Assembly (NCBI GenBank): GCA_965207225.1
Contig: CBDBLV010000005.1
Coordinates: forward strand, 448,001-512,000
Reading direction: 5' to 3'
Origin: Dehalococcoidia bacterium
GTDB taxonomy: Bacteria; Chloroflexota; Dehalococcoidia; Plut-88900
Length of the DNA: 64,000 bases
Part shown: piece by piece, positions 1 to 64,000 of the stretch
Position numbering within the stretch: position 1 is the stretch's first letter
Layout of the letters: each line of letters begins with the position of its first letter
Position numbers and translations under genes: made by a program
The notes under the pieces: model-generated
Seen by the model: only the letters and a program-made list of their open reading frames with translations
Databases searched by the model: none
What the model was told of the DNA's origin: nothing

Positions 1-264
1 AACGTGTGGCGCACGGTCAACCCACTCTTCATCGGCGCCTCCAGCGTGGCAGGGGTGGCCCTATGGCGCTCCGGACACCCTGTCGGACGCGTGGGAGCGG
101 TGGTCTCTGTAGCGCTGGGCGGACTCGTATTCGCCAATGGCTACTTCGTAGACAACGGAGTCATCTGGCAAATCCTGAACCCCGTACGCATGCTCACCGC
201 CCTCGCCTTGGCCGCCCTGGCAACCCAACCGCACCACCCCCGAACGCGTGGGACTATCGGATAA
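1..264 (+). CDS. 3' end of a hypothetical membrane protein (5' truncated by window edge)
   Basis: Open frame from base 1 to TAA at 262-264 with three hydrophobic stretches. Confidence 0.5.
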   Translation, partial: NVWRTVNPLFIGASSVAGVALWRSGHPVGRVGAVVSVALGGLVFANGYFVDNGVIWQILNPVRMLTALALAALATQPHHPRTRGTIG

Positions 265-284
265 CCGCTAACGCGCCACTCTCG

Positions 285-414
285 GTCATTCCGGCCCACG
301 GAGCCGGAATCCATCCCCGGCGGAAGGGCCGCTCACCCTGAGGCACTCGAAGGGTCGAGCTGGGGAGGTGTCCAGTCCTCTCTCTTTCGACGGGAGAGGG
401 CTAGGTTTAGGGGG
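285..414. repeat. Composite of three short palindromic repeat families (A+B+C)
   Basis: A: GTCATTCCGGC..GCCGGAATCCATCCCC (285-318). B: CGCTCACCCTGAGGCACTCGAAGGGTCGAGC (330-360). C: CCTCTCTCTTTCGACGGGAGAGGGCTAGG (within 373-414). Each recurs elsewhere in the window. Confidence 0.7.
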
Positions 415-429
415 ATTCTTTCCACCCCC

Positions 430-438
430 TGCTATAAT
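430..438 (+). promoter_or_regulatory. Extended -10 promoter element TGCTATAAT
   Basis: Perfect TGnTATAAT 12 nt upstream of the tRNA-like element. Confidence 0.55.
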
Positions 439-450
439 TTCAGAGACCTA

Positions 451-527
451 TGGTCATTGGCTCAGATGGCTAGAGCTCAGTCCTGATAGGGTTGGAAGTC
501 CTCGCTCGGGGCTACGGTGGCTTACCA
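451..527 (+). pseudogene. Degenerate tRNA-Ile(GAU)-like element
   Basis: 77 nt with canonical spacing. D-arm GCTC-AGATGGCTA-GAGC; anticodon stem CAGTC/GGTTG with loop CTGATAG; acceptor stem TGGTCAT/GTGGCTT (one mismatch, three G-U); 3' A-CCA. T-arm decayed (loop CTCGGGG, 3/5 stem pairs). Confidence 0.7.
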
Positions 528-757
528 GACAATTCTAAGAGTCTTACTAGGCACGTCTCGCTCACATCCACAATTGGCGCCATGTTGATTTGGACTCAGA
601 GTTCCGTATGCCCACCCTGATGTCTGGCATAGTTATCGAACTGAGCTAGAATATTCTTTGAATTCTGCCTTCTTAGTCCGTCTCGACATCCGCCCAACCT
701 TACCTGCTTCTGGCTTCTGTACGATATCAAATCAGGTGAAACTTTAGGATACAACTA

Positions 758-2860
758 ATGAAAATTGTCAATTTGATGGTGGAGAATTTCCGCGCAATTG
801 AGCAGGTCGAATTGATCGACTTGAGCGATATGGTTGTTATAGCTGGCCCCAACGGATGTGGTAAGTCGTGTATTCTGGATGCAATCCGTTTATTCAAATC
901 CGTATACGGCGGCTACCAACCAAACGAGTGGCACTAATGGATGAACGAATTTCAGATAAACATTCGCAATCTACAGCGACTAGTGTCGCTGTTAAGAGAT
1001 CGTTCGAGACCATCCGTGATAGAAGCACAGGTGGAACTTGCTGATGGAGAAAGACAATTTATCAGGGACAATGCAAATGCAATGGTGGAAGAGTTAGCTT
1101 GGAAGACTGTGGCACCCGGGTCACAGGCGTGGGGCCGCTCTGCAAATGCATTGGCTACGGAACTTAGAGCATATCGGCCACAAGTTGCCAAACAAGTCGC
1201 AGACCTGCTACCCATAGTATTGGATCAATTGAATTATCGCTTATTGAGTGGTCGTTTGGAGATTGATCCTTCAGGTCAAGCGACAACTACCAAGAATATT
1301 CTTTTGGAGTTGGTGTTCTCTTCATTTCACCCGAAACACATAGGCGTCATCGATTTTCATGGGGCGCACCGGAACTATGCCCGTGAGGAACTTGGAGGAA
1401 TCAACCTCAATCTGGATCAAGAAGAAGAACGGCTGCGTACTACTTCTTTGTACAATGCCGCAAGCAAATATTCCAACATAAAGAGTGAAATGGCGGCCGA
1501 ATATGTCAAAAATAATCTAAGGGAAAAACGCTTTGGAAAGGACAAGCTCGGCGAGGCTTCACCACCGCTTACAGAGACACTACAGGAATTATTCACTAAT
1601 TTCTTTCCAGGCAAGACCTTTTTGGGTCCAGAGCCTACTAGTGACGGTAATCTGGGATTTCCCGTAGAGATCAGCGGTGGATCGACACATGATATTAATG
1701 ACCTGTCCTCTGGAGAGAAGGAAATCCTCTTCGGCTATTTGCGGCTGAGAAATTCTGCTCCAAGATACTCAGTAATTCTCTTGGATGAACCAGAGCTGCA
1801 CTTGAATCCTGCCCTTGTTCGTGGGCTACCGCAGTTTTACTACAAACATATAGGCAGAGAATTAGAAAACCAGATTTGGCTAGTCACTCACTCGGATGCT
1901 TTCCTCAGAGAAGCTATCGGGCATAAAGGAGTGCAGGTTTTCCATATGCGCCATGCATCCGTCTCGCGGGAAACAAAGAACCAAATTCACGAACTTCATC
2001 CGGGGGAAGAAGTGGAATCAACCATATTAGATTTGGTTGGTAATTTGGCCACGTATAGCCCTGGTGGGAAGGTAGTGTTCTTCGAGGGTGAGGATTCGGA
2101 ATTTGACTTACACATGGTTTCGCGTCTATTTCCATCCATCGAAAATGAAATCAACCTTGTTTCTGGGGGCAATCGGTTCAGGGTAGAAGCGCTGCACAAA
2201 ATTCTGGAACGGAGTGTGGAGGTAGGTAAAATACCGGTAAGAATATACTCTGTAGTAGATAAAGACACTGGCAATGTTGTTGCACCGACTGATGACTTTC
2301 GCCGCCACTTTACTTGGGATGTATACCACATAGAAAACTATCTGTTGGAGCCGAAATTCATCGATGAGGCCTTAGGCAGCCTAGGTGTCTCCCATAATGA
2401 TCTATCTTCATTAGGGAAAATAGATCAGACACTTAAGCAAATCGCCGAGAATCAAATCGGCAAACTTGTCAGTCACCGCATAAGGTCAGACATTAACGCA
2501 GAACTAATCAAGGAATTGAATCTGAATAACAATCCCTTTTCTGATGATATCGGCGCCGACTTACATAGGGCAATTGAAGATTCTGTAGAGCGCATAAATC
2601 AGAAACGCAATACAAGCCTCCCCCTCGCTGATATTCGTAGACGAGTAGAGATGCAACAGCAATCCCTCAGCAAGTCACTTAACACGGAGGATTGGAAGAA
2701 GCACTTTCGTGGACGGGACATCCTGCAGGAGTTTGCGGGCAAATACCTCCCTGGCCTGCGGTACATCTATTTTCGTGAGTTGATCATCAGCCATATGAGC
2801 ACTGAAGGATATCAACCACAGGGAATGAAATCCGTTCTTGATCAGATAGTTGACGATTAA
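758..2860 (+). pseudogene. ABC-type ATPase (AAA_15/21-like) fused to a TOPRIM/DUF4435-like nuclease domain (fused PARIS AriAB / OLD-like); in-frame TAA at 935-937
   Basis: ATG 758 reads MKIVNLMVENFRAI..GPNGCGKS (Walker A), then TAA at codon 60, and the same frame continues into ORF 941-2860 with LSSGE signature, LLDEPELHL Walker B/D-loop, VTHS H-loop, TOPRIM-like FEGEDSEFD..VVDKD and YHIENYLL. AT-rich relative to flanks. Confidence 0.75.
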
Positions 2861-2930
2861 GGGGCTTCTGCTTGCACGGAGTGAAATTAGTGCGTTAAAC
2901 ACAGAGTTCCTACCCCCCACCCCCAAGAAA

Positions 2931-3782
2931 ATGCCCACCCCCCTAACCCCGACGTTCGCCCTCGAATACACTGGACTCCAGATCTGGTCTCTCCTAGACG
3001 ACCGGCAAGTCCGGGCCCTAGATGACGTCCTCGCCACCCACGGTGTCCTCGTCTTCCGACGCCAGGCCCTCACCGAGCACGAGCTCGTCGCCTTCAGCAA
3101 CCGCTTCGGCACACCCGACGTCATCGTCCGCACCGACTGGGCCTCCGGCGCCAACCCCGAGATTATCCAGATATCCAACATGCGCAACGCCAGGGGTGAG
3201 ACCATCGGGGGCCTTGGGTCGGGGGAACTGGCCTGGCACACCGACCAGGCCTACATGGCAAAACCCGCCACCGGCGCCATCCCCTACGGCGTCGAAGTCC
3301 CGGAGGACGGGCCCCGAACCTACTGGGCCAACCTCCGCCTCGCCTACGAAGCCCTCCCCCCCGACACCAGGGCCCGCATCGAAGGCCGACGCGCCATCTT
3401 CAGCTACGCCGAGCGCTACAAGGACTACAACGACGAGACCGTCCCCACCGAAGAAATCCTGGCTAAGACCCCGAAGGTGACCCATGCCCTGGTCCAGACC
3501 CATCCGGTGTCCGGCGCCAGGACCCTCTACCTGGACCCGAGCACCATGGTCGGCATCGAAGGGATGGAGGAGGCGGAAGGTCGGGCCCTGCTCGACGAGT
3601 TAATCCGGCACTCCACCCGTCCCGAGTTCGTCTACGCGCACACCTGGCAGCCCGGCGACCTGATCATGTGGGACAACGGCTTCATGCTCCACCGCCGCGA
3701 CGCATTCCGCACCGACCAAAACCGCCTCCTAAAGCGCGCAACCATCCGCCTCTCCCCCGACCGCCACGTCGTCCCGGACTAA
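2931..3782 (+). CDS. TauD/TfdA-family alpha-ketoglutarate-dependent dioxygenase
   Basis: WHTD (HxD), HGVLVFR, WQPGDLIMWDN..LHRR motifs. ATG at 2931 preferred over the overlapping upstream start. Confidence 0.9.
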   Translation: MPTPLTPTFALEYTGLQIWSLLDDRQVRALDDVLATHGVLVFRRQALTEHELVAFSNRFGTPDVIVRTDWASGANPEIIQISNMRNARGETIGGLGSGELAWHTDQAYMAKPATGAIPYGVEVPEDGPRTYWANLRLAYEALPPDTRARIEGRRAIFSYAERYKDYNDETVPTEEILAKTPKVTHALVQTHPVSGARTLYLDPSTMVGIEGMEEAEGRALLDELIRHSTRPEFVYAHTWQPGDLIMWDNGFMLHRRDAFRTDQNRLLKRATIRLSPDRHVVPD

Positions 3783-3892
3783 GCGCGTCGGGGCTACTCC
3801 CGCCGACCCGCGAGGGTCCCACGGCCCGCCGCATCTTTCACCTACTGATGTCGGCTACGTGGTATCGCGTTCCCCGCGTCAGACACCCGCTG

Positions 3893-6800
3893 CTAAGGCG
3901 TATCGGGATTCTCGGGCTGATCATCGTAATAGCGTGACAGGAAAAGCAGCCCGTCATGGTATATGGCCCAGGTGTGCGCGTACAGGGTCTCCGACGTCCG
4001 GACGTTGGGGTAGATGTTGGTAATCCAGCGTCCGTCCTCCGTGACCAATGCAAACTCTTCGCCAAGCCGCCCACTGCTGAACGCAGGAATGTCGTTCAAG
4101 TTCGACCCTGCGAGTTGAGGGGCAAGGGGTGTGACCCGCAGAATGTCGTTCTCATCGGCCAGGGTCAGGCCCCACTGGCCGTCAATGCTCTCCTCATCGC
4201 TGTACAGGGCGATCGTGGCGTCCAGTCCATTGGCTTAGTAGTAGTCGATGGCCATTTGCACATACGCAATGGTATAGGCCGCAGGGTCATCAATCCGCTC
4301 GTAGTAACCCGAGGCGAAGAGCAATCCGTCCCGACGCACGGCATAGGAAATCTTGGGGACCTCATTTAGCGTTACAGGGTGGGGCCACAGGTATTCCACC
4401 CAGACTCCTTCCTCGGTGGCCTTGGCAAGTTCCTCGCCCAGCCTGTAGCCGTTTGCCCCTACCACATCGTTGATGTCCGTTCCTACCAGTTGGGGCAGCA
4501 GAGGGTGTACGTGATAGATGTCGTTCTCGTCGGTGGCGAAGAGATACCACTCACCCTCGAAGCTGGCGACGCTGTTGTAGTAGTTGAGCATGGATTCCAG
4601 GCCGTCCCGCTCGTAGCGCTCTATGGCCCGGTTCACGTACTGGACCGTGTATTCCATCGGGTCGGCGTCCCGCCAGGCCGGGGGCCCGGTTTCGGGCTCA
4701 CCGGCGTAGTAACCGGATGCGAATATCAACCCGTCGTGGCGAATGGCCCAGGTGACCTTTTGCTGTTCCTGCCGGGTCTCGGGATGAGGCCACAGGTATT
4801 CCACCCAGACGCCATCCTCGGTGGCCTGGGCTATCTCCCGGCCCAGCTCCTGCCCGTCGGACCCGACCACGTCCTTGATGTCGGTGCCGATGAGATGAGG
4901 GAAGATGGGATGGGCCACGTAGTTGTCATCCTCGCCGATGAGGAACAGGTAGAACTGTCCTTCAACGCTGTCTTGGCTGTTGTAGTGCGCAACGACAGAG
5001 TCGAGGCCCTCGCTATCGTATTTGGCTATGGCCCTGTTCACGTATTCCTTGACGGAGGCCGAAACGTCTGCCACTAGGATCGAGTGGCTGGTGGAGAACA
5101 CCAGGCCATCGTGACTGACGATGAGGACTCTCCGAGGTTCTTCCTGCTTGGTTGCCGGGTTTACGCCCCGGGTATCGACCCAGCTGCCTTCCTCGGTCGC
5201 GGCTTCTATCAACCCACCGAGGCCGGAAAATCTCGAACCCGGGCCAACGTATTGGCCTTGTAGGGCGGGTATGTTGCGGTATACCAGCAGCGTGCTTTCG
5301 GCTTCGTCCAGGAGGATAAGCGTCCGCCCGTTTTCGATGCTCTCCTCAGACCTGTAGAGTTCAACCGTGGCGTCCAGGCCGTTCTCTTCGTAGTACGCAA
5401 TGGCGTCATCGACAAAGGCCCGGCTTAGGTCGTCATCGCTGGGCGCATCGCTGGTGTCGGTGGGTGGCGGCGCGTCTGCGTCACCCTCGACGTAGTACGC
5501 AGAGGAGAAGACATATCCGTCGTGGCGGACAATCCAGAGGTACACCGTCAATTGCCCGGCTGCCCTGGGGTTGGGCCACAAGTACTTGAACCAGTGGCCT
5601 TGCTCGGTGGCGCTGAGCAGCGACTCGCCAATTGGCTCACCGGCCACAACTCCCCGGAACAGGCGAACATCCACTCCAACCAGCGCTTGCTCCGCCCCCG
5701 ATACGACTATGACGTTCTGGGGATTAACCATCAGTAGCCAGTAAGAGCCGTCAATGCTCTCCGGGCTGTTGTAGTGGGCAACCGTTGCCTCTAGGCCCTG
5801 GCTGTCGTAATAGTCCATAGCCTTCTGGACGTAGGCCTGTGTGTAGGCCACCGGGTCCGCGACCCCCGGATAGTAGCCCGACGCGAAGATCATCCCGTCC
5901 CGGCGCACCGCATACCCAACCTTTGGCACTTCCTTAAGCGTTAACGGGTGCGGCCACAGGTATTCGACCCACACGCCTTCTCCCTCCCCGGCCTTCGCCA
6001 GCTCCCTGCCCAACTCGTAGCCGTCGGAGCCCACGATGTCTTTGATGTCCGTGCCTATCAACTGGGGCAGCAGAGGGTGTACGTGATAGATGTCGTTCTC
6101 GTCGGTGGCAAAGAGATACCACTCGCCTTCAAAGCTGGCGACGCTGTTGTAGTAGTTGAGCATGGATTCCAGGCCGTCCCGCTCGTAACGCGCTATCGCC
6201 CGTTCCACGTACTCCATGGTGTACTCGCGCGGGTCAGCGCCCCGCCAGGCGGGCGGCTCCGTCGTCTCGCCCACCGTGTAGTAGCCGGACGCAAAGATGA
6301 GGCCATTGTGGCGGATGGCCCAGGTGGTCTTGGGCTCCTCCAGCCGCGAAATCGGGTTGGGCCACAGGTACTCCACCCAGATGCCTTGTTCAGTGGCCTG
6401 GGCTATCTCCTTGCCCAGTTCCTGCCCGTCGGAACCTACTACGCCCTTGATGTCGGTCCCTATCAGGTGCGGGAAAATGGGATGGGCCAGGTAGTTGTCA
6501 TCCGCGCCAATCAGGAACAGGTAGAAGATTCCCTCCAGGCTGCTGGGGTCGTTGTAGTGCGCAACCGTCGCTTCAAGCCCCTCACTCTCGTATAGGGCTA
6601 TTGCGCGGCTCACGTAATCCTTGGCGGCCTCCGCCACGTTCTCCTGGAGGGTGGAGTGGCCGGATACGAAGATTAGGCCGTCTTTAAGGACAAGGTAGTT
6701 CCGCACCGGGCCCTGTCTGGCTGAGCTGCCGGTGTCCATCTCCACCACATAGATCCCCTGTCCCTCATACCAGGCCCCGTCCTCTGTAGCGGGTCCCACC

Positions 6801-7345
6801 AAGAAATCGGCAGATTCGAGCTTGCTTCCCAGGAAATGATGATAGAACGGCATTGCCAGCAGGATGCCTTCATCCTTGCTGATTATGAACAGATACCGGT
6901 CTCCTTCAATGCTCTCTTCGCTCTTGTAATATTCGATCGTCGCGTCCCGGCCGTTGGCGTCGTAGTAGGCGATAGCCTTCTCTACGTAGGCCCGAGTTAA
7001 CTCGTCCGCATTCAACTCACCGGGTTCCGGTTCAGGCTCAGGCTCCGGCGTCGGCTCGGGTTCCGGCACGGGAGTTGCCGTAGGTTCAGGGACCGCCGTC
7101 GGCTCGGGCATTGCCGTAGGTTCAGGGACTGCCGTCGGCTGAGGAGCTGTGGTGGCCGTTGGGTCCGGCGCAGTCGTTGCAGTGGGTGCCTGGGTTGGGG
7201 CGGGGTCGTCGCCACAGGCAACTGCAATGGCTGCAATGGAAGCCACTATCAGAATCAAGAACAATACACTCGCGCCAATGGATATTGGCCTATGCTTCAA
7301 TGCCGTCCGGTTGGCCCGTATTTTGTTCTCTCGCTCGGTTCGCAA
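3893..7345 (-). CDS. Lipoprotein of eight tandem single-Cache domains; in-frame TAA at 4235-4237 truncates domain 8
   Basis: Hydrophobic signal plus lipobox IAVAC, PTA/PEP-rich linker, repeated 'YV.rAi..Y...G...YLF...HP..liG.dikd..g..G..lG.e...A...GvWVeYlWP.P...K.....R.dG.ifaSGYY' units. Reading through the TAA gives YY*ANGLDATIALY.. in frame into ORF 3893-4099. Confidence 0.8.
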
Positions 7346-7448
7346 CGTTCAACCCTCTATAGAATGAATAACTGGCATATCGCATCATAAACTCGATTGC
7401 AACATATTGGTTGTTGTTTCTATATGTTTGCTGCCAAGTAGCGTGGAA

Positions 7449-9188
7449 ATGTTACGGAAATCTCAGGGCCGACCCGAAATCCAGTACGAACCGGATGAAA
7501 AATGCCCGCCGTTGCTGGCGATAACTTCCGCTCTGCAAATCTTTGTACCCAACACAATCAGCCTTGTCATGCTCTCGGCGCTGGTTGTGCGTGCGTCCGG
7601 GGAATCGGAAGGTTACCTGTCATGGGTGACATTTACCGTGCTTGTAGTCACCGGGGCAAGCATGGTCCTGCAAACCCTCAGGCTGCGCTATTTGGGTTCG
7701 GGCCGTCTGATTGTTGCAAACTTCAACGTTCCGTTCTTGGCGGTCTGCGCTTTGGCGCTCCATGTCGGAGGGCCTGGATTGCTGGCCAGCTTAGTGGTGG
7801 TTTCCACGTTGCTTCAGGCAGTTCTAACCTTGCGCCTTGCCTCTCTTAGGCGAATTTTTACGCAAACGGTGAGCGGCATTGTGATCATGCTGGTGGCAGT
7901 CTCGGCAGTGCCTTTCATAGTCAGTAGAGGTGTCGTCCCGCCGGAAGGTGAATCGACCATGTTTTTCCTGGCTCCAGGAATGGCCGCTCTGGCCGCCGGG
8001 GTCCTTATGTCCCTGAGTGACGCGCCGGCCTCGCGTATGTGGGTTTTGCCGGCCAGCGTAGCCGTCGGTCTGATTGTAGCCGTGCCCCTGGGCCTTTTCG
8101 ATACTGACATAGTAGCTGCTGCTCCTTGGGTGAACCCCCTGCCCGATTACGCGTGGCCGGGTCTGGGTCTGACCTTCAACGCAGACTTCTGGGCCCTTCT
8201 CCCGGTCTTCTTGTTGGTGAATCTCACCGCCTTTATGAAAGTTGTGGGCGATCTGTCCGTTATTCACCGCGCTTCCTACCGTAATCAGTCTGCTATTGAC
8301 TTCCGAACTGTGCAGGGAGGCTTAAACGTCTATGGGGTGGGCACTCTCCTTTCAGGTCTCCTCGGGACCTTGACTGTTGCAGCGCCGTGGTCTGCCACCG
8401 TGGTCTATATCGGCTTCACCGGAGTCGCTGCCAGGACGGTCGGGATATACTTGGGGGTCCTGACCATACTGGTCGCCTTCTTCTCCAAGTTGCTCGCCGT
8501 ATTGGCCTCCATCCCCAGCCCGGTTGTTAGCGCGGTGTACGTCATCATCTTCGGTATGCTTTTTGTCGAGGGAGCCAAGACTGTATTCGGGGCCCAGGTT
8601 GACCGGAAAAAAGCTGCCATCACCGGAGTTTCCATGGTGTTGGGCTTGTCCGCACCGAGCTTCGGCGCACTATTCGAAGGGACAATTGTTCATTTGGTAG
8701 GAAATCCCATTGTGGTCGGCGGTATGGCGGCCATAATCATGACTATATACACCGAAGCATCAAGTTTACGTGCCAAAAAGCTGCGTATTGACCTGTCCCA
8801 GTCTTCGTTGCCTGCCGTTGACGATTTTCTCTGCCAGTTCGCCGACAGACATTCCTGGACTGAGGAAGGGAAAAACCGGCTGCGTCTGGTAGGAGAAGAG
8901 CTCATGCTGAGTTTGATTAATGAAGAGAACGACTCCCCGGTCGACCAGACGCGCACTTTGGTCGCCACAATTCGTCCTGTCAGCGGATCTGCCGAGCTTG
9001 AAATCGTGGTCGCTTCGGACGATGCCATCCAGGGAAATATCGAGAATCAAATTGCATATCTGAGCCAGGACCAGGCGCTGGAAGACGAACAGCAATTGTC
9101 CGTACGAATCCTCCGCCACTACGCATCATCGGTACACCACCGCAAATACTACGGAATAGACATAGTTGATTGTCGTGTGGAGCAATAG
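7449..9188 (+). CDS. NCS2 (xanthine/uracil permease)-fold membrane protein with C-terminal RsbW/HATPase_c-like domain
   Basis: YEPDEKCP N-terminus, many TM helices, TGVAAR and IPSPV motifs. C-terminal ~130 aa soluble domain (RLRLVGEEL..LSVRILRHYASSV). Confidence 0.8.
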   Translation: MLRKSQGRPEIQYEPDEKCPPLLAITSALQIFVPNTISLVMLSALVVRASGESEGYLSWVTFTVLVVTGASMVLQTLRLRYLGSGRLIVANFNVPFLAVCALALHVGGPGLLASLVVVSTLLQAVLTLRLASLRRIFTQTVSGIVIMLVAVSAVPFIVSRGVVPPEGESTMFFLAPGMAALAAGVLMSLSDAPASRMWVLPASVAVGLIVAVPLGLFDTDIVAAAPWVNPLPDYAWPGLGLTFNADFWALLPVFLLVNLTAFMKVVGDLSVIHRASYRNQSAIDFRTVQGGLNVYGVGTLLSGLLGTLTVAAPWSATVVYIGFTGVAARTVGIYLGVLTILVAFFSKLLAVLASIPSPVVSAVYVIIFGMLFVEGAKTVFGAQVDRKKAAITGVSMVLGLSAPSFGALFEGTIVHLVGNPIVVGGMAAIIMTIYTEASSLRAKKLRIDLSQSSLPAVDDFLCQFADRHSWTEEGKNRLRLVGEELMLSLINEENDSPVDQTRTLVATIRPVSGSAELEIVVASDDAIQGNIENQIAYLSQDQALEDEQQLSVRILRHYASSVHHRKYYGIDIVDCRVEQ

Positions 9189-9389
9189 CGGGCAGGACTT
9201 GTTAATCCTCCCTCCTATTTCGTAGCCAACGTACCTTAAATGGGCGCATGTGTTTCCCCCGGTAGTGCCAGGAGACCGGTGGTTGTAGCAACCACCTTCC
9301 GGCGCAAGTCACTCCCCATCCATACCGTCGCCTACAACCTCATATGCTAGCCCCCACCCGACTCCCCATCTACTTCTCGCGTGCCGCTT

Positions 9390-11165
9390 TTACCCTTCGG
9401 GCGGCGCTACCCGTACCTCTATCACCTCTATGTCGTGATACTGCCGGTGACTGACCGACGTCGCGTAATGCCGCAGCAATCGTAGTGGCGTGTCCCGACC
9501 TGTCCAACTCTCCAGGTCCACTGAGTCCAGTTCTGCCTCCCCGGGACCCGGAGTAGTCAGCAAGGCGATCCGGTCTTCAACGTTTTCCGAGTTGGCTGAT
9601 GCACTCACGAACTCCATCTCCGCTCCTGCCCCTTGGCTTTTGGCGGTAATCCTCAGCCTCTTTCCTCTTTCCACTCCCTTACCCTGCCCTCCTTCTAACA
9701 GGATGAGAAGCGTTTCTTCCGCTGCTGCGTGAAGCTTCCTAGTCATCGTCGAATCCCAGCCCCTCAGGTCGGAGAACTCTTTAAGGAAGTCCCTAATCCG
9801 CGGCAGCGCCTCCATACTCAATTCCGTCCGTAACCGGCGCTGTACCGCTCCCGTGCCATACTCCGTGAATATCGTAAGCAATACCAGGATCACGCCCCCG
9901 GATATGAATGCCTTCTCGAACACCGCTTCCCAAAGGTTCCCTATCGGCAAACTTACCAGCCCCGTCTGGAAACCCAGCCCCACGACCAGCGCCGTCCCGA
10001 TCACCAGACTCTTCCGAAAGTCCAGGGCGTTCTGGACTACCATCTTCATCCCCTCCACCAGCAGAGGGCTTATCAGGACCACCAGGAAAATCGCGGTTAC
10101 AGGGGGCGGCACCCCGATCAGCAGGCTCCAGGTCTGTGGGAAGAAGGCCACCGCGACCAGGAGGACTCCCGTACCGACCCCAATGTAGCGGGATGCACAG
10201 CCGGTCTGTTGTGCAATCGCCACTCCCCTCGGCCCAGTTGTAACCGGCAGCACTGCCGCGAAGCACGCCACCAGGTTCCCCAGTCCCGAGCATGCAGTCG
10301 TGCCCTGCACCCTCCTGTAATCTATCGCCCGGGACTCCCGCCAGGAGACCCGCTGCGTTGCCATCGCAACCGAGTTTCCCTGCAGCACCGCTATCGCAGA
10401 CAGGAACAGAAATGCCGGAAGCAGCGACCAGAAGGCCGACCCGAACCCGAACCCAAACCCGGGCCACCCGTCCAGCGGCAGCCCCGCGACCGAAGCCTCC
10501 CTCACGGGCCCAAAATCGAAAATCCCGAACCCTATCCCAACGATGGCCCCTGCAACTATGCCTATCAGGGATGCCCAGACCCGCCACACTGCAGACCCCT
10601 TCAGCAGAAGCCCCACTATCACCACGAAGGTGACCAGGATGCACACCGGTCCCGCTGCCGCGGGTGCATCTTCGGGCACGTCGTTCATGCTGCCGAACAC
10701 CACCGGGATGACCGTTATCACCAGGAGGATCAGCACAGCCCCGCTGAAAGCCGGGCGCACCAGCTTCCTCAGCAGGGAAAGGCGCAGGGACATCGCAATC
10801 TGAAACACCCCCGACACCAGTATCAGCGATGCCAGCGTCGGGGCTCCGCCCTCCTCCAGTGCAAGGATGCAAAAGGGTATGGCTGTCGGGGAAGGATATG
10901 CGTTCACCAGCATCCCCGAGCCGAACGGCCCGATACGATAAGCCTGCAGCACGGTCACCGCGCCGGTGATAGTAAGCATGGAGAACACCCCCCATGCCAC
11001 CTCCGCAGCCGAGCCATCTACCGCCTGGACCAGCACGATAGGAAAAACCGCCGCAGGTGCGATGACGAGCAACACTGTCTGGACGCTCAGCCCGACCGTA
11101 ACCGGCAGCGGGGGCCTTTCGTGTGCCTCGTATTGGAGAGTGGAAGTAGCTGGCCTGCTAGCCAT
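9390..11165 (-). CDS. Second NCS2-fold permease with the same C-terminal RsbW-like domain
   Basis: YEAHERPP, TGCASR, VPPPV motifs. C-terminal KLHAAAEETL..LRLLRHYATSVSHRQYHDIEV. Paralogue of 7449-9188, convergent with it. Confidence 0.8.
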   Translation of the reverse strand: MASRPATSTLQYEAHERPPLPVTVGLSVQTVLLVIAPAAVFPIVLVQAVDGSAAEVAWGVFSMLTITGAVTVLQAYRIGPFGSGMLVNAYPSPTAIPFCILALEEGGAPTLASLILVSGVFQIAMSLRLSLLRKLVRPAFSGAVLILLVITVIPVVFGSMNDVPEDAPAAAGPVCILVTFVVIVGLLLKGSAVWRVWASLIGIVAGAIVGIGFGIFDFGPVREASVAGLPLDGWPGFGFGFGSAFWSLLPAFLFLSAIAVLQGNSVAMATQRVSWRESRAIDYRRVQGTTACSGLGNLVACFAAVLPVTTGPRGVAIAQQTGCASRYIGVGTGVLLVAVAFFPQTWSLLIGVPPPVTAIFLVVLISPLLVEGMKMVVQNALDFRKSLVIGTALVVGLGFQTGLVSLPIGNLWEAVFEKAFISGGVILVLLTIFTEYGTGAVQRRLRTELSMEALPRIRDFLKEFSDLRGWDSTMTRKLHAAAEETLLILLEGGQGKGVERGKRLRITAKSQGAGAEMEFVSASANSENVEDRIALLTTPGPGEAELDSVDLESWTGRDTPLRLLRHYATSVSHRQYHDIEVIEVRVAPPEG

Positions 11166-11413
11166 CAGAGTTATGTCGCAGGGAGCAATTGGCCCTTGAC
11201 AGGACCGATTGGGTTGCGTCCGGGGCTGAGCGCGATTATACGCCCCACCCATCCCCTCCGCCATTAAGAGAATATTTGAATAGCTGTCGCTCCCATGCCC
11301 CGCTAAAAGATGGAGCGCCTCCCTTCCCCAACCCTGTTAAGATAGCGATAGCCCTCCGTCAACTCTGAAACAAACCCCGCCGACACCCTAAAAGACAAAA
11401 AGGGAGCCACCAA

Positions 11414-12478
11414 ATGGACGTAGGTATGATGATGCTCTTTTCCAGCTACGGCTGGGAAAACGGCTCCGACGCGCGGATGTGGGAGGAGGACCTCCGCCTC
11501 GCCGAAATCGCCGCCGACCTCGGATTCGACTGCGTCTGGTCCACCGAGCACCACTTCAACGACTACTCCTTCGTGCCCGACAACCTCCAGCTTATGACCC
11601 ACATCGCCGCTAGGCACCCCCACATTGACGTCGGCACCGCCGCCGTGATCCTCCCCTGGCACAACCCCCTCCGCGTCGCCGAGAACGCTAGCGTGCTGGA
11701 CATGCTGAGCGGCGGCCGGCTACGCCTGGGATTTGGCCGGGGCCTGGCCCGACGGGAGTTCAACGCCTTCGGCATCAGCATGGACGAGTCCCGCGGCCGC
11801 TTCGACGAAGCCGCCTTCATGATCGTCGACGCCCTGAATACCGGATTCATAGAAGGCGACGGCCCCTACTACAAGCAGGCCCGCACCGAGCTAAGACCCC
11901 GCCCACAGCACTCCTTCGACGGCCGTATCTATGCCGTCGCCGCCAGCGACGACTCCATCGCCTCAGCCGCCAGGCTAGGCGCCCACATCATCATGTTTGC
12001 CGACCGGCCCTGGGAAATGCGCATGCCGGGAATCGAGCGCGGCCGGGAGCTCCACCGTGAGTTCCACGGCACCGAGCCCCCCACCCTCCTCCTGACCGAA
12101 TTCACCGTCTGCGGCCCCGACCTCGAGGAGTGCGAGGAACACGCCCGCCAGTACCAGGGCAAGTTCGTCGAAAGCAACTTCTACCACTACGAGTTCCTTA
12201 GCGATCACTTCAAGTCCGTAAAGGGCTACAACGCCTACCAGCAGAAGGCCGAAATCGCCCGCTCCGCTGGCCTCGAAGGTGCCGTAAAAGGGTTCATGAA
12301 AGCCGCCAGTTGGGGCACACCCGACAAGATCCTCCGTGGCCTCGAGGAACGCAGGGCCTTGCTGGGCAACTTCGAAATGAACGTATCCTTCCGCTTCGGT
12401 GGTATCCCCTTCGAACTCGCCGAACGAAGCCTCAGGCTCTTTGCCAAGGAAGTCCTGCCCGTGGTCAAGTCCTGGTAA
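11414..12478 (+). CDS. Luciferase-like (LLM class) flavin-dependent oxidoreductase
   Basis: GFDCVWSTEHHF, LPWHNPLRVAE, LDMLSGGRLRLGFGRG motifs; GGAG RBS. Confidence 0.92.
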   Translation: MDVGMMMLFSSYGWENGSDARMWEEDLRLAEIAADLGFDCVWSTEHHFNDYSFVPDNLQLMTHIAARHPHIDVGTAAVILPWHNPLRVAENASVLDMLSGGRLRLGFGRGLARREFNAFGISMDESRGRFDEAAFMIVDALNTGFIEGDGPYYKQARTELRPRPQHSFDGRIYAVAASDDSIASAARLGAHIIMFADRPWEMRMPGIERGRELHREFHGTEPPTLLLTEFTVCGPDLEECEEHARQYQGKFVESNFYHYEFLSDHFKSVKGYNAYQQKAEIARSAGLEGAVKGFMKAASWGTPDKILRGLEERRALLGNFEMNVSFRFGGIPFELAERSLRLFAKEVLPVVKSW

Positions 12479-12490
12479 CCCCCCCCACCC

Positions 12491-13042
12491 ATGCCCACCC
12501 CCGACTCCCCACAGCCCCCCGCCCCCAATACCTACTGGGTAATCCCCGGCTCCTTCGCTGCGGGCGAATACCCCGGCGACTTCGACCCGACTCGCGCCAG
12601 AATCAGAGTCCGACGCCTCTTGCGAGCGGGTATCAATCACTTCATCAACCTCACCGGCCCGAACGAACTTCCTCCCTACGATGAAATCGCCCGCGAAGAA
12701 GCCCAAGCCCTCGACCTCACCGTCGAACACCAGCGCCACACCATAGGTGACTTCAGCGTCCCAGACAGCCCCAAATTCATGGCCGCCACCCTGGACGCCA
12801 TAGACTCCGCCATCGCCGAAGGCAAGACCATCTACGTTCACTGCTGGGCGGGAGTCGGGCGCACGGGAACCGTCGTCGGGTGCTGGCTCGTCCGTCACGG
12901 CCGCACCGGCGAAGAAGCCCTCGCCCAGATCGCCGACTGGTGGCTCAACATGGACGAATTCAAGAGAGCCGCCAACCCCACCTCCCCCCAGACCCCCCAG
13001 CAAAGAAACTACGTCAGAAACTGGAACGAACCCCAGCGCTAA
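12491..13042 (+). CDS. Dual-specificity / protein-tyrosine phosphatase family protein
   Basis: HCWAGVGRTG (CX5R) P-loop, IGDFSVP general-acid loop, PQTPQQ Q-loop. Confidence 0.9.
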   Translation: MPTPDSPQPPAPNTYWVIPGSFAAGEYPGDFDPTRARIRVRRLLRAGINHFINLTGPNELPPYDEIAREEAQALDLTVEHQRHTIGDFSVPDSPKFMAATLDAIDSAIAEGKTIYVHCWAGVGRTGTVVGCWLVRHGRTGEEALAQIADWWLNMDEFKRAANPTSPQTPQQRNYVRNWNEPQR

Positions 13043-13058
13043 GGTGCCTCCCCCCTCC

Positions 13059-13079
13059 GTCATCCCGACTCCGATCGGG
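13059..13079. repeat. Family A palindromic repeat (partial)
   Basis: GTCATCCCGACTCCGATCGGG, near-identical to 39918-39940. Confidence 0.6.
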
Positions 13080-13233
13080 TCGAATATGCGCCGAGCCGTG
13101 AATCCTTCCCTAGGATTGGCCTTCCGTTCACCCTGAACGGATTTAAAGTGTCGAGTCGGAGGGGTAGCGATGGACAACAGGATCAAGTCTGACCTGATAT
13201 ACTCAGACTAGCTCTAATCCAAGGAGGCTAGTT

Positions 13234-13485
13234 GTGCAGAAGCAAATCGTAAAGGAGCATTCTCATCCTGCCTCCTACCGTGATCTCCCAATTACATATG
13301 GTCCCACCGAGATGGGGGTCTGGAGAGACTACGTCAAGGACTGGGAGAGGGATGCAGTATGGGTGAAGTTAGGCAGCGACGTCTTCATATTCCCTCCGGA
13401 TGCAGCCCTCAGATTCGCTAAGGCACTAAGGGACCATGCTTCCTATCTTGCTGATACTGAAGTACTAGATGAGAGAGAAGCGTGA
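13234..13485 (+). CDS. Small hypothetical protein
   Basis: AAGGAGG RBS before GTG; stop overlaps the next start (GTGA). Confidence 0.55.
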   Translation: MQKQIVKEHSHPASYRDLPITYGPTEMGVWRDYVKDWERDAVWVKLGSDVFIFPPDAALRFAKALRDHASYLADTEVLDEREA

Positions 13486-13694
13486 ATCAGGGAGAGCCGC
13501 AGCGTTGGAGCGAAGAGTCGCCTCTGGGGATAATGCGTGAGCATTACTCTACAAAAGCTGAGCTCGAAAGCCTGAGGACCGAGCTTCACAAAATGGAAAA
13601 TAGAATACTCAAATGGGTGTGGGGACAAGCCATCGTCGTAGCTGGGCTGATAGTTGGAGTGGCTTGGGCAATTGTAAGGCTCACTTCCACCTGA
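13482..13694 (+). CDS. Small coiled-coil plus C-terminal TM protein (DUF1640/CCDC90-like pattern)
   Basis: STKAELESLRTELHKMENRILKW followed by one hydrophobic helix; translationally coupled to the upstream ORF. Confidence 0.6.
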   Translation: MNQGEPQRWSEESPLGIMREHYSTKAELESLRTELHKMENRILKWVWGQAIVVAGLIVGVAWAIVRLTST

Positions 13695-13717
13695 CCGGTT
13701 GCCCCACCCCACTCACC

Positions 13718-15605
13718 CCCAAATCCACCGCCTAAAGGTAGGAATCTGATTTTCTGACCTTTCGGTTGGGCCGGTGGGGGCGTCGATTGGCTACTGACAG
13801 GGTTAGCAGTGGTTTGGCGGGGCCGATGGTGGACGTATGAGGGTCTTGGGGTGCTGCTTTACGATGTTTTGCGTCGATTTTGAGCCGTTTGGCCTCGTAG
13901 GAGGACGCAGCGTCCCTACGACGGTTATCCACGTCGCTTGACCGATAGGCTGTGGCGCGGACCGTCTCAGATTCAGGGAGGGCCGTGAGCCAGCGCCGCT
14001 ATTCTCCGGTGTGCCCCGACCAGCAGCGGGAACGATGGATGACCTCGCGCCAGTCGGATCAGCAGCTTCCTGGCATGGTAGACCACTCGACCGGCAAGGT
14101 CGATCAGAGCGAAGCGCACCGCCTTGAGCCGCTTGGTCACCCACTCATCACCCAGCGCCAACTGCTTGACCGCCGAGTTCAGGTTGAACGCCAGCACCGT
14201 TATCGCCCACCACGCTGCGTTGGCTCCGAACTGTCCCGACGGCAGTCTCCCGCCCGCCAGGTCCTCCTTCAGCACACTATGGACCTCCTCGCCTTTCCCG
14301 CATCTCTCACGGTACCACCGCACAACCTCGTCTCCCGGAAGCTCCCGGTTCGTCACTATCCCGCTGATCTTGTACCAGCCGTGGTTCGGCATCTGCATGA
14401 CCGGAACCGACAGCTCAAACTCACTCTCCATGCCCGGTAGCGGCGGTCGCCTCAGAGGTTCTCTGACGGCTATGAAACGGTAGGCGGGACCCTCCTTGTA
14501 GCGACCTAATCGACTGGACATGAAGCCCACCTCGGCCCACTCCTGCCCCGTCTCCACCTCGAACTCCCCCATCATCCGGGGCAACTGACGCCACTCGCTC
14601 TCTTCCACCAGCGCCGCCTCATGCTTGAACTCGTCCGTGACGCGTACCCCAATCGCGAACTCGATCACTCCGAACCGTTCGTCTCTCCCCTCGGCGCAGT
14701 ACTCCAGAAGATCGTTCTGGTAGCCTGCCGTGTCGGACCGCAGCATCACCCGCTCCACTCCCTCGGGTACGCACTCCAACGCGTCTCGCAACACTCGTAG
14801 CTGCTCAAATCCCGCAGGAACGTTGCCGTCTCTGAACTCCGAGTGGACGACCAGGTCCGCCTCGGCCCAGTATGTCGTTAGCGGCTGATAGGCTTTGAAT
14901 CCCTTGTAGCAGTAGAGCGCCTCCTGCTTGTGAGTCTCGACCAGCGTCGCGTCCATATCCAGTGTCGCCTGCCTATGCCCGACGTGGCCCTGGACAAAGC
15001 CCACCATCTCGGCGTTGACCTTCCCAAGTCCGTCCAGCGCGTCGTTGGCCTGGGGTATGAACGCCGTATGAGGCTGCCTCGCCTCCTCCTGGGATGCGTC
15101 GTGGAACTGGCTCAGATACCGGAACACCGCCGATGGAGACGGCACATAGCGGTGTCGGTCACGCCGCCACCGGTTGCGCACCGCCCTGCGCTCCGAAGCT
15201 CGCTGCCGGTGGGTCTCCACCCTTCCCAACATCCGGCCAAGGCCCTCGTCCGCCTCCAGCACGCGAAGGTCGTCCACCCCTTCGCCGCCCGCCAGGTTCA
15301 ACAGCGTCAGTGAGGTGACCATCTGACGGTCCGTCCAACCCTGGCCTCCCTCTCTGACCCTCACGTGGCGTCTGATCGACTCGCCAAGGCCGATTGCCTC
15401 GGCCATCTCCAGGTAGACTGCCAACCCCGATAGCGCCGTCATGCCCCCGATGCGGTTCTCTGCCCTGTACTGGAACGGTAGGACTCCATGTTGCATAATA
15501 ACTGCACCTCGTTGGTGATGGTTTGGGATTGTCACTTACCATCTTAGTCAGCTTTGCAGCCGACTCCAACGAGGTATTCTCATTCAATTAGGCGGTGGAT
15601 TTGGG
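13718..15605 (-). mobile_element. IS1380-family insertion sequence, copy 1 (1888 bp)
   Basis: Perfect 18-bp terminal IRs CCCAAATCCACCGCCTAA / TTAGGCGGTGGATTTGGG; flanked by TCACC at 13713-13717 and 15606-15610. Confidence 0.92.
13973..15496 (-). CDS. IS1380-family DDE transposase (copy 1)
   Basis: TLDMDAT, FRDGNVPA, LRSDTAGY, YRERCGKGEE..LKED, FGANAAW motifs. Confidence 0.92.
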   Translation of the reverse strand: MQHGVLPFQYRAENRIGGMTALSGLAVYLEMAEAIGLGESIRRHVRVREGGQGWTDRQMVTSLTLLNLAGGEGVDDLRVLEADEGLGRMLGRVETHRQRASERRAVRNRWRRDRHRYVPSPSAVFRYLSQFHDASQEEARQPHTAFIPQANDALDGLGKVNAEMVGFVQGHVGHRQATLDMDATLVETHKQEALYCYKGFKAYQPLTTYWAEADLVVHSEFRDGNVPAGFEQLRVLRDALECVPEGVERVMLRSDTAGYQNDLLEYCAEGRDERFGVIEFAIGVRVTDEFKHEAALVEESEWRQLPRMMGEFEVETGQEWAEVGFMSSRLGRYKEGPAYRFIAVREPLRRPPLPGMESEFELSVPVMQMPNHGWYKISGIVTNRELPGDEVVRWYRERCGKGEEVHSVLKEDLAGGRLPSGQFGANAAWWAITVLAFNLNSAVKQLALGDEWVTKRLKAVRFALIDLAGRVVYHARKLLIRLARGHPSFPLLVGAHRRIAALAHGPP

Positions 15606-15610
15606 TCACC

Positions 15611-17498
15611 CCCAAATCCACCGCCTAAAGGTAGGAATCTGATTTTCTGACCTTTCGGTTGGGCCGGTGGGGGCGTCGATTGGCTACTGACAGGGTTAGC
15701 AGTGGTTTGGCGGGGCCGATGGTGGACGTATGAGGGTCTTGGGGTGCTGCTTTACGATGTTTTGCGTCGATTTTGAGCCGTTTGGCCTCGTAGGAGGACG
15801 CAGCGTCCCTACGACGGTTATCCACGTCGCTTGACCGATAGGCTGTGGCGCGGACCGTCTCAGATTCAGGGAGGGCCGTGAGCCAGCGCCGCTATTCTCC
15901 GGTGTGCCCCGACCAGCAGCGGGAACGATGGATGACCTCGCGCCAGTCGGATCAGCAGCTTCCTGGCATGGTAGACCACTCGACCGGCAAGGTCGATCAG
16001 AGCGAAGCGCACCGCCTTGAGCCGCTTGGTCACCCACTCATCACCCAGCGCCAACTGCTTGACCGCCGAGTTCAGGTTGAACGCCAGCACCGTTATCGCC
16101 CACCACGCTGCGTTGGCTCCGAACTGTCCCGACGGCAGTCTCCCGCCCGCCAGGTCCTCCTTCAGCACACTATGGACCTCCTCGCCTTTCCCGCATCTCT
16201 CACGGTACCACCGCACAACCTCGTCTCCCGGAAGCTCCCGGTTCGTCACTATCCCGCTGATCTTGTACCAGCCGTGGTTCGGCATCTGCATGACCGGAAC
16301 CGACAGCTCAAACTCACTCTCCATGCCCGGTAGCGGCGGTCGCCTCAGAGGTTCTCTGACGGCTATGAAACGGTAGGCGGGACCCTCCTTGTAGCGACCT
16401 AATCGACTGGACATGAAGCCCACCTCGGCCCACTCCTGCCCCGTCTCCACCTCGAACTCCCCCATCATCCGGGGCAACTGACGCCACTCGCTCTCTTCCA
16501 CCAGCGCCGCCTCATGCTTGAACTCGTCCGTGACGCGTACCCCAATCGCGAACTCGATCACTCCGAACCGTTCGTCTCTCCCCTCGGCGCAGTACTCCAG
16601 AAGATCGTTCTGGTAGCCTGCCGTGTCGGACCGCAGCATCACCCGCTCCACTCCCTCGGGTACGCACTCCAACGCGTCTCGCAACACTCGTAGCTGCTCA
16701 AATCCCGCAGGAACGTTGCCGTCTCTGAACTCCGAGTGGACGACCAGGTCCGCCTCGGCCCAGTATGTCGTTAGCGGCTGATAGGCTTTGAATCCCTTGT
16801 AGCAGTAGAGCGCCTCCTGCTTGTGAGTCTCGACCAGCGTCGCGTCCATATCCAGTGTCGCCTGCCTATGCCCGACGTGGCCCTGGACAAAGCCCACCAT
16901 CTCGGCGTTGACCTTCCCAAGTCCGTCCAGCGCGTCGTTGGCCTGGGGTATGAACGCCGTATGAGGCTGCCTCGCCTCCTCCTGGGATGCGTCGTGGAAC
17001 TGGCTCAGATACCGGAACACCGCCGATGGAGACGGCACATAGCGGTGTCGGTCACGCCGCCACCGGTTGCGCACCGCCCTGCGCTCCGAAGCTCGCTGCC
17101 GGTGGGTCTCCACCCTTCCCAACATCCGGCCAAGGCCCTCGTCCGCCTCCAGCACGCGAAGGTCGTCCACCCCTTCGCCGCCCGCCAGGTTCAACAGCGT
17201 CAGTGAGGTGACCATCTGACGGTCCGTCCAACCCTGGCCTCCCTCTCTGACCCTCACGTGGCGTCTGATCGACTCGCCAAGGCCGATTGCCTCGGCCATC
17301 TCCAGGTAGACTGCCAACCCCGATAGCGCCGTCATGCCCCCGATGCGGTTCTCTGCCCTGTACTGGAACGGTAGGACTCCATGTTGCATAATAACTGCAC
17401 CTCGTTGGTGATGGTTTGGGATTGTCACTTACCATCTTAGTCAGCTTTGCAGCCGACTCCAACGAGGTATTCTCATTCAATTAGGCGGTGGATTTGGG
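15611..17498 (-). mobile_element. IS1380-family insertion sequence, copy 2 (direct tandem repeat of copy 1)
   Basis: Same sequence offset by 1893 bp; same IRs; followed by a third TCACC at 17499-17503. Confidence 0.92.
15866..17389 (-). CDS. IS1380-family DDE transposase (copy 2)
   Basis: Translation identical to copy 1. Confidence 0.92.
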   Translation of the reverse strand: MQHGVLPFQYRAENRIGGMTALSGLAVYLEMAEAIGLGESIRRHVRVREGGQGWTDRQMVTSLTLLNLAGGEGVDDLRVLEADEGLGRMLGRVETHRQRASERRAVRNRWRRDRHRYVPSPSAVFRYLSQFHDASQEEARQPHTAFIPQANDALDGLGKVNAEMVGFVQGHVGHRQATLDMDATLVETHKQEALYCYKGFKAYQPLTTYWAEADLVVHSEFRDGNVPAGFEQLRVLRDALECVPEGVERVMLRSDTAGYQNDLLEYCAEGRDERFGVIEFAIGVRVTDEFKHEAALVEESEWRQLPRMMGEFEVETGQEWAEVGFMSSRLGRYKEGPAYRFIAVREPLRRPPLPGMESEFELSVPVMQMPNHGWYKISGIVTNRELPGDEVVRWYRERCGKGEEVHSVLKEDLAGGRLPSGQFGANAAWWAITVLAFNLNSAVKQLALGDEWVTKRLKAVRFALIDLAGRVVYHARKLLIRLARGHPSFPLLVGAHRRIAALAHGPP

Positions 17499-17512
17499 TC
17501 ACCCCCTCCCTG

Positions 17513-17542
17513 TTGACATCCCCTCCCCCCGTCCCTTAAACT
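17513..17542 (+). promoter_or_regulatory. Putative sigma70 promoter for pyrG
   Basis: TTGACA-18 nt-TAAACT, starting 10 bp right of the IS target site. Confidence 0.5.
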
Positions 17543-17801
17543 GTTCTATACCCTTGTGCAACCGGCTAGTCCTGACTCCGTCCTCGCACAAACTTTTCCG
17601 GTATTCCCAGCCCAGCCCCCAGACGCCGGAGATTGGTAAAATCCCGTAGCCTTCATCACCCGGACTTGTTATTGACCGGACTCATAGGGCAAGACCTTCG
17701 GCCTTGGCGAACATGCTGAGCCAGGTTGGGTTCCCTACCCCCTCCACCCCCCGACCATCGTTCTTTATTGACCGGCCCATCACCCCTCCCGAGGCTTGGT
17801 G

Positions 17802-19442
17802 TTGACCACTAAATTCATATTCGTTACCGGTGGAGTCGTCAGCTCTGTTGGCAAGGGCATCGCCGTTGCCTCCATCGGCCGCATCCTCAAGAGCTACGGC
17901 ATCAACGTATCCGTCCAGAAACTCGACCCCTACCTCAACGTAGACCCCGGCACCATGTCCCCCTACCAGCACGGCGAGGTCTTCGTCACCAAGGACGGCG
18001 GCGAGACCGACCTCGACCTCGGCCACTACGAACGCTTCATCGATATCGACCTCACCCGCACCTCCAATGTCACAGCCGGCTCCATCTATAGCTCCGTCAT
18101 CTCAAAGGAGCGCCGAGGCGACTATTTGGGAGGCACCATCCAGACCGTCCCCCACGTCACCAACGAGATTAAGGACCGCATGAGGGCCCACGCCGAGGAG
18201 AGCGGTGCAGAGGTCGTCATAGTAGAGGTCGGAGGCACCGTCGGCGACATCGAAAGCCTCCCCTTCCTCGAATCAATCAGGCAGATGCGCAACGACATCG
18301 GCCGCGAAAACGCCCTCAACATCCACGTCACCCTGCTGCCCTACATCTCCGCCACCGCGGAGCTCAAGACCAAGCCGACCCAGCACAGCGTCAAGGAGCT
18401 GCGCAGCATCGGCCTCCAGCCCGACGTCATCCTCTGCCGCAGCGATCATCCCGTCCCCCAGGAGATCAAGGACAAGATCACCCTCTTCTGTGACGTCGAG
18501 CCCCGCGCCGTCATCGGCGCACCCACCGTCGACACCATCTACGAGGTCCCCCTCCTCCTCCAGGAAGAGGGCATAGGCCAGCTCCTCATCGACAAGCTGG
18601 ACCTTCACGCCTCCGGCGCTCCGGACATGGATGGCTGGGCCGAAATGGTAGACCGCATCAAGCAGCCCAAGGAGTCGGTGCCTATCGCCATCGTAGGCAA
18701 GTACGTGGAGCTCCCCGACTCCTACTGCTCCGTCCGGGAGGCTCTGTACCACGCCGGCCTATTCCACGGCTGCGACGTGGAAGTTTCCTGGATTCACTCG
18801 GAGGACCTGGAGTCCAACGGGGTCCACGAAAGTCTCCAGTCCGTGAGAGGCATAGTCGTGCCCGGCGGCTTCGGCCCCCGAGGCGTCGAAGGCATGATCA
18901 AGACCGCCCGCTATGCCCGGGAGCGCGAGATCCCCTATCTCGGCCTCTGCCTCGGCATGCAGGTCATGGTCATCGAATACACCCGGCACGTCCTCAAATC
19001 CTCTGAACCCAACTCCACGGAGTTCGATCTCGAGACCGGAGAACCCGTCGTCTACCTCATGCCCGACCAGAAAAACGTCAAAGACATGGGTGGCACCATG
19101 CGCCTCGGTTCCTACCCCTGCAAGGCCGTCCCCGGCACTTGGGCCGAGCGGGCCTACGACGGCTACGTCGTTCAGGAACGCCACCGGCACCGCTTCGAAA
19201 TCAACAACGACTACCGGGAAGTCCTCCAGGAGAGCGGCATGGTCTTCAGCGGCCTCTCCCCCGACGGAAACCTCGTCGAAATCGCCGAGCTCGGAGGGCA
19301 CCCCTTCATGGTCGGAAGCCAGTTCCACCCCGAGTTCCGCTCCCGCCCCCAGCGTCCCCACCCCCTCTTCAGGGAATTCGTTTCCGCAGCCAGGGGAGTA
19401 GTAAGAGAAGGAGAGCAGAGACCCCTCCCGGCATTGCGCTAG
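17802..19442 (+). CDS. pyrG: CTP synthase
   Basis: [56 protein letters not shown]. Confidence 0.98.
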
Positions 19443-19485
19443 TCAGGTAGCTTTACAGCCAGTTTACAATTATGGGGATGTAGCT

Positions 19486-20136
19486 ATGCAGATTTGGCTC
19501 GACACCGCAGACATCGAAGAGATCCGGGAAGCCGCCCGGTACGGCGTTATCTCCGGGGTTACCACTAACCCTTCCCTCGCCGCTAAGGCCGGCCACCTTG
19601 ACCTGCGCGCCGCCATATTGGAGATATGTGACCTCGTCGATGGCCCCGTCAACGCCGAGGTCCTCAGCCTCAACGCCCGGGAGATGATCGAAGAGGGTCG
19701 TGAGATCGCCACCTGGGCCCCGAACGTCGTCGTCAAGGTCCCCATCGGCGAAGAGGGCCTCCAGGCCATTTCAACCCTCTCCTCCGAAGGCATAGCCGTG
19801 AACCAGACCCTCACTTTCTCCGTCAATCAGGCCCTCCTCGGGGCCCTCGCCGGCGCAACCTACATCAGCCCCTTCGTCGGCAGGCTCGACGATGCAGGCA
19901 ACGACGGCATGACCCTCGTCGCCGACATGGTGGAAGTATTCAAGGTGCAGAACCTTGACGCCAAGGTCCTCGCCGCCAGCCTCCGACACCCCCAGCACGT
20001 GGTCCAGGCCGCCATGGCCGGTGCCCACGTCTCTACCCTTCCCTACAAGGTCTTCAAGCAGATGTTCCTTCACCCCCTAACCGATATCGGCCTAAAGCGT
20101 TTTATAGATGACTGGCGAGGCCTGGTCCGGGTCTAG
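19486..20136 (+). CDS. fsa: Transaldolase / fructose-6-phosphate aldolase family
   Basis: LDTA, GVTTNPSL, VVVKVP (Schiff-base Lys), YISPFVGRLDD, AASLRHP. Confidence 0.93.
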   Translation: MQIWLDTADIEEIREAARYGVISGVTTNPSLAAKAGHLDLRAAILEICDLVDGPVNAEVLSLNAREMIEEGREIATWAPNVVVKVPIGEEGLQAISTLSSEGIAVNQTLTFSVNQALLGALAGATYISPFVGRLDDAGNDGMTLVADMVEVFKVQNLDAKVLAASLRHPQHVVQAAMAGAHVSTLPYKVFKQMFLHPLTDIGLKRFIDDWRGLVRV

Positions 20137-20181
20137 ACCCCCGACCTCACCCTTGCCGCAACTCCCCACCCCGAGCACCCC

Positions 20182-21498
20182 ATGAAAAGGAGATCCCCCC
20201 CCGCAGTGAGCCCCACCATCCTCGCAGAACCAACGCGCATTGATATCGCGGACCTTGAGGCCCTTCCACGCGAACGCCTCCTCGAACTCGCCCGAGAGGC
20301 CAATATCAACAACTACGCCTCCCTCAAGAAGGGCGAGCTCGTTTTCCGCCTCCTCCCTTCCCGCCTCGACGACCAGTACGTCATCATCTCCGGCGGCATC
20401 CTATCCCTCGCCGACGAGGGCTACGGCTTCCTCCGCCACGACGGCCTCAAGGCCGGAGTCAACGACGTATACGTCTCCCAGTCCCAGATTAGGCGCTTCG
20501 GCCTCCGCACCGGTGACCACGTCACCGGACAGATCAGGCCTCCCAAGGACAGCGAAAAGTTCTACGGCCTTCTTCGCGTCGAATCAATCAACGGCGCCGA
20601 CCCGAACATCGCCAAGATTCGTCCCTCCTTCGATGACCTCACCCCCATATTCCCCGAGGAGCTGATCAACCTGGAAGCCCCCGGCAACGGCCTCTCCGGC
20701 AGGCTGATGACCCTCATGTCACCCATCGGCCGGGGCCAGCGCGGCCTTATCGTCTCGCCGCCCAAGGCCGGCAAGACCATCCTCCTCAAGCACATCGCCA
20801 ACGGCATAACTACCAACTACGACAACATACGCCTCATGGTAGTCCTCATCGGTGAACGCCCCGAAGAAGTCACCGACATGAAGCGCTCCGTCAACGGCGA
20901 GGTCATCTCCTCCACCTTCGACGAACCCGTCGAGGACCACACCAAGGTGGCCGAGGTCGCCTTGGCCCGGGCCAAGCGCCTCGTAGAGGTCGGCGAAGAC
21001 GTCGTTATCCTCCTCGACTCCATCACGCGGCTCACCAGGGCCTACAACCTCGCCATTCCCACCAGCGGGCGCACCCTTTCCGGCGGCATAGACCCCGTTG
21101 CCCTCTACCCGCCCAAGCAGTTCTTCGGCGCAGCCCGCAACTGCGAAGAAGGCGGCTCCCTCACCATCATCGGTACCTGCCTGGTCGACACCGGCTCCCG
21201 CATGGACGAGGTCATCTATGAAGAGTTCAAGGGCACCGGCAACATGGAGGTCCACCTCGACCGCAAGCTCTCCGAGCGCCGCATCTTCCCCGCCATCGAC
21301 ATCCAGAAGTCCGGCACCCGACGTGAGGAGAAGCTCCTCGACGAGCAGACCCTCAAACAGGTCTGGCTCCTCCGCCGCATGGTCTCCATGATCTCCAACG
21401 ACCCCAACTCCTCCGCCGACGCCACCGAAAAAGTCCTCCAACGCATGGCCAAGACCACCTCCAACGCCGAATTCCTCACCAACCTCAAAACTGGCTAA
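20182..21498 (+). CDS. rho: Transcription termination factor Rho
   Basis: [49 protein letters not shown]. Exact start uncertain. Confidence 0.98.
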
Positions 21499-21763
21499 CC
21501 CCCCATCCCCCCTCCCTAGTATTGAACTAGAGGCAGGGATCCGCGTTCTAGCGCCGACCTCTTCCCTCCCCTCCGGCCCACCCAGGATGCACCACGCCCC
21601 TGGTTTTCTACTCTAGGCATCGTTTAATCAAAACAGCTACGAGTTCAATCAACATTCAATCAAACACCGGCAGCATCTCGCTGCCCCCATCCAACCTTGA
21701 CTACCCAGCCTCCACAGGTATAGGGTGAACCTTGCCGATTTTGAATTCTCTCGGGGGATAAAC

Positions 21764-23404
21764 ATGGCCACCGTAACCGGAAGCTACCTCATCGCCAGGA
21801 CACTCAAGGAGGAGGGCGTCGACACCCTCTTCTATCTCATGGGTGGCCCCAACTTCGACATCGTCATGTCCAGTGAAGACCTCGGCATCAACACCGTAGA
21901 CTTCCGCCACGAGCAGGGCGCGGCCTTCGCCGCCCACGCCTACGCCCGGGTCTCCGGCAAGCCCGGCGTCTGCACCGCCGCCTCTGGCCCCGGCACCCTG
22001 AACCTCCTCACCGGCGTCTACACAGCTTCCATTGACAACTCCCCCATGGTCATCCTCGGCGGCGCAGGCCCCGTCCACGACATCGGCCGCGAGGCCTTCC
22101 AGGAAGTCGACCAGATGAACATCATGCGGCCCCTGTGCAAGTACCTCCACCAGCCCACCATGGCCGCCCGGTACCCGGAGGTCGTCAGTACCGCCTTCCG
22201 ACAGGCCATGTCCGGCCGCCCGGGCCCCGTCTACATCGACTGCGGCGCCGACGTTCTCTACGAGGAGATCGAAGAGTCCGATGCCGTGGCCCCTTCCCGC
22301 TACGAAAAGCGCAGCAAGCCCAACGCCGACCCCGCCGCCGTCGCCGAAGCCGTAGACATGCTCGCAAAGGCGGAGCGTCCCATGATCATGGCCGGCGGAG
22401 GTGTCGTCTTCTCCGGCGCCAGCCCCGAGCTCGAACGCCTCGTCGACATCACAAACATCCCCTTCTATACCGCCCCCATGTCCCGGGGCGTCGTACCCGA
22501 AGACCACGTCGTCTCCTTCCCGGGTGCCCGCAGCACCGCCATGCGGGAGGCCGACATCGTACTCGTCGTCGGCACCCGGCTCAACTGGATGATGAACTAC
22601 GGGCAGCGCCTCGGCCCTGACGCCAAGATCATCCAGATCGACATTGAAGCCAGCGAAATCGGCCACAACCGGGACGTTGCTCTCGGCATCGTAGCCGATG
22701 CTAAGCTCGCCCTCGCCCAGATCGTCGCCGAGGCCGAAGCCCAGGAAGCCAGCTTCGCCGGCGCCCTCGAATCGCCTTGGATAGTCAAACTCAACGAAGT
22801 CAACGACCAGCGCGCCGAAAAGATCGCCCCCCTCCTCAACTCCGATTCACAGCCCATCCATCCCCTGCGAATCTGCAAGGAAATCAGGGAGTTCCTGGAC
22901 CGCGACGCGATCCTCTGCGTGGACGGCAACGAGATCCTTCACTACGCCCGGCAGTCCATCCCCACCTTCGAATCAGGCCACAGGCTCAACGCTGGTGTCA
23001 CCGGTACCATGGGCGTGGGCCTTCCCTACGGCATAGGCGCCCAGCTCGCCAAGCCCGACAAGCAGGTCCTCGTCCTCCACGGCGACGGCTCCATGGGCAT
23101 GAACGCTATGGAGGTCGACACGGCAGTCCGCCACAACCTCCCGGTAGTAACCGTCGTCAGCAACAACGCAGGCTGGACCGCCCGCTCCCTCGACACCCGA
23201 AAGCCGGGCCGGGAGCTCGGCTTCACCGCCTTCCACGAAATGGCCGAGTCCCTCGGCGGCTATGGCGAAAAAGTCGAAGACCCCGCCGAGATCAAACCCG
23301 CCCTGGAGCGGGCCTACGCCAGCGGCAAGGCCGCCGTCATTAACGTCATCGCAGACCCCTATGCCCGCGCCGTCTCCAACTGGGGTGGCTCCCGCATGGA
23401 ATAG
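21764..23404 (+). CDS. Thiamine diphosphate-dependent enzyme (2-hydroxyacyl-CoA lyase / oxalyl-CoA decarboxylase-like)
   Basis: FRHEQGAAFAA, SGPG, AFQEVDQ, GTMGVG, GDGSMG..NN TPP-binding motif. Confidence 0.9.
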   Translation: MATVTGSYLIARTLKEEGVDTLFYLMGGPNFDIVMSSEDLGINTVDFRHEQGAAFAAHAYARVSGKPGVCTAASGPGTLNLLTGVYTASIDNSPMVILGGAGPVHDIGREAFQEVDQMNIMRPLCKYLHQPTMAARYPEVVSTAFRQAMSGRPGPVYIDCGADVLYEEIEESDAVAPSRYEKRSKPNADPAAVAEAVDMLAKAERPMIMAGGGVVFSGASPELERLVDITNIPFYTAPMSRGVVPEDHVVSFPGARSTAMREADIVLVVGTRLNWMMNYGQRLGPDAKIIQIDIEASEIGHNRDVALGIVADAKLALAQIVAEAEAQEASFAGALESPWIVKLNEVNDQRAEKIAPLLNSDSQPIHPLRICKEIREFLDRDAILCVDGNEILHYARQSIPTFESGHRLNAGVTGTMGVGLPYGIGAQLAKPDKQVLVLHGDGSMGMNAMEVDTAVRHNLPVVTVVSNNAGWTARSLDTRKPGRELGFTAFHEMAESLGGYGEKVEDPAEIKPALERAYASGKAAVINVIADPYARAVSNWGGSRME

Positions 23405-23468
23405 GAATCCCTCTGTCCCTACAGCACACCAGTGAATATCCCACAAGGGGTTGGGATGGGATGTCCGG

Positions 23469-23508
23469 CCCCCTCTCCCTCGATGGGAGAGGGTTGGGGT
23501 GAGGGTGA
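23469..23508. repeat. Family C palindromic repeat
   Basis: CCCTCTCCCTCGATGGGAGAGGGTTGGGGTGAGGGTGA; matches 373-414 and 38518-38560. Confidence 0.7.
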
Positions 23509-23568
23509 GTCGAATGTCCAAATGCTAGCTGTGCAATTGCCCTCACCCACCAGAAAAGACACCACCCC

Positions 23569-24852
23569 TTGAGCAACCAGACCCACCTAACCACCCCCGA
23601 GGCCCAACGCCTCGCCGATGGTGGCAGCCAGGGTCTGCTCTCCCGGGTCCACACCTTCGATTCCCTGAAGGAACCCAGCTACCGCTGGCTCTGGCTCGGG
23701 ATGCTTGGCTCCTTCGCCGGTATGCAGATGCAGATGCTGGCCCGGGGCTGGCTGGTCGTCGACAAGCTGGATGGCTCCGCCCTCGACTTGGGCATCGTCA
23801 CCTCCAGCAACGGCCTCCCCCTTCTCGTCCTTTCCCTCTTCGGCGGCGTAATCAGCGACAGGTTCCCCAAGCGCAACCTGCTGATAATCACCCAGTCCTG
23901 CAACGGCCTGATTGCCCTCCTGGTCGCCCTCCTCATCATCACCGACCGCGTCCAGATCTGGCACATGATCTTAGCCGCCATCCTGACCGGCACCGTCTTC
24001 GCCTTCAACATGCCCGGCCGCCAGAGCCTGATCCCAGAGCTTGTGAGCAAGGACAAGCTCTCCAATGCCGTGGCCCTCAACTCGGCAGGCATGAACCTGA
24101 ACAGGATCATAGCTCCGGGCATCGCCGGCATCCTGGTGGCAGTAATTGGCCTCGGCGGCGTCTACTTCATGATAGTGGCCTGCTACGCCTTCGCCGCCTT
24201 CACCATGGTATTGGTCCGACCCACCAGGCCCCCCACCCCGCCCCGCACTACCTCCATCATCCAGGACCTCAAGGCTGGCCTCCGTTACGCTAAGAACGAA
24301 CCCCGGATATCCAGCCTGCTCCTCCTGGCCCTCGTTCCCCTCCTCTTCGCCCATCCGTACCAGGCCCTCCTCCCCGTATTCGCCAAGAGCGTCCTGGGAA
24401 TCGAATCGGATGGCCTGGGCTTTCTCATGGGCGCCGTGGGTGTCGGGGCCGTTTCTGGCACCCTCGTCCTCGCTTCCCTCTCCGGCACCCGGAACAAGGG
24501 GCTGAAGATGATAGCCCTGCTGGTAGTGTTCGGGCTGGCCCTCATCCTCTTTGCCCGGTCCGGTTCCTTCTACCTGTCTCTGCCGGCCCTCTTCTTGGTC
24601 GGAGTCGGGAGCATGGGCTACAACGCCCTCAACCACACCCTGCTCCTTACCACCTCTACACCCGAGATGCGAGGCCGGGTCACGAGCATCTACATGATGA
24701 GCTTCGGCATCATGCCTCTTGGAGTCTTTCCCATGACCGCCGCTGCCGACGCCATAGGCCCTCCCAACGCGCTGACCATCGGCGGTGCAGGGCTTGTGCT
24801 GATAACCTTGCTGATGGTCCTATGGAGGCCCCAGATCCGGTCGCTGAGGTAA
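23569..24852 (+). CDS. MFS transporter (MFS_3 / DHA3-like)
   Basis: YRWLWLG, GGVISDRFPKRNLL motif A, MPGRQSLIPELV, MRGRVTS; about 12 TMs. Confidence 0.9.
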   Translation: MSNQTHLTTPEAQRLADGGSQGLLSRVHTFDSLKEPSYRWLWLGMLGSFAGMQMQMLARGWLVVDKLDGSALDLGIVTSSNGLPLLVLSLFGGVISDRFPKRNLLIITQSCNGLIALLVALLIITDRVQIWHMILAAILTGTVFAFNMPGRQSLIPELVSKDKLSNAVALNSAGMNLNRIIAPGIAGILVAVIGLGGVYFMIVACYAFAAFTMVLVRPTRPPTPPRTTSIIQDLKAGLRYAKNEPRISSLLLLALVPLLFAHPYQALLPVFAKSVLGIESDGLGFLMGAVGVGAVSGTLVLASLSGTRNKGLKMIALLVVFGLALILFARSGSFYLSLPALFLVGVGSMGYNALNHTLLLTTSTPEMRGRVTSIYMMSFGIMPLGVFPMTAAADAIGPPNALTIGGAGLVLITLLMVLWRPQIRSLR

Positions 24853-24856
24853 CGGG

Positions 24857-25621
24857 TTAGTCGTCCAGGTCGTCGTCGTGGACGTGCGGAGCTGCAGAAT
24901 GCCCAACGTGCGCCCCGAGACTCTCCACCTGCCGGCGCTCGTCTTCCTCCCTGGGCGGAAGGGCATCTATCGCCTCCCGAAGCCTTGGCAGTTCCGAAGC
25001 CTCTTTCTTCGACTTTACGTCCACCACCACCCCCATCGCCCCCACGTGCCTCAGCGCCGAAAGGTCCCCGTCCGTCAGCCCCGGCCTGACCTGCACCAGG
25101 CACGGCTTGCTCACCACAGTCAGGATCGACCTCAGCGTCATCAGGTCGGAGATCATCAAATCCCCGTTGGCCTCGTGCTCTATTAGAAGGCAGTCGATTG
25201 GCACATCCTCCAGGATGCGCAGGTATGCCTCTTCGATAGAGGTCGAAACGGAAAGCACTTTGGTCACATTCTCTTCGTTCAGCAACGCCCCCTGGGAACT
25301 CTCGGCATCGAGCACCACGAAGTCGCTGCCCATCTCCCCTAGCCCCGAGACTTCGACCACCTTTATTCCGGGCGCCTGCACCCCCCACACCCCCGACTCG
25401 GGCAGACCTTGCGGAGCTTTAGCCTGCTCAGCCTCATCCGCCTTCACTATCACGCAGTCCGCCGGCCCCACCGCCCCCGCAACCGATTTCCCCGCCGATG
25501 CATCGAGCCGCACAATAAGGACCATCGGCGGTACGGGCGTATAAGTAGAAGAAGAGACAAAGCCCATCCGCCTCGGCGCTGGCTGACCGGCCTTGTCAAG
25601 TTTGTCCAGTAGTTTGCTCAT
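24857..25621 (-). CDS. Hypothetical protein (possibly a degenerate HpcH/aldolase-like barrel)
   Basis: 254-aa ORF with native codon usage and alternating beta/alpha pattern. Fold is a guess. Confidence 0.6.
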   Translation of the reverse strand: MSKLLDKLDKAGQPAPRRMGFVSSSTYTPVPPMVLIVRLDASAGKSVAGAVGPADCVIVKADEAEQAKAPQGLPESGVWGVQAPGIKVVEVSGLGEMGSDFVVLDAESSQGALLNEENVTKVLSVSTSIEEAYLRILEDVPIDCLLIEHEANGDLMISDLMTLRSILTVVSKPCLVQVRPGLTDGDLSALRHVGAMGVVVDVKSKKEASELPRLREAIDALPPREEDERRQVESLGAHVGHSAAPHVHDDDLDD

Positions 25622-25823
25622 TCAGAGTGGCCTTCCGATAGAAGTTAAGGTAGCTGGAACGGCCCGCTATGGTATAGGCGCACCGGAAGTAGTGTCAATC
25701 GAGATTTGGGTGAATAACAGCCCCCTTGCTCAAAGGAGTTAGGACTACCACTGTCAATCAATTCAGTTTGACTAGCAGGTAATAGGGATGACGAGTGAAA
25801 AGTGCTCTTGGTTAGCTCTTTGC

Positions 25824-26912
25824 CTAATCGTCGGCCCACTTGAGCCGGACTTTCAGATCATTAAGTTGGCTCCAAGGAATTTTCCCTTCATGTTGTAGCC
25901 GCCCTGCAACAATACCAGGTGCTATATGCTGCTCCCGCGCGAAATTGCGGACTCTGCTTGCAGTGAAGGGTTGGGACACGATGAAGTTATTCCAGTCATC
26001 GCGTGAAACTAGGAAATCGGACGCCCAATTGTCAGCTTCCACATCCTCGCTTGTTTTCTTGCCGTCGCGTTTATCTACGAAGACGTGTTTCTTGCCATGT
26101 AAGAGGATGTGAGCGGCTTCGTGGAAGAAACTATACCAGAGGTGATCGTGACTCATGTGTCGAGCACTGAGTTGGATGAGCGCCTTTTGGGGTGTCAGCC
26201 AACGAGCTGCCCCGCTAAGTGCAGTTTTAGTAAGTGGTTTAACTACTGTCAGAGCAACTCCAGATTGTGCGCAGAGTTTTTCCGCATCTGCGAGAACCTC
26301 AATGGATTCCACAGCAGTCAATTCACGGATTCTATGTAGAGCCCCCCTGAATCTTGATTCCTTGTAACTTGCACACTCAATCTGCTCTGCTTCCAACTCT
26401 CCTAGCCTGAGCCATGCTGCAAGGGCGTACTGGTTGCTCTTGAAACTGGGAGAATGCCGATAGGCGACTTGAGCGCTTGCGTACTTCTTTTCCCAGGAGG
26501 TCACAGAAGCTACGCCAAAGAAAGCCAACACTGAGGCCACTCTACCGGCTGGGGATGCAGGTTTCTCGATGGCCTTCCTTTTAGTGAGTTCGCCAATAGG
26601 GAACTGGCTAGACCAATCCAGCCACTCAGCTGCTCTTTGCCTTTCTGCCTCACGGGCTTGGTGAAGTTGATAGTCAGACTCTATCCCCAGCCAAATGCTG
26701 GCGTCCATTCCGAGAACCTTCTCGAACTGGAGCGCAGTCCTCGGCTCTACGGGAGCCTTACCAGCAATTATGTCACTGATTAGTTTGGGTGATCTGCCGC
26801 ATCGTCTGGCAAACTCTGCGTGAGACATTTCCCGTGCGTCAAGGTGGCTCTCCAGAACATGACCTGGCGAGACCGCATAATCGGGTTGGTAGTAATATGT
26901 GGCAGTTGCCAT
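25824..26912 (-). CDS. higA: HigA-family antitoxin (XRE HTH) fused to ImmA/IrrE-type metallopeptidase
   Basis: SPGHVL..MSHAEFARRCGRSPKLISDII HTH; FFHEAAH (HExxH) and EADNWA. Confidence 0.88.
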   Translation of the reverse strand: MATATYYYQPDYAVSPGHVLESHLDAREMSHAEFARRCGRSPKLISDIIAGKAPVEPRTALQFEKVLGMDASIWLGIESDYQLHQAREAERQRAAEWLDWSSQFPIGELTKRKAIEKPASPAGRVASVLAFFGVASVTSWEKKYASAQVAYRHSPSFKSNQYALAAWLRLGELEAEQIECASYKESRFRGALHRIRELTAVESIEVLADAEKLCAQSGVALTVVKPLTKTALSGAARWLTPQKALIQLSARHMSHDHLWYSFFHEAAHILLHGKKHVFVDKRDGKKTSEDVEADNWASDFLVSRDDWNNFIVSQPFTASRVRNFAREQHIAPGIVAGRLQHEGKIPWSQLNDLKVRLKWADD

Positions 26913-26925
26913 TTCTCTCCCTTTG

Positions 26926-27261
26926 TCAATGATAGTCGTTGACTTCGATGATAGTGATCGCAGTCACTTGTCCCCTATCAATACCTCCCTCCTCCCTCTC
27001 TGGTACTGGGTCGTGATTCGGCACGAAAATGAGTCTTTGCGGATTTACTAGGTCCACCGCAAACTGGCCCTGTCGGTCTGCACTGAGTTGATGGAGCCGG
27101 TCAGGTTTCCTGGTTGGCACAAGAGACAGGTTACTAGCGTTACTGAGAACCGCGAGGCGGCTCTGGATCTCACGGGCCATTTGATTACCATATTTTTTCT
27201 TAATTTCTTTACTAGAATTGAAGATTTTTTGAAGCTTCTTTGATCTAAAGGTGATTTCCAC
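26926..27261 (-). CDS. higB: HigB/RelE-like toxin (killer protein)
   Basis: MEITFRSKKLQK, RLHQLSADRQGQFAVDL..RLIF, C-terminal NDYH; toxin-before-antitoxin order. Confidence 0.88.
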   Translation of the reverse strand: MEITFRSKKLQKIFNSSKEIKKKYGNQMAREIQSRLAVLSNASNLSLVPTRKPDRLHQLSADRQGQFAVDLVNPQRLIFVPNHDPVPEREEGGIDRGQVTAITIIEVNDYH

Positions 27262-27460
27262 AAGAGCACCTCGGCCTTACCGCAATATGCGACCTTACCC
27301 GTAATGTCCTCATGATTTTCCTCCTTAGCGTTACCTATTAGGTAATGATTATACTCTCGTTCGTTAACCTTTGCAAGGCAAGGCTCAGAAACGTATTAAG
27401 CTCCCCCCTCCCCCCGACAACAAATGCGTTAACATATCCCCACTCTTTGGTGCATAGACC

Positions 27461-28465
27461 ATGAAGCAGATCACCATAATCGGCCTCGGACTGATCGGCG
27501 GCTCCCTCGGCCTCGCCCTCCGGGGCCCGACCCTCCACATCGTCGGCTGGGACACCTCCCGCGACTCCGTCTCCCGGGCCCTGAAAATGGGTGCTATCGA
27601 CACAGGCGCCCAGTCCCTCCCCGCCTCTGTCGACTCCTCAGACCTCGTCATCCTCGCCACCCCCCTGCTCGCCATGCCCGAAGTGATGAAAGAAATCGCC
27701 CCAGCCCTCCCCCCCGACACCACCGTCACCGACACCGGCAGCACCAAGGGCGCGGTAATGGACTGGGCCCAGACCCACCTCCCCGGTATCAATTTCGTGG
27801 GAGGCCACCCCATGGCCGGCAAAGAAGTGCCGGGCGTTGAAAACGCCGATGCCGACCTCTTCAAAGGCGCAACCTACTGCGTTTGTCCCTCCCCCACCGC
27901 CTCCCGGGCTGCCATTGATGCCGTACTGAGCGTGGTGGAAAAGGTCGGCGCCATACCCTACTTCCCCGAGCCCCGTGAACACGACGCTATGGTCGCAGCC
28001 ACCAGCCACCTTCCCCTCATCCTCTCATCTGCCCTGATGACCCTTGTCTCATCCTCCGAGTCCTGGAGAGAGATGCGCCGCGTCGCCTCCTCCGGCTTCT
28101 CGGGCGCTACCCGCCTAGCCTCCACCGTTCCATCCATGTCCACCGGCATCTGCGTCACCAACCGCGAAGCCATCGAGCACTGGATCGACCGCTACATCGA
28201 AGAGCTACTGGGCTACAAGGCCCTCCTTGCGGCCGGTGATGATGATATCCAAACAGGTCTGACCGCCGCCCGAGACGCCCGTGAAAACTGGCTCTCAGCC
28301 CACGACGCTTCTCCCGACTGGCGCCCTCCTCCCGTGCCCGGCGTTGCCCAGCAGCTAAGCAGCCTCCTCCTCGGCGAGGCCCTCGTCAACCGCGGCCGAA
28401 AGCTCATGGGTCTCTACGAAAGAGGTGCTGCGGGTGGCCGAGATAAGAGCAAAGGAGCCTCCTAG
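27461..28465 (+). CDS. tyrA: Prephenate/arogenate dehydrogenase
   Basis: GLGLIGGS, TDTGSTK, GGHPMAG, EHD..SHLP motifs. Confidence 0.93.
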   Translation: MKQITIIGLGLIGGSLGLALRGPTLHIVGWDTSRDSVSRALKMGAIDTGAQSLPASVDSSDLVILATPLLAMPEVMKEIAPALPPDTTVTDTGSTKGAVMDWAQTHLPGINFVGGHPMAGKEVPGVENADADLFKGATYCVCPSPTASRAAIDAVLSVVEKVGAIPYFPEPREHDAMVAATSHLPLILSSALMTLVSSSESWREMRRVASSGFSGATRLASTVPSMSTGICVTNREAIEHWIDRYIEELLGYKALLAAGDDDIQTGLTAARDARENWLSAHDASPDWRPPPVPGVAQQLSSLLLGEALVNRGRKLMGLYERGAAGGRDKSKGAS

Positions 28466-28467
28466 CG

Positions 28468-29772
28468 GTGCCTTACCAGGTCACTCCCGCCGGCTCGATT
28501 GAAGGGGAGTTGGAACCCCCCGGAGACAAGAGCATATCCCACCGGGCCGTAATCCTCGGCAGCCTCGCCCACGGCGTCACTAAAGTCAGCAATTTCCTCC
28601 ACGGCGCCGACACCGCCGCTTCCATCTCTTGCCTCCAGGCCCTGGGCATCGACATCCGAGTCGAAGAACCCAATCCCGACTCGCGCGGCCTCAACGTCAC
28701 CGTCCAGGGTCATGGCCGTGAGGGCTTCCGCGAACCCGAGCAGGTCCTCGACGTCCGCAACAGCGGCACTACCATGCGGGTGATGTCCGGTATCCTTGCT
28801 TCCCTCCCCTTCCTCTCCGTGCTCACCGGCGACGACTCCCTCGTCCGTCGCCCCATGCGCCGGGTCATCGACCCCCTGCGCCACATGGGCTCCGACATCT
28901 TTGGCCGCGCCGATGACAACTATCCCCCGCTCGTCATCAGGGGTGGGCAGCTCCGGGGCATCGAATACGCACCCCGGGTGATGAGCGCCCAAGTCAAGAC
29001 CGCCGTCCTGCTGGCGGGCCTCGCCGCCGAGGGATCCACCATCGTAAATCAGGCTTCGGCGACCAGGGACCACACCACGAGAATGCTCCGCTCCATGGGA
29101 GCCCACATCACCGTCAACGGTGACAGTGTCGAACTCACGCCCGGCGAACTGAACGCCACCGACCTCCAGGTTCCCGGCGACATCAGCTCCGCAGCCCCGT
29201 GGCTCGTGCTCGCCGCCGCCCATCCCCACGCCCGGCTCCGCCTCACCAACGTCGGCGTGAACCCGGGCCGCATCGGCATCATCCGCGTCCTCAAATCCAT
29301 GGGCGCCGCCATAGCCCTCGAAGACCTGCCCCCCGCCGGCGCCGAACCTATGGCAGATATCGCCGTACAAAGCAGCAACCTCAAAGCCGTCACCATCGAA
29401 GGCGAGATAATTCCCTACGTCATCGACGAAATTCCCATCCTCGCCCTTGCCGCGACTCAGGCAAACGGTGAGACCATCATCAGGGATGCCGCCGAGCTCC
29501 GGGTCAAGGAATCAGACAGGATCACGACGACTGTGGCCGAGCTCCGCAAGCTCGGTGCCGACATTGAAGAGCTCCCCGACGGCATGGTCATCAGGGGCCC
29601 CACCAACCTGAAGGGCGCACTATGCCGTAGCCACGGCGACCATCGCCTGGCCATGACCCTCGGCGTCGCTGGCCTCCTGGCCCAGGACGAGACCATTATC
29701 TATGACCCCGAGTGCGTCGAAGTCTCATACCCTGGCTTCTGGAAAGACCTGGAATCCCTGGGAGCCGGCTGA
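28468..29772 (+). CDS. aroA: 3-phosphoshikimate 1-carboxyvinyltransferase
   Basis: PGDKSISHRA, NSGTTMR, RPM, SAQVK, RDHT, ELRVKESDRI, GDHRLAM. Confidence 0.97.
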   Translation: MPYQVTPAGSIEGELEPPGDKSISHRAVILGSLAHGVTKVSNFLHGADTAASISCLQALGIDIRVEEPNPDSRGLNVTVQGHGREGFREPEQVLDVRNSGTTMRVMSGILASLPFLSVLTGDDSLVRRPMRRVIDPLRHMGSDIFGRADDNYPPLVIRGGQLRGIEYAPRVMSAQVKTAVLLAGLAAEGSTIVNQASATRDHTTRMLRSMGAHITVNGDSVELTPGELNATDLQVPGDISSAAPWLVLAAAHPHARLRLTNVGVNPGRIGIIRVLKSMGAAIALEDLPPAGAEPMADIAVQSSNLKAVTIEGEIIPYVIDEIPILALAATQANGETIIRDAAELRVKESDRITTTVAELRKLGADIEELPDGMVIRGPTNLKGALCRSHGDHRLAMTLGVAGLLAQDETIIYDPECVEVSYPGFWKDLESLGAG

Positions 29773-29773
29773 C

Positions 29774-30343
29774 GTGGCCCCGCTCCTTGTGGTGTTCTCG
29801 GGCCCTAGCGGCGTCGGCAAGGACACCCTCATCGACAAACTCCTCGAGTCCGAGCCCCGTATGCGCAAAATAGCCACCGTTACCACCCGTCCCCCCAGGC
29901 CTGGAGAGGTCGAAGGCATCCACCACTATTTCGTCTCCCCCGAACGCTTCCAGGAGCTAATCGCCGAAGGCGCACTCCTCGAACACGCCCGCGTCTACGA
30001 CAACTGGTACGGCGTCCCCAGGGCCGACGTGGATAAACTCATCGGTGACGGCTGGGACGTCATCCTCCGCACCGACATCCAGGGAGTAGCCTTTATAAAG
30101 GCCCTCGCCCCCCACGCCCTGACCATCTTCATAGCCCCTGTTGATATGGCCGACCTCGAAGCCCGGCTCCGGCGCAGGGGCGGCGCAGAGACCGAAGACC
30201 GGACCCTCAGGCTGGAAACGGCCAGACGAGAAATGGAAGCCGCCCGCACCTTCGACCACGTCGTCGTCAACCCCGAAAACGCCCTCGACTCAGCCGTGGA
30301 AAGCGTCAGGCGGATATTGGCAAAGGAGCGCTCCCGACCCTAG
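29774..30343 (+). CDS. gmk: Guanylate kinase
   Basis: SGPSGVGK, TTRPPRPGEVEGIHHYFVS, NWYG. Confidence 0.95.
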   Translation: MAPLLVVFSGPSGVGKDTLIDKLLESEPRMRKIATVTTRPPRPGEVEGIHHYFVSPERFQELIAEGALLEHARVYDNWYGVPRADVDKLIGDGWDVILRTDIQGVAFIKALAPHALTIFIAPVDMADLEARLRRRGGAETEDRTLRLETARREMEAARTFDHVVVNPENALDSAVESVRRILAKERSRP

Positions 30344-30642
30344 AGGTCGTGGTTGTAGTAGACGCTGACGTCGTAGTCCTCCAGGATCGGGGGCTCCGCC
30401 CATACGTCTCCCATCGTCCTCATCTGCTGGGCGTAGTACCCGTCCGTATTCCGCTCAATCACCTGCTCCTTGGTCTCCCAGATGGTGATGGAGAACCCTT
30501 TCCCCGTGTCGGGATTGGTCAGCAATATCCCCATCTTGTACCCTTCGGTCCTCTTTGAGTTATCGATGGATTCTTCGTAGCGTCTCACAGCCTCCGCAGC
30601 TGTTTCTGGCTTTACCTTCAGGGTGACTACTCTCGCGTGCAT
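30340..30642 (-). CDS. Antibiotic-biosynthesis-monooxygenase (ABM) fold protein
   Basis: MHARVVTLKVKP..GKGFSITIWET; GGAGG RBS. Confidence 0.75.
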   Translation of the reverse strand: MHARVVTLKVKPETAAEAVRRYEESIDNSKRTEGYKMGILLTNPDTGKGFSITIWETKEQVIERNTDGYYAQQMRTMGDVWAEPPILEDYDVSVYYNHDL

Positions 30643-30667
30643 AGGTTGACCTCCGGGGCAAAAGTAA

Positions 30668-30766
30668 TGGCGGGAGCGGGAGGGAGTCGAACCCACCGTG
30701 GACGCCGAAGGGAGCCCACCGGACGGATTTGAAGTCCGCGGAGCCCACCGGGACCCATCCGCTCCC
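30668..30766 (-). tRNA. selC: tRNA-Sec (anticodon UCA)
   Basis: 8-bp acceptor stem GGGAGCGG/CCGCTCCC, anticodon arm GCGGA-CTTCAAA-TCCGT, long variable arm, GTTCGACTC T-loop, 3' GCCA; 99 nt. Confidence 0.95.
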
Positions 30767-30867
30767 GAGGCGGGCGGTTGATTCTAACACAGGCAAAAGA
30801 GGGCCGGGGCCCGACTCACGTCGATTGCCCCGGCCTGCTCTTTGCTTCTTCAGTTTTGAAATGTTGG

Positions 30868-31194
30868 CTAGGCCAGCACCGACTCCACCTTCTTCACCAG
30901 CTCTCGCTTCGGTACTGCTCCGACCACCGTCTCTGCCACCGCCCCGTCCTTGAAGAACATAACGGTCGGTATGCTGCGGATGCGGTATCCCGTGGTGACC
31001 TCCGGGGCATCATCCACGTTCAGCTTGGCGAACTGCATCTTGCCTTCGTATTCGGAGGCGAGTTCCTCAACTATCGGCGCAATCATCCGGCATGGCCCGC
31101 ACCACGGGGCCCAGAAGTCCACCAGGACCGGCACGTCCGACTCCAGCACTTCCTTCTGCCAGCTCTCGTCTCCTACTTCTATCGGCTTGCCCAT
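30868..31194 (-). CDS. trxA: Thioredoxin
   Basis: VDFWAPWCGPC, IRSIPT. Confidence 0.97.
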   Translation of the reverse strand: MGKPIEVGDESWQKEVLESDVPVLVDFWAPWCGPCRMIAPIVEELASEYEGKMQFAKLNVDDAPEVTTGYRIRSIPTVMFFKDGAVAETVVGAVPKRELVKKVESVLA

Positions 31195-31275
31195 TTCTTT
31201 CCTCCGGGTATATGACATGGCGCCTTCCCATGTTCTCGGCGCCCTATTTACCTATTGTCGGCTAGAGAAATTATA

Positions 31276-32673
31276 TCACAGGCTGTCCCCGACCCCCGAC
31301 TGAAACCACGGAAACTCTCCAACCATCACCCCCACCGCCCCGCCCGACTCCGATACTATGAGCAGCACCTTGTCCTCCTCCAACGCCACATAAACGCTCC
31401 TTTCCTCCGAGTCCCACCGCCGCACCCCTTCCCCCGAGACAGTGACCTCCCCCGGTTCGCTCCTCGGCGCCTCGTAGTACGAGACTACAGCATCGAAAAA
31501 GTCCTGCGCATCCTCACCCGAGTCCCATACGGAAAGCGACACCAACGCCGACTCATCAAGCTCCTCGTTGCGTACCAGGGAGTAGGCGTCGCCACCCCAG
31601 AATTCCGCCGCGTTCGCAGCCCTGAATCTCGGCAGCCGGTTCTCCAGGTATAGGGAGATCACAAACTCGCCCAGCACTCCCTTCTCCACGACCTCCCACC
31701 CACCCCCGAGGGCCGAGGCCAGCGCCGGCATCCGCACCGTCACCGGCTCTTCCCTCTCGAAGTACTTGTCGGGGTGCAGGATTTGCTCAGTGGACAGCGG
31801 CGGGTCCGAGTAGGCCGCATCAACCGACTCCCAGCCTCCATCGCCATGCACCACCGCTGCAAACCTTGCCCCTTCCCTGTAGGGAAATACCAGCAACTCT
31901 CTCAGGGCCCGTGGAATTTCCGAGAGGCCGGTGCCACCCCCTCCCGACGAATACACCTGCCTGATCTCCGACCGTGTCAAATGGGCCCTTAGGTATTCCG
32001 CCGCAGCCAGCACTGCGTCCCCCTCCACCAGCGCAACCTTCGCCCGGGCCAGGTCCCCATTCTCTTCGTCCTCCGGGAGAAATGCGTCCAGGTCGAAGGT
32101 CTGGTCTTGGAGTGCATGTACAATTTCATGGGCCAGTGTGTGCTTTGCCGCTGGGTTGGGCCTGTCCCCGTCACTGAGTACAAACATCTCGCCCGTGTCC
32201 GTGTCGTAGTACCCCACCACCGACCCTGCGTACAGGTCTGCAAACACCTCCTTAAGGTCCGTATCCGGCTCTATGAAGTCCAGCAGCGCGAACAACTCCG
32301 CCTCAATATCTGCCTCCTCCTGTGTATAGTTCTCTTCGATGTTCTGCCTGATGTTCTCCGCCATCTGCTCGGATGAGATAAAGAACGTGGGTGTCTCTTC
32401 TACCATCGCCAGCCCCCTCAGCCCCGACACCTGCTCAGTGATCCGCCGCACCACCTCATCGGTTGCCTCTGGCACCGGCGTAGGCGTCGCCGAAGGGACC
32501 GGTGTTGGGGATGGCGTGGTAGTCGGTACAGCGGATGCCAGAGTCATGGCAGTCGCCGTTGCCGCAGGCTCGGGGCTTGGCGATGACGGAGTCTCCCGCT
32601 CACACGCCCATACCAGTGCACCAAGCGCGAATGCGGCCGCAATGAGTATGGTGACGCTCGGTTTGAACTTCAT
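31276..32673 (-). CDS. Lipoprotein with HExxH zincin-like domain
   Basis: Lipobox VWAC, PT-rich linker, LAHEIVHALQDQ, LVEGDA, FPY.EG, PPLSTEQILHP. Confidence 0.75.
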   Translation of the reverse strand: MKFKPSVTILIAAAFALGALVWACERETPSSPSPEPAATATAMTLASAVPTTTPSPTPVPSATPTPVPEATDEVVRRITEQVSGLRGLAMVEETPTFFISSEQMAENIRQNIEENYTQEEADIEAELFALLDFIEPDTDLKEVFADLYAGSVVGYYDTDTGEMFVLSDGDRPNPAAKHTLAHEIVHALQDQTFDLDAFLPEDEENGDLARAKVALVEGDAVLAAAEYLRAHLTRSEIRQVYSSGGGGTGLSEIPRALRELLVFPYREGARFAAVVHGDGGWESVDAAYSDPPLSTEQILHPDKYFEREEPVTVRMPALASALGGGWEVVEKGVLGEFVISLYLENRLPRFRAANAAEFWGGDAYSLVRNEELDESALVSLSVWDSGEDAQDFFDAVVSYYEAPRSEPGEVTVSGEGVRRWDSEERSVYVALEEDKVLLIVSESGGAVGVMVGEFPWFQSGVGDSL

Positions 32674-32737
32674 GACAGTGACAAGTCCCGCCGGGGTCTG
32701 GGCCTTCAGACATCTAAACGAAATTCCGACAGGTAGG

Positions 32738-33340
32738 TTAGACTAGCCCAAGCCCCCACATCGCAACCCCCGACACCGGAGGCACAGTCAAATTGTCGTC
32801 CACCGGGCTCGGCAGAAGCTCCACCAGCGCCCCCACCCCAGCCCCTCCCAGCGCCACCCAGTAGGGCATGTCCAGGCCGGCTGCAATTAAAGCACACCCC
32901 GCCCCCCCGGCCCCGACTGCAAACGCCAACGTCCCCTCCACCGACTTGCTTCCTATCTTCACCCGGCCGTATCGCTTTCCCACCACCCCCGCCAGCGGGT
33001 CCCCGACTGCAATGTACACAAGGGCCAGAATCGCTATCTCTTTGTCGAAAAACAGGAAGACCATGAGACTGGCCGCCGCCATGTAGGTGCTCCCCAGCAC
33101 CCGACTCGACTCCGACTCTTTCAGTAGTACCGACGTCTGGGCCATAAACCACTCGTTCAGCCTTGGAAACCGCCGTCGGGACAGCTCCAGGACAATCGCA
33201 GTCCCGGTGAGCGATGCAGTGATCGCTATCATCACCTCGCGCTCCAGCCCCAATGCCATCAGTGCCACCGCGGCGGTTGTCACGACATGAAATATGCGGC
33301 GGTGAATCCTGGGCCCGGACTTGACGTCTGAAGCTGGCAT
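32738..33340 (-). CDS. Polyprenol/diacylglycerol kinase family (dolichol/phytol kinase-like)
   Basis: RRIFH, GDPLAGVVGKRYG, KSVEG, DDNLTVP. Confidence 0.88.
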   Translation of the reverse strand: MPASDVKSGPRIHRRIFHVVTTAAVALMALGLEREVMIAITASLTGTAIVLELSRRRFPRLNEWFMAQTSVLLKESESSRVLGSTYMAAASLMVFLFFDKEIAILALVYIAVGDPLAGVVGKRYGRVKIGSKSVEGTLAFAVGAGGAGCALIAAGLDMPYWVALGGAGVGALVELLPSPVDDNLTVPPVSGVAMWGLGLV

Positions 33341-33354
33341 TAATCGTCAGGGAA

Positions 33355-33735
33355 TCAAGTGCCCCGGACCCGGGCCTCAACCCCGTCCAATGCAGACTTC
33401 AGCGCATCTATCGCCAGCACGGCCGAGTGCAGCTTGGCCGGCGGTATCCCGTCCAGCGCCTCGGCTATGTCGTGCCGTGTCAACGCCCGCGCCTCCCCCA
33501 CCGACATCCCCGCCACCAGCTCCGTGGTCACACTGCTCGCCGCAATCGATGCACTGCACCCCAGCGTCTGAAAGCTCGCCTCCTCGATCCTCTCACCCAC
33601 CATCTTAAGGTAAAGTGTCATCGTGTCCCCGCACACCTCGTTCTTCTCTGTCCCAACGCCCTCCGCATCCTCGATCACGCCCACGTTTCGCGGGTTGTTG
33701 AAGTGGTCTAGGAAAGTCTTGCTGTACCGGGGCAC
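33355..33735 (-). CDS. IscU/NifU-N-like Fe-S scaffold (third Cys absent)
   Basis: LDHFNNPRNVG, VCGD, GCSASIAASS, KLHSAVL. Confidence 0.88.
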   Translation of the reverse strand: MPRYSKTFLDHFNNPRNVGVIEDAEGVGTEKNEVCGDTMTLYLKMVGERIEEASFQTLGCSASIAASSVTTELVAGMSVGEARALTRHDIAEALDGIPPAKLHSAVLAIDALKSALDGVEARVRGT

Positions 33736-33736
33736 G

Positions 33737-34912
33737 TCACCCCACCCCCGACACCCTTCGAAGCCTCTCCACTATCCCTGGCAGAACCTCCAGCACCCTG
33801 TCGATGTCCCGGTCCTCGTTCCCCTTCCCCACCGTCAGGCGCAGGCTCCCGACCGCCCTCTCTGCCGGCACCCCCATCGCCGTCAGTACGTGCGACGGGT
33901 CCAGAGACCCCGACGTACAAGCGCTCCCGCTCGACGCCGATATCCCCTCCATGTCCAGCCCCACCAGGATCGACTCCCCAGCCACACCGTCGATGCAAAA
34001 GTTGGCGTTGTTCGGGAGACGCTCCGTCGGGTGTCCGTTCAGCGTCGAGTTCGGCACCTTGCTCAAAATGCCCTGGATCAACCTGTCCCTCATGGCCTTG
34101 CAGTGCTCGTTATTCTCCCCCTGCTCCTCCACCGCCAGCCTCAGCGCCTCCGCCGCCCCGACTATCAGCGGGATGTTCTCCGTCCCCGCCCGACGGTTCC
34201 CCTCCTGGCTCCCCCCGTACTGGAAAGGCCTGAACGGCGTCCCGTTGCGCACGTACAGGATCCCGACCCCCTTCGGCCCATAGAACTTGTGCGCCGCCAG
34301 CGTCAGCATGTCCACGCCTAGCCTGTCCACGTTCAGGTCTAGCACACCCCCCGCCTGCGCCGCATCAGTGTGAAGCACCACCCTTCGCCCGAGAACCGCT
34401 GCCCGCTCCTTCACCGCCTCCCCTATCTCCAAAATCGGCTCTATCGTACCCACCTCATTGTTCGCCAGCATGATCGACACCACGTTCGTTCGCTCGGACA
34501 CCGCCTCCGCCACTTGTTCCGGCTCTACCGTCCCGTACTCGTCCACGCCCAGGTACGTCGTCTCGAACCCGAAGTCGTCTAGCGACTCACACGCATGCAA
34601 GACCGCATGGTGCTCTATCGCCGACGTAACTATGTGGTCCCCCGACTCCTTCTGCCCCAAGGCCGCCCCGGCTATCGCCGCGTTGTCCGCCTCCGTGGCC
34701 CCGCCCGTGAATATCACCTCCTCCGGCGAACATCCGAGAATCCCGGCCACCTTCTCCCGGGCCTCTTCCAGCGCCCCTTGGCTCGTCTGCGAGATCGCAT
34801 ACACCCCCGACGCATTCCCAAAATGCTCCGAAAAGTAAGGCAGCATCGCCTCCAGCACCCGGGGGTCGACCGGCGTCGTAGCTGCATGGTCCAGGTATAT
34901 CTGACGCTTCAT
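33737..34912 (-). CDS. iscS: Cysteine desulfurase (IscS/NifS group I)
   Basis: YLDHAATTP, HTDAAQ, AHKFYGPKG, SSGSACTS. Confidence 0.95.
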   Translation of the reverse strand: MKRQIYLDHAATTPVDPRVLEAMLPYFSEHFGNASGVYAISQTSQGALEEAREKVAGILGCSPEEVIFTGGATEADNAAIAGAALGQKESGDHIVTSAIEHHAVLHACESLDDFGFETTYLGVDEYGTVEPEQVAEAVSERTNVVSIMLANNEVGTIEPILEIGEAVKERAAVLGRRVVLHTDAAQAGGVLDLNVDRLGVDMLTLAAHKFYGPKGVGILYVRNGTPFRPFQYGGSQEGNRRAGTENIPLIVGAAEALRLAVEEQGENNEHCKAMRDRLIQGILSKVPNSTLNGHPTERLPNNANFCIDGVAGESILVGLDMEGISASSGSACTSGSLDPSHVLTAMGVPAERAVGSLRLTVGKGNEDRDIDRVLEVLPGIVERLRRVSGVG

Positions 34913-34919
34913 TTCTTAC

Positions 34920-35840
34920 CTACGACCGTGATAGCCCCACTTCAATAACCCCAACAATCTGTGAGTCCCGCGTCACGAACGCCCTGTGCACACCGTTCTC
35001 CCGCATGAAGTCCAGTATCGCCAGGGCGTTTACCTCTGCCGGGACCTGCGGCGCGTCGGGAGGCGCAGGGGCCCCAGTGTACGGAGACATCACCTGGTAC
35101 GCCGAGAATCGGCTGATCGCCTCCCTCGTCCTCGCTGCCTTGTAGTTCGCTACCGCCATCTGCAGCATCCAGAACCCTATGAACCCCAGCCACAGCCCGC
35201 TCAGCCATTCCCCCAGGAAGTAGATGAGGCTCACGCCCCCGGTACACACCATCAGCGCCACCCCGACCCCACCCAATGACGCAATGACAGTCCCCTTCTC
35301 CCGGCTATGCGTGACCGCCCACACCCCCGACCTCACAAGCTGGCCCCCGTCCAAAGGCAGACCCGGCATCAGGTTGAAGATGGCCAGTATCGCATTTGCC
35401 CCGAGCAGGTACGCCCCCAGCACTTCCACGTATTCGTTGCTTGGCCCTATCAGGTAGAGGTACACGAACAACCCCGCCCCGATCACCAGGTTTGTCCCAG
35501 GCCCGACTATCGATATCAGCGCCTCCGTCCGCGGCCTGTCCGCCGACTTTGTCAGATGCGCCACCCCCCCGAACAGCCACAATGTGATGCTCTGCACCGG
35601 AATCCCGTGCAGCTTAGCCATCAGGCTGTGCGCAAGCTCGTGCAGCAATATCGATGCGAAGAACAGAAGCGTGTACACCCCAGCCACCGTCCACACCTCC
35701 ACCGCCGACCAGTGAGGGAATCTGTTCGGTAGGTGGTACACCCCGCCCGGGATAAGCAGAATAGCGAAGATTATCAGCCAGGTGATCTCAATCCTGACCG
35801 GAATCCCGAATACCCGCGCAATTGTCAGTGAGCCACTCAT
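34920..35840 (-). CDS. Site-2 protease (M50) with a short CBS-like tail
   Basis: LLHELAH, FGGVA, GP..N, FNLMPGLPLDGG. Confidence 0.92.
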   Translation of the reverse strand: MSGSLTIARVFGIPVRIEITWLIIFAILLIPGGVYHLPNRFPHWSAVEVWTVAGVYTLLFFASILLHELAHSLMAKLHGIPVQSITLWLFGGVAHLTKSADRPRTEALISIVGPGTNLVIGAGLFVYLYLIGPSNEYVEVLGAYLLGANAILAIFNLMPGLPLDGGQLVRSGVWAVTHSREKGTVIASLGGVGVALMVCTGGVSLIYFLGEWLSGLWLGFIGFWMLQMAVANYKAARTREAISRFSAYQVMSPYTGAPAPPDAPQVPAEVNALAILDFMRENGVHRAFVTRDSQIVGVIEVGLSRS

Positions 35841-35985
35841 CTTATGTAGGGGGTGCTTCCAGTTTCATTATACAACTGGGTAATGGGGATTCAGGTTAAT
35901 TGGCTCCCACCCCCGACCCTCCCACCCCGTATGCTATACTCACCCCTTGAATCCGACCCTTATTCCTTCCTGCTGACCAACCGCC

Positions 35986-37215
35986 ATGCGAGCCGAAATC
36001 GTTTCCATCGGCACCGAGATCCTCCTCGGTGAAATCACCGACCTTAACGCCCCTTACCTCGCTTCCCAGCTTCCCCTCCTCGGCATCGACCTCTACCGCA
36101 TCCATCAGCTCGGCGACAACCGCGACCGCCTCGTCGAGACCTTCCGCGCCATCTGGTCCCGAGCTGACCTGATCCTCACCACCGGAGGACTCGGCCCTAC
36201 CCAGGACGACGTCACCCGCGAAGCCGTCGCCAAACTGGTCGGCGAGGAGATGAAGGTAGACGCCGACCTGGAGGTCCAGCTTCGCGCCTTCTTCCAGAAC
36301 CGCAACTACCCCATGCCCCTCTCCAACCTCAAGCAGGCCACCCTCATACCCTCCGCCCGACCCATCTACAATCCTCGCGGCACGGCGCCCGGCTGGTGGG
36401 TCGAAAGCGGCGACAAACGGGTCGTCTGTATGCCCGGCCCTCCCGGCGAGATGCAGCGCATGTGGAACAAGGAGGTCTCCCCGGAGCTCAAGAAGCTGGT
36501 CGCGGGTGGCGTCCTCGTCTCCCGCACCGTCAAGACCTTCGGCCTCAGCGAAGGTGGCCTCGACGAAATGGTCGCGTCCCTCCTCTCTTCCCGGAACCCG
36601 ACCATCGGCGTCTACGCTAAGGACGATGGTATCCACCTCCGCATAACCGCCAAGGCCGACGACGAACAGACCGCCTCGACACTCCTCAAGGACATGGAAG
36701 CCCGAGTCGACGATATCCTCGGCAAGTACATCTGGGGCAGAGATGAAGAGACCCTCGAAGGCAACGTCGGCAAGCTCCTCGAGTCCAAGGGCCTGACCCT
36801 CGCCGCCATGGAGTCCTGCAGCGGAGGCCTCCTCGCCCACATGGTAACCAATGTTCCCGGTAGCTCCGGGTACTTCAACGGCGGAGTCGTCTCCTACACC
36901 AACCCGGTTAAGATGGCCAACGGCGTCGACGCCGAAATCCTGGGGCGGCACGGCGCCATAAGCCGGGAAACCGCCAAAGCTATGGCCGACGCCTGCCGCA
37001 CCCGCAACAACGCCGACCTCGGCGTCGGCATCACCGGCGCCGCCGGCCCCAACCCCAGCGAAGGCAAAGACCCGGGCACCGTCTTCCTCGGCATATCCAC
37101 GAAGAATGGCACCCGTTCCGTAGATCTCAACCTCCCCGGCATCCGCGTCCTCGTCAAGCAAAGGGCCGCCATCGCAGCCCTTTACGAGCTTCAAAAAGAA
37201 CTTCACTCCCTGTAA
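35986..37215 (+). CDS. cinA: CinA / competence-damage protein (NMN amidohydrolase fusion)
   Basis: IGTEILLG, TTGGLGPTQDDVT, PGPPGEM, AMESCSGG. Confidence 0.95.
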   Translation: MRAEIVSIGTEILLGEITDLNAPYLASQLPLLGIDLYRIHQLGDNRDRLVETFRAIWSRADLILTTGGLGPTQDDVTREAVAKLVGEEMKVDADLEVQLRAFFQNRNYPMPLSNLKQATLIPSARPIYNPRGTAPGWWVESGDKRVVCMPGPPGEMQRMWNKEVSPELKKLVAGGVLVSRTVKTFGLSEGGLDEMVASLLSSRNPTIGVYAKDDGIHLRITAKADDEQTASTLLKDMEARVDDILGKYIWGRDEETLEGNVGKLLESKGLTLAAMESCSGGLLAHMVTNVPGSSGYFNGGVVSYTNPVKMANGVDAEILGRHGAISRETAKAMADACRTRNNADLGVGITGAAGPNPSEGKDPGTVFLGISTKNGTRSVDLNLPGIRVLVKQRAAIAALYELQKELHSL

Positions 37216-37248
37216 CCAAAGTCCCATTAGCCCCGAGAGGAGCCCCTC

Positions 37249-38343
37249 ATGAAAGCGGCAGTACTCTACGAACCCAACACCCCACTGGTTATCGAAGAGC
37301 TAGAACTTGACCCCCCAAGGGCCGGCGAAGTCAAGATCAAGGTCGGCGCGGCCGGCATCTGCCGCAGCGACCTCCACTTCATGCACGGCGACGCCAAGTG
37401 CCCGCTCCCCATCGTCCTCGGCCACGAGGCCGCTGGAACCGTTGAAGAGGTTGGCGAGGGCGTCACCTCCGTCGCCCCCGGCGACCGCGTGGTAATCGCC
37501 TTCGTGTCAACGTGTGGCAGGTGCGAAAACTGCGTCATAGGCAGGCCCAACCTCTGCCTCACCAGGGCCAAGTTCGTCATGTCTCAGTTCGATGGCACAA
37601 GCCGGCTCCGCAAGGGAGACACCAGCGTCGCCCAGTTTGACCAGATGTCCTGTTTCGCCTCCCATACCGTCGTCCCCGAGTCCGCCTGCATCCCCGCCCC
37701 CGACAACCTCCCCATGGAAATTGCCGCCTTCATCGGTTGCTGCACCACTACGGGAGTCGGGGCCGTTCTCTACAACGCAAAGGTAGAGGCCGATAGCACC
37801 GTCGCCGTCGTTGGATGTGGAGGCGTGGGCCTCAACGTCATCATGGGCGCCGTCCTCGCCAACGCCCGGCAGATCATCGCTGTCGACATAAACGAAGGCA
37901 AGCTGGAGTTCGCCATGAAGTTCGGCGCCACCCACTCTGTCAACCCGACCCAGCAGGACGCCGTGGAGCGGGTCAAGGAGCTCACTGGCGGCAGGGGCGT
38001 GGACTACGCCTTCGAAGTCTTCGGCTCCCCCGACACCGTTGAAATGTCCTACGAAATGACTAAGAAGGGCGGCACCGCCGTCGTGGTTGGTATCTCCCCC
38101 TGGGGCACCAAGGCCCCCATAGACCCCGTGGCCCTCGTCCGCGACGAAAAGGTCCTGAAGGGCTGCTACTACGGCTCCGCCCGCCTGAGCGCCGATATGC
38201 CCAAGCTCATCGACATGTACCTCGCCGGCAAGCTCCCCCTCGACGACCTCCTCGCCCGTCGCTACTCCCTCGACCAGATTAACGAAGCCTACGATGACCT
38301 GGAACGCGGCGAAATCGGCCGCGGCGTCATCACCCGGTTCTAG
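37249..38343 (+). CDS. Zn-dependent alcohol dehydrogenase (class III-like)
   Basis: GICRSD, GHEAAG, CGRCENC..C structural Zn site, GCGGVG. Confidence 0.93.
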   Translation: MKAAVLYEPNTPLVIEELELDPPRAGEVKIKVGAAGICRSDLHFMHGDAKCPLPIVLGHEAAGTVEEVGEGVTSVAPGDRVVIAFVSTCGRCENCVIGRPNLCLTRAKFVMSQFDGTSRLRKGDTSVAQFDQMSCFASHTVVPESACIPAPDNLPMEIAAFIGCCTTTGVGAVLYNAKVEADSTVAVVGCGGVGLNVIMGAVLANARQIIAVDINEGKLEFAMKFGATHSVNPTQQDAVERVKELTGGRGVDYAFEVFGSPDTVEMSYEMTKKGGTAVVVGISPWGTKAPIDPVALVRDEKVLKGCYYGSARLSADMPKLIDMYLAGKLPLDDLLARRYSLDQINEAYDDLERGEIGRGVITRF

Positions 38344-38517
38344 CCCTCCCCATCAAATCAGCACCCCCGGGAGCCCCCGACCCAACCGGGGCGGCGGCCT
38401 ACGCCCTGCTAGTCGTCACGTCCGCCCACCCCCACCCCTTCCATCCCCTTCGATTCCCATTCTGCATCATCTCGCTCCCCAAGCCGGAATCTACCCCGCG
38501 GGGCGCGGCGGGGTCTT

Positions 38518-38560
38518 CAGTCCCCTCTCCTTCGATGGGAGAGGGCTAGGGTGAGGGTGA
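38518..38560. repeat. Family C palindromic repeat
   Basis: CAGTCCCCTCTCCTTCGATGGGAGAGGGCTAGGGTGAGGGTGA; a further variant lies at 38788-38840. Confidence 0.7.
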
Positions 38561-38739
38561 TACGAGTGCCAAGAGATCAATTATTCAAAGCCCTCGAGAG
38601 GGCAGAGGGCTAGATCCTGTCCCAACGCCCCAATTTTCCCATCCCGATGCCCCGCGAGGGATCTGTCGCACCCCTCCCCCAACCCACTCCGTCTCTAGCC
38701 AACCACCTCCCTCCATCTCCTTCCCCCCAGTACCAAACT

Positions 38740-38785
38740 AGAGGCAGGCGCATGTGCTATGCACATGCGCCTGCCTCTGTTTTTT
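38740..38785 (+). terminator. Perfect 18-bp hairpin followed by a T tract
   Basis: AGAGGCAGGCGCATGTGC-TAT-GCACATGCGCCTGCCTCT then GTTTTTT. Confidence 0.65.
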
Positions 38786-38888
38786 CTCCCCCTCTCCCTT
38801 ACAGGCCCTAAGGGAGAGGGGGACCAAGGGGGTGAGGGTTCCCCCCCGGGCCCTGGGAGAAACTCCCCCAAAATGCTCCCAAAGCCTC

Positions 38889-38916
38889 TTGACTCCTGCC
38901 ATATACGTTCTATACT
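38889..38916 (+). promoter_or_regulatory. Putative sigma70 promoter
   Basis: TTGACT-16 nt-TATACT upstream of ORF 38931. Confidence 0.55.
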
Positions 38917-38930
38917 AACGTTCAGACCCA

Positions 38931-39989
38931 ATGTCTACATCCAAACTTCACAACAATCCATTGTCAATACATCATCGCCCCTCCAACGGGGCGTCCGCTC
39001 AAGAGGCGGCTGATCCCTCCCCGGGGCCCGACCTGTCCCCGGATGCCCGCGGCCCTGCACCGCGGAAGAACCCCCGAGGCCCGGCGTCCCCCGACGCACT
39101 CCTCCGGGCCCCGGATGCCTGCGGCAACCTACCGCAGAAGAAAACCCGCACCCCCGCCCCTGTACATCAGGAGCGCAGTCGACGCGGAAGACCGTACCCG
39201 CAAAACCGCGACGGGTCCGGTAAAGCCGGCCAAGCCGAAGGCTCGTTGCCGCGTCTGGCCCCCGAGGGCCGGGGCTTCGAGCAGGAGATAATTCTCCTAC
39301 GTTCCATGATCAACCGCCTCTTGAGCAGGCGCCCCCTCAATCACACCTACATATCCCGTTACATGCGGCTCCTCATCCAGGCCCAGTCCGCACAAACCAA
39401 AGCCCCCAAGGAGCTCACCGACGAACAGGAAGTCGACTCCCTGATCAAGAAGCTCTTCTACAAGAGGGTGGAAGACGGCCAACTCTCCTTCTTCGACCTC
39501 CTGCCCATACGCACCGCCCGGCCGGGCGAGAAATGGTGGCCCTGGAGACAGCTGATGTCCGTGGAAGAACGACGCCGGGACGGCCTCATCGGCCCCGAAG
39601 ACCGCTGGCCCCGAGAAGTGGACGAATACCTCGACCGTAAGGCAGCCCATGAAGCTGAAATGGCGGCCTTTGACGCAGAGACGTGGAGAGACATGGAAGC
39701 GGTCCTTGAAGGCATGTTCGCCCGTGACCCCGTCCTCAGCAACCTCCATGACCCGGACGAAGAATCCCCCGACCCCGATGACGACGATGATCCCAATGAC
39801 GACCCCAACCCCGGAAGTGGGGCCGCTCATGCTGAGGCCCTCGAAGTACGAGCGGGGGGAGGCCCGCGTCCCACCCATACATCACCCTATAACGAAGACT
39901 CGCCGCTTGAAATATCCGTCATTCCCGACTCCGATCGGGAATCCATCCCCGCCCCCCCTTCCCATTCCGATGCCCCGCGAGGAATCTGA
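38931..39989 (+). CDS. Hypothetical protein with disordered termini and repeat-derived C-terminus
   Basis: 352-aa ORF behind a promoter; helical core GFEQEIILLRSMINRLL; contains family B and A repeats in frame. Confidence 0.5.
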   Translation: MSTSKLHNNPLSIHHRPSNGASAQEAADPSPGPDLSPDARGPAPRKNPRGPASPDALLRAPDACGNLPQKKTRTPAPVHQERSRRGRPYPQNRDGSGKAGQAEGSLPRLAPEGRGFEQEIILLRSMINRLLSRRPLNHTYISRYMRLLIQAQSAQTKAPKELTDEQEVDSLIKKLFYKRVEDGQLSFFDLLPIRTARPGEKWWPWRQLMSVEERRRDGLIGPEDRWPREVDEYLDRKAAHEAEMAAFDAETWRDMEAVLEGMFARDPVLSNLHDPDEESPDPDDDDDPNDDPNPGSGAAHAEALEVRAGGGPRPTHTSPYNEDSPLEISVIPDSDRESIPAPPSHSDAPRGI

Positions 39990-40072
39990 CGCGCCCATAC
40001 CTGGACCAACCCCGTACCTTCCCACCCACACCCTTCCATCCGTCGTTCCTGCGGAGGCAGGAACCCATCCCC
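39824..40072. repeat. Cluster of family B (39824-39854) and family A (39918-39950, 40042-40072) repeats
   Basis: CGCTCATGCTGAGGCCCTCGAAGTACGAGCG; GTCATTCCCGACTCCGATCGGGAATCCATCCCC; GTCGTTCCTGCGGAGGCAGGAACCCATCCCC. Confidence 0.7.
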
Positions 40073-40308
40073 CTACCCCAACCCAGACTGGCCTGAACCC
40101 TCCACCCTGTCCACCTCTTAACCTTCCCGACGTAGACCCACCCCCCAACCCCAAACCCCGCATCGCCCGCGGCCGCCCCCCGCCCTGACCCAAATAACCC
40201 GCGCCAGAAACTGAATAACCGGGGTTGCCCTATCCCCTAACCGTCATCCCGCCCCCAGCAGGCCCGACCCACTCCGTGCTATCGTTCACGGTCTAGGTGT
40301 ACACCCTC

Positions 40309-41097
40309 ATGCCCGACTTCCTCACCCCCGACACCATAGACCTGAACTGGTGGAAGGCCCTCCTCCTCCTGTTCACGGGCGCCGTCGCTGGCTTCATCAA
40401 CACCTTCAGCGGCGGCGGCGCAATGCTCACCGTACCCACTCTCATCCTCATGGGCATGCCCGCCGACTTCGCCAACGCCACCAACAGGATCGGCACCCTC
40501 CAGCAGTCCCTCACCAGCACCGTCGGCTTCGAAAGGGCCGGCAAGCTGGAGAAAAGGGCTGCATTGCCAATGCTCTTCCCTACGGCTTCCGGTGCGGTAA
40601 TTGGCGCATTCGCTGCTACCTGGATTCCCGGAGACGTTTTCAAGCCCGTCATCCTGGGCGTGATGATCGCCTTTGCCCTCATAATGATCCTCCTCCCCGA
40701 AGTCATCATCCCACCAGAAGGCACCCGACCCTACACCCTCCGGGAGCGCCCCCTCGCCCTTGCCATGCTCTTCGGCGCTGGCGTGTATGCCGGCCTCGTG
40801 CAAGCTGCCGTAGGCTTCATCCTCATAGCCGCTCTCGCCGCCGGCCTCCGCTACGACTTCGTCCGGACCAACGCCCTCAAGGTCGTCTGCACCGCCTTCT
40901 TCAGCGTAGCCGCAATCCCCGTGTTTATCGCCGCTGGTCTCGTGGAATGGCTCCCGGCCATACTCATCGCCCTCGGCATGACCGTTGGCGCAATTCTTAG
41001 CGTCAAATTCGCCCTCACGGTCAGTCAGAAGTCCATGAAATGGATCGTCTTTGCAATGGTCTGCCTAACCGCCGGCCCCGCCCTCATCTTTACCTGA
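40309..41097 (+). CDS. Sulfite exporter TauE/SafE family membrane protein
   Basis: AGFINTFSGGGAMLTVP, ANATNR, TNALK. Confidence 0.88.
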   Translation: MPDFLTPDTIDLNWWKALLLLFTGAVAGFINTFSGGGAMLTVPTLILMGMPADFANATNRIGTLQQSLTSTVGFERAGKLEKRAALPMLFPTASGAVIGAFAATWIPGDVFKPVILGVMIAFALIMILLPEVIIPPEGTRPYTLRERPLALAMLFGAGVYAGLVQAAVGFILIAALAAGLRYDFVRTNALKVVCTAFFSVAAIPVFIAAGLVEWLPAILIALGMTVGAILSVKFALTVSQKSMKWIVFAMVCLTAGPALIFT

Positions 41098-41195
41098 CAT
41101 TGCACTACGAATCCTTGACCTCCCGGAATCTCCCACCCTTTGCCCCGATCTGGCGTTACCAAAAGTTAAAGCTGGAGCACATACATCAATTGAAT

Positions 41196-41249
41196 AGTTT
41201 GAAAGGAATTTCAAACTGTTTTGACGCAAGCCCGTCCAAGTCATAGAAT
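41196..41249 (+). promoter_or_regulatory. Palindromic operator plus sigma70 promoter
   Basis: AGTTTGAAA-GGAA-TTTCAAACT (41196-41217), then TTGACG-17 nt-TAGAAT (41221-41249). Confidence 0.6.
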
Positions 41250-41305
41250 TGGTTTACGGAGTCCACTCACTGCATTAAGGCTCCCGTATCTGGAGGACAA
41301 ATAAG

Positions 41306-42136
41306 ATGTCTCGAATCTTCCGACCCAAGAAATCTGGGACGTGGCTGTGGCCCGTGCTTCTCGTTGCCCTCGTGGCCGGGGCCCTCGCCTTTGCCGCCTG
41401 CGGAGGTGAAGATCCCACCCCCACCCCCGAGCCCACCGCCACCCCGGAGCCAACTTCGACTCCCGTCCCCACCCCCACCCCGATGCCCAAGCCCACTGCT
41501 ACCCCCGAACCAGAACCGGAGCCCGAACCCGACTCTTCCATGATGTCCATCACGGACATCGATGAAAACTCCACGGTGGGTGACCTTATAGGCGCCCTCT
41601 CCGAAGAGGAGACCGCCTGCATTACCGCAGCCTTCGGCGAAGTCATCCTCGAGTCTATGAAGGACCAACCCTTGGCCGCAGTCGCCGCCAGCTTCGAGTT
41701 GTTCCCCATCCAATGCCTCTCCGAGGAGAACGCCATCAGCGCCATCGTGACCATGCAGTCCCTCCAGGCCGGCGGCTTCTCCGATGAGAGTATCTCCTGC
41801 CTCGTCGAGACATACGGCGAACACGGCGTCCCCAGCCCGACAGCGGATCAAGTCCAGGCTATGCGCTCCCTCTTTTACGGCCACATGTGCCTCACCGATG
41901 AGGAGGCGTTGGCTCTAACGGGAGACGTTCCGGCAGGCGAAGCCCTCCCCCTCCCATCCCAGCTTCGTTGCGTAGCCGAGCAGACAGATTTGGAGAACCT
42001 CTTCAAGATCCTCGAGGCCTTCGCAATGATGGGCACGGCCACCGAACTCCCCACCCCCGACCCCGAGCTCATGATGGTCACCGCTGAGGTAATGGCCGCC
42101 CAGGAGGCCTGCGGAATCCCGACCTTGGGTCCGTAG
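41306..42136 (+). CDS. Hypothetical acidic lipoprotein
   Basis: GGAGG RBS, lipobox FAACG, PT/PE linker, several spaced Cys residues. Confidence 0.75.
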   Translation: MSRIFRPKKSGTWLWPVLLVALVAGALAFAACGGEDPTPTPEPTATPEPTSTPVPTPTPMPKPTATPEPEPEPEPDSSMMSITDIDENSTVGDLIGALSEEETACITAAFGEVILESMKDQPLAAVAASFELFPIQCLSEENAISAIVTMQSLQAGGFSDESISCLVETYGEHGVPSPTADQVQAMRSLFYGHMCLTDEEALALTGDVPAGEALPLPSQLRCVAEQTDLENLFKILEAFAMMGTATELPTPDPELMMVTAEVMAAQEACGIPTLGP

Positions 42137-42172
42137 CCCGCCGCTCCGCACCCGTAAACAGGACAAAATACT

Positions 42173-42199
42173 TGGGGCCCCGCAATTTGCGGGGCCCCA
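42173..42199. terminator. GC-rich hairpin between convergent genes
   Basis: TGGGGCCCCGCAA-T-TTGCGGGGCCCCA. Confidence 0.65.
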
Positions 42200-42221
42200 T
42201 TCCTTTCCGAACGCTGCTTGC

Positions 42222-45200
42222 TTATACTGTCAGCCGTCGATACAGGTAAGGCAATCGCTTGGGCAGAGTCTCGATCTCCGGCACCACCTCGTATCCCATG
42301 TCCTGGCACATCGTCTTCAGATAGTCGTGGCCGCCCCGGTCCACGGTCAGGCAGAACGGCACTATCTGCTTCGCCCTGGCCTCCTGCAGCGCCTTCTTCG
42401 TGTCGTGGACTGCGTATTCCTTCTCCACCCCCTCCCGACTGTATCCCCGGTCCTGCGGTCGGCCGTCGCTGATAAGGAACAGCACCTTAGTCCTGGACTC
42501 CTGCACCTCCAGCTTGGAAACGCAGTGCCTGATTGCCGGGCCCATCCGTGTGGCGTGCAATGGGCTGATCTTGTCTATCCGGTTCTTCACCCGCTCGGAG
42601 AAGTTCTCTCCCATGTCCTTGATGATGTAGAACTCCACGTTCTCCCGCCCGTACCCCGAGAACCCGTATATCCCATACTGGTCCCCTATCGTCTCCAGCG
42701 CCCGTATCAGCAGGACCGAGCTCTCCTTCTCCACGTCGATGATCCGCTTGTAGGACTTCCGGCTCCCCTCCTCCCGACGCGCCCTTAGCCACGCCAGGTA
42801 CTCCCGGGGATCGTCAGGCGGGCTCCAGTCATCCACCGCTTTTCTGGCGTCGTCTATCGCCTCCGCTGTGGATGCGCTCATGTCCAGCAGGAACGCCACC
42901 GACACGTCCCGCTGCACCTTGTTCCTGCGCCAGTAGATCTTGTCCGTCGGCGAGTTGCCCGTGGCCTTCTCAACCATCGCCTCCACCACCGCGTCGTACT
43001 CGATGTCATCGCCGTCCGGCAGCCGACGCACCTTGCGGAACATCTCCGGCGCCAGCATCTCGAACTGCCGCTTGATCTGTGCCTGCAGCAGGGCGTGCTC
43101 CTGTAGCGTCTTCTCGTAGAACTCTATGTTCCCCTCCTCCATCACCCGCTCTTTGACGCTGCACCAGTTCGGCTTGTAGTCGTTGGCCCGGAAGTCCCAC
43201 TCGTCGTATAGGAACGTCTTGGCGTCGTCGGCCTGCAGGGGCCCGCCCGCCGGCGGTGAAGTGTCGACGTTGTGACCCTGACCCGGCTCCTGTTGGTCCT
43301 GGCCTATCTGTCCCATCAGGTTGTCCACGAACATGCTCGCCGAATTCGTGATCTCCCCCTCCGACACCTGGTCTATCTCGATCTCGACGCTCTTCTCCAG
43401 CAGTTCTTGCAGCATCTCCGGCGATATCTGCTCCCCGGATGCCTCCGACTGTTCGCCCTGCTGCCCCTGTCTCAGTTTCGCAAGCAGCTGCACCAACTCC
43501 GGTTTGAACTCACCCCTGTACCCGACGTCCTGTGTAGCATCGTAGGGCTGCTCTTCCTCCCCTTCTCCACCCTCGCCCATCGCCGATTCCTCTCCGTCCG
43601 CCCCACCCCCGGCCCCATAGGCCGCAGGCATGGACATGTCCACGTTCGAGTCCTCTTGCTCCATCTCGTCCGTGTTGAAGTCTTCCCACTCGTCCTCGGG
43701 CACTTCCCTGTTCATTAGCTGCCTGATGTAGTCGTACAGCCGGATCGTCGCCTCCGCCGCGTCTTCCACCGCTGCCTCCGGGTCTCGCACCTTCATCAGG
43801 ATTCTCACAAGCTCTTCCACCTGCTCCCGGATCTTGATCGGGACCTTCAGCTCTTCCTTCTGGTCCAGGCTGATCCGCATCAGCAGTTCGACAATCGCCT
43901 CCTGCAACGGCAGGGACTGGATGTCGGGCCTCTGGGACAGAGCATCGGCCTGCGTCAGCCGGTACGACTTCCGGATGCCCTTGTATTCGTGCATCACCCG
44001 GGAGTCGAGCCTCGTGTCCTCCGACAACGTGAACAGGTCGTAGGCCAGCTGTCTCTCGGTGAACAGGTCGAAGTACCGTTGTAGGTCAACAGTCGCATGG
44101 GACGCTCCGTTGGCCTCGGTAACCCATTCCTTTCGCATGTTCGGGAAGAACACGGCTTCCTTGTCGAACTCGAACTTGAAGCTCCCGAACTCCAGGTGTG
44201 CAACCTGATGGGTCCCGACTACCTTGTACCACCCGAAGTTCTCATCCTTGGACGGGTACTTTCTCACGAACGGTGGCAGGTACACTGACCGGCCTTCCGT
44301 GGTCGGGTTGTCCCCCGACACCCACCCGATTCCCTTGTCCCGCAGGTCTTCTCCCGTCTGGATCTGCACGTCGATGCCCGTCAGGGCCACGGCGTACATC
44401 CAGAGGATTTCTCTCACCTTGTCCAGCTCCACCCCCGATGAAAGCTCCTCCAAGACCCCCCGCCCCTTCACCGACTCCAGCTTGAAGTATGCTATCCCAC
44501 CCTCTTCGTTCTCCCGCAGTATCCCCATCCCCTCGTCGAACCAGCGTATCAGGTCCGTTCGAGGGATCTTTTGCAGCACCAGCGGGCTTGTCGTCAGGAA
44601 GTCCACCACCGCATACGGCGATTCAGCCAGCAGTGCGCCGGACAGCTTCAGGAGCTCGCCCTGGGTGTCCCCATCCACCTCCCCAAGGGCCTTTGAGGAC
44701 TCCACAAGGAAGTTCTGAATGTGGCTGGCGTCTTTCTTTGCAAACCGGTCTGCCAGGTCCAGGAACCGACCCCTCTGCTCCCGGTCTATTCGACCCAGGA
44801 TCGCCCCCCCCGACTCAAAGCTTGCCTTGGCATCCCGCCAGTTCAACTCGACCATGTTGGAGACCAGCGAAAGGAACCCGCGCCTGTCCTGCTTCTCCAT
44901 GCTTCGGAATACCGGCTCCGCAGACGCCAGGCACTCGTTGGCTAGGTCATACGAACGGCGGGAAAGGGCGTCGAGAAACGTTACAAATCGACGAAATTCG
45001 CCGAGCGTCATATATCGCAACAGGGAGGGTGAGGTCTCGAAGAAACGTGATGACAACGTCCCCGACTTCCACGTCCCCTTGTACAACCCCTTGCCCAGCG
45101 ACACCCAGTCCCCTATCTGGTGGGGTGTTAGGTGCGCCAGCGCCTCGGGGCTGGAGTGAAAATACGTGGTAGACAGCACCGCCGACTCTTTCGCCAGCAC

Positions 45201-45470
45201 CTTCCCCCATCGTGCCCACTCCATGAAGTTCGGGAACGGCAGCTTGGCCAGCACCTGCGGCGTTACCCTGAAATACTCCGCCCCCGCCTCCCAGGACCTG
45301 AAAGAGTGCTTGGCAATCGATATGCCCTCGGTAGCCCAGGACCTGAAGTCTTCCTCCCGAAGTATCCCTGCCAGCAGCCTCGCCGAGGTCCTGTACTGGC
45401 TCACTACCGCCGGAGGAAAGCTCGTAAGCTCTGTCTCGTACCCGTCCTGGACCTTTTTACTTATCGCCAT
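42222..45470 (-). CDS. Large CbbO/NorD-family VWA-domain adaptor protein
   Basis: C-terminal MIDAS DMSAS, TRMGPAIRH, ISDGRPQD; YDEWDFR..Y..WC motif; acidic linker; N-terminal helical repeats. Confidence 0.88.
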   Translation of the reverse strand: MAISKKVQDGYETELTSFPPAVVSQYRTSARLLAGILREEDFRSWATEGISIAKHSFRSWEAGAEYFRVTPQVLAKLPFPNFMEWARWGKVLAKESAVLSTTYFHSSPEALAHLTPHQIGDWVSLGKGLYKGTWKSGTLSSRFFETSPSLLRYMTLGEFRRFVTFLDALSRRSYDLANECLASAEPVFRSMEKQDRRGFLSLVSNMVELNWRDAKASFESGGAILGRIDREQRGRFLDLADRFAKKDASHIQNFLVESSKALGEVDGDTQGELLKLSGALLAESPYAVVDFLTTSPLVLQKIPRTDLIRWFDEGMGILRENEEGGIAYFKLESVKGRGVLEELSSGVELDKVREILWMYAVALTGIDVQIQTGEDLRDKGIGWVSGDNPTTEGRSVYLPPFVRKYPSKDENFGWYKVVGTHQVAHLEFGSFKFEFDKEAVFFPNMRKEWVTEANGASHATVDLQRYFDLFTERQLAYDLFTLSEDTRLDSRVMHEYKGIRKSYRLTQADALSQRPDIQSLPLQEAIVELLMRISLDQKEELKVPIKIREQVEELVRILMKVRDPEAAVEDAAEATIRLYDYIRQLMNREVPEDEWEDFNTDEMEQEDSNVDMSMPAAYGAGGGADGEESAMGEGGEGEEEQPYDATQDVGYRGEFKPELVQLLAKLRQGQQGEQSEASGEQISPEMLQELLEKSVEIEIDQVSEGEITNSASMFVDNLMGQIGQDQQEPGQGHNVDTSPPAGGPLQADDAKTFLYDEWDFRANDYKPNWCSVKERVMEEGNIEFYEKTLQEHALLQAQIKRQFEMLAPEMFRKVRRLPDGDDIEYDAVVEAMVEKATGNSPTDKIYWRRNKVQRDVSVAFLLDMSASTAEAIDDARKAVDDWSPPDDPREYLAWLRARREEGSRKSYKRIIDVEKESSVLLIRALETIGDQYGIYGFSGYGRENVEFYIIKDMGENFSERVKNRIDKISPLHATRMGPAIRHCVSKLEVQESRTKVLFLISDGRPQDRGYSREGVEKEYAVHDTKKALQEARAKQIVPFCLTVDRGGHDYLKTMCQDMGYEVVPEIETLPKRLPYLYRRLTV

Positions 45471-45474
45471 GTCG

Positions 45475-46077
45475 TTAGCTTATCAGAGTTAGGAACTGCG
45501 TGAGCATCCGGGCCGTGGCGCCCCATATCACGTGTCCCTCGAATTTATAGGCCCTGTCCTGGTAGACGCCCCCGTCGTGCTCTACCCTGACGGTCGTATG
45601 GTTCTCCGGCGATAGAAGGTGCTCGATGGGAGTCTCAAGCACCTCCGCCACTTCAATCTCGCTGGGATTGTACTCATACGGGTAGGGAAAAACCCCGACA
45701 AACGGCGAGACCACGAAACCGCTGTGAGTCCCGTAGTCGTCCAACTCCCCCAGCACCGTCACATCCTCCTGCCTGATGCCCATCTCCTCCCACGTCTCCC
45801 TCAAGGCCGTCGTCTCTAGGTCCGGGTCGTCCTCATCCATCATCCCGCCCGGAAACGAGATTTCTCCCTTGTGGTGCTCAACCTTGTGAGTCCTTACGTT
45901 GAAGATTGTATGGAACCGCCCGTCCTTCTCCATCAGCAGGATCATAACTGCCGCCGGCGCCCGACCCTCCGCTGCCACCCGCGTCTTCTCCCTGTTTGAA
46001 AGAAGCCGTGCGACCTCTTGGGGAAAAGTGGTGGTACGCGTGTCCAGCATCGTCAGAGGGGTGTCGCCAGTGCTCAA
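45475..46077 (-). CDS. Nudix hydrolase, CoA pyrophosphatase (NudL-like)
   Basis: AAVMI, HKGEISFPGG..D..TALRETWEEMG, IWGATA. Confidence 0.92.
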   Translation of the reverse strand: MSTGDTPLTMLDTRTTTFPQEVARLLSNREKTRVAAEGRAPAAVMILLMEKDGRFHTIFNVRTHKVEHHKGEISFPGGMMDEDDPDLETTALRETWEEMGIRQEDVTVLGELDDYGTHSGFVVSPFVGVFPYPYEYNPSEIEVAEVLETPIEHLLSPENHTTVRVEHDGGVYQDRAYKFEGHVIWGATARMLTQFLTLIS

Positions 46078-46980
46078 TTACTCGAATATGCTGAACACCA
46101 CTTCTTCCACGCTGCGCTGGACCTCAGTGTCGTCCGACAGGGCCCAGACCACCGCTACCTGGCAAGCCCGGCGAGCTGGAATCCCCTTCTTGATCAACCT
46201 TCCTGCGTAGATTAGAAGTCGGGTGCTGGCCCCCTCCTGGAGCCCGTGCTCCCGCAGGTTCCTCACCTTCTCCCCCAGCTTCGCCAGGTCCTTTGCCGCC
46301 TCAATCGAGCAGCCGCTTTCGTGCGCTATGACCTCCTGCTCCACGTCCTTCGGCGGGTAGTCGAACTCTATAGCAACGAACCGTTGACGGGTGCTGTGCT
46401 TAAGGTCCTTCAGCGCACTCTGGTACCCCGGGTTGTAGGAAATTACCAGCAGGAAGTTGTCTGCCGCCTCTAGCAGTTCGCCTCGCTTCTCTACGGGCAG
46501 GATTCGCCGGTGGTCGGTCAGCGGGTGAATCAGGACCGTCGTGTCCTTCCGGGCCTCGACCACCTCGTCCAGGTAGCAGATGCCCCCGGCCTTCACCGCC
46601 CGGCTCAGCGGCCCGTCCACCCACACCGTTCTGTCTCCCTCCAGCAGGTACCTGCCGACCAGGTCACTGGCCGTCAGGTCCTCGTGGCAGGCCACCGTGA
46701 CCAGGGGGAGGCTGGTGGTCCCGTTGCTCTGGGCGCCCTGCGTGTCCTTGGACTTGACCACCGTCAACGGCTCCCCGAGCTTGTACGCCATGTACTCCAC
46801 GAAACGGGTCTTCCCGCAGCCCGTCGGCCCTTTGAACAGCAGGGGAATCCTCTCCTCGTAGGCGGCGTGGAAGATTTCGACTTCATCCGCCACGGGCAGG
46901 TAGAACGGCTCCTCCCGGAGCACGTACTCCTCTATCAGGTATCCCCGGTATTCCTCTTTGGTCACGCTGGTGGAGGTCAT
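46078..46980 (-). CDS. CbbQ/NirQ/NorQ-family AAA+ ATPase
   Basis: [59 protein letters not shown]. Confidence 0.93.
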
Positions 46981-46987
46981 TCCAACC

Positions 46988-47590
46988 CTACTTTCTGGTC
47001 CCTACTCTACTGTTCCAGATTTCTTCTATTTGCGCTTTAAGTTCATCCTGCCCCGAGTCATTGTGGATTACAACATCCGCCCGCTTTATCCGCTCCTCAG
47101 CAGACATCTGGGAGTTGATACGGTCCCTTGCCTGCTCTTCCGTCAACCCCCGGGACTCCGCCAATCTCTCAATCATGCTCGATTCAGGGGATACGGTCAC
47201 CCACACCTCGTCAGTCAGGGAGTCCCATTTGGCCTCTAACAGCACCGCCGCCTCCACCACCATCACCCCCGTCCCCTGGGCCTTCTGCTCCTCGATCCTC
47301 TCCGCCACGATGTCTGCCATGCGGGGCCACATGATGTCGGTCAGCTTCTTCATGTTCGCCGGGTCGCTGAACACTATCGCACCCAGCTTTCCCCGGTTGA
47401 TCTGCCTGTCCTCCCCTACAATCTCGCGACCGAACGTCGATACAACCTCGTTGTACGTGGGGGTGTCCGGGAGATAGGCCTCATGCCCGACCCGGTCTGC
47501 GTCCAGCACCTCCGCCCCCAGCTCCTTTAGCATCGCCGATACCGTGGTCTTGCCCGTAGCTATGCCGCCCGTCAGCCCTATCACTAGCAC
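46988..47590 (-). CDS. coaE: Dephospho-CoA kinase
   Basis: [31 protein letters not shown]. Confidence 0.96.
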
Positions 47591-47727
47591 GTCAATTGTC
47601 CTGAGGGCCGGAGGGCGCGTTGCATTGGGATATGGCGCATTCGTTCAATCGCTCACAAAGGGTGGAGGTCATTCTAGCAACCGCCAATTTGGCGGTCAAG
47701 AAAACCGGCCTCTTCCCTCTTCGGGCC

Positions 47728-48027
47728 TTAACCCTCCTCTGACAGGTCGGTGCAGACCCGAACCAGCGACGGGCGACTCAGCAGCGGCGCTATGTTGTCC
47801 TCCAGCATCCGCCTCTCTTCGCTCGACTCCCACCTCTTCCAGTCCTCTATGTCTCTCCAAATGCTGATGACAACCAGTGCCGTGTTGTCTTCTATGTCGA
47901 TCAGGCTCTCACCCGAGATATATCCCGGTTGCCGTATCGCCGCCGCCCGAAGCTCCGTGGCAATTGCCAGGACGTGGTGTGCCTGGTGTGGCGCCGTATG
48001 CCGCTCGATCAAGACTTTCGCTTGCAT
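47728..48027 (-). CDS. ABM-fold protein
   Basis: QPGYISGESL..VVISIW..WKRWESSEER. Confidence 0.8.
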   Translation of the reverse strand: MQAKVLIERHTAPHQAHHVLAIATELRAAAIRQPGYISGESLIDIEDNTALVVISIWRDIEDWKRWESSEERRMLEDNIAPLLSRPSLVRVCTDLSEEG

Positions 48028-48079
48028 TTGCCGCTCCTCCCCTTTTCTTCGTATTTTCCGCCCTTCCACCGACTCCCCG

Positions 48080-49255
48080 CTACTCGAATGGTATCTCTAC
48101 CAGGTCCACCGGCTCCAGGGTCAACTGCTCGGACCCGTCCGCCGTTATCACGTGGACATCCTCCCACAGTAAGTTTAGCCCGACTTCCGGCTCGGTGCTT
48201 ATGATCATACCTTCTTCCAGCACCGTCTGGTCGTCGGGGCTCACCGAGGGCGGTTCCGTCAATTGGATCCCCTGCCCGTGTCCCATCCGCCCCACCGGTG
48301 CCACCTCGAACCCCGACTCCTCGATTACCTCCGCCCCGATTTCGTGCAGCTCGGCGCACGTCAACCCGGGACGCAGGGCCTCCGTCATCCGCCGGTTTGC
48401 TTCCAGCAATACACTGTGCCCTCTTATCTGCTCGGAGCTGGCTGGCCCCAACGTCGCGAATCGGGCATAGTCGATTGTGTAGTTCCTTACGTACGCGCCT
48501 GCGTCAATGTAAAGGAGCCCTCCTCGTTTCAGGGGTCTGTCCAGGTGAAACTGGGTCTGGCTCACCGGCAAGTCTGCCGTCAAATGAACGAAGGAGGTCC
48601 GGTCCCCGCCCTCTTCCAGTATCAGCGCCCTGAGTCTACGAACTACGTCCCGCTCCGTCATCCCCGGCACGACCTCACGGAACAACCTCTGCCTCGCCCG
48701 ACCCGTGATCGCCGCCGCCTGCCTCATGTACTCCACTTCTTCCGGCGTCTTCACCATCCTCAGCTTCACGAAGATGTCTGCCGCATCCTCGAAGCTCACC
48801 TCCGGCACACTCCCGACCAGTTGCAGGTAGTCCCCCACCGGGACCCCCATCCTCTGCTCCATCCCCAGCTCCACCCCGACCCGCTTCACCCTCGGCCCCA
48901 GCCCCCTGATTGCGTCCTCCACCATGTTCACCGGGAAGGAAAGCACGTCTGTATAGCCTCGGCCATCGCTGATATATGTCGACATGTGGATCGTATCCAC
49001 AATCATCGCCCCGACTATCGCTACCGGCTCCCCGACGAGCGGAAACACCAGCACCGCGGGCCTCGTGCTCGAATAGTGCAGCGCGAGCGATCCCGTGGCC
49101 CCCGTGAAATACTGGAAGTTCTCTTCGTTCGTCACCAGCAGGGCATCCAGCCCCTTGGCAGCCATCATCTCCCGCGCCCGGCTGTGCCGCCTCTCGATGT
49201 CCTCTTTCGAAAACGCCGCCCAAACCCCGAGGTCTGCTATTTGTTCGCTAGCCAT
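48080..49255 (-). CDS. M24 (Xaa-Pro peptidase / creatinase-like) hydrolase
   Basis: NFQYFTG, LRMVKTPEE, D..D, GHG.G, EP and ED metal ligands. Confidence 0.88.
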   Translation of the reverse strand: MASEQIADLGVWAAFSKEDIERRHSRAREMMAAKGLDALLVTNEENFQYFTGATGSLALHYSSTRPAVLVFPLVGEPVAIVGAMIVDTIHMSTYISDGRGYTDVLSFPVNMVEDAIRGLGPRVKRVGVELGMEQRMGVPVGDYLQLVGSVPEVSFEDAADIFVKLRMVKTPEEVEYMRQAAAITGRARQRLFREVVPGMTERDVVRRLRALILEEGGDRTSFVHLTADLPVSQTQFHLDRPLKRGGLLYIDAGAYVRNYTIDYARFATLGPASSEQIRGHSVLLEANRRMTEALRPGLTCAELHEIGAEVIEESGFEVAPVGRMGHGQGIQLTEPPSVSPDDQTVLEEGMIISTEPEVGLNLLWEDVHVITADGSEQLTLEPVDLVEIPFE

Positions 49256-49282
49256 TCTTGCTCCTGTTGCTGCGGATCTGCA

Positions 49283-50383
49283 TTAGTTTAAGCCGTACAA
49301 CCTCGCGCAGTTGTCCCACAGGATCGCCTTCCTTGCCTTATCCGAAAGCGGCATCGAAAGGAACCCCTCTATGGCATGGGGGAACTTCGAGTCGTTGTGA
49401 GGATAGTCCGTCGAGAACACCACGTTTTGCGTCAAGTCCCAGTCCTCGATGATCGTCGCCGGTGACTCGTCCGCCTCTATAGAGACATAGCACTGCCGCC
49501 TAAATGCCTCAGAGGGCTTCAGCTTCATCTCTGGGCTCTCGTACTTCCCCGAAAGCTCGTAGTGCTCGTCCAGCCGCCACAACAGCCACGGCGTCCACGC
49601 CGAGTTGCCCTCCAGAAAAGCCACCTGCATCTTCGGAAACCGCTCCAGCACCCCGCTCCCGCACATCGACACCACTCCCAGCATCATCTCCATAGGATGG
49701 CAGCAGGTGTGGTGCATCATGTACGTATCGAAGCCCTTGCCCACCTGGTTCATCGCCGCCGTTGCCCCTTCGTGAAACCCGACCGGCACCCCCAGCCCTT
49801 CCAGCGTCTCCCAAAGCGGGTAATAGTGAGGGTCATACCAGTTCCGACCCTCCACCACGTTCGGCCGCATGAACACCGACCTGAATCCCATCTCCTCCAC
49901 AACCGACTCCGCCTCCCTGCTCGCCGACTCCACGTCAAAGGGACTTACCATCCCCGCTCCTATCATCCGCCCTGGATCCGCGCTGCAGAAGTCCGACAGC
50001 CACAGGTTGTACGCCCGGGCCACGGCCACGCTCAGCTCTGGGTTCATGCTGTCCAGGGCCAGCGCGAACAACCCTCGGCTCGGGAACAGGATCGCCACGT
50101 CGATTCCCTCGGCGTCCATAGCCCGCAGCTGCGACCCTGAGTCGAAGTTGTTGGCGTATCCGTCCGCGTAGACTCCCGCCTGTTCGTCCGCCCTGCTCTT
50201 CCCCCACCCCGAGGGCGGGTCCGGCATGACTCTGCCCTCCACCTCTATCTGCATGTCCCCCGGCCACCTCGATGCCCCCTGGGGCCTCCGCTCACTGAAT
50301 GCCGGGTCGATATACCGGTCCCATAAGTCTGCAGGCTCTATCACATGCATATCCGAGTCCATGACCCGGAATCCGTTTTTCAT
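49283..50383 (-). CDS. Amidohydrolase_2 family enzyme
   Basis: DSDMHVIEP, MDAEGID, AYNLWL, FSTDYPH. Confidence 0.9.
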   Translation of the reverse strand: MKNGFRVMDSDMHVIEPADLWDRYIDPAFSERRPQGASRWPGDMQIEVEGRVMPDPPSGWGKSRADEQAGVYADGYANNFDSGSQLRAMDAEGIDVAILFPSRGLFALALDSMNPELSVAVARAYNLWLSDFCSADPGRMIGAGMVSPFDVESASREAESVVEEMGFRSVFMRPNVVEGRNWYDPHYYPLWETLEGLGVPVGFHEGATAAMNQVGKGFDTYMMHHTCCHPMEMMLGVVSMCGSGVLERFPKMQVAFLEGNSAWTPWLLWRLDEHYELSGKYESPEMKLKPSEAFRRQCYVSIEADESPATIIEDWDLTQNVVFSTDYPHNDSKFPHAIEGFLSMPLSDKARKAILWDNCARLYGLN

Positions 50384-50440
50384 GTTCTTGTCCCCCTGGT
50401 AACGGGAAGGGCAGCTTGGACAGCTAGGATAGGACGAAGC

Positions 50441-51337
50441 CTAGTTGTTGCTGAACCGCTCGTCTATATCCAGCAGGAATCGCTCGACCTGCGGAGATAA
50501 GGGCGGCGCATCCTCGTCCTCTTCCTCAGCTTTCTCCTCCTCGGCCCGAGCGTCGTACATCGACTCCAGCCGCTGCACCAGGTTCCGCAGTTCCGGGCTT
50601 CTCGCCACCGTCCGACCCAGCTCCACGTACTGCTGCTCCGCCTTCTCTCTGGCCTGAAGTTCTTGCGGAAGCCCGTAGAGCTCGCTCAGCACCCCCAGCA
50701 CCGCCGCCGCCCCCGATAGGTCCTCTTCCATCTGCACGTATTGCGGCAGATGAACTGTCAGGTTCCCCGTCTCCAACCCCAGCTTCTGGGCTTTCCGGGA
50801 GATCATATAAAGGATGCTCGTCGGGCCTTCGTAGGTGCTCCTCTTGACCTTGAATCGCTCTGCCAGCGTCTCGTCTATCCCCTCCATCCTCAGCGACCCC
50901 GAGATCCGCAGAGGCCGCGTATGCGGCACGACGTCGTACATCCCCCCTACCAGTAGGTACCGAGTCACCCCCAGCTCTTTGAAAAGCTCCAGGACCGAGT
51001 CTATGTACTCTTCCCCCAGCGAGTGCGGCTCCAGCAGGTGTACGAACAGTAAGTCCGGCAACCCCTCCGCCCGAGAGTAGTTGATGAACGTGTTGGGAAT
51101 GGTCACCTCTCGTTCACCATTCACGTACCTCAGCATCGGCCGGTAACGCGTGAAGTCGAAAAATCTGCCGGGCTCTGCCAGCTTGGCCAGTTCGGAGGCG
51201 TTTAGGTACTTCTCCAGCCTGCCCAATACGGTTGTCCCGACACTCCCCACGTCCACCCAGGGCCTCATCATCGCAATCGCGTGGGGCTCTCTTAGTTCGG
51301 GTAGGGGTTCCGTAGTTTCAAATGCCTTAACTCTCAC
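50441..51337 (-). CDS. PAC2 (proteasome assembly chaperone-like) family protein
   Basis: WVDVGSVG, FFDFTRYRP, EP, VPHTRP, YEGPTS. Confidence 0.85.
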   Translation of the reverse strand: MRVKAFETTEPLPELREPHAIAMMRPWVDVGSVGTTVLGRLEKYLNASELAKLAEPGRFFDFTRYRPMLRYVNGEREVTIPNTFINYSRAEGLPDLLFVHLLEPHSLGEEYIDSVLELFKELGVTRYLLVGGMYDVVPHTRPLRISGSLRMEGIDETLAERFKVKRSTYEGPTSILYMISRKAQKLGLETGNLTVHLPQYVQMEEDLSGAAAVLGVLSELYGLPQELQAREKAEQQYVELGRTVARSPELRNLVQRLESMYDARAEEEKAEEEDEDAPPLSPQVERFLLDIDERFSNN

Positions 51338-51439
51338 TCCTCACCTGCCCCCGCTTGATAGGACTGCCCCGGCGTCCAGTTCGGGCGCCGGGGGACGTGT
51401 CCCAAATTCTTGTTCGGGCCCTTGGCCCCTGGCGGCGCA

Positions 51440-52852
51440 CTAGAGGTGCATCACCACCAGCTTCAGCTCGGTCATCTCTTCCACCGCGTACCGGGGCCCT
51501 TCTTTGCCCATGCCGCTGTACTTCAGCCCGCCGTAGGGCATCAGGTCGGCCCTCCACTGCGGCCCGTAGTTGATGTGCAAACTCCCGGACTCAACTTCCT
51601 TGGCGAACTTCATCGCCCAGTCGATGTTCTGCGTAAAAATGCCTGCCGAGAGCCCGTATTCGCTGTCGTTCGCCAGCGCGATCGCATCGTCGATGTCGTT
51701 CACGGGCGTAACCGCCACAGCCGGCCCGAACAGCTCCTCGCAGGAGATCTTCATCTCGGGCTTCACGTCCGCAACGATCGTCGGCGCGTATATCGCCCCT
51801 TCCCGCTCCCCGCCCGTGACCACGGTAGCGCCCGTGGCCACCGCCGTGTCTATCCATTCCCCAACGCGCACGGCCTCTTCCTCTTTAACCATGGGGCCCA
51901 TCTGTATGCCTTCTTCTATCGGGTTGCCGATCTTTATCGACTCCACGCCTTCCTTCAATCCTTCCAAGTAGTCGGCGTAGATCCTCTTGTCCGCCAGCAC
52001 CCGCTGCGTGGATATGCACACCTGCCCCGCGTTGGAATAGCCGCTCGCCACCGTCGCTTTGATTACCTTGTCCAGGTCGGCGTCCGGCATCACGATCAGC
52101 GGGCTGTTCGACCCGAGCTCCATCGTCACCTTCTTCACCCCGGCCATCTTGCAGATGTGCTCGCCTACTTCCTTGCTTCCCGTGAACGTGATCTTCCTCA
52201 CCCGTCCGTCGGTGCTGATAGAGTCCCCGATGAGCTTCCCGCTCCCCGTGACGCACTGAATCGCCTCGGGCGGCAGTCCCGCATCCAGCAACACCTCAAC
52301 CAGCTTCAGCGCCGACAGCGGCGTGTCCGTGGCCGGCTTGATGAGCACCGAGTTCCCCGCCGCCAACGCAGGCCCGACCTTGTGCATCACCAGGTTCAAC
52401 GGGAAATTGAATGGGCTGATCGCTGCTACAATCCCACATGGCACCCGCATCGTGAACCCGAACTGCCCCGACCAGCTCGGTGCTCCGTCCAGGGGCACCG
52501 TCTCGCCGTGGATCCTCTTGGCCTCCTCCGCGGAACCCGTCAAAGTCTGCACCGCCCGGTCCACCTCCACCCGACCCTCCGCTATTACCTTTCCCTCTTC
52601 CAGCGTGATTATCCGGGCGTGCTCCTCCCGGCGTTCTTCCAGCAGGTCCGCCGCCTTCTTCAGGATTCTGTACCGCTCGTGCGCCGGCATCTTCGCCATC
52701 ACCTTGGCGCCCCGGGCTGCACTCGTTATCGCAGCATCGATGTCGGATTCTTCCGACCTCGGAATAGTGTCTATCTCATTGCCATCGTACGGGTTGACCA
52801 CCGAAATCTTCTTGTCCTTGTCAACCCACTCTCCTGCTACGAACATCTTCAT
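51440..52852 (-). CDS. Aldehyde dehydrogenase family
   Basis: PFNFP, KPA, FTGS, MELGS, GQVC, EELFGP, PYGGLK.SG. Confidence 0.95.
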   Translation of the reverse strand: MKMFVAGEWVDKDKKISVVNPYDGNEIDTIPRSEESDIDAAITSAARGAKVMAKMPAHERYRILKKAADLLEERREEHARIITLEEGKVIAEGRVEVDRAVQTLTGSAEEAKRIHGETVPLDGAPSWSGQFGFTMRVPCGIVAAISPFNFPLNLVMHKVGPALAAGNSVLIKPATDTPLSALKLVEVLLDAGLPPEAIQCVTGSGKLIGDSISTDGRVRKITFTGSKEVGEHICKMAGVKKVTMELGSNSPLIVMPDADLDKVIKATVASGYSNAGQVCISTQRVLADKRIYADYLEGLKEGVESIKIGNPIEEGIQMGPMVKEEEAVRVGEWIDTAVATGATVVTGGEREGAIYAPTIVADVKPEMKISCEELFGPAVAVTPVNDIDDAIALANDSEYGLSAGIFTQNIDWAMKFAKEVESGSLHINYGPQWRADLMPYGGLKYSGMGKEGPRYAVEEMTELKLVVMHL

Positions 52853-52999
52853 GGACTTTTCCTCCTGGTCGTCGCCGACGAGTTAAATGTTCAAATCCTT
52901 CTTGGGCCCCGAGGCCCTCACGCCTCGCTCCTCTCGGCCCGCCGCCGCCCATTATACCCCATGCTCTCCACGCCCTTTGCATACACCCCCTGCTCAACC

Positions 53000-53083
53000 G
53001 TCATGCCGGCCCCCGAGCCGGAATCCATCCCCTGGGGGCGGGGCAGAATCCGCTCATCCTGAGGTCACTCGAAGGGTCGAGCG
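53000..53083. repeat. Composite family A + family B repeat
   Basis: GTCATGCCGGC..GCCGGAATCCATCCCC then CGCTCATCCTGAGGTCACTCGAAGGGTCGAGCG; same order as at 285-360. Confidence 0.7.
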
Positions 53084-53171
53084 GATTCCGGGAGGGGTTC
53101 CCTTAGAGGGCAGGTTATGTATAAGAAAAGAGTGACTTCGGTATTGAACAAGAGCCCGGACTAGGTGCCCC

Positions 53172-54479
53172 CTATAACCCAACCTCCGTCATCGACCTGT
53201 CCAGTATCTCCACCCCCCGGTCAAGCTCCTCGTAAGTCGCCGTCATCGGCGGCGCGATACGCCACACGTTCGCAATATTCGCATAGGACGCCTGCTGAAG
53301 GATCAGACCGTTCTCCAGACACTTCTTCGTCAGCAGCCGGGTCTCCTCCCCCGCCGGCTCCTTTGTCACCGGATCCTTCACCAGCTCCATCCCCAGCAGC
53401 AACCCCCGACCCCTCACATCCCCGATAATCGGATGGTCTTCCTTCATTCTTATATATGCGTCCTTCAGGTACTGCCCCTTGGCCCGGGCCTCGTCCGCCA
53501 ATCCTTCCTTCACCAGCACCTCGATCACCGCCAGCCCCACCGCCGCCGCAAACGGATCGTTCTGGTGCGACGATATGAACGCCATCCCCTTGTCGTGGCA
53601 CGTCTCCTCGATTTCTGCCGAAGTGATCATCGCCGCCAGCGGCAGCCCCGCCCCCAGCGTCTTGGACAGCGCCAGTATGTCCGGCACGAACCCGTCCTGC
53701 TCGAACGCGAACGTCGCACCCACCCTCCCCATCCCCGTTTGTGCCTCATCCAGGATGAACAGCATCCCCCTCTCCTCGCACATCCGCTTCACCAGCGGGA
53801 AATAGCCGGGCGGCGGCTCAAGGATTCCTGCCGCGCTCATGATTGGCTCTGCAATGAACGCTGCCAGCGACCCCGTGCTCTGAGCATCCACCATGTCAAA
53901 CCCGACCCTCGCACACGCATAGTCGCAGGACGGGAAACTCATTTGAAGGGGGCACCGGTAGCAGTGTGGCGTGGGAATGGCGATGCCACCTGGCACCCAC
54001 GGCCCAAACCCTCCCCGCCTGTTGGAGAACGTCACGCTCATCGCCCCGCCCGTGTGCCCGTGGTATCCCTGGATAAGCCCCACCACCTCGAAGCGGCCCG
54101 TGAACATCTTCGCCACCTTCAGCGCCACCTCCGTCGACTCCCCGCCCGTGCTCAGCAGCAACACTTTCTGCAACTGCTCCGGCAGCAGGTCCGCCAGCGA
54201 TTTCCCAAGCTCTATGACCTCTTCACTCACCAGGTTCGTATTCAGGTGCAGCACCCGCTCGCAGCTGCGTTTCAGCGCTTCCGTGATCGCAGGATGGTTG
54301 TGACCGATGCTCGCCGCCATCTGCCCCGACCCGAAGTCCAGGTACTCCTTTCCATCCACGTCCACCAGCATCGCCCCCCGACCGTATGCCATGACCGGTT
54401 CCCCGTAGTCTTTTGAAGACCGGAACAGGTGGGCCTTCGCCTGGTCCAACAATTCGGCTTTCCGGGCATCTTTCTTCAT
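53172..54479 (-). CDS. Class III PLP aminotransferase, 2,2-dialkylglycine decarboxylase-like
   Basis: DFGSGQM, LLLSTG.ES, AAFIAEPI, LDEAQTG, LSKTLGAGLPLAA resemble DgdA. Confidence 0.85.
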   Translation of the reverse strand: MKKDARKAELLDQAKAHLFRSSKDYGEPVMAYGRGAMLVDVDGKEYLDFGSGQMAASIGHNHPAITEALKRSCERVLHLNTNLVSEEVIELGKSLADLLPEQLQKVLLLSTGGESTEVALKVAKMFTGRFEVVGLIQGYHGHTGGAMSVTFSNRRGGFGPWVPGGIAIPTPHCYRCPLQMSFPSCDYACARVGFDMVDAQSTGSLAAFIAEPIMSAAGILEPPPGYFPLVKRMCEERGMLFILDEAQTGMGRVGATFAFEQDGFVPDILALSKTLGAGLPLAAMITSAEIEETCHDKGMAFISSHQNDPFAAAVGLAVIEVLVKEGLADEARAKGQYLKDAYIRMKEDHPIIGDVRGRGLLLGMELVKDPVTKEPAGEETRLLTKKCLENGLILQQASYANIANVWRIAPPMTATYEELDRGVEILDRSMTEVGL

Positions 54480-54571
54480 TTCAAACTCCTTGCAGAGGCT
54501 CCGATACGTGACTCGACTCATTGTATATTGACCTGCAAGCACGGGGCCCGCAATACGCACGAGAAAGAGGG

Positions 54572-54600
54572 TTGACAAGCCAACCGCTGGCCCCTATACT
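54572..54600 (+). promoter_or_regulatory. Near-consensus sigma70 promoter of the ABC operon
   Basis: TTGACA-17 nt-TATACT. Confidence 0.75.
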
Positions 54601-54781
54601 GACCCAACTTTTAGGGCATTGGGAGCTTGAAGGTTCCCGTGGGGGTGCCCTTTCATTTCTTTGCTGAAAGAGACCGCAGAGTACACGTATACAGCTTGCG
54701 GACAGCCTCAGACCTGACCGGTAAGCGCAAACAAAGTTGAAGCTTCAGCTAGGAGAGTTACAGACAGGGGGACCTTAAGCT

Positions 54782-55873
54782 ATGGCACAAGCGTTAGAGC
54801 AAATCACAGGCGCTAGCATCTCCATCCGGAACCTCACCAAGCTTTACGGCGAGGTGCGGGCCCTGGACAACGCCAACCTGGAAATCGGCGCTGGAGAGTT
54901 CATTACCCTGCTAGGTCCCTCCGGTTCCGGAAAAACAACCTGCCTCATGATGATCGCAGGTTTTGTTATTCCTACCGCCGGAGACATCTTGGTTGACGGC
55001 AATTCCATTGTGGACATCCCCACCTACAAGCGGAACCTGGGGATGGTTTTCCAGAACTACAGCCTGTTCCCCCACATGAACGTAGAGAAGAACATCGCCT
55101 TCCCGCTCCAGATGAGAAAGATGAAGAAGCGGGAGATCGAGCCCCGAGTCCAGGCTGCCCTGGAACTCGTCCGGCTCTCGGGCTTCGAAAAGAGACGGGC
55201 CAGCCAGCTCAGCGGTGGTCAGCAGCAGCGCATCGCCCTCGCCAGAGCCCTCGTCTACGAACCCTCCGTACTCCTCCTCGACGAGCCCCTCGGTGCCCTG
55301 GACCTCAAGTTGCGTCAGGAAATGCAGATCGAACTGAAGCACCTCCACAACAGGCTCGGAGTCACCATTATCTACGTGACGCACGACCAGGGTGAAGCCC
55401 TCACCATGTCCGACAGGATCGTCGTGCTCAACTTCGGCGCCATCCAGCAGGTCGACACCCCGGACGGTATGTACAAGAGGCCCGTCAACCGCTTCGTTGC
55501 TGACTTCATCGGCGAGACCAACTTCCTTGCCGGCAATGGAGAACTGGACGGCACCAGGTACGTACTGGAGACCGAAGACGGCCTGCGCCTCACCGGTGTA
55601 GCCCGTGACGCTGACATCGACATCGAAAATGCTACCGCCGTAGTGAGGCCGGAGAGCATCGTCGAAATCACGGAGTCCAATGGTATGCCCAATGTGTTCG
55701 AAGGCGAAATTGAGGAGATTATCTACCTCGGTGAGCACGTCAAGTACCACATCAGGCTCGGGAACAACACCCGCGTCATGGCCAAATGGCTCCTCAATGC
55801 CGACTCAAACCTCTATAAGCCGGGTGAGCGGGTCCGAATCGGCTGGGAAGCCAACGACATGCTCGCAGTCTAG
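54782..55873 (+). CDS. PotA-like polyamine/amine ABC transporter ATPase
   Basis: GPSGSGKT, MVFQNYSLFPH, LSGGQQQR, LLDEPLGALD, TOBE tail. Confidence 0.93.
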   Translation: MAQALEQITGASISIRNLTKLYGEVRALDNANLEIGAGEFITLLGPSGSGKTTCLMMIAGFVIPTAGDILVDGNSIVDIPTYKRNLGMVFQNYSLFPHMNVEKNIAFPLQMRKMKKREIEPRVQAALELVRLSGFEKRRASQLSGGQQQRIALARALVYEPSVLLLDEPLGALDLKLRQEMQIELKHLHNRLGVTIIYVTHDQGEALTMSDRIVVLNFGAIQQVDTPDGMYKRPVNRFVADFIGETNFLAGNGELDGTRYVLETEDGLRLTGVARDADIDIENATAVVRPESIVEITESNGMPNVFEGEIEEIIYLGEHVKYHIRLGNNTRVMAKWLLNADSNLYKPGERVRIGWEANDMLAV

Positions 55874-56003
55874 GTTCGAGAATATCGAGATCAATTTCGT
55901 AGTCAACGGAGCACTCACACACACGACAGCTAGGCCAAATATCCCGGACATCTCGTGGCCAATGCTGCAGGAATAGGGATGAAGCCGAAGACTGGAGACA
56001 GGT

Positions 56004-57143
56004 ATGGCTCAAGCAACAGGAGCAAGAGAATCAGGCGGTCTGGTTAGAAAGATCCCTTACGTCTCTGGCTCGATCGAAATGGTCGGGGCACTCAAAGATG
56101 TGGGAGATCAGATACAGGATCCTGCCAGGCGGCGGCTCCTCTGGCTCAAAATCAAGGAACAGGGCTTCTTCCTGTCTCTCGTCTTGCCCGCCGTGGCGCT
56201 TGTCACCATCTTCCTCATCTACCCCCTCTGGCGCATGTTCTCCCTCAGCTTCGGCAGCCTGGAGGACGGCGTAGCCTTCAACTACAACTTTGATACGATT
56301 GACCAGTACCAGAGGGCTATCGATGGCCCTGTCTATAGAGAGTTATTCAAGACAACTTTCCAGATCTCATTCCTGACCACCGTCTTTTCCATTTTGCTCG
56401 GGTATCCCGTGGCCTATCTACTGGCCAACGTCGCGGACAAGACCCGGGCCATTTTGCTTCCCCTGGTAGTCGTACCCTTCTGGACCAGCATCCTGGTTCG
56501 CACATTTGCCTGGCGCATAATCCTCGGCCGCAATGGCTTCATCAATGAAACTCTCGACTGGATCGGCCTCCGGGATGGCTTCGGAGAAGCCCTCCAATGG
56601 GTCGGCGAAGTTCTGGAAATGCGTCCCTTCAGATGGATGCTTGACTGGACCGGCCTTCCCGACGCCCTGAGCTTCAGTGGCTGGGAGCCCGCCGCGGGCG
56701 GGACTGGCGGCGAGTTGGAGCTCGTCTTCAATAGGATCGGCACCCTGGTGGGAATGATCCACATCCTTGTTCCATTCATGATTTTCCCCATCTTCGCAGT
56801 CATGCGTGGTATCCCCAACGAATACCTGCGGGCCGCCGAGAACCTTGGCGCCGGCCCCTTCACCGCCTTCCGTCGGGTCTATTTCCCCCTCACCCTACCC
56901 GGCCTCGGCGCAGGCATACTGCTGGTCTTCATCCTCTCCCTTGGCTTCTTCATCACCCCCGCCCTCCTTGGTGGCCCCGGTGACCGGATGATATCCAACA
57001 TGATCGAAATTCAGATTAATGAAGTGAACAACTGGGAGTTTGCGGCTGCCCTTGCCTTCATGCTCCTCGGCGGTACCCTCGTTTTGTACTTCATCTACGC
57101 CCGATTCCTCAGTATGGACAGGCTGTACGGAGAGATGCGTTAG
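56004..57143 (+). CDS. PotB-like ABC permease with extra N-terminal and loop segments
   Basis: LGYPVAY, PFWTSILVR, AAENLGA (EAA), FITPALLGG. Confidence 0.9.
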   Translation: MAQATGARESGGLVRKIPYVSGSIEMVGALKDVGDQIQDPARRRLLWLKIKEQGFFLSLVLPAVALVTIFLIYPLWRMFSLSFGSLEDGVAFNYNFDTIDQYQRAIDGPVYRELFKTTFQISFLTTVFSILLGYPVAYLLANVADKTRAILLPLVVVPFWTSILVRTFAWRIILGRNGFINETLDWIGLRDGFGEALQWVGEVLEMRPFRWMLDWTGLPDALSFSGWEPAAGGTGGELELVFNRIGTLVGMIHILVPFMIFPIFAVMRGIPNEYLRAAENLGAGPFTAFRRVYFPLTLPGLGAGILLVFILSLGFFITPALLGGPGDRMISNMIEIQINEVNNWEFAAALAFMLLGGTLVLYFIYARFLSMDRLYGEMR

Positions 57144-57198
57144 CGAGCAGACCTAGCCTACCCGCGCCCCGGCAATTGATACAAGGAGTTGAGAGAAC

Positions 57199-58362
57199 AT
57201 GAAAGGTGCAGGCACTAGAGGACTTGGTGTTTGGGAAGGCCGTAGGGCCCCTATCAGAAGGGTGCTCCTGTACCTTTTCGTCTCCCTGATCTTCGCTTTC
57301 CTCATACTCCCCAACTTCATCGTCATACCCCTTTCGGTGACCGACTCCATATTCCTGCAGTTCCCGCCCAGGGGGTTCACCTGGCGCTGGTATCAGGACT
57401 ACTTCGGCGTCGAGGGCGCTAGTCACTTCGGCTCTACCGGCCGCTGGATCCCGGCGACCATCATCAGCGTCGAGCTCGCCATCGCCGTTATGATCGTCGC
57501 CGTGCCCATCGGCGCATTGGCCGCCTACGGGCTCACCCGGGGCCGCTTCTGGGGCAAGAACATCCTTAACGCTGTGATCATATCCCCCCTTATCGTGCCC
57601 ATCCTGATTACCGCTATCGCCCTCTTCTTCTTCTTGTCCAAGGCGCTGCGTTCCTTCTTCAAGTCACCCCAGGGGCTCTCTGTCCCCATATGGGGAGAGT
57701 ACCTGCTCATCTTCATGGCCATCGCCTTGGGAGTGTTCTCCATTGGCCTCCTCATGTTCAGGACCTTCTACAAAAAGCCCATTGAAGATTGGGACCCAAG
57801 GTTGACTGCTTGGTATGAACGCCTAAGGCCCTGGGCTCCAATCGGTCTCCTGCTTACCGCTCCTTATCTCGTCATCCCTTGGCTGTCCGGCTGGACCGAC
57901 AAATTTGACGGCGGCCTCTTTTCCTCTGCCGACCCCTATCCCCAGGTGCCTGTGGTTGGTGCAGGCCTGTTGATAGCCCACGTGATGCTCGCCGTCCCTT
58001 ACGTGACCATCATCCTCAGCGCAACCCTCAGAAACGTCGAACGCAACCAGGACCAGGCGGCTTCCATCCTCGGAGCAGGCCCCATCACTACGCTGGTTAG
58101 GGCCGTGCTGCCACAAATGGTCCCCGGCCTTGCCGCCGGAGCCTTCTTCTCCTTCCTCGTCTCCTTCGACGAACTGCTTATAGCTCTCTTCCTCTCAACC
58201 AGCCAGATAAGCACCCTGCCCAAGGAGATCTGGGACGGCATACGGACCGAGATCAGCCCCACTATCGCTGCAATCTCGACCATGCTCGTGTTGCTCACCG
58301 TTATCCTTCTCGGCTTGGCCTTCTTCGTACAGACCAAGATGCGCCAGCGGGACGCGGTATAG
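57199..58362 (+). CDS. PotC-like ABC permease with a large internal insertion
   Basis: FPPRGFTWRWY, SPLIVP, QAASILGA, SFDE, TLP, ISPTIAA. Confidence 0.9.
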   Translation: MKGAGTRGLGVWEGRRAPIRRVLLYLFVSLIFAFLILPNFIVIPLSVTDSIFLQFPPRGFTWRWYQDYFGVEGASHFGSTGRWIPATIISVELAIAVMIVAVPIGALAAYGLTRGRFWGKNILNAVIISPLIVPILITAIALFFFLSKALRSFFKSPQGLSVPIWGEYLLIFMAIALGVFSIGLLMFRTFYKKPIEDWDPRLTAWYERLRPWAPIGLLLTAPYLVIPWLSGWTDKFDGGLFSSADPYPQVPVVGAGLLIAHVMLAVPYVTIILSATLRNVERNQDQAASILGAGPITTLVRAVLPQMVPGLAAGAFFSFLVSFDELLIALFLSTSQISTLPKEIWDGIRTEISPTIAAISTMLVLLTVILLGLAFFVQTKMRQRDAV

Positions 58363-58410
58363 ACTTAAGGAAAATCAGCTAGAAATCTCGGCGAGAAAAG
58401 GAAAACGTAG

Positions 58411-59016
58411 ATGCGCACCATTAAGCGTAAATTCATATTACTAGCTCTGGCAGGGCTAATTGCATTGCTTGCCGTCTCCCTTGCCTGCGGTGGCGGCGCC
58501 ACGGACGATGGAGATAGTGGTGGTGATACCACTACTACAGAGGAAACTGACACAGGTTCCGGCGAACAGCCCACCCCCCGCCCCACCAACACCCCGGCTG
58601 CACCCACCCGCATTGAAGGCGTCCCCGAACCCGAGGAGTGGGACGGCAGCGAAGGCATCGCAGCTACCGAGAGCAGTGCCGACATGACCGCAGTTGGCGC
58701 AGACGGTCTCGGTGGATCCCTCCACCTCATCCAGATCGAACGCAAGACCAAGGTCACCCTGACTCTGGACGACGCCGGGCCCGGCCCCTACGCCGCAGCA
58801 GTCCGCCGGGGCGGCTGCCCCGACGAAGGAGCTGAGGCAGGCGGCCAGTTCGACTACCTCCTCTTTGACGTGGAAGACGGCGAGTCTGTCAGCATGGTCA
58901 ACACTCCCGCCCAGTTCTTCCAGTTCAGCCTTGCCTACGTTGTGGTAGTCGGTGGTACGGATCTCATAAACGACCCCGTGATCTCCTGCGGCAACATCCC
59001 CAGCCCCCTCAGGTAG
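58411..59016 (+). CDS. Lipoprotein with a Cu/Zn-SOD-like beta-sandwich pattern lacking His ligands
   Basis: Lipobox SLACG, low-complexity linker, YAAAVRRGGC and terminal ISCGNI. Fold inferred from pattern only. Confidence 0.6.
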   Translation: MRTIKRKFILLALAGLIALLAVSLACGGGATDDGDSGGDTTTTEETDTGSGEQPTPRPTNTPAAPTRIEGVPEPEEWDGSEGIAATESSADMTAVGADGLGGSLHLIQIERKTKVTLTLDDAGPGPYAAAVRRGGCPDEGAEAGGQFDYLLFDVEDGESVSMVNTPAQFFQFSLAYVVVVGGTDLINDPVISCGNIPSPLR

Positions 59017-59037
59017 ACACGAGTCCCGACGAAAATA

Positions 59038-59070
59038 ATGGCCGGGGCCCCGATTCAGGGCCCCGGCCAT
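59038..59070 (+). terminator. Hairpin ending the ABC operon
   Basis: ATGGCCGGGGCCC-CGATTCA-GGGCCCCGGCCAT. Confidence 0.7.
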
Positions 59071-59114
59071 CGTTTATCCCCCACTGGGAGAGTTATTGAC
59101 TAGGCTAAACGCTT

Positions 59115-59927
59115 ATGACTGACTATACGACACTTTCATCCATCAAAGTTGCCGTCCAGGATTCCATAGCCCTCGTCACCCTGGACCGCCCCGACTCCCT
59201 CAACGCCGTCGACCACCGGATGCACCATGAGCTCGAAGAGCTCTTCGCCCTCCTCGCCGAGGACTCAGAGGTCAACGCAGTGGTAATCACTGGCGCCGGC
59301 AAGGCCTTCTCTGCCGGCGGAGACATTCAGGGCATGAAGGACCGGGCCAGCGACCCCGACACCCTCCGTGAATACGTCCATAGCTGGATTCTTCAGGGCC
59401 CCCGAAAGCTGGTCAGAAACCTCCTGGAAGTCCCTCAGCCCATAATCGCCGCGGTCAACGGCCACGCCATAGGCCTCGGCGCCACACTAGCCCTCCTTTG
59501 CGACATAATCATCGCATCGGAGGACGCCCGAATCGGCGACCCCCACGTCAGCGTCGGCATCGTCGCCGGAGATGGCGGCGCCGCCATCTGGCCCCTCCTG
59601 GTCAGCCTGTCCAAGGCCAAGGAGATGCTCCTCACCGGCGACCTGATCACCGCTAAGGAGGCCCGTGACCTGGGAGTCGTAAACCACGCCGTGCCCCGAG
59701 ACCAGGTCCTCCCCGATGCCATGAAGCTCGCTCATAGGCTCGCCTCCGGCCCGACCCTCGCCATCCGCTGGACAAAGATGGCCCTCAACAAGCGCCTTCG
59801 CGATGAGGTTAACCTCGTCCTTGAAGCCTCCCTCGCCACCGAGGGCCTCTCCTTCCTCACCCGTGATCACGCCGAGGCCGTAGACGCCTTCCTCGAAAAA
59901 CGCAAACCCAACTTCCAGGGCCGCTGA
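59115..59927 (+). CDS. Enoyl-CoA hydratase/isomerase family
   Basis: AFSAGGDI, AAVNGHAIGLG, DPHV.VGIVAGDGG, F.EKRKPNF.GR. Confidence 0.93.
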   Translation: MTDYTTLSSIKVAVQDSIALVTLDRPDSLNAVDHRMHHELEELFALLAEDSEVNAVVITGAGKAFSAGGDIQGMKDRASDPDTLREYVHSWILQGPRKLVRNLLEVPQPIIAAVNGHAIGLGATLALLCDIIIASEDARIGDPHVSVGIVAGDGGAAIWPLLVSLSKAKEMLLTGDLITAKEARDLGVVNHAVPRDQVLPDAMKLAHRLASGPTLAIRWTKMALNKRLRDEVNLVLEASLATEGLSFLTRDHAEAVDAFLEKRKPNFQGR

Positions 59928-60009
59928 CCTTGGGCATGATGTTCAGGGCACCGCACCCCTTCCCTGCCTGGTTTGTGGACATGGACAGGCTCTTTTGCAA
60001 GGAAAAAGC

Positions 60010-61212
60010 GTGAATGGTGTAGCCCAAAGAGGACTCGATCTCTTCAAAGGTCCTAGGACGCCCATGAGAAGGGCCCTCCTTTACCCGTTCGCGTCTCTGA
60101 CCCTCGCCTTCCTTTTCCTGCCCAGCTTCATAGTCGTACCTTTATCAGTGACTAATTCCATATTCCTGCATTTCCCCCCGCGAGGATTTACCTGGGCTTG
60201 GTATGTGGAGTACTTACATCCGTTGAAGGAAAGGGGCTATAGTGCTTTCGGGGCGTCGCCGTCTCTGGGGATTTATAAGACCTTCATAAGCTTCGAGTTG
60301 GCTATAATGGTCGCAGCGTTGGCGGTGCCCGTAGGCGCCCTTGCGGCCTACGGCCTTTCTCGTGGCCGCTTCTGGGGACGGAACCTCCTCAGCGCCTTCA
60401 TCCTCTCGCCCTTCATAGTACCGGCAATGATAGCTGCCGTTGCACTGTTCTTCTTCTTGTCGAACAGCCTGCCCTCCTTCCTTGAGTCCCCCGCGGGGGT
60501 TTCGGTCCCCGTGTGGGGAGAATTCTTGCTGATATTCTTGTCCATTGGGCTCGGCGTCGCATCCATAGGACTGCTGCTCTTCAGAACGTTCTACAGGAAG
60601 CCCATGGACGACTGGAACCCTAAGCTGCTCTTATGGTATGAGCGGCTAAGGCCCTGGGCCCCCGTTTTACTGCTGCTGACGGCGGCATACCTCCTGTTTC
60701 CGTGGTTGTCCGCGTCAGCCACTCCGTGGTGGGCGCACCGCGAAGATATATGGCTGTTCAACCCAAGAGACCCGTACCCCCCGGTCCCCGTGGTGAGCCC
60801 CGGGCTGCTACTCGCTCACGTCATGCTCGCCTTGCCCTACGTGACCATCGTATTGAGCGCAGCGCTGAGGAACGTGGAGCGTACCCAGGACCGGGCCGCA
60901 GCCATTTTGGGTGCAGGGCCCATAGCCACGTTGACCCGGGTGGTGTTGCCGCAGGTTAAGCCGGGCTTGGTGCTCGCGGTTGTCTTCGCCGCCCTTGTTT
61001 CGTTTAACGAGGTCCTTATAGCCCTCTTCCTCTCGCCCTCCGACAGCCTAATTCATACGCTCCCGTATCTGATGTGGGACCAAATCAGGACTGCGATCAG
61101 CCCGGAGGTAGCCGCAGCATCAACTATAGTGCTCTTCCTGACCATCGTATTGCTTGGTGTGGCCTTCTTCGTGTCCCGAAGATCGGACGCCGCCAAGCCG
61201 AGACCCGCGTAG
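60010..61212 (+). CDS. Second PotC-like permease (paralogue of 57199-58362)
   Basis: Colinear similarity including the same insertion (SVPVWGEFLLIF..WYERLRPWAP). Confidence 0.85.
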   Translation: MNGVAQRGLDLFKGPRTPMRRALLYPFASLTLAFLFLPSFIVVPLSVTNSIFLHFPPRGFTWAWYVEYLHPLKERGYSAFGASPSLGIYKTFISFELAIMVAALAVPVGALAAYGLSRGRFWGRNLLSAFILSPFIVPAMIAAVALFFFLSNSLPSFLESPAGVSVPVWGEFLLIFLSIGLGVASIGLLLFRTFYRKPMDDWNPKLLLWYERLRPWAPVLLLLTAAYLLFPWLSASATPWWAHREDIWLFNPRDPYPPVPVVSPGLLLAHVMLALPYVTIVLSAALRNVERTQDRAAAILGAGPIATLTRVVLPQVKPGLVLAVVFAALVSFNEVLIALFLSPSDSLIHTLPYLMWDQIRTAISPEVAAASTIVLFLTIVLLGVAFFVSRRSDAAKPRPA

Positions 61213-61417
61213 CCGCTCTCGGGAATAGTCTGTTTTGGGCGCTCTCCTCAAACCCCTGCTCCTCCCCTTCAAGCTCCTGGCCTGGATTGTCACCTTCCCC
61301 ATCAGGGCCGCTACGGGCCCACTCAAGCTCATGATCGTTATACTACTTCTCGCCCTCGTCATCGCCGGAATACAGATAGTACTGTTTCAGTATTTCTTTG
61401 GAGACTGACATCACCTT

Positions 61418-62557
61418 ATGAGCGACACCCGACCCAACCCCATAATCGACGCCGATAGCCACATCCTCGAACCCCCCGACCTCTGGCAGCGCTACCTCGA
61501 GCCCCAATACCGGGATCGTGCCCTCCACTTGCAGAAGGACGGGCAGGGCTGGGACCAGTGGGTTATAGACGGCAAACCCTGGGCATACCGGCACGGCGTT
61601 TTCGGCGATATGGGCGCCATCGGCCGGGACCTCGAACCCCACTTTACACCCGGCGTCATCTCCTACGAAGAAGGCATCGCCTTCGCCCCCGGGGGCTGGG
61701 ACCCGACCGAGCGCCTCTCCGTCCTCGACCAGGAGGGTATCGACCAGGTCCTCCTCTACCCCTCCCTCGGCATCACCTGGGAGGGCGGATGCACCGACCC
61801 CGAACTCGCCGACGCCTACTGCCGCGCCTACAACAACTGGCTCATCGACTGGTGCAGCCAGTCCCCCGACCGCCTCCTCCCCATCGCCCACGTCTGCCTC
61901 CTCGATCCCGCCCTCGCCGCCAAAGAGATGAAACGCGCCGTCGACGCCGGGGCCAGGGGCATCATGCTGCGCGCCTACCCCTCCGGCAACCGCCAGTACG
62001 GAGACCCGGCCAACGACCCATTCTGGGCAGGAGCTCAGGACATCGGGATCCCCTTGGCCCTCCACATCGGCGGCGCCCCGAGAATGATGGGCGAAGAGCT
62101 CTTCGACGTAAGGATGGGTCGCTCCACCTGGTGGATCTACGTGATGTTTATGAGCGAGGTGCAGCTGGGCTTCAGTACCGTCATGAACGGCGCCGTCCTT
62201 GACCGCTTCCCCGGTGTCACCATGGTCCTTCTGGAGTCGGGTTGTGGCTGGCTCCCCTACTGGCTCGACCGTATGGACGACACCTTTGAGCACACCGGCT
62301 TCTCCACCTCCCTCAAGCTCAAACCCTCCGAGTACTTCCGGCGCCAGTGCCTGATCACCATGGACGCTGATGAAGAGCTTGCTGTCGTCACCGTGGACCA
62401 CGTAGGTGCCAACTCCGTCATGTGGGCCGCCGACTATCCTCACTCCGATGGCCACTGGAACGCCGCCAACAGCGTCCGTGAGACCCTCAAAGACATCCCC
62501 AAGGACGACCTGGCCCTCGTCCTCGGCGGTAACGCCCGGCGCGCCTACTCCTTATAA
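61418..62557 (+). CDS. Amidohydrolase_2 family enzyme
   Basis: DADSHILEP, LDQEGID, AYNNWL, WAADYPH. Confidence 0.9.
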   Translation: MSDTRPNPIIDADSHILEPPDLWQRYLEPQYRDRALHLQKDGQGWDQWVIDGKPWAYRHGVFGDMGAIGRDLEPHFTPGVISYEEGIAFAPGGWDPTERLSVLDQEGIDQVLLYPSLGITWEGGCTDPELADAYCRAYNNWLIDWCSQSPDRLLPIAHVCLLDPALAAKEMKRAVDAGARGIMLRAYPSGNRQYGDPANDPFWAGAQDIGIPLALHIGGAPRMMGEELFDVRMGRSTWWIYVMFMSEVQLGFSTVMNGAVLDRFPGVTMVLLESGCGWLPYWLDRMDDTFEHTGFSTSLKLKPSEYFRRQCLITMDADEELAVVTVDHVGANSVMWAADYPHSDGHWNAANSVRETLKDIPKDDLALVLGGNARRAYSL

Positions 62558-62558
62558 C

Positions 62559-62996
62559 CTACACCCGGCCCCACACCACCACCCGACGCGGCCTTATAAC
62601 GATCACCGCCCGCCCTTCGAAGTCCAGTTCCCGGTACTGTCGGTATCGCGCCCGTAGCAGCGGAATAGCCGCCTCATGCTCCTCCCCCGACGTCACAATC
62701 GACGCCGTCCCTCGCACCATCACGTACCCCAGTTCCGACCAGTCCTCCGAATACGTGTCCACCGTTAGGCACACCCACGGGTTCGTCCTGATGTTCCGTA
62801 TCCTCTTCAGCTCCCTCCGCGAAACGTCCTTCGGCTTCTCGTCGATCACGCTGAAGATCCGGCCTGCACTTGCCGCATAGCATATCGGCACAACGTATGG
62901 GCGGCCCTCCTCATCCACAGTAGCCAACCGCCCGACAAAATGCGATCCCAGGAACTCCGCCACCCGACTTCCGAATGATGTGAACTCCTCTACCAA
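62559..62996 (-). CDS. PPOX-class (probably F420-dependent) oxidoreductase, Rv0121-like
   Basis: GRLATVD..PYVVPICY, IDEKPK, LKRIRNI..NP, D.YSEDWSEL. Start approximate. Confidence 0.85.
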   Translation of the reverse strand: MVEEFTSFGSRVAEFLGSHFVGRLATVDEEGRPYVVPICYAASAGRIFSVIDEKPKDVSRRELKRIRNIRTNPWVCLTVDTYSEDWSELGYVMVRGTASIVTSGEEHEAAIPLLRARYRQYRELDFEGRAVIVIRPRRVVVWGRV

Positions 62997-63865
62997 CGCC
63001 CGACCAGGTTCCTTATCGTCGTCGCCGACCAAACCTTCGCCGTAATCGCCAGCTTCTCCTTGGAGCTCAGTGCCACCCGCTCCCCAAATACGTCGTAGTT
63101 CCGAGCCTCTATCCTGTCCAGCACCGCCGAGTAAAGCGCCCGAAGCACCGCCGGACACAGCCGGGACCGTGGCTTCAAGAGTGGAAGCAATGCCGCGCTT
63201 CTCTCGAAATACCCCCTCGCCCGGCCTACCTGCTCCGCCATCATCGCCCGAAACTCCGGCCCCGTTTCCCCGGCCCGCAACGACTCCTCTGTAACCCCGT
63301 GTCGGGCCAGTTCGTCCTGCGGCAGATACACCCTCCCCCGACCACAGTCCTCTTCGATGTCCCGCAGGATGTTCGTAAGCTGCATGGCTATCCCCATGTC
63401 CGTCGCGTACTCCCGTGCCCTTGGGTCCGTGTATTCGAATATCTCGATGCAAACCAGCCCCACCACCGACGCCACTCTGTAGCAGTACTGGTACAGGTCC
63501 TTGAAGTCCGCATATCTGCTTATCTCCAGGTCCATCTCCACACCCTTGATTATCTCGTGGAAATAGTCCTTGGGAATGCCGTACCGCTCGCTGGCATCCA
63601 TCAGGGCAACGAACACCTCCGAGTCAGGCGCCCCACCGAAAGCCTTGTCCACAAGATCGTGCAGCCCCGACAACAACGCCGATTTCTCATCAACCGGGAT
63701 CTCCTCATCGCTGTAGTCGTCTGACAACCGGCAGAATGCGTATGCCGCGTAGATCGCCTTCCTCTTCTCCTTGGGAAGCGTGATGAACGCGTAGTAGAAA
63801 TTCCGCGCCCGACTCCGCGTCAGGTTAGTGCAATAGGCGTAGGACTCTTCCAGGCTCGGAGCCAA
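62990..63865 (-). CDS. Phytoene/squalene synthase family (HpnD/CrtB-like)
   Basis: NFYYAF, YAFCRLSDD, YCYRVASVVG, QLTNILRDIEED, GRVYLP. Confidence 0.92.
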   Translation of the reverse strand: MAPSLEESYAYCTNLTRSRARNFYYAFITLPKEKRKAIYAAYAFCRLSDDYSDEEIPVDEKSALLSGLHDLVDKAFGGAPDSEVFVALMDASERYGIPKDYFHEIIKGVEMDLEISRYADFKDLYQYCYRVASVVGLVCIEIFEYTDPRAREYATDMGIAMQLTNILRDIEEDCGRGRVYLPQDELARHGVTEESLRAGETGPEFRAMMAEQVGRARGYFERSAALLPLLKPRSRLCPAVLRALYSAVLDRIEARNYDVFGERVALSSKEKLAITAKVWSATTIRNLVGRW

Positions 63866-63870
63866 CGCCC

Positions 63871-64000
63871 CTAGCCCCCGTTGACCGCCCGACGATACCG
63901 CCCCAGCGCCAGCAGCGGGAAATAGATCCTGTACATGTGGTACTTGATCATAAAGTCTCGGGGGAAACCCGTGCCCGTGAACTCGTCCTCCGGCCACGTC
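63871..64000 (-). CDS. shc: C-terminus of squalene-hopene cyclase (truncated by window edge)
   Basis: Manual translation of the minus strand: TWPEDEFTGTGFPRDFMIKYHMYRIYFPLLALGRYRRAVNGG*, matching the FTGTGFP..YH.YR.YFPL.ALGRY end of SHC. Not in the ORF track. Confidence 0.88.
   Translation of the reverse strand, partial: TWPEDEFTGTGFPRDFMIKYHMYRIYFPLLALGRYRRAVNGG

Follow-up and report, generated by a model that had tools for sequence, protein, structure and literature searches.

A tRNA-Ile pseudogene at the edge of a putative defence-gene hotspot, followed by a probably inactive fused PARIS gene, in a Dehalococcoidia genome

The tRNA-shaped element at positions 451-527 of the window (the whole stretch of 64,000 nucleotides that was analysed, from the Dehalococcoidia genome referred to here as G000) is very probably an old pseudogene of tRNA-Ile in a defence-gene hotspot, where the fused PARIS gene AriAB would have been acquired later and would now be broken. 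The earlier note on this DNA had proposed an undescribed module in which a tRNA mimic acts as decoy, antitoxin or guide; this proposal fails against the homologous genes and the related genomes, and the simpler alternative raised in the same note, a decayed tRNA at the site of an island, is favoured by the evidence. A decayed spare tRNA-Ile gene and a later-arrived PARIS gene interrupted by a stop codon would therefore make this locus an ordinary one. The layout of the locus is given in Table 1.

Table 1. Features at the left end of the window
Feature	Positions	Strand	Basis or remark
Membrane-protein gene, 3' end; conserved left flank	1-264	+	ORF; 89% DNA identity to G008
Short dispersed genus repeat, copy between membrane gene and promoter	275-420		Absent here in G008
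Promoter segment CCACCCCCTGCTATAAT, extended -10 box from tRNA-Ile gene	422-438	+	17/17 identity
tRNA-Ile(GAU) pseudogene, decayed paralogue	451-527	+	54/77 identity, 18/21 stem pairs, broken T arm
Inserted island of low G+C, about 2.4 kb, AriAB as sole gene	545-2912		Left junction approximate, +/- 10 nt
Fused PARIS gene AriAB (ABC ATPase and putative DUF4435/TOPRIM), one in-frame stop	758-2860	+	PADLOC, Pfam
TAA nonsense codon 60	935-937	+	Between Walker A (residues 30-37) and remaining ATPase
TauD/TfdA-family dioxygenase gene; conserved right flank	2931-3782	+	Pfam TauD, E 5.7e-60

Results and discussion

The tRNA-like element

The host genome has one intact tRNA-Ile(GAU) gene, the sole such copy (G000:C1:177682-177758), and the element aligns with it free of gaps over all 77 positions, the identity rising to 57/77 when one gap pair is introduced. 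The score of this alignment is 34, and the runner-up among the ARAGORN-called host tRNAs reaches 13. The eight genus genomes whose copy was read all show 77/77 identity for the real tRNA-Ile (8/8), and in G000 a large serine recombinase gene adjoins it.

The D arm, the anticodon arm with GAU, the wobble-rich acceptor stem, the CCA end and the altered T loop, which the earlier note had described, are all present in the sequence. The D stem is completely paired (4/4), and so is the anticodon stem (5/5, with two G-U pairs), which carries the anticodon GAU; the acceptor stem keeps 6 of 7 pairs, three of them G-U, with U-U at the first pair, and the CCA is encoded. The T stem is paired at 3 of 5 positions, and the T loop reads CTCGGGG, versus TTCGAGT in the real tRNA-Ile. 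The exact tRNA geometry claimed previously holds as far as the gap-free alignment is concerned, but ARAGORN calls no tRNA at 451-527, the Rfam tRNA model RF00005 gives no match in window 250-800 at E values up to 10 (the real host tRNA-Ile scores 68.5 bits against the Rfam tRNA model), and the minimum-energy fold is not better than that of shuffled sequences (z = 0.16), a result that is uninformative. The geometry is accounted for by descent without insertions or deletions, and it does not demonstrate constraint. The sole Rfam match in window 250-800, scr4677 on the minus strand (E 7.9), was taken as chance.

The pattern of the changes is largely, though not wholly, that of a random spread, which the earlier note had regarded as speaking against a functional RNA. 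The substitutions do not discriminate between stems and loops (Fisher P = 0.22), and in the orthologous element of a related genome, G008, 15/21 stem pairs remain, the D stem is broken and the anticodon has become GAC. The retention of stem pairs, 18/21, points the other way: when 23 substitutions are placed at random, 18 or more of the 21 pairs persist in 5.5% of the simulations (P = 0.055). Five stem pairs survive via changes to G-U, and no change is seen at positions 28-38, which span the anticodon stem on its 5' side and most of the anticodon loop. The 3' half has changed at 14/33 positions and the 5' half at 9/44 (P = 0.046).

On the preferred explanation, 451-527 would be an ancient spare copy of the host tRNA-Ile(GAU) gene, no longer functional but with its promoter still in place. 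The idea that it might act as a suppressor, reading through the TAA codon of AriAB, was rejected because its anticodon is GAU.

The promoter segment

A promoter-like box had been noted ahead of the element, and it is found there, as TGCTATAAT at 430-438. That it is the element's own promoter is supported by homology, as the 17-mer CCACCCCCTGCTATAAT is shared without a difference between the region ahead of the real tRNA-Ile (C1:177655) and the region ahead of 451-527. A simple sigma-70 scan misses TGCTATAAT because no -35 box fits. The 17-mer has one more copy, at C5:447621, which was considered as a possible tRNA remnant and discarded; the alignment with G008 places it where the membrane-protein gene has its promoter.

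It is possible, although rather unlikely, that the tRNA body is dead and that the promoter has been selected to express whatever gene occupies the site, the pseudo-tRNA being the 5' leader of the mRNA. The box TGCTATAAT is unchanged in all four pseudo-copies of the TTTCA type (G000, G008, G002b and G001c), the tRNA bodies of which are 58-77% identical to one another, and therefore the element is not wholly neutral. The box is also enriched in the genome (34 observed versus 8.5 expected from composition), a gene on the same strand follows directly behind the pseudo-tRNA in three of the four copies (G000, G008 and G001c), and no terminator-like site was found on the plus strand between 527 and 758 by a simple scan, in which the counts equal those of shuffled sequences. 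However, the four copies are related, so that the conservation of TGCTATAAT counts as fewer than four independent events, and gene conversion from the promoter of the real tRNA-Ile could also preserve the box. Moreover, the gene after the G002b pseudo-tRNA is on the opposite strand, and the island itself contains a promoter-like site, at 624-652, this site being weak and, with counts equal to those of shuffles, no evidence in itself. If 451-527 is a dead duplicate, as preferred here, its likely maximum role at present would be to lend its -10 box to transcription into the inserted gene.

The AriAB gene and its nonsense codon

The AT-rich gene reported to start 230 nt downstream on the same strand is confirmed at 758-2860, its G+C content being 0.41-0.49 (about 0.45) versus 0.62-0.67 in the flanks and 0.60-0.62 per contig of the genome. 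Its assignment as a fused PARIS-like gene is also correct: the PADLOC AriAB model PDLC02981 matches with E 2.4e-202, aligning residues 1-699 with model positions 1-692 of 694, and a PADLOC search of the whole genome gives the same AriAB result. Three Pfam families score above their cut-offs (AAA_15, 67.3 bits; AAA_21, 66.6 bits; SMC_N, 40.2 bits), and DUF4435 scores 26.7 bits over residues 439-658, just short of its cut-off of 27; this putative DUF4435/TOPRIM part is wholly covered by the PADLOC AriAB model. The motif GPNGCGKS at residues 30-37 is presumably the Walker A motif, and D343/E344, which are invariant columns, are taken to be Walker B. In the putative TOPRIM part, the alignment of 24 sequences shows no variation at E443, D501 and D503, which are assumed here to be candidate catalytic residues. 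Every invariant column of this alignment is retained in the window's AriAB. The closest intact homologues are 700 aa long and 80% identical, and metagenomes commonly contain intact homologues of about 700 aa. Two homologues, P0112 and P0100, have short N termini.

The reading frame is interrupted at codon 60, where 21 of the 22 homologues with a residue in this column have Q and the remaining one has H. Over window positions 300-3000, which include the TAA, there are 0 differences in the contigs from three runs of one sample, which is probably the sample that the window comes from. Since the rest of the frame is intact, the break is recent. Separately, a marine metagenome of a second study contains short, slightly different pieces of the 3' half of AriAB, in which codon 60 is uncovered.

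With this stop AriAB is probably inactive. By normal decoding no full-length protein would be made, and a restart of translation at codon 62, an ATG, would generate an AriAB without the Walker A loop. In an intact AriAB, by homology with the family and with PARIS of E. coli, the ABC-ATPase part would sense a phage trigger and the TOPRIM part would cut tRNA anticodon arms, upon which translation would stop. According to PMC11464382, phage-triggered tRNA cleavage and phage protection are known only for the E. coli PARIS.

The variable slot in the genus

In G008, which belongs to the same genus, a decayed tRNA orthologous to 451-527 is found between the same membrane-protein gene (L019 4141-4419) and the same TauD gene, and the two pseudo-tRNAs have six derived bases in common (positions 9, 20, 41, 49, 59 and 67; P about 0.01 if the changes are independent). 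They differ from each other at 26/77 positions, as compared with 29/148 for the four-fold sites of TauD. The homology with G008 stops some 15-20 nt past the pseudo-tRNA, and it resumes at 2913 in G008, G007 and G002, at 2915 in G006 and at 2934-2936 in G005 and G001. The TauD gene is 77-93% DNA-identical in G001, G002, G005, G006, G007, G008 and G010.

The DNA between these two borders differs between the genomes. In G008 the pseudo-tRNA is followed by a 486-aa Schlafen-type protein (PF04326), without AriAB. An intact tRNA-Ile at the syntenic site in relatives, which the earlier note had named as a finding against its own idea, does occur by the same TauD gene in G002 and G007; past it, the slot by TauD holds an Mrr-type nuclease in G002, and a type II methylase, a restriction-enzyme-like ATPase and Vsr in G007. 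More decayed tRNA-Ile copies are found in G001, G002 and G004. As judged from these comparisons, the slot is a hotspot in the genus for the exchange of different low-G+C defence genes. Its left edge would be the pseudo-tRNA and its right edge TauD, with the acquired AriAB filling it here.

The genes behind both orthologous pseudo-tRNAs belong to families that include anticodon-arm tRNases, which may go beyond coincidence, but with n = 2; such cutting is described for AriB in PMC11464382, and for members of the prokaryotic Schlafen proteins, defined by PF04326, in PMC13056530.

The stretch between the membrane-protein gene and the promoter is a repeat that occurs across the genus genomes, with dozens of matches of 73-97% identity to about 268-438, mostly to 280-420; elsewhere in the class, a few genomes have short matches that stand alone. 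The tRNA-Arg that ARAGORN calls at 353-434 lies inside this dispersed repeat and has no Rfam tRNA match, and it was taken as a false positive. Among direct and inverted repeats sought around the island, the only flanking pair is a direct repeat at 594-617 and 2899-2922 (18/24 matches), which was set aside; by a rough estimate it is at chance level, it belongs to a short two-copy family, a type that often arises by chance, and its right copy is not conserved in the relatives, whose homology begins at 2913.

Genomic islands are often located at tRNA genes. It is nevertheless very unlikely that the AriAB island was integrated by a recombinase into a functional tRNA-Ile gene, with the element as the hybrid tRNA that remained as an attachment-site scar. 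Such an event would fit the higher number of changes in the 3' half, the large serine recombinase gene that abuts the real tRNA-Ile, and the two AriAB loci elsewhere that lie behind a tRNA-Leu gene and a tRNA-Pro fragment. However, both halves of the element, together with some 15-20 nt on the 3' side, are orthologous in G008, where another gene is inserted, and the common derived bases are found in both halves. The duplicate also takes in the promoter, which integration at a 3' end does not copy; furthermore, no recombinase gene is present inside the 2.4-kb island, and the only flanking direct repeat is the one just discarded. In the preferred explanation, the pseudo-tRNA would predate the AriAB insertion and would lie outside any PARIS module.

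AriAB loci in other genomes

AriAB is found in one of the 12 genomes of the family, this being G000 itself, and in 2 of the 401 genomes of the phylum sample. Its closest relatives, with 80% and 76% identity, are in records titled Dehalococcoidia and Gammaproteobacteria. From its G+C content, this distribution and these relatives, AriAB is seen here as a horizontally acquired gene of sporadic occurrence.

The earlier note had also stated that its idea would suffer if homologous genes lacked the RNA, and this is what is found. None of the 38 AriAB loci of other genomes (0/38) has a match to window positions 300-736, and the homology with the closest AriAB locus begins at position 737. The upstream regions of the 38 loci were scanned by BLAST with the 48 tRNAs of the host, a search in which the positive control from the window was found (E 3.4e-5); as these probes are the tRNAs of one genome, decayed tRNA-like elements that have diverged too far would escape it. 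A tRNA-derived sequence within 1 kb upstream of AriAB was found at two of the 38 loci, and it is another tRNA in both cases: in L034, AriAB lies 66 nt behind an intact tRNA-Leu(TAG), and in L032 a 50-nt 3' fragment of a tRNA-Pro is found upstream of AriAB on the opposite strand. Four more BLAST matches, of 13-17 nt and with E values of 0.008-0.033 (in L029, a second one in L034, L039 and L062), were taken as chance. A profile built with nhmmer from 37 host tRNAs flagged L032 and L034 as well when run on the 38 loci, but it was dropped as a test because it missed its own positive control, 451-527.

It is highly improbable that the promoter and the tRNA-like leader form a fixed expression platform for exchanged defence genes, whose leader may also restrain the nucleases of its occupants in cis. 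The suggestion that the leader might bind or restrain them comes from the two occupants, as both their families include anticodon-arm tRNases (AriAB in G000, PF04326 in G008). The -10 box present in 4/4 copies and the anticodon arm kept in the window's copy would agree with such a platform; the drift of the tRNA body, which is at least that of silent sites, and the occurrence of AriAB elsewhere without such an RNA are against it.

Likewise highly improbable, and largely refuted by these comparisons, is the proposed module itself, a tRNA-shaped RNA made from its own promoter that serves AriAB as a guide or as a decoy or antitoxin on its TOPRIM nuclease: the retained promoter box, the intact anticodon arm with its G-U changes, the 18/21 stem pairs kept over the whole element (P = 0.055), the recognition of the anticodon stem-loop by AriB and the neutralisation of PARIS by a variant phage tRNA (both from PMC11464382), and the gene of a tRNA-cutting family behind the G008 orthologue (PMC13056530) would speak for it, but the RNA is missing from the AriAB loci elsewhere (0/38 for window 300-736, and tRNA-Leu and tRNA-Pro in the two with upstream tRNAs), the element predates AriAB at the site and is present in G008 without AriAB, the divergence of its body is no slower than that of four-fold sites, the D stem of the G008 copy is broken and its anticodon altered, the fold is no better than that of shuffles, the AriB targets known from E. 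coli are, according to 10.1101/2025.02.04.636281, tRNA-Lys, tRNA-Thr and tRNA-Asn, not tRNA-Ile, and the AriAB gene is itself broken.

Significance and comparison with known systems

The comparison with relatives and homologues does not bear out a tRNA mimic, encoded by the host, as partner of a nuclease that cuts tRNAs, and the locus carries little weight as a lead for new defence systems. Its value is rather as an example of a tRNA-Ile-linked slot that would exchange single defence genes in one genus of the phylum, the occupants seen being PARIS, a Schlafen-type protein, a type II restriction-modification set and an Mrr-type nuclease, and as a dated example of a PARIS gene that appears freshly inactivated. 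It also cautions against reading a functional RNA into cloverleaf geometry and a conserved promoter, both of which a decayed tRNA paralogue can retain. Should the promoter indeed be preserved for the expression of the inserted gene, this would add a little to the understanding of such slots.

In its tRNA shape, its altered anticodon stem and its PARIS context, the element resembles the variant tRNAs of phage T5. The T5 tRNAs, however, are working isoacceptors of the attacker that replace the cleaved host tRNAs, according to PMC11464382 and 10.1101/2025.02.04.636281, whereas the element at 451-527 is derived from the host, fails the tRNA models, has Ile identity and is unlinked to AriAB elsewhere. 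The window's gene is like the known fused AriAB of PARIS in its full-length PADLOC match, its ABC-ATPase motifs and its putative DUF4435/TOPRIM part; it is unlike it in having a stop at codon 60, and the family occurs in just those two genomes of the phylum sample. With respect to tRNA genes at island hotspots, the duplicate here differs in being full-length and in having its promoter, instead of being a 3' att core only, and the inserts consist of single genes, with no recombinase among them. The locus is nevertheless similar to the tRNA pseudogenes at such hotspots, as a decayed tRNA bounds a low-G+C insert, the relatives have other inserts, more decayed copies occur nearby, and the real tRNA-Ile has a serine recombinase gene right beside it.

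The tRNA-shaped element is derived from tRNA-Ile

The source genome (G000; 4.03 Mb, five contigs), of which the window is C5:448001-512000, has a G+C content of 0.60-0.62 per contig. Between the membrane-protein gene and the TauD-family gene are found, in this order, a dispersed repeat, the CCACCCCCTGCTATAAT box, the 77-nt tRNA-shaped element and a low-G+C stretch with AriAB, the fused PARIS defence gene.

Features of the locus, in window coordinates
Feature	Position	Strand	Remarks
Membrane-protein gene, 3' end	1-264		left flank
Short dispersed repeat copy	~275-420
Box CCACCCCCTGCTATAAT	422-438
77-nt tRNA-shaped element	451-527
AriAB, single long frame	758-2860	+	within stretch of 0.41-0.49 G+C
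In-frame TAA of AriAB	935-937	+
TauD-family gene	2931-3782		Pfam E 5.7e-60
1036-aa frame	4235-7345	-	N-terminal region Pro/Thr/Glu-rich; several repeats of a ~130-aa module
tRNA-SeC, anticodon TCA	30668-30766	-	ARAGORN

The element has a D stem with all four pairs, an anticodon stem with five of five (two of them G-U) and the anticodon GAU, an acceptor stem with six of seven (three G-U, the first pair being U-U), an encoded CCA, and a T stem with three of five pairs and the T loop CTCGGGG, which matches base for base the description in the earlier note. ARAGORN calls no tRNA at 451-527, nothing in 250-800 is matched by the Rfam tRNA model up to an E of 10, and the minimum-energy fold does not stand out from those of shuffled sequences (z = 0.16). 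The best match among the ARAGORN-called tRNAs of the genome is its sole tRNA-Ile(GAU) (C1:177682-177758; score 34 versus 13 for the next), with 57/77 identical positions when one gap pair is allowed and 54/77 ungapped. The similarity extends upstream, where the 17 bases of CCACCCCCTGCTATAAT are identical before both copies, so that the element is a tRNA-Ile paralogue, duplicated together with its promoter. As judged from these alignments, the element is clearly derived from the host tRNA-Ile(GAU).

The dispersed repeat (~80-140 nt, with internal hairpins) has further copies at G000:C5:447524-447595 and in many other places, with dozens of 73-97% matches across the genomes of the genus, and tends to occur in intergenic DNA near promoters. 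An 82-nt "tRNA-Arg" called by ARAGORN at 353-434 is inside this repeat, is without Rfam support and was rejected.

Decayed tRNA-Ile copies and a variable slot in related genomes

The real tRNA-Ile is identical at 77/77 positions in all eight genus genomes read (G000, G001, G002, G004, G005, G006, G007 and G008, with G003 left out). An intact tRNA-Ile is found upstream of TauD at 1.1 kb in G002 and at 4.6 kb in G007. In G008, the membrane gene is directly followed by a decayed tRNA-Ile-like sequence (locus L019, 4110-4035, minus strand); a low-G+C stretch of 1.7 kb, occupied by another gene, separates this sequence from TauD, and the intact tRNA-Ile is 6 kb further upstream. The G008 copy and the element are homologous from the promoter to ~15-20 nt beyond the 3' end, and six derived bases (positions 9, 20, 41, 49, 59 and 67) are common to both, where ~2 are expected under independent changes (P ~0.01). 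The G008 copy retains 15/21 stem pairs, its D stem is broken and its anticodon is GAC. Further decayed copies, with 14-19 of 21 pairs, occur in G001 (two), G002 and G004 (anticodons GGT, CAT, GAT and CAT). The copies with CAT are at L068 197-273 (G004; 19/21 pairs) and L065 216-292 (G001; 17/21); the former is a tRNA-Met according to ARAGORN.

What lies between TauD and the tRNA-Ile copy, whether real or decayed, varies from one relative to another and includes genes of defence type: G007 has a C5 methylase, Vsr and a restriction-enzyme-like ATPase, G002 an Mrr-type nuclease, G008 a PF04326 (Schlafen) protein and the source genome AriAB. The G008 occupant (L019 2375-3835, minus strand, 486 aa) has an N-terminal PF04326 Schlafen/AlbA_2 match (E 2.5e-13) and is PDC-S50 in PADLOC. 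Right-hand homology restarts at window position 2913 (G008, G007, G002), 2915 (G006) or 2934-2936 (G005, G001). The real tRNA-Ile of the source genome adjoins the gene of a 501-aa large serine recombinase (G000:C1:177758 onward; L006 1539-3044, minus strand) with Resolvase, Recombinase and Zn_ribbon_recom domains, and G006, G010 and G011 have DNA matching this region in several places, in all three also directly after tRNA-Ile. This suggests an integrative element that would target tRNA-Ile.

The element is very probably a tRNA-Ile pseudogene of long standing that borders a slot for defence genes, in which AriAB, of foreign origin and now broken, arrived later. This bears out the simpler alternative of the earlier note, a decayed tRNA at an island site.

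The AriAB gene and its in-frame stop

Translated with readthrough of the stop, the gene gives a product of 700 residues that matches PADLOC AriAB end to end (E 2.4e-202), so that the earlier call of a fused PARIS-like ATPase-TOPRIM gene was right; among Pfam families, AAA_15, AAA_21 and SMC_N are matched, and DUF4435 scores 26.7 bits, just below the 27-bit cut-off. Intact 700-aa homologues are plentiful (best identity 80%; 2269 proteins at E <=0.001 among 8000 scored). Out of the 120 homologues listed, 23 were hand-picked to span the range of identities and aligned with the product; at codon 60, 21 of them have Q and one has H, and one starts later. A single base change thus separates the TAA from a CAA glutamine codon. 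The inactivation looks recent, because all invariant columns of the alignment are kept in the window's gene. Three runs of a single sample (probably the source) gave contigs that have no differences over 300-3000. The stop is therefore no error confined to the deposited assembly, though minor alleles are hidden in contigs.

Late starts occur in two of the 120 listed homologues, P0112 (637 aa) and P0100 (630 aa), the start of P0112 being the Met that matches the window's codon 62, just after the stop. Another study's marine metagenome (run X5) contains short contigs 98-99% identical to 2069-2723; they cover parts of the AriAB 3' half, with codon 60 outside, and a very close relative therefore occurs elsewhere.

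A retained promoter

The motif TGCTATAAT is observed 34 times in the genome versus 8.5 expected from composition, which fits an extended -10 promoter. The -10 box is unchanged in all four "TTTCA"-type pseudo-copies (G000, G008, G002b and G001c), the bodies of which are only 58-77% identical to one another, and three of these copies are followed by a gene on the same strand. The -10 box may be the part still under selection. That the promoter has been kept to drive the inserted gene is a tentative, rather doubtful idea, and is compatible with the pseudogene reading. A third CCACCCCCTGCTATAAT copy (G000:C5:447621-447641, ~380 nt before the window start), with 21 nt identical to the window's copy, precedes the membrane-protein gene; the same place in G008 has diverged promoter-like sequence.

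Structural constraint and the relation to AriAB

The 23 differences between the element and the real tRNA-Ile fall at 10 of 42 stem positions and at 13 of the other 35 (Fisher P = 0.22). When 23 substitutions were placed at random in 100,000 simulations, with the share of transitions as observed, at least 18 stem pairs survived in 5.5%; the figure was 64% when each substitution stayed at its position and its type alone was shuffled. For the window's copy this is a post hoc and at best borderline sign of structural constraint, which is absent from the G008 orthologue. The element differs from the G008 copy at 26/77 positions, versus 29/148 four-fold degenerate sites of TauD (Fisher P = 0.02), so that the rate of change in the tRNA-like body is no lower than at silent sites.

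The earlier note had proposed that the element could be a working RNA partner of the AriAB nuclease. In E. coli, tRNA-Lys, as well as tRNA-Thr and tRNA-Asn, is cleaved by AriB in the anticodon stem-loop (PMC11464382; 10.1101/2025.02.04.636281), and fused AriA-AriB forms occur (PMC11464382). Cleavage of tRNAs at the anticodon arm is also described for members of the Schlafen (PF04326) family (PMC13056530), so that each of the two orthologous pseudo-tRNAs is followed by a gene from a tRNA-cutting family (n = 2). This speaks for such a module, as do the borderline pair retention and the anticodon arm, of which the 5' strand and loop are unchanged; however, the retention is not shared by the G008 orthologue, and window 300-736 has no blastn match in any of 38 AriAB-relative loci, which come from many phyla, one genome having been scanned per species. 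The module is not supported by these comparisons and is highly improbable.

Similarity to the window begins at 737 in the closest of these loci, L026, and at or after 757 in the rest. Four of the 38 contain a tRNA call by ARAGORN, at whatever position (L034, L037, L045 and L063): in L034 an intact tRNA-Leu(TAG) (2850-2934) ends 66 nt before AriAB on the same strand, L037 has two tRNA-Asn 2.7 kb downstream, and the L045 call is an odd 86-nt one. When up to 1 kb upstream is searched by BLAST with the 48 host tRNAs, which finds the element as positive control (E 3.4e-5), clear matches are obtained in two of the 38, L034 and L032; the latter (130-179, minus strand) is a 50-nt 3' fragment of tRNA-Pro(GGG), ~640 nt upstream of AriAB on the other strand, and looks like an att remnant. 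AriAB was found in one of 12 genomes of the family, the source genome alone, and in 2/401 of the phylum sample, the second (G351, Chloroflexota) having the coordinates of L034. AriAB, without a fixed tRNA-like partner, therefore sometimes adjoins tRNA genes, as islands do.
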